A stretch of DNA of 20,000 bases. Source: Basidiobolus ranarum. Its lineage: Eukaryota. Under the pieces are notes generated by a model. The model did no database searches. It was not told the origin of the DNA and saw only the letters and a list, made by a program, of their open reading frames with translations. The stretch covers positions 53,280-73,279 of the forward strand of contig JASJQH010000003.1 of the NCBI GenBank assembly GCA_040143965.1, read 5' to 3'. A program made the position numbers and the translations under genes. Below are positions 1 to 20,000 of the stretch, piece after piece; position 1 is the stretch's first letter, and every line of letters begins with the position of its first letter.

Positions 1-24
1 TCTAATCTGAATAGAACAACTTAC

Positions 25-1591
25 ATGCAAGAATAATGGGAAGCAAGCTCATCAAAATAGTCATCCCCAGAGAAGGCAAGACACCCGTAATGATTCCCTT
101 AATAGTGACATTCCAACTCAATATAGGTTTTAGCGGTGGGATCAATCTTGATAACTCCTCGATATTAAACAATGCAGACATAAAAGTAACTAAGGGAAAA
201 GACACTTAATATAAACACGCACGATCATGATTTTCGCCATTGAACTTACCAGGGAAAAACCACAAAATTACCAGGCCAGCTGCCAAGGCCACCGCGATAG
301 ATTTACGAATATACTTTTCGAGTGAAAACATATTAAGGTTCTCCCAAATTACTTCGTCGGGATCTACTTCAAGATAGCGGCCTTCCATAACCAATGGCTT
401 ATGATGAGCTAAAGCTTGTACAGCTAAATGTGCAGCGATTTGTGAATGGAAGGTGATAAACGCAGAGGCTTTAAGTGGGAATTTTGAAGGGTCCTTTTGT
501 TGTTCAAGAATCGTCGCATTCAACTGGGCCAATTCTTGTTTGTAGTAATCAATAGAGTCAATCTTAGGTCCTTTGAATGGAATCCAACCAAGGCGGTGAG
601 TTGGTCGCTTGGGTGTTTTTGTTGGATCCTTCAAAGAAGCCATGATAAAGTTTGACTGTGCCTGCTCAAGTTTTTCCAAAATAGTTTGTCGTTGTGCAAC
701 ATCATTTTGTAGCTTTGTCGCATCTCTGAAACACAGTTGATTAAATTCCAACCGCAAAAAAAGTGAAAAAAATTGAGGTATCTTACCTATTTATGTATAC
801 ATGCTTAACACCTCCAGGGTAAAGAGAAAATACGTTGGTCAACTTTTCTACATTATTCAACTCATCCGGAATCCCGGTAACTAGAATAGTGGATGCTACT
901 GGATCCTTTTGATGTTCAGAGCTCATCAAGTACCGCTGACGGAGCTTTATATATATACTAGTTTCTCTATTAATGAAATAGAGCACAAGTCCTATTGAAA
1001 ATAGTCATGTGAATAGTCTGTTTTTAAAAAATGTAGAGAAATTGTTGAAACTGTAAAATTACCAGTGAATATATAGTCGAAAATAACGTGTGTCCAGAAG
1101 CTTCCTTTTTTTTTGGCTGGGTTTATATTACCAATATTAAAACGATTGAGGCCAGTTGCAGTACCTTCACCAGTGTAGTTTACGGGTAAAATAATCACTA
1201 TTGACAATACCGTCATAATAGAGAACAAGACGAGGCACAATCGCATAAAGCGGAGGAAAACGTATGAATCAAAACCTATTCGCTTCAACAGTGTTTTATC
1301 ACGAGTTTTGTACACATCCACTAACCATGCTATAGGGCTTTTGGGTAGTTTTGGTGGACGTTTTCTTAAGGATAGATAGAACGTTAGAACTGAATGGAAA
1401 CATGGTTGAGGTTTAACTTACTCTTTTTCCACCATATAGGTTCGAGGCTCGTAAATACTATCATCCAATCGATGTACAATAACATAGGCTACATAGAATC
1501 CTCCAGCAACGGCTAAATTAAATAGCAGAGAGGTTACGAAGGGCGCAACATACCCATTCTTAAACTGTTCACTCTGCTGGTCGTCTGCCAT
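25..1591 (-). CDS. OSCA/TMEM63/CSC1 (RSN1/PHM7-like) calcium-permeable mechanosensitive channel, 5' part; the gene continues off the left edge
   Basis: Manually spliced exons 1591-1422, 1364-1063, 991-787, 725-250 and 189-25, all with GT-AG introns; the next intron starts at 24. The protein begins MADDQQSEQFKNGYVAPFVTSLLFNLAVAGG..IYEPRT. It carries family motifs IGFDSYVFLRF, ILPVN, TILVTGIP, SAFITF, EVDPDEVIWENL and GIITGVLPS. Confidence 0.93.
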
Positions 1592-2024
1592 TGCGAATGT
1601 TTCCAGAGTTTACGTGCCTGGGAATGTGCCAATATATATATGAATTTTCACGATCTCGACTACAGTTTTCAAATTTTCTCGAAACCAGTTGCCGTGAAAC
1701 GCCCAACTGTAATAGTTTCGGTGTATATATATATATGATGACATTCTAAATACGTATTGTCAATCCTTAATTTGTAAGATATATATTGAAAAAGGTTAGC
1801 GCTACAGATCCGCCTCTACAAATGAGATTTCTAAAATAAACCTATCTCGGTATTTTCTTTTCACATCGGAGGATAGAATTCTATAATGTCTTCCAGTGGC
1901 CTTTTTGTAATATCAGAATTCGAGTTCCCAGATAAACTTTATCTTGTTCTTTTATGTATGACAAGTAATATCAACCCCAACAATCAAGTTACTTTAAACA
2001 ATTAGTTTATTCATTTGCTGATCC

Positions 2025-3601
2025 TTATTTTGCTAGACGTTTCGTCCACCACTCTTCAAAGTCTACATGAGTGGTGTCGATGCCAATGGATTCGAGTCGT
2101 CTATTGGACAGGTGAGAGTCTACGGGGCGATCAGCTGAAATAGTAACTATTCGTAAATAAAGCTAACATTTACAGAGTAAGTAAAGATCGACTTACCAAC
2201 TGCGGTCACGGGGGCAGTGGCTTGAGGGATCAAGTGGTCATACGACAACCCGAGGATCTTGGCCATAATAACTGGTTGGAAAGTAACGTTAAGAACTGTT
2301 GCATGAGGGATTTCTCTAAGGACTTCAACTTACCACACATCTTATATTTGGTCAATTTCTGAGCCGCACTGTAGTGATATACTCCTTCGATTTGTTCGTG
2401 CTGAACAACACGTTTGACTGCAAGAAGATTACCTGGTGAGAACTTTGCGCTTTACTCATCATTAAATAATAAACTTTACCACATAGGTCTTTCAGGACTC
2501 GGGCTATGTCCTCGACTATATTTCCATTAAAGTAAATACAACTATCATAACAAGAGCTTAAGGTTAGGGCTAGTTAGCTTACCATTGGTAGGGTAACGAA
2601 CTGCAAAGTCATCCATATTTGTTTTCTTTTCAGTATTCTGTTTAAAAATATCCTTTTGTTAGCATCATTCTCTGAAAGTTTGATTTGCGATTGTTTACTA
2701 CCAGAACGGCATCTAACAGCGTATTGACAGCAGATTCTCCGTTGTATTCGGTGTTACCATATCTGTGGATCATTAACATACACGAAATAACCATGCCAAA
2801 TTTGATGTGGAGTAGTGCTTACAATATAGGAACACGAAGGATTGCTGCGTGTGGATTAGTTCTTTGAATTGCTAATTCTCCTTCATATTTACTTTGGCCT
2901 TAAGGGTAAGTGTTATTAAAGACTCGTGGTAAATTTAAGGAGTAAATTAGGAGTACCGTAGAACTGAAGAGGGTTGGGACTATCGTCAACATCATATGGT
3001 GGGTTGTTCCCATCAAACACGTAATCTGTAGAAATATAGATCAAAAAGGCACCAATTCTGCTACACACTTCACCAAGTAGAGCGGGGGTTTGTTGGTTCA
3101 ACTTGAATAGAAACTAAGTAAAGGCAATAAAACGTTTAATAATTTGAATGTTCGTTACTTTGATGGTTCCATCACGATCCTTTTCTGCCACATCAGGACG
3201 TCTCTCGGCAGCACAGTGAATGACAGCTTTTATACTTTTAGTAAGAATCAAGGCAAGAGATAATTCAAGTGGTCAGATACCTTCGGGTTTCAACTCTTCC
3301 AAAAAAAGAACAGTGGCTTCAGTATCCAGTAAATCAAGCTACGAGAAATAACCAGGTAGAGGTGAGGAGGCGTTCATGCAATGTCATTGTACTGTAAGAC
3401 AGAACTTGATTGTTACTTACCTTGACTAAGCCTTCACCAAGTCTACTTTTTGCGGTACCAATCACTGTTTAAATTTGAGTTACATATATAATATTGGGAG
3501 AGATACTGAATGCGCTACTAACCTTCGTGACCAGAGTTTTTCAAAGTCTGACAGACAGCTCTACCAAGAAGTCCTGAACCACCAGTTACCAAAACTTTCA
3601 T
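2025..3601 (-). CDS. MAT2B: Methionine adenosyltransferase II beta subunit-like / RmlD-type extended SDR (~296 aa, 12 exons)
   Basis: Exons 3601-3523, 3464-3421, 3338-3281, 3226-3159, 3101-2957, 2898-2823, 2762-2702, 2637-2583, 2515-2480, 2417-2334, 2271-2197 and 2134-2025 sum to 891 nt in frame. Motifs: MKVLVTGGSGLLGRAV (Rossmann), IHCAAERRPDV (MAT2B-like), YISTDYVFDG, YGQSK (YxxxK), LRVPILYG, RYPTNVEDIA. Confidence 0.9.
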
Positions 3602-3998
3602 TGTATTTGTCGAATAATGTGCAGTTTCAAAGGAGCAGCTATTTAATGAAATTTTTGATGAACCTTGGTTGAATGCTTGACCCTAGAAATCAGATAATGA
3701 CGTTGTTAAATTATATCTCTATAATCTTGGAAGAAATATGACCAATATTTATCGATGGCTTGGTTGATCTACCACTACCTATGATGAATGGTTATCTAGG
3801 ATTGACCCATAAGTCCATATATACTCCACACTCAACCCAGAACCATAATCAACCCATATTACAGTAAATGAAACTATCTCACAAATTCAGAAGAGCAGGT
3901 TGATATAGGGTATACCATGATACATATATAGAAATCTCAATTCCCGAGTAATCCACTCACCAGGCCCAGCTTGAGCCATGAAATCGATTATTATTGTT

Positions 3999-4021
3999 AC
4001 ACACACACACACACACACACA
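3999..4021. repeat. (AC)11 microsatellite
   Basis: Perfect acacac... run read directly from the sequence. Confidence 0.95.
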
Positions 4022-4336
4022 TCTTACCCTACCCTCACACTTACCAGCTTTTTCAGATTGTTTGTCCCTCGTTATAAACGCTAAATGAATGACACCTTTG
4101 TTATACAGAATAGATGTATTGTCGAATGGTTATTCACAACTGCTACATCACTAGAATTCAAGATGGACAAGAAAGGCTGAAGGATTGCCGGTCAAGGCCC
4201 TTGGGAAAATCAGATATCTCGAGTATTAGCATCACCACTATGCTTTATTAATTATCAAGAAATGATTGGAACAACTTCTCCAATCTTCATGGTGACTTTG
4301 AGATCAAGATATGAAAGTAATTGGCATTCATAGTGA

Positions 4337-4789
4337 TTATAAAGTCCCGGTTGTAGGGCAGAAGGTATAGTTACCGTTGGGGTCTGGTGTCAGCTTAAAA
4401 TCGGGTGTCTTGGCGATGCAATCCCCATCATTGCCAGGAGTACTAGAAACCACTTCAAGATAATACTCACCTTCTCTTTGTAGACACAATGGTACAGAGA
4501 GGGTAAAGGATAGCTTTCCAGTGGTGGCATCTTCTCCAGGATATCTACGATACTGGGTATGGAGAGATCTATTGGACTTGGAGCTGGATATACTGATTTC
4601 TCGGATGTACTTCACTCGTGAACTACCTACATTCCACTTGAGGGTGACCTTATCATTGGCAGCGAATGTTGACTTGTTACCGGTGGCATGAGTAAGAGGA
4701 GCTACTGACCAGTCACCACACTTATTGAGCGGAGCGGCGGAGACTAATGAGGCTACAGCGATTAAGGAAAGAGTAATGAATGTTCTCAT
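4337..4789 (-). CDS. Small secreted protein, 150 aa, 4 Cys; possibly a Kre9/Knh1-like N-terminal beta-sandwich
   Basis: Intronless ORF. The ATG at 4789 gives the signal peptide MRTFITLSLIAVASLVSA|APL. TATATAA lies ~50 nt upstream on the - strand. The alternating beta-strand pattern (VTLKWN, LSFTLSVP, YYLEVVS) suggests an Ig-like fold; the fold call is inference. Confidence 0.8.
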   Translation of the reverse strand: MRTFITLSLIAVASLVSAAPLNKCGDWSVAPLTHATGNKSTFAANDKVTLKWNVGSSRVKYIREISISSSKSNRSLHTQYRRYPGEDATTGKLSFTLSVPLCLQREGEYYLEVVSSTPGNDGDCIAKTPDFKLTPDPNGNYTFCPTTGTL

Positions 4790-5662
4790 ATTTCTACAAT
4801 GGATAGATATCGACAACCTTAGAAGACTGACCTCTTATATAAACATCAATGAGTTTTCTATTTTTAGTATTGGAGAAAGCATCAACGCCAGAATGGTTCA
4901 CAGAAAGTTTCTGAGATGTTATACAGGACGTCCTACAATTTGGCACATATGTTAAATGTATAGCAAGATGTTATATCTATCATAGTTCACAACCGACCAT
5001 CAATTGCTAAATTAATCCATTTTAATTTTTTGATTGCTACACATACAGACGCCTTCATGGTTACCGCTTAAAAGTAGTATCTTATAGCAACATATGGTCG
5101 CTTTTACATGTATATACATAGGTTTTACCATTGTGAATGGGTTCTGTAGGTAGTAGTGAGAGTCTCATTAGACCAACTGTTCCACATCCTAAATGCCAAT
5201 ATATATTATTAATAGAGAACCCTTGCGTGATACATCGTGCTTTTTTTTTACTTTCAATGGTTTTCAGATGCAGAATCCAGAGAGTTTTGCAGAAGAAACA
5301 TCATGTTGGAAAAATTCATAGTTTTGTTATACCTGCGGCAGATGCTCAGCGCACAGATACTATCGCGCAACATCTGATGGCAATATTTCAAAGGATTTAT
5401 ACTTCCCAGGAAGGAATACTGGATACAAGTAAAACAACTGCTGAGAGTACTAGTTGAAATTAGTCAGTTTGTTAGTTAATTTAACTTCAATGAACACGTG
5501 AAGTAAATCCTAGTAAGTATCTATACTGAAGTAATATTCCTGAAATCAAGTTCTTTCTCTTAACATGCGTGTGAACATTGGAATATACTACTTTATTGTA
5601 AGCTATTGAATGATACAACAGTCGGTCACTTCATTTAGGAATTACGACTAACGTATCAGGGA

Positions 5663-6541
5663 TTAATAGTGTTTACCACTGGAGACATATCTGATCTTAT
5701 AGGAACGGTGACCAAATTTACGGTGCTTCTTGAATGGTCTCGTAGGGTGGTGCATGCCCCAGTATGGAGAGATAACTTGGGGTGCTTCTTGATGAACAAA
5801 CGGGTACATAGTTTGTTTGAGTACGCCAGATTGATCAAATTGATTCGACTTGGAAAGAGCGTGACTTTTCTGAGATGAATGAGCATTGACTCTATCCAAC
5901 AACGCATGGCTGGGCTGTTCTTCAGTATACTCCATCATCGGCATTTCCATTGTTCGATCCTTGGTAGAATCATCCGACATCTTAGAGGCTTGATGATCCA
6001 TTGGTTGCATAAAAGAAGTTTCTGTTTGCTCGGTCATTGGCATGTCCATTGTTCCTCTGTCGGTGGACTCTTTGTACATCTCAGAAGAATGATCGGCCAT
6101 GGGTTTCATTGCGAAAGTGGAGTATTCACCTGGCATCATCATAGTATCTTGGAACCCTTCGGCGATGTGGCCCATACCTGATCCCATCGGTTCTTCCATG
6201 CCCACCTGTTTTCCATATGCCGACGAAGTATGCTCTCCTTCGACTAGTGCACTAGGACCCGTCTGATACTTGACATTTATATTCTTCTTGCTTGAAGCCA
6301 TGGCAGTGTTCAAATTGTTATGGTTTCTGGTGACAGTGCTAAATGATTGCTTCATTTCTGGGAATCGAATGCTCTTTTTTACAGTCCACATTGGCATAAT
6401 GCGCGGTTGCATACGGTGAGCACATAGACCAAACTGTAGAGTGCAAGGTTGACCTCCGTAGTTGAAGTACTCAACTGGGACGGATGAAACAGTGCATACT
6501 AAGATTGCAATGGTAGCGAGAAGGTTTCTTGCGGCAAGCAT
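5663..6541 (-). CDS. Secreted Met-rich, low-complexity protein of unknown function (292 aa)
   Basis: Long intronless ORF with signal peptide MLAARNLLATIAILVCTVSS|VP. It has an acidic Met-rich core with a 33-aa internal repeat and a basic His/Lys/Arg-rich C-terminus. Confidence 0.75.
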   Translation of the reverse strand: MLAARNLLATIAILVCTVSSVPVEYFNYGGQPCTLQFGLCAHRMQPRIMPMWTVKKSIRFPEMKQSFSTVTRNHNNLNTAMASSKKNINVKYQTGPSALVEGEHTSSAYGKQVGMEEPMGSGMGHIAEGFQDTMMMPGEYSTFAMKPMADHSSEMYKESTDRGTMDMPMTEQTETSFMQPMDHQASKMSDDSTKDRTMEMPMMEYTEEQPSHALLDRVNAHSSQKSHALSKSNQFDQSGVLKQTMYPFVHQEAPQVISPYWGMHHPTRPFKKHRKFGHRSYKIRYVSSGKHY

Positions 6542-7175
6542 AGTTGACAGGTTGACTTTATGTTTATTTGATAGTTGACTGTACTCAGGAAGATACGTTA
6601 CAAAGGCAGTCTCTTGGTTCTATTTAAATGATAACCAGAGCATACATTGAGAATATTGTAAGCTTTATCTCCTTTATCATGCTTTAACTTCATACACCAC
6701 CTCACATCATTAGATATGAATTATTGATATTTTAATATTCGATTGAATTTGGAGAATGTACCAGCTCATCTATTGGGTGTTAGACATAACAATTTGTTTG
6801 GCTTCTTTTAAATCATTATCTACTCACTTAATATTCTAGCAGTTACTACGTTAAGGGATTACTCCTGAGTGCTAATATTACAAGACTCTAGTCAAAGAAG
6901 ATATTAAACCTTCTGATATGATACTTTTTGCAAAGAGTAGCGTTAAAATAGGGTTGATTTACAACCAACAACTTCCCCCATTTTAATCGATCTTACATTC
7001 ATAGAGTAAATGAAGGTTCCTGTGGATTGCTTCATCTCACGCAATTGTATGTTTAACTACTGATATTAAATTTTTAATATCTATATTTCCAAACCCTGAC
7101 CCTAACCATATTCGAATGAATATTCCAGTTACCAATGAATATCAAACATAGTATTTACAAAATTCTAAGCAACAA

Positions 7176-7602
7176 GATAGTAAGTAGACTCATCACATAA
7201 TAGTGTCAGGTTTTCAGTCTCATTGATTTCTATTAGGTATAAAGTGCTTGAATCAACTCACGGAATGCTGACAAAGCTAGAACGAAGGTACACTCTGAGT
7301 GCATGATCAATAGTTGATTGAGTGAATTTCTCAGGGGAGTAATGCTAGGCATAATCTATATATTATACTAACTGTGGGCAACGTGATAGTAAATGGACTC
7401 ATATCACGTAGTTGTGTCTAGTTTCCGGTTTCATTGATTTCTATCAGGTGTAAAGTGTTCGAATCGACCAACAGAATGCTGACAAGGCTAGGACGAAGAT
7501 CTAGTACATACGACTACATGATCAATAGTTAAACTATTGCTAATTGAGTGAATTTATCAGGGAAGGAGTGCCAGGCATAATCTACATTCTTATACTAAAT
7601 GT
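7176..7602. repeat. Diverged direct tandem duplication, ~209-bp period, 2 copies
   Basis: Copy 1 (~7176-7384) and copy 2 (~7385-7602) share blocks in the same order: gatagtaa..gactcat, tcattgatttctat, gaatgctgacaa, catgatcaatagtt, attgagtgaattt, aggcataatcta, ttatactaa. Confidence 0.88.
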
Positions 7603-8911
7603 ATACCGGAGGAGACTCTGTTACTACTAGTGCTTTATACATTCAAGTACCAGCAATAGTCATTGATTTTCTATTCCTAATTAATTTTATTTTCATATTC
7701 TATTGAAGCCATACCATGAATCTTATAGGTGATAAAAAGGCCCTATGTTGTCGATCGAAATAAATCCATTTTAGAACCAATAAAAGTAGCTTATTACGGT
7801 TTGTATACTAATTTTGACCTCGCTTACTTATCTATTCTATACTTTCCACTTGGTCAATAAGGGAGTTCCATTGAACATATGTACATGAGAAGTGAATAGT
7901 TATTCTATCACGAATGAAAATGTTACACGATAACAGTTTGCAACCTAAATAATCGAATGTAAATTGCTTACTTTTGGCAGCACCTATTCCGAATGAGAGT
8001 GAAACATTACTATAGAAAGTCTAACCTGATTAGGATAGAGATCACTATAATGAAACACATACCAGATAAATATTCTCTCCAAATTAATCAGAAACTGTAA
8101 ATTACACCTCTACTCTACAGCATCATTGTGCCGAAATGTTGCGCCCCAAGATTTACAATAGATATATGTTACTCCTGTCTGTGTCTCATCTAAATTATTT
8201 ATTACCAGGTTTTCTCCAATTACGAATGCTGACACTATCAACGAAATAAATTCCAATCCATACTGTCAAGCATCTGGTAAGCTTCATGTATGCAATCATA
8301 TTTTATCCAAGACATGAAATAGAACAGCTGTTCTATATTCTACCATAGCCATTCATCTTTATATAAACAATGATAAAACAAAACATAACATTGGGGTTAG
8401 ATGGACTTGTGTACTCCATAAACTTAAAGACTGCACAGCTTATCTTGCCATTTTCCAAAGGATTCCCAGAGTGGATCAAAGCGTCATTGCCTATGAATCG
8501 ACTGGTGATTGGGTAGAGTATTTCGATAGCACCTTTCTGGCTTTGAATGTCTACAGTATTTACATGATCCACCACGAAACCACGGTAAGAGCCCTCAGGA
8601 TACAACTCCAACATCCAGTCATTATTTGTGCTAACTGCTTTAGATGGAATATGGTTTCACATTACATCCAACATGAATTACATTATCACTTATGCATAGA
8701 TTTATCGCAAATTATTTGCCTCAGGCAACTCAGCTGAAATCATCCTACACTCTATATTCTGGGAAATGGTATGTACAAAATTGGAGTTGCTTATAGAATA
8801 TCTATTACTTATATATGTGGTACTGGTTGGCAATGCAAAATAAGTCTTTATTGTTGACAAAAACTAATAGCAAGGTAAGAACACTTCAAGCAAAGGACTA
8901 AATTGAGAATG

Positions 8912-10279
8912 TTAAATGCGATGAATAGATTTTCCATCAACAAAGACTTGAATGATGTTACGGTCATCACCGTTGTTAATGAATTTCTCAAATATGGTCT
9001 TTACATCATCATGTGAGAATAAGTCAATAGGTGAACCATGGGCGAGAGGGTCTACAATTAAAGCGTCGAATTGTTTTCCGACCACAAAGTTCCCTAGAGT
9101 ATTCTTCATTCCAAGCACATCAGCACCGCCAAGAGTAGCAAGGTAGAAAATTTCGGCTAACTTTAGATATTTGTCGTCTGGATGGTCAAAGCTACGAGCG
9201 ATGGCTGCAAAATAACCAGTACGAATGGTGTTGAGAATAGAGGTTCCATAACCGCCTGCTACATCCGTACCTAAACCAATCTTTTGGCCTTCAGCCATCA
9301 TTTGACGGACCTTCGCTATGCCACTACGAAGACTGAGATTGGAATTTGGGCAATGAGAGATTCCTACACCACGCTGTTTGAGCAGCTGACGCTCAGCATC
9401 TGTTGGATGAACTACGTGAGCCATAATAGTACGATTTGTCAGTAAACCGTTGACATCGTATACAGAGGTGTAATCAGGTTGGTCTGGATGCAACTGCTTT
9501 ACCCAAGCAATTTCATCAAGGTTCTCATCAAGATGAGATTGAATTGGAACATTATATTTGGCAGCGAGATTACCAAGACCCTTCATCAGCTCAGTCGTAC
9601 AAGATGGAACAAAGCGAGGGGTGACTATTGGGATGACACGGGAATTGTTTTTACTCAAGACATATTGGATAAAAGCCTCCGTATCTTTCAGGCTCTGAGC
9701 AGTAGATTCGACATAGAAATCTGGTGAGTTACGGTCCATGTTGACTTTTCCGACGAGTGCACGCTGTCCCTTTTTCTCCACAATATCTGCTAGTACCTTC
9801 GAGGATTCCAAGTGGATGGTAGCATAGTAGCTGGCAGCGGTTGTACCACCCCGCACCAAACGATCTACAACCTTGTTGTAGGCATCCCTGGCGTAGTTAG
9901 TGTCGTTAAAACGAGCCTCACGAGGAAATGTGTACGTATTAAGCCAGTCAAGTAGCTGCAGATCCATACCAGAGCCAGTAAAGACATATTGTGGAGCGTG
10001 AATATGAGTGTCTATCAATCCAGGGATGAGAAACTTTTGATTACCTAATGGAGTGAGACTCACCCCATATTTAGTGGCTATCTGTTTAGCTTGCGTTTCG
10101 CTTGCATTGTTCTCAACTTGGACTATCTTTCCAGTCTTATCTACGGCGACAACACCGTTGGTAACATGCTCCAGATTAGTTACATTCACAGAATGAACAA
10201 AGCTTCCGTAGAACACATTTTGAGCCGAGATACTACCAACCAAAGCGGCAGAGATTAGAGCAAGTGAGTAGAGATGCAT
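8912..10279 (-). CDS. GUD1: Guanine deaminase (amidohydrolase superfamily) with predicted N-terminal signal peptide, 455 aa, intronless
   Basis: Motifs PGLIDTHIHAPQY (HxH), LLDWLNTYTFP, GKVNMD, TPRFVPSC, QSHLDEN (HxxE), HCPNSN, GLGTDVAGG, GKQFDAL and GDDRNI. N-terminus MHLYSLALISAALVGSISA|QNV. Confidence 0.95.
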   Translation of the reverse strand: MHLYSLALISAALVGSISAQNVFYGSFVHSVNVTNLEHVTNGVVAVDKTGKIVQVENNASETQAKQIATKYGVSLTPLGNQKFLIPGLIDTHIHAPQYVFTGSGMDLQLLDWLNTYTFPREARFNDTNYARDAYNKVVDRLVRGGTTAASYYATIHLESSKVLADIVEKKGQRALVGKVNMDRNSPDFYVESTAQSLKDTEAFIQYVLSKNNSRVIPIVTPRFVPSCTTELMKGLGNLAAKYNVPIQSHLDENLDEIAWVKQLHPDQPDYTSVYDVNGLLTNRTIMAHVVHPTDAERQLLKQRGVGISHCPNSNLSLRSGIAKVRQMMAEGQKIGLGTDVAGGYGTSILNTIRTGYFAAIARSFDHPDDKYLKLAEIFYLATLGGADVLGMKNTLGNFVVGKQFDALIVDPLAHGSPIDLFSHDDVKTIFEKFINNGDDRNIIQVFVDGKSIHRI

Positions 10280-10343
10280 AGCGGGACCGAGAGTAAGCGA
10301 AATGGGTTGCTGATATGGTGTTAATGCACTACGAGGCTACCAC

Positions 10344-10351
10344 TATTTATA
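10344..10351 (-). promoter_or_regulatory. Putative TATA box of the guanine deaminase gene
   Basis: TATAAATA on the - strand ~65 nt upstream of the ATG at 10279. Confidence 0.5.
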
Positions 10352-12361
10352 ATCTTCAGCTTCCTCAAATAAACGCTGACTATTCAAAGGATAGTGTGAG
10401 TAATTACTAACTATAGAATATGTTTATCCTACTCTTTCGCCACAAAAATCGTATTGTAAATCGTCGTGTGAAACAAAAATGATAAATTATTGACTGCTCC
10501 TTAAATATCTCCACTCGGGATGGACTTGCTATTGTACTTTTTCCTCTGAGGTAAATACCCTAATTTCAGCCTCATCATACTAACTGTCTTTGAATGCTTC
10601 ACTTATATGCTGGTCCATTCCGGTGAAGCATATTTACTTCATGGCCAAAGCTGGACATTTTGGATAGTATGTTACATGGATTCGAGAAGTTGTTCGGAAG
10701 ATATTTGCCACCATACTGGTACAATGCTTGAAAAATATTTACTTGCTATAAGGTAAAGTGCTTAGATAATTATATGAACTAGTACTATGTTGAAGTACAC
10801 AGCATACCAATGTTACCAAAAAACCTGGCACATATATTCCTACCGTTATTTCCTTGGTACTTGACTAAATGATTGCGATCTCCATCCGATTGTTGTCTCC
10901 ACACGGAGAACTGCGGTGTAACGCATTTCTCAGAACGTCACATATAATTGGTTTTGATTTGAGTCATCAATATCGCCAGGAATACGACTTGAGCTGGGCA
11001 CTTCAGTGTGTACTTTAATAGTATGACGTTCCGATTGGAATCTAGATATAAATCTAAATATAAATAGCAGAAATTAGATTAAGATAGTAGGCAAGATGAC
11101 TTCTTTTTGGGTAAAGCTCACTGACTGACTCGCTATTGAATACATATCTAGGAAAATAATCAAAATTGTCTTATTACTTTCTGCATGGAAAATACGTAAA
11201 ATACTAAATATTTAACTTGGATCATGGTAACTTACATGGTTTGTCAAATTACAATCCAGGATCTTATATTTTGTTCCAGCTGATCCGAGCGTAGTATTTT
11301 AAGCGATTAGACGTTCGTGTCCAAGAACAACATGAAATATTAACCATCAGGCAACCATCAGGCACAGTAGGGTCGGAATAGTTAGAGTTAGCCAAAATGG
11401 TATACAGATGGTCTGTGCTAACAGATTCTTGAATGATTACTCGATGTTAAACTTTCGATCTTATAGGCAAATTGCTACATAAGGCCATGCCCACGATTAA
11501 TGGAACTGATTGCCCATGATCTTAATGAAGCGCCTATTGGGTGGCCTTAAGGTCTGCGCATAACATTATGAAGATAATAATATATAACAAAATACTCCCT
11601 CACTCCAGGTAAAAGAGATATGAAAATTGGTGATGGACCTTTAGAGAGGTCTAGTCATTCATGTCTACTATGTGTAAGACAGCCCAAGTTACTCAAAGAT
11701 CAACATTTCGTATTTAGATTTCATTAAACGTGTTTGTAAAATTGTTAGTATTGAATCTGCATACTAAACTTGCTTAATTGATTGTCTTCAAATCTAGATT
11801 GATGTAATCTCGATTGTCAACTGGTTGCTTCTTTTATTTCTTAACCTCATAATTAAAAGCGTAACTCACTTTAAAGTGTACATCAAACAACTAAGTTCCT
11901 GCTTTCTCGTAGATCTCTGTTCAATATCTTCCAATTGATCATGCGTATATCTGAACAGAATAGGGCACGTGGTTACTATTTCCTGCTTGTATCATTATCT
12001 TTCAGCGGTACAAGCGATGAAATCCTTTCATGATCCAAATGGTGCAGTCCATTGGTTAGAAGTAATCATATTAGTTATATATGTCTATAACTTAGCTAGT
12101 AAGTAATCAGAAATTTTGGTTTTCAAATAATTAATTAAATAGTGAATGCGCAAATCAGTTTGAACACGTTTCTTGAAATTCTAAGTGTAACCTAGCAAAT
12201 TATCATTTTACTTGGGTGTTGTTGTGAGCCAACGAGCATGCGATAGAGTGGTTTTGATTTGTCTCGTTTACTTGCTAGTTACGCAAAGTGAGCTTTTTGG
12301 CACATGTCGAGTATATTTCATTCATTGGGTGAGATATAGAGTCTCTGATGTGTTCACCAAG

Positions 12362-12369
12362 TATATAAA
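12362..12369 (+). promoter_or_regulatory. Putative TATA box of the phosphoesterase gene
   Basis: TATATAAA ~50 nt upstream of the ATG at 12418. Confidence 0.5.
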
Positions 12370-12417
12370 GTCACATCTGGTCCAAGATGTTCTAACAAGC
12401 TCAAGCGTTTTTTAGAA

Positions 12418-14780
12418 ATGAAGTCTATTACCGCCCTGATCGCACTTTGCAACGTAGTAGCCATGGTTTTGGGTAAATTTGCCTGCTTGAGTTTCATGTA
12501 TTCTGGCCCTTAGTAACACTTTTCTTTTAGCTAAGCCGATTCAAGACGATGGTAGTGCATACATCACCGATATTAGTCTCAAGGCATGCGATCGCACAAG
12601 CTGCGAGCTCCCTGAACCCTGGCATCGTATTCCTTTAGACTTGAATAAGGGCGCTGGAGGAAAATACATCTACCTTCACTACCGCAAAGAGTCCGGAGCG
12701 CAACCTTTAACTAATATAATCCTTCTTAAAGACACAGACCAAGTTCCAAACGGTTACAAAAAATTGGATGTGAATGTGAATGAGGGTTCTGTAGCTCCCA
12801 AGAGATATCTCGCTTACACAAATGGTCTGGTTGCTGGTGCACCTATCCAAAATTTGTTGGTGAAAATAGGAGCTACCCCACATGCTTTAGATGGGTATCG
12901 TACATATGATTTCAATTTGAATGAAGGCGCAGGTAATAAGCACCAATTTTTATGATAAAAGGTTCATAAAGATTAACATTTCACTACTTCAGGAGAAAAG
13001 GTGAGCCTTTTCTACCAGCCTAAAGTGAAGGATGGTAAGGCAATTTATGCTATCATTAGACTGTATACTAGTTATCTAAACCATCGCAGTCCCTATATCA
13101 GATATCACCGTCGAGGCTTGCGATAGTGCTAACTGCGAGAAAGAGGGCTGGATTCGTTCTGATCACGATCTAAATATCAATGCTGGTGGAAAATTCGTTT
13201 ATCTGTTCTATAAGCAAGGGCAAGGAAAGCGTATCACTAGTATTAAAGCCTCAACTAACACCTCAATCCGAGGATACGAGCGCATCCCTACTGACTTGAA
13301 TATTGGAACCAAAGGGCAACCTGTTTATCTTTTCTTTAAGAAAGGTTCAGGAAAGCCTATATATTCCATTACGTTTGAAAGTGGCAAAGATTTAGTTGAT
13401 CCTTTTGGATATACCAAAGTAGAGCAGGATCTCAACGTGGGAACAGGTGCTGATGAGGTGTACCTTTATTATAGATCGAAAGAAGCAAGTAAGTAGCTCC
13501 GACCCTGCTTACACTACGTCTTCACTCTAACACTGAAATTCCACTTCATAATATTAGAATTACCCAAAGTTCCGAAGTTGAAGTTCCATCGGGATGGTAC
13601 ATTCAAAATCCTCCAGTTGGCCGACCTTCATATGACTAGTCATCGAAGTGCATGCTATAATATTCCATCAACGACTGAGGTAAGCCAGCGAGCCATAAAT
13701 GACCTTGAATGTCGCTTCTTCAACCTTAATATTCATCTTGTATTATCATGATCAAGTGGAGCAATTGCACTAACCTAAAAACATTCGAATTCGCCGAACG
13801 AATGATCAAAGCTGAAAAACCTGACATGATTGCTTTTACTGGTGACAATGTGATGGGTTCACGTGATCCCAGAGCAAGTGTTCTCAAATATGCTAGTCTA
13901 GCAGCCAAGCACAAAATCCCATGGGTAAGCAAAGTTATATGTACAGTCTATTTAGAATTCATATTTACGCATGCGAAGGCATTTGTCCATGGTAATCATG
14001 ATGACGAAGCGGATCTATCTCGTCTTGAGCTTACTCAAACTGCCCTCTCCGTTCCATATAATCTTGGCCGAAATGGACCATATAGCTTATTTGGCTCCGG
14101 GAATTACTTCACTCAGATCACCAATTCCAAGTACGTGAAGTTTTATGTATTAGATCAGATTGTTGTCTAACTGTTACATTCATATTCATCTGTTAGAGGC
14201 CAACCCGGATTCACTCTATACTTTGTAGATTCCGGGGCCTATAACCTTGATGGCCCTGGATACGACTTCATCAAAGATAATCAGGTGAATTGGTTTAAGG
14301 AGGCATCTAAAAAACTAAGCAATCGAAAAGGCCAGAAGCCCAATGCTATTGCTTTCTGGCATATTCCAACCACGGAGTACGCCGAAGTATCAAAGGTACC
14401 TGAGAAGCAAGTTGGCAATAAGGGAGAAGCTGTTTCCAGTGCTAAAGTGAAATCTCCTTGGATTGACGCACTGCATGAATGTAAGATAATGTTAATTAAA
14501 TACACTAGAGTTTCATGCTAATTTCTCTCATTCACTAGCGGGTGACGTTAAAATGACAATTGTTGGTCATGATCATGTAAATGACTATTGTTTTCCCTTC
14601 TCATCTATGCAATTATGCTATGGTGGAGGTACTGGTTACGGAACTTACGGAGCTACAGACAAAGGTTGGGATCGACGCTCTCGAGTTATTGAAATCTCTA
14701 AAAATGGTCAAAATATCAAAACCTGGAAGCGTAAAGATGACGTCAACCTGACTACTTTTGATCCACAAATCATCCTTTAG
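12418..14780 (+). CDS. Secreted calcineurin-like metallophosphoesterase (DCR2/SIA1-like) with two N-terminal MABP-like beta-prism modules (~621 aa, 9 exons)
   Basis: Exons 12418-12472, 12531-12932, 12993-13034, 13090-13488, 13558-13679, 13757-13924, 13979-14130, 14197-14480 and 14539-14780 sum to 1866 nt in frame. Signal peptide MKSITALIALCNVVAMVLA|KP. Six DLNxGxG..YLxY-type repeats. All five metallophosphoesterase motifs are present: FKILQLADLH, FTGDN, GNHD, FWHIP, GHDHVND. C-terminal CYGGGTGYGTYG..RRSRVIE is typical of the DCR2 group. Confidence 0.9.
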
Positions 14781-15761
14781 ATTGCTATGAATTAGCACCA
14801 ATTAGCTTAGAATAAATAAATTCATATAACGACGGTTGTTGTTTACTTGAGTGTATAATGAAGTAATTCTCACACCTTTGTTTCGATCTATCAGTGTTGG
14901 AATCATGTTGCATTTGACATACAGAACACTAAACGTAATGACATGTATCGTTTGTATAGAAATTTACAAAGAAAATTCCTTTTTACACTCAGGTACTGTT
15001 ATCATGATATTAGTCTTTAAACTGAATGCTGCAACAGACATAAAAATATGTTTACCAACATAGTCAATTTCTAATCACTTACACGTGCATATAATCTCAT
15101 TACAACAATTGGGCATGTGCATATTTTACCAGTCTATTTTACAGACCTTTGAATCTAAACTACAATATTGAGAAGTGAAATAATATCAGTGATGTAAATT
15201 ATTAAATGTTGCCAGAAGTGCTCATATATTATGTGCCTAATGAGCAAAGCATTAATCAGAGGATTGAATAATGTATCCTATAGTAGGTACTATTGGTGTT
15301 ACTAAGTTCGTAAATTATTATGAACACACTAACGCCTGACATGACACGACGTCCTCTCAGAATGAACCCAATATGCTGAACCAGGTTCCTCTTTGCGAAT
15401 GTGCTGATATACATTTAATATAGTATTCTTAGTAGTTCACAACCTGTGAATATTGGGCTTTTGTGGTTCTGGATCTAATCTTACACGTGTAGGTATCCAT
15501 CTCTTCTTGGAAATGTCGATAGAAATATATTACTTCATCGACTCAAGTATAACTGATTTAGATATCAGTACATCGTCGAAGTATACCACTAATTGGCGAC
15601 TTTAGTATGCAAAATTTAGTAAAAAATCACTTATTACATTCAAGTACTGTTAACCTTGTATTAGTCTTTCAACTGAACACTGTATCAGACATAGCAATAG
15701 CTTTTTATATATAACATGCTCATTGCACACTGGGTCAATACAACAAAACTGAAACGAAAAA

Positions 15762-16259
15762 TTAAGCACCAAAGACTTGAGTCCAGTAGTGTCTATTGGC
15801 AACATAACCAGATCCAAAAGAGGTGAATTGAGAATTGAGAATGTTTCGTCGATGTCCAGCTGAATTCATCCAACCTTCCATGACAGTCTCGATACTAGTA
15901 TACCCCTGAGCTACGTTTTCTCCGATAGATCTCCATTTGAAACCAGTTTCAGTAACCCGGGTACTCAAAGGTCTTCCAGGTTCGTCGTGAGTCATTTGGC
16001 CTACACGAGCTTGATAATCAGTATGCTTTTGAGCCGCTTGTACCAAACGATTGTCCAGTTTAAGTGGTTTAACTCCATTTTGTTGACGCTGCTGGTTAAC
16101 TAGAGTGAGCATCTTTTGAAGATCTCCATTGCCTGATGCGTAAGTTTTCACTTTCCTTTGACGTCTGTTGACATAACTGACATCTTGGGAACCAGCAATA
16201 ACTAGTATCACTTGAGAAAGTACAAAGGTTAAGCAAATTATGATTGACCAGCTTTTCAT
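15762..16259 (-). CDS. Secreted CAP/SCP/PR-1-like protein, bacterial (YkwD-like) subtype, 165 aa, intronless
   Basis: Signal peptide MKSWSIIICLTFVLSQVILVIA. CAP motifs LVNQQR, AAQKH, MTH, GENVAQG, WMNSAGHRRNILN, YWTQVFG. TATAAAA lies ~100 nt upstream. Confidence 0.92.
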   Translation of the reverse strand: MKSWSIIICLTFVLSQVILVIAGSQDVSYVNRRQRKVKTYASGNGDLQKMLTLVNQQRQQNGVKPLKLDNRLVQAAQKHTDYQARVGQMTHDEPGRPLSTRVTETGFKWRSIGENVAQGYTSIETVMEGWMNSAGHRRNILNSQFTSFGSGYVANRHYWTQVFGA

Positions 16260-19251
16260 ATTGCTTAGTAGAATTGATTAGTAAAGGGGTTGGTTTACTT
16301 AGGGTGGGGAAAGGAAAGGTTGGTTTACTGGACTATTGAGGTGCCCTTTCCTCATTTTATACAGTTTATGACTTCACCTTGCTCTTGTGCACAAAATGAA
16401 TTCGTGAATCGGTTGCTTTCCTAATAAAGATTTTATTCATACTACTACTTTTTAAAATCATGGTCCTACTGGATACTACACCAAGCATGACCAGTACACT
16501 TTCTAACTTTATTGTATATAGAGGAGCAATGAATGAAATCCCAAAGAATGAGCAAAAACTATATCTACAAATCACAACGCTCATATGCAGCAATTACTAC
16601 CAACACCAACCCCACACCCAAAAACAATCATCTAAAGGCACCGTCAATCAATTAATGTGATTAATGCGTTGCATAACTAAATCCGTGTCCTAGTCTAGAT
16701 TTGCGATATCAGTGTATTGCCAGCCCGGGTCACTTTAGGTATGCATTTATTGATAAAGTGTGCATGAATAGTTGTGTGGATACCGTAACCATGATTGTTG
16801 CACTTAGTGTTGCTCATTTCTATATTAAGTACGCAATAGGCTAAGACTAATTGGTCGAGATCAAATTCAATATTTCTTCATGTTAAGTATAATTTGATGA
16901 CCACTTGAACACTATGCCTTATTTCTTATCTGATAATATTTGATATGCATGCAATTAATGCTGATAAATCATTCGCTTGGTAAGTATTGGAATGAGCAAA
17001 ATACCTAATAAAACTCCACTCAGTGAGTTAGTACATAGCATGTAGACTTGCAAAGAAAAGACTGCACGAGCATTTGGAAAGACAGGGACTTACTGCTCAT
17101 GTGGGAATATGATTGTAGTCTCAACCATAGAAAGAAAATAAAGCTATAGAAAATAATGTAGTGAGAAAAATCGATAGAAATAACAGTTCAGCATGGTTCG
17201 AAGCTTGGGAAAGTGTTACTCTGCTCAAGTGGTGTGCATTTATAAAGTAAGAAGAAAATTGGTTTTGGTTAGGTTTTGGTTGTACAGATAAATCGTTGTG
17301 GTGTGTAACAAACATTAACACGAGACCAACAGCGGGTATACAAATCACTCCTTGATTGATCTTATCATTAGTGTATCATGGTTGCATTCAGAATATAGGC
17401 CTTTCTCCATCCATCGAGTACAAGGGTGCTTAGGCTAGGTAACACTGCAAATCATAGCTTGGGAGAGCTTTCAAGAATAAAGACATGGTCTTTATGCAAG
17501 TGCCTTCTACATGTCAATGCAAGGTTCGAAATGAAATTCATGTAGATTTAATGGAGCGCCTTTTGATGGAGGAATACTTCTGAAGAATACTTCACCCTGA
17601 CTTCATGGGCTAGTAGGAATACGAGAGACTCCTTTTACATATTCTCCAAGATGGAATGTACTGGGTCTATGTGTTCTTCTTCAACATTTGTAGTGGTGGG
17701 TGCCTTCATGATGTCAAATATTTATGTGGAGTGTTTGATGCTGACTACAATCGTGCTTTTGAATCATGAATCAAGTGATAATTGATGTTGTATTACCGAT
17801 GGTTGTACCTGGAATTGTACACTTATGGTTTATTGTCATTAGAATCGGCTTCGTTCACACCAATTATGATCCAAGCAATCCGAAGCAATCTCATATTCAT
17901 TGATTTCCAGGAGAAATGGTACAGGCCTGGTCTGGGATGAGATGAGATTGAACTCTGTCGTGTGCTTGGTAGCATAGGAAAAGCAGCTTATGTTAGTTGA
18001 GTTAGTACAAATGACCGTCTCTGGTAAAACTCCTCTAGCTCACCAAGAAACTGAGGTTTTTAGCGATAATTTCACGACTAAAGACGTCATGCATTTAGGC
18101 GTCTCTTTAAATTTCTTTTCGATTGACAGAATAGACTAAAATACATGAAAATCCATCGCACCAGGGTATATGTTACATAAATAGGGTCAAGGTCAGCTGA
18201 GCAGATGGAGTTCTGCTTGGTTTCCATTTATAAGGAAGCACTATTGAGTCATGCGCCGAAGATTCTAACGATTAGGTAAACTAGTTTTGGAACTGTAGGT
18301 CAATATCTGATAGATATCTAAGTAATGATCTGGTTCGCTATCTCGTGAGACAGTCACAGGTGATTTATTTCTCATCTTTCTCTCAATTGAATAGAAAATC
18401 ACTTCTTATTCAACCGAAGATTTAACCGAGATATTTCTCGTGAGTGGATTCATGGTAGAACAAAATCTACTGATTCAGATACTACTTTCACAGTGATTCA
18501 GACAAGTAGTCCACGAGTATTGAGCCAATTCACATTAGACGAGCGTTCACCTTGGACAAGCATTCGCATGCCACTCGATTGTATTGGCTGACTAGAGACA
18601 GAATGGGATTTGTTTGTGTACTGGGTCATCTATTCAGGAGTCAAAGGATCTGGGAAGATATCCCTGCTGTATGTTCACATTTCATAACAAACATTTCGCC
18701 ATACTTCCAGACACTTCTCTTTATTTCAGACACATCTCTTTAAACGTGAATAGTAGTTATATGCTTGAATAGAGAGTGTGTTGATTCACTGATAGCGCGA
18801 CATGAGAATGTTAGATGAAACTAGATCAATAATATCTCACGTTGCTTGTGACTTAATCTCACATTACTCAACCATCAATAAAACGTGTCAGTATTTATCT
18901 CGCACTATTTGTGTCAGCCATGTTACTGACATTAATATTGATTGTATTAAACGAGTAATTGTCAATACTGTACTACAATAGATTCTAGGCCCATCTATAA
19001 TAGCATAAAGAGAGCACATGTGAACCAGATATTGGAATACATAGTAATGGGATCTATAACGAAACAATTTGTTCTAAGCACCAAGTAGTTTGTGTGTAAT
19101 TTATCACGCTAAGAAATGACCAAACACGTAGGAATCAGTGAGAGTAAGGAATGGATCTGAGCCAAAAAGGCTTAGACTAAGAGGGTTAATTCACATAGAG
19201 TTTAAACCTTATTTCAAAGGACTGACTCATCAGTATTTATTATTAAACTAT

Positions 19252-19333
19252 ATGGTACTCCTAGGGTTAGGTAAACATGGTACTCCTAGGGTTAGGTAAA
19301 CATGGTACTCCTAGGGTTAGGTAAATATGGTAC
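19252..19333. repeat. 25-bp minisatellite, 3.3 copies (ATGGTACTCCTAGGGTTAGGTAAAC)
   Basis: Copies at 19252-19276, 19277-19301 and 19302-19326 (one mismatch at the last base), plus a partial copy at 19327-19333. Confidence 0.95.
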
Positions 19334-19497
19334 GGTTGATCACTGTATTCTAAATCCAAACTCAATATGGATGAGAAAGACGAGATCACCAAGTAGATGA
19401 GGTAATACACCTATGTTTCTCATGGTCGGGTGTGGCTTATTGTCGAGTGAGGCTTGACCTATTACCCATGGTATGTGTGCAAAGAAGCTTGTGGAGC

Positions 19498-19505
19498 TAT
19501 AAATA
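19498..19505 (+). promoter_or_regulatory. Putative TATA box of the MFS transporter gene
   Basis: TATAAATA ~60 nt upstream of the ATG at 19563. Confidence 0.5.
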
Positions 19506-19562
19506 AGGTGTTGACTGCTCATTCTATTCTCAAGCTACATTCATTTGACATTGAAGTCGCAA

Positions 19563-20000
19563 ATGTCCCAAATCTTCCGTCCAGAAAGTGAGAAAAATGC
19601 TCGCCCAATCACTGCAGCAACCGAGGATGGTTCTGTGAATTATGTTACCTCATCGAATCGTGTTATTGCATTCATTCAATGGCATTACGGCACTACCACT
19701 AATAACAGAACTCCCGAACAGATCGAGAAAGAACGTTATCTTTACGGGGATGTCGTCTTCAACCGTTGGTTACTGATGCCAGCCGCAGTATTAATTCAGT
19801 TCTGTTGTGGTTCACTATATGCATGGAGTGTATTTAACAGTATGATTGATTTGCATGTAAGTGGTGATAAAAACGCCGGTTTAGCACCCAACACCTTCTC
19901 TATCGCAGTAGGGATGTTTGGTCTATCTTCTGCCACTATGGGCCCCTGGCTCGAAAGAAACGGTCCTAGAAAGGGAGCACTCCTCTCGGCGAGTCTTTTC
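19563..20000 (+). CDS. MFS transporter, oxalate:formate antiporter (OFA/YhjX-like) family, 5' part; runs off the right edge
   Basis: Open frame of 146 codons from the ATG at 19563, absent from the ORF track because it has no stop in the window. Translation: MSQIFRPESEK...FNRWLLMPAAVLIQFCCGSLYAWSVFN...TFSIAVGMFGLSSATMGPWLERNGPRKG. GxxYAWSVF in TM1 and MFS motif A (GPWLERNGPR) are OFA-family hallmarks. Confidence 0.88.
   Translation, partial: MSQIFRPESEKNARPITAATEDGSVNYVTSSNRVIAFIQWHYGTTTNNRTPEQIEKERYLYGDVVFNRWLLMPAAVLIQFCCGSLYAWSVFNSMIDLHVSGDKNAGLAPNTFSIAVGMFGLSSATMGPWLERNGPRKGALLSASLF

Follow-up and report, generated by a model that had tools for sequence, protein, structure and literature searches.

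Guanine deaminase is usually regarded as a cytoplasmic enzyme with housekeeping duties in purine salvage and catabolism, and yeast Gud1 and E. coli GuaD are both cytoplasmic enzymes. Purine deaminases that carry a signal peptide and act on extracellular purines are represented by the secreted ADGF/ADA2 (CECR1) adenosine deaminases. Human guanine deaminase (GDA, or cypin) has been reported outside cells, in the culture medium of SH-SY5Y cells, and a signal peptide is not mentioned in the accessible part of that report (PMC5826394). In Chlamydomonas, which stores guanine crystals in vacuoles as a nitrogen reserve, the guanine deaminase GDA1 acts on the cell's own vacuolar store, gates the release of nitrogen from solid guanine and is induced approximately 40-fold by nitrogen starvation; the accessible part of the paper again does not mention a signal peptide (PMC12541418).

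No description of a guanine deaminase bearing a signal peptide was found in the literature, judged largely by titles and abstracts. Exact-phrase searches of the literature for guanine deaminase or guanase described as extracellular, secreted or periplasmic gave no match, and an exported or signal-bearing form of the enzyme is not mentioned in the accessible parts of PMC8778642 or PMC9224576. Nothing on point was found for guanine deaminase in the accessible parts of the fungal secretome literature, or for guanine in those of the Basidiobolus literature. The main text of one zygomycete secretome paper contains none of the terms guanine, deaminase, amidohydrolase and purine, and its supplementary tables may include the protein described here among the predicted secreted ones (PMC9391592). 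The original prediction that no secreted fungal guanase has been described thus survived the literature search, within the parts of the sources that were accessible.

We analyzed a 20,000-nucleotide stretch of Basidiobolus ranarum DNA (the window), which contains a guanine deaminase gene on the minus strand with the following features.

10344..10351, minus strand: TATA-box-like element TATAAATA, 72 nt upstream of the ATG.
10337..10339, minus strand: upstream in-frame stop, 57 nt before M1 (stop-to-stop ORF, 8912..10336).
8912..10279, minus strand: guanine deaminase ORF, 455 codons plus TAA, uninterrupted, single exon.
10223..10279, minus strand: codons 1-19, MHLYSLALISAALVGSISA, predicted cleavable signal peptide with n-region MHLYS, h-region LALISAALVG and c-region SISA.
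8915..10222, minus strand: codons 20-455, predicted mature guanine deaminase, amidohydrolase TIM-barrel plus beta-sandwich.
8912..8914, minus strand: TAA stop of the guanine deaminase.
8847..8852, minus strand: AATAAA, polyadenylation-signal-like hexamer, 59 nt 3' of the stop.

There is no ATG between TATAAATA and the start codon. Because an in-frame stop lies upstream and the next in-frame Met after M1 is M105, which is downstream of the HxH metal site (residues 92-94), M1 is, on this reading of the ORF, the sole workable start. The neighboring genes encode an RSN1/PHM7 membrane protein, a weakly matching Kre9/KNH-like small protein, a metallophosphoesterase and a CAP protein; no purine transporter or purine catabolic gene was found among them.

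The encoded protein (the window protein, P0001) scored 445.1 bits with the guanine deaminase profile TIGR02967, whose curated equivalog cut-off is 375.4, and its residues 37-449 cover positions 2-401 of the 401 in the profile. The match to PF01979 was 7.4e-62, and the Pfam scan returned PF01979 and PF07969 only, by which membership in the ADGF/ADA2 adenosine deaminases was ruled out; these enzymes are a functional analogue that differs from the window protein in family and substrate. Human GDA (2uz9, 4aql, 3e0l) belongs to the same family and has the same fold, and its alignment with the window protein (2uz9, E 3e-125) covers query residues 20-452, the HxH, HxxE, HCPNSN and GTD motifs aligning column for column. 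Yeast Gud1 (6oh9, E 1.4e-102) and E. coli GuaD (6ohb, E 6.4e-72) are of the same amidohydrolase guanine deaminase type, and neither alignment reaches the leader. The motifs of the window protein are located as follows.

9998..10006, minus strand: HxH, first two metal ligands, H92-I-H94; invariant, aligned with THIHA of human GDA.
9524..9535, minus strand: HLDE, H249-L-D-E252, metal-ligand His and catalytic Glu; H249 invariant, E252 at least 90% conserved.
9338..9355, minus strand: HCPNSN, H309-C-P-N-S-N314, conserved active-site loop, which includes C310, one of the two Cys residues; invariant.
9263..9271, minus strand: GTD, G337-T-D339, metal-ligand Asp; invariant.

In a family alignment of 60 sequences, H92, H94, H249, H288 and D339 were invariant and E252 was conserved in at least 90%; residues 82, 84, 240, 243, 279 and 330 of human GDA are presumably the equivalents of these ligand and catalytic positions, with which the offset of the human alignment agrees. 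The substrate-pocket residues Q97 (the Gln after HxH) and R222 (the Arg of the PRF motif) were also invariant in the 60 sequences. Furthermore, of 106 columns with a conservation of at least 90% across 114 other relatives, the window protein retained 105. These results agree with the original prediction of a complete guanine deaminase with all four motifs intact, and the profile score above the cut-off places the window protein, as judged from its sequence, in the guanine deaminase family with an intact active site. The window protein would be a catalytically intact, zinc-dependent enzyme that converts guanine and H2O to xanthine and NH3.

The N-terminus of the window protein consists of MHLYSLALISAALVGSISA followed by QNVFYGSFVHS, as originally described for a 19-residue signal peptide placed directly before the strand VFYGSFVHS, and the alignment with human GDA indeed begins at residue 20. 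Human GDA has a short hydrophilic N-terminus with no signal, whereas the window protein has the 19-residue leader, only two Cys residues and sequons particular to its clade. The leader was evaluated by hydropathy together with a heuristic for positions -3 and -1 devised for this analysis. According to the von Heijne rule, small uncharged residues occupy positions -1 and -3 of a cleavage site, and Pro is absent. Compatible sites were found after positions 15, 16, 18 and 19 of the window protein, with matching sites in P0002-P0004, and the best uncharged 8-mer of the core (ALISAALV) had a mean Kyte-Doolittle value of 2.61. By this heuristic, the leader is built like a classical signal peptide: the extreme N-terminus has a short n-region, then a hydrophobic core that is uncharged and within the usual 7-15 residues, and finally a polar c-region. 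In the predicted structure (mean pLDDT 94.7, pTM 0.92), residues 1-14 have pLDDT values below 50, the leader helix 5-12 sits outside the fold, and the first strand of the fold comprises residues 19-30 (pLDDT of about 98). The predicted fold is soluble, with no second membrane span, and the C-terminus (...GKSIHRI) has no K/HDEL, in line with the earlier statement that an ER-retention signal is absent. A mitochondrial presequence or a PTS2 in the leader was ruled out by eye, as Arg and Lys are absent and an amphipathic pattern is not seen. Taken together, the leader looks like a cleavable signal peptide, with probable cleavage after S16 or A19. However, several observations count against export: the n-region has neither Lys nor Arg, the core value of 2.61 is below those of three neighboring signal-bearing ORFs (2.91-3.26), the deposited models P0006, P0007 and P0263 begin at or past the first strand and have no leader, the leader of P0005 is short, the C-termini of the clade loosely resemble a peroxisomal PTS1, and no purine gene was found nearby.

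The closest relatives of the window protein were Basidiobolus proteins with 92% and 83% identity. The leader retained 18 of 20 residues in comparison with P0002 and 15 of 20 with P0003, the exchanges being conservative ones among L, I and V. A hydrophobic leader was present at the same position in P0002, P0003, P0004 and P0336, the last of which is only 63% identical to the window protein over residues 1-120 yet still bears it, and the leader recurred in three Basidiobolus paralogue subclades. When the N-termini of the family were surveyed, an uncharged hydrophobic 8-mer in the extension ahead of the fold was found in just 10 of 265 comparable members, four of which are the window protein and three full-length Basidiobolus clade relatives.

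A search for paralogues among the proteins of B. meristosporus and B. ranarum, from which the paralogue evidence is drawn, identified signal-less guanine deaminases in both species (P0008 and P0009 in B. meristosporus, P0010 in B. ranarum), with 57% identity to the window protein over 452 residues. They are of the same genus, form the sister group and have the same catalytic motifs; in contrast to the hydrophobic leader of the window protein, their N-termini are hydrophilic (MLQTPADFAANQ..., MNSSTTSR...), their pI values are 5.3-5.6 as against 6.7-7.4 in the signal-bearing clade, and their C-termini are longer and do not end in H-[KR]-[LI]. In a careful tree, the topology was (signal-less Basidiobolus clade, (P0011, signal-bearing clade)) with a support of 99/95, and the Basidiobolus group together with P0011 nested inside the zygomycete fungi (95/87), with which a quick tree agreed. 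Horizontal transfer was ruled out as the origin of the clade by these two groupings. P0011 is a metagenome protein with a cut N-terminus and is the sole relative from outside Basidiobolus on the signal-bearing branch; a search with it found nothing nearer than the Basidiobolus clade (54-55%). The alignment of ...FAANQASASAPR-LFYG with ...SAALVGSISAQN-VFYG suggests that the leader was formed in situ out of the N-terminal tail of the ancestor.

Members of the signal-bearing clade have two Cys residues, both in columns that are 99-100% conserved. The next-lowest count among 226 full-length relatives was four, and the signal-less Basidiobolus paralogues have seven or eight. The five extra Cys columns were all replaced in the window protein (by S, S, D, V and A) and had already been replaced in the sister P0011. 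Every cysteine that the alignment marks as dispensable is therefore lost in the signal-bearing clade.

Six N-X-S/T sequons had been pointed out in the original prediction, and all six are present: N32 (NVT), N58 (NAS), N125 (NDT), N211 (NNS), N282 (NRT) and N314 (NLS). Three of them set the clade apart.

10178..10186, minus strand: sequon N32-V-T; found in 5 of the 7 clade models, in none of the 3 signal-less paralogues from Basidiobolus and in 2 of 111 other relatives.
10100..10108, minus strand: sequon N58-A-S; found in 5 of the 7 clade models, in one of the 3 signal-less paralogues from Basidiobolus and in 8 of 111 other relatives.
9899..9907, minus strand: sequon N125-D-T; found in all 7 clade models, in none of the 3 signal-less paralogues from Basidiobolus and in 1 of 111 other relatives.

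The N32 and N125 sequons were specific to the signal-bearing clade, N125 being found also in P0336, and N58 was enriched in it. In the predicted model, N32 lies in the loop after strand 19-30 and N58 in the loop before helix 61-70. The total was within the range of the family, as 99 other full-length relatives had a median of three sequons (range 0-6) and 7 of the 99 had six. N314 belongs to a family motif (NLS in 62 of 111 other relatives), and N282 occurred in 16 of the 111. The weight originally placed on all six is thus reduced by two, which are found in signal-less relatives too, and is retained for N32, N58 and N125, which the clade conserves and few other relatives have. The loss of cysteines and the clade sequons support an adaptation to an oxidizing and glycosylating route, with which both would fit.

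On the basis of a conserved leader of the export type and sequence changes typical of exported proteins, the window protein probably works outside the cytoplasm. Export is partly supported by the leader in three subclades, the signal-less sister paralogues, the loss of Cys, the three clade sequons and M1 as the only workable start. As for what had been proposed earlier, the part of the export claim that concerns entry into the secretory pathway gains from several independent sequence signatures, and the suggested division between cytosolic and exported enzymes is borne out to the extent that the species concerned also have sister paralogues that lack a signal. We therefore consider it rather likely, with reservations, that the enzyme enters the secretory pathway and is exported.

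All of the evidence for secretory entry applies equally if the leader is a working signal peptide and the enzyme is kept in a vacuole or lysosome-like compartment, where its substrate would be guanine supplied by RNA turnover or by an internal store. The vacuolar guanine crystals of Chlamydomonas and the strong induction of its guanine deaminase on nitrogen starvation speak for such a location, and the vacuolar sorting signals of fungi are short and not excludable by eye. However, yeast vacuolar hydrolases carry their sorting signals in pro-peptides, and the mature N-terminus of the window protein is placed directly at the first strand, which leaves no space for a pro-peptide of this kind. In addition, no report of guanine stores in Basidiobolus was found in the accessible parts of the literature naming both Basidiobolus and guanine. 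Retention in a vacuole is, in our estimation, unlikely, although it deserves some weight.

The hydrophobic N-terminus could also act as an uncleaved signal anchor, in which case the enzyme would be a type II membrane protein whose catalytic domain faces the lumen or the outside. The first charged residue is E37, residues 1-36 being uncharged, and the missing basic residue in the n-region would suit an anchor as well. However, the strongly hydrophobic core comprises only about 9-11 residues, is interrupted by Ser and Gly and is shorter than a membrane span, P0001-P0004 all have, after the core, sites with small residues at -3 and -1, and the confidently predicted strand 19-30 belongs to the fold. 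An anchored enzyme therefore appears quite improbable.

We give a similarly low probability to a non-functional leader on an enzyme that is cytosolic, or peroxisomal with its C-terminal H-[KR]-[LI] serving as a weak PTS1, near urate oxidase. Urate oxidase, which acts later in purine catabolism, is peroxisomal in fungi, and H-[KR]-[LI] ends all of six clade models and none of 329 other proteins compared. However, the PTS1 consensus is [SAC][KRH][LM]; the clade proteins end in HRI, HRL or HKL, so that His at -3 falls outside the consensus, as does Ile at -1 in 3 of 6. Furthermore, an N-terminal signal is the first to emerge and would as a rule prevail, the purge of Cys and the clade-specific sequons would be left unexplained, and the accessible parts of the literature yielded no peroxisomal guanine deaminase outside the context of kinetoplastid glycosomes.

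That the gene is not expressed as read, being a silent copy, starting elsewhere or including an upstream exon that has escaped notice, is highly improbable: Basidiobolus does have several truncated clade copies (P0006, P0007, P0263, P0336 and P0337), but the ORF is intact and keeps its conserved columns, TATA-like and AATAAA elements are present, protein-level conservation of the leader extends to two further species and to three subclades, and there is no alternative in-frame ATG ahead of the metal site.

If the enzyme is indeed exported, a duplicate guanine deaminase of Basidiobolus would have shifted from the cytosol into the secretory pathway. Its leader would be recognized at the ER and cleaved at one of the two sites given above, and the protein would be N-glycosylated. 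Lacking a retention signal, a pro-peptide and a membrane anchor, the enzyme would then leave the cell and reach the medium or the cell wall, where poorly soluble guanine would be converted to xanthine and ammonium. Such deamination would be a first extracellular step by which Basidiobolus scavenges purine nitrogen in its habitats, namely gut, dung and litter. More tentatively, and as a possibility that we would not favor at present, a small family of guanine deaminases that are secreted and glycosylated may have evolved in Basidiobolus; comprising three or more paralogue subclades, it would mine solid guanine for nitrogen in the gut of herptiles, in dung and in litter. In that case the guanine might come from the excreta of arthropods and arachnids, from prey tissue, from guanine crystals of microbes or from the debris of nucleic acids. 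The sources named in the original prediction, arachnid or mite excreta and iridophore crystals, would be equally conjectural.

Should the protein prove not to be secreted, the conserved leader and the purge of cysteines would still want explaining; should it be both secreted and stable, it might find use in assays for the removal of guanine or purines. The case would offer a clean natural example of protein relocalization, in which a leader appears to have been gained in place, all free cysteines lost and sequons gained. If the duplicate is truly secretory, a step at the level of the nucleobase would be added to the known extracellular digestion by fungi, and a secreted guanine deaminase would suit a genus that lives in guts and dung and in association with insects, amid purine waste.

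The guanine deaminase gene of the window is one open frame, and the original prediction of a leader-bearing enzyme at this place was confirmed, the 455-codon frame and its motifs being intact. Upstream, the reading frame is shut by an in-frame stop 57 nt ahead of the ATG, and the stretch between a TATA-box-like element and the ATG contains no other ATG. The second in-frame methionine of the encoded protein (P0001) is M105, which lies past the HxH metal site (residues 92-94); accordingly, M1 is the only start able to yield a working enzyme, barring a hidden upstream exon. That the gene is not expressed as read is, against this frame, the weakest of the rival explanations.

Features of the window (position, strand, description)
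206-1417, minus: membrane-protein fragments of the RSN1/PHM7 (CSC1/OSCA-like) type (RSN1_TM 5.3e-29, PHM7_cyt 1.7e-25)
4340-4789, minus: 150-aa ORF with a hydrophobic leader; weak below-cut-off Kre9/KNH-like match
5666-6541, minus: Met-rich 292-aa ORF with a hydrophobic leader, without Pfam match
8912..10279, minus: guanine deaminase, 455 codons plus TAA
59 nt after the guanine deaminase stop codon, minus: AATAAA
10351-10344, minus: TATA-box-like element TATAAATA, 72 nt before the ATG
12491-12952 and 13080-13493, plus: two adjoining open frames with a DLN.GAGGK..YL.Y motif recurring several times
13730-14777, plus: calcineurin-like metallophosphoesterase (PF00149, 1.5e-05), apparently split over three frames
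15765-16259, minus: CAP-family ORF (1.8e-21) with a hydrophobic leader

No purine gene other than guanine deaminase was found within the window by a Pfam scan of the ORFs. The two adjoining plus-strand frames, neither of which had a Pfam hit with an E value of 0.01 or lower, are probably exons of a single repeat protein. The distribution of the metallophosphoesterase across three frames suggests short introns, and the RSN1/PHM7 gene is broken by introns and extends toward the window edge.

All sequence tests run place P0001 in the guanine deaminase family, from which only its address appears to set it apart. It matched Amidohydro_1 in Pfam (7.4e-62) and covered the whole profile of TIGR02967, the NCBIfam equivalog for guanine deaminase, with 445 bits (cut-off, 375). 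The best solved relatives were human GDA (2uz9; E 3e-125, query residues 20-452), yeast Gud1 (6oh9), and E. coli GuaD (6ohb). Every catalytic motif named in the original prediction was borne out: H92, H94, Q97, R222, H249, H288, H309, C310, N314, and D339 were invariant in a 60-sequence alignment, in which E252 was conserved at 90% or more, and P0001 retained 105 of the 106 columns that were at least 90% conserved across 114 other relatives. An AlphaFold2 model built on this latter alignment (mean pLDDT 94.7, pTM 0.92) opened the fold with a strand at residues 19-30, preceded by a free helix at 5-12, residues 1-14 having pLDDT below 50.

The leader was judged heuristically, by hydropathy and the -3/-1 rule for signal-peptide cleavage sites. 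It consists of a five-residue n-region that contains neither Lys nor Arg, an uncharged core (LALISAALVG), and a c-region (SISA), and cleavage would be acceptable after G15, S16, S18, or A19. Its top 8-mer, ALISAALV, has a mean Kyte-Doolittle value of 2.61. The CAP-family protein and the two other ORFs nearby whose leaders are obvious score 2.91-3.26; the leader of P0001 is weaker than theirs but similar in kind. To gauge how common such a leader is, 335 proteins were fetched, and the 265 that began with Met and whose alignment started no later than query residue 40 were retained. Only 10 of these 265 comparable relatives had, ahead of the fold, an uncharged 8-mer scoring 2.2 or more; four of the ten were P0001-P0004, all from Basidiobolus; the remaining six were P0031, P0061 (Planoprotostelium, signal-like), P0102, P0205, P0229, and P0253 (a fusion).

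The guanine deaminase of the amoebozoan Planoprotostelium fungivorum, P0061, starts with MIRQLRQALCLLFLVRFLAG... (8-mer, 3.31) and retains nine cysteines and one sequon; this may reflect either a separate relocalisation event or an error in the gene model. P0072, P0082, P0085, P0093, and P0102, from metagenomes or assemblies, are guanine deaminases of 514-523 aa with N-terminal extensions of 52-78 residues, inside which lies a membrane-span-like stretch, e.g. ...LFLGLVGGTSSALVATFLAK..., suggesting that other eukaryotes have forms anchored in membranes or targeted to organelles.

The proteins closest to P0001 belong to Basidiobolus ranarum, at 92% identity, and B. meristosporus, at 83%, so the window comes from a member of this genus. 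Its guanine deaminases are of two kinds. The first carries the hydrophobic leader: P0001-P0003 share the pattern MH/YL.SLA.ISA.L.G.ISAQ (P0002 and P0003 match the leader of P0001 at 18/20 and 15/20 residues, the changes including L/I and V/I swaps), P0004 begins with MRFLSLALLSAALVASADAAATAGN, and in P0005 the leader is shortened. The B. ranarum model P0336, which has 149 residues and only 63% identity over residues 1-120, begins with MHFLTFLFISATLAHEIVGQ. The second kind (P0008, P0009, and P0010) is 57% identical to P0001, and its N-terminus is short and hydrophilic. Careful maximum-likelihood analysis of 32 rows and 461 columns placed this signal-less clade as sister to P0011, a metagenome protein with its N-terminus cut off, plus the leader clade (99/95), with P0011 and the leader clade grouped at 100/99. 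The entire group nested within zygomycete fungi (95/87), and a 51-row quick tree agreed, so the leader-bearing form is a fungal duplicate; horizontal transfer is ruled out by this nesting. A search with P0011 found nothing nearer to it than the Basidiobolus clade. The sister-clade tail ...FAANQASASAPR-LFYG aligns with ...SAALVGSISAQN-VFYG of P0001, suggesting that the leader arose in place, an existing N-terminal tail having turned hydrophobic. The extra leader-clade copies P0006, P0007, P0263, P0336, and P0337, which apart from P0263 are assigned to B. meristosporus and B. ranarum, are truncated or internally shortened models (149-383 aa), pointing to a lineage-specific expansion with some copies decaying or mis-modelled; P0006, P0007, and P0263, deposited without a leader and in part internally shortened, may be such cases.

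The leader-bearing proteins also differ in composition. P0001-P0005, the clade models of 420-520 aa, each contain exactly two cysteines, C227 and C310, whose columns are Cys in 99-100% of relatives, whereas the signal-less paralogues have 7-8; the median is 8 (range 4-18) among 99 other full-length relatives, and the next lowest count among 226 full-length relatives was 4. Where the sister clade has its five extra Cys columns, the leader clade carries S, S, D, V, and A; these cysteines are already replaced in P0011, which dates the purge to the stem shared by P0011 and the leader clade. Loss of free thiols would be expected of a protein folding in the ER. The six sequons stressed by the original prediction are unexceptional as a total (others: median 3, range 0-6; six in 7 of 99), and N314 (NLS) is a family motif (62/111 others) and N282 occurs in 16/111; what stood was the clade enrichment of N32 (5/7 clade models, 2/111 others), N58 (5/7, 8/111), and N125 (7/7, 1/111; present in P0336 too), all in loops or helix ends of the AlphaFold2 model. 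The mature pI of 6.7-7.4, versus 5.3-5.6 in the sister clade, is a weak sign of a non-cytosolic location.

P0001 thus far combines an undamaged guanine deaminase and, ahead of its fold, a conserved leader, in a duplicate lineage that has lost cysteines and gained sequons. The leader would target the enzyme to the ER and be cleaved near residues 16-19; the enzyme would then be N-glycosylated and exported by default to the medium or wall, where it would deaminate external guanine to xanthine and ammonium. From these features, we hold entry into the secretory route in some form with good confidence, and export is on balance likely. The unexceptional sequon total, the lack of Lys and Arg in the n-region, the copies deposited without a leader, the shared C-termini, and the lack of a purine neighbour are neutral or count against this reading. 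Among the rivals, the vacuole as destination shares the ER-type cysteine and sequon pattern and stands first, followed by the leader acting as a signal anchor, to be weighed against the acceptable cleavage sites. On a level with the anchor is the rival in which the leader does not function and the enzyme sits in the peroxisome or cytosol: H-[KR]-[LI] (HRI, HRL, HKL; window 8915-8923, minus) ends 6/6 leader-clade models (P0001-P0006) and 0/329 others, loosely resembling PTS1 but failing its canonical pattern.

The secreted adenosine deaminases of the ADGF/ADA2 type are a functional analogue but belong to a different family. Our searches, which excluded subscription journals and supplementary tables, found no publication on a signal-bearing or exported guanine deaminase, and the Basidiobolus proteins are already public as 'guanine deaminase' or 'hypothetical protein'. 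Human GDA was detected in neuroblastoma culture medium, in an account whose relevant passage mentions no signal peptide (PMC5826394), and Chlamydomonas GDA1 is described as mobilising guanine crystals of its own cell (PMC12541418). Guanine deaminase is listed within MEROPS family M38, one of the families that have expanded in early-diverging fungi, the passage concerned giving no localisation (PMC8778642). Published accounts portray Basidiobolus as a symbiont in reptile and amphibian guts that is dispersed by insects and also lives in soil and litter (PMC9391592; bioRxiv 10.1101/2025.03.31.646025). The guanine sources first proposed, arachnid or mite excreta and iridophore crystals, are speculation. 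The leader-bearing guanine deaminase is of moderate interest and is directly testable in culture filtrate.
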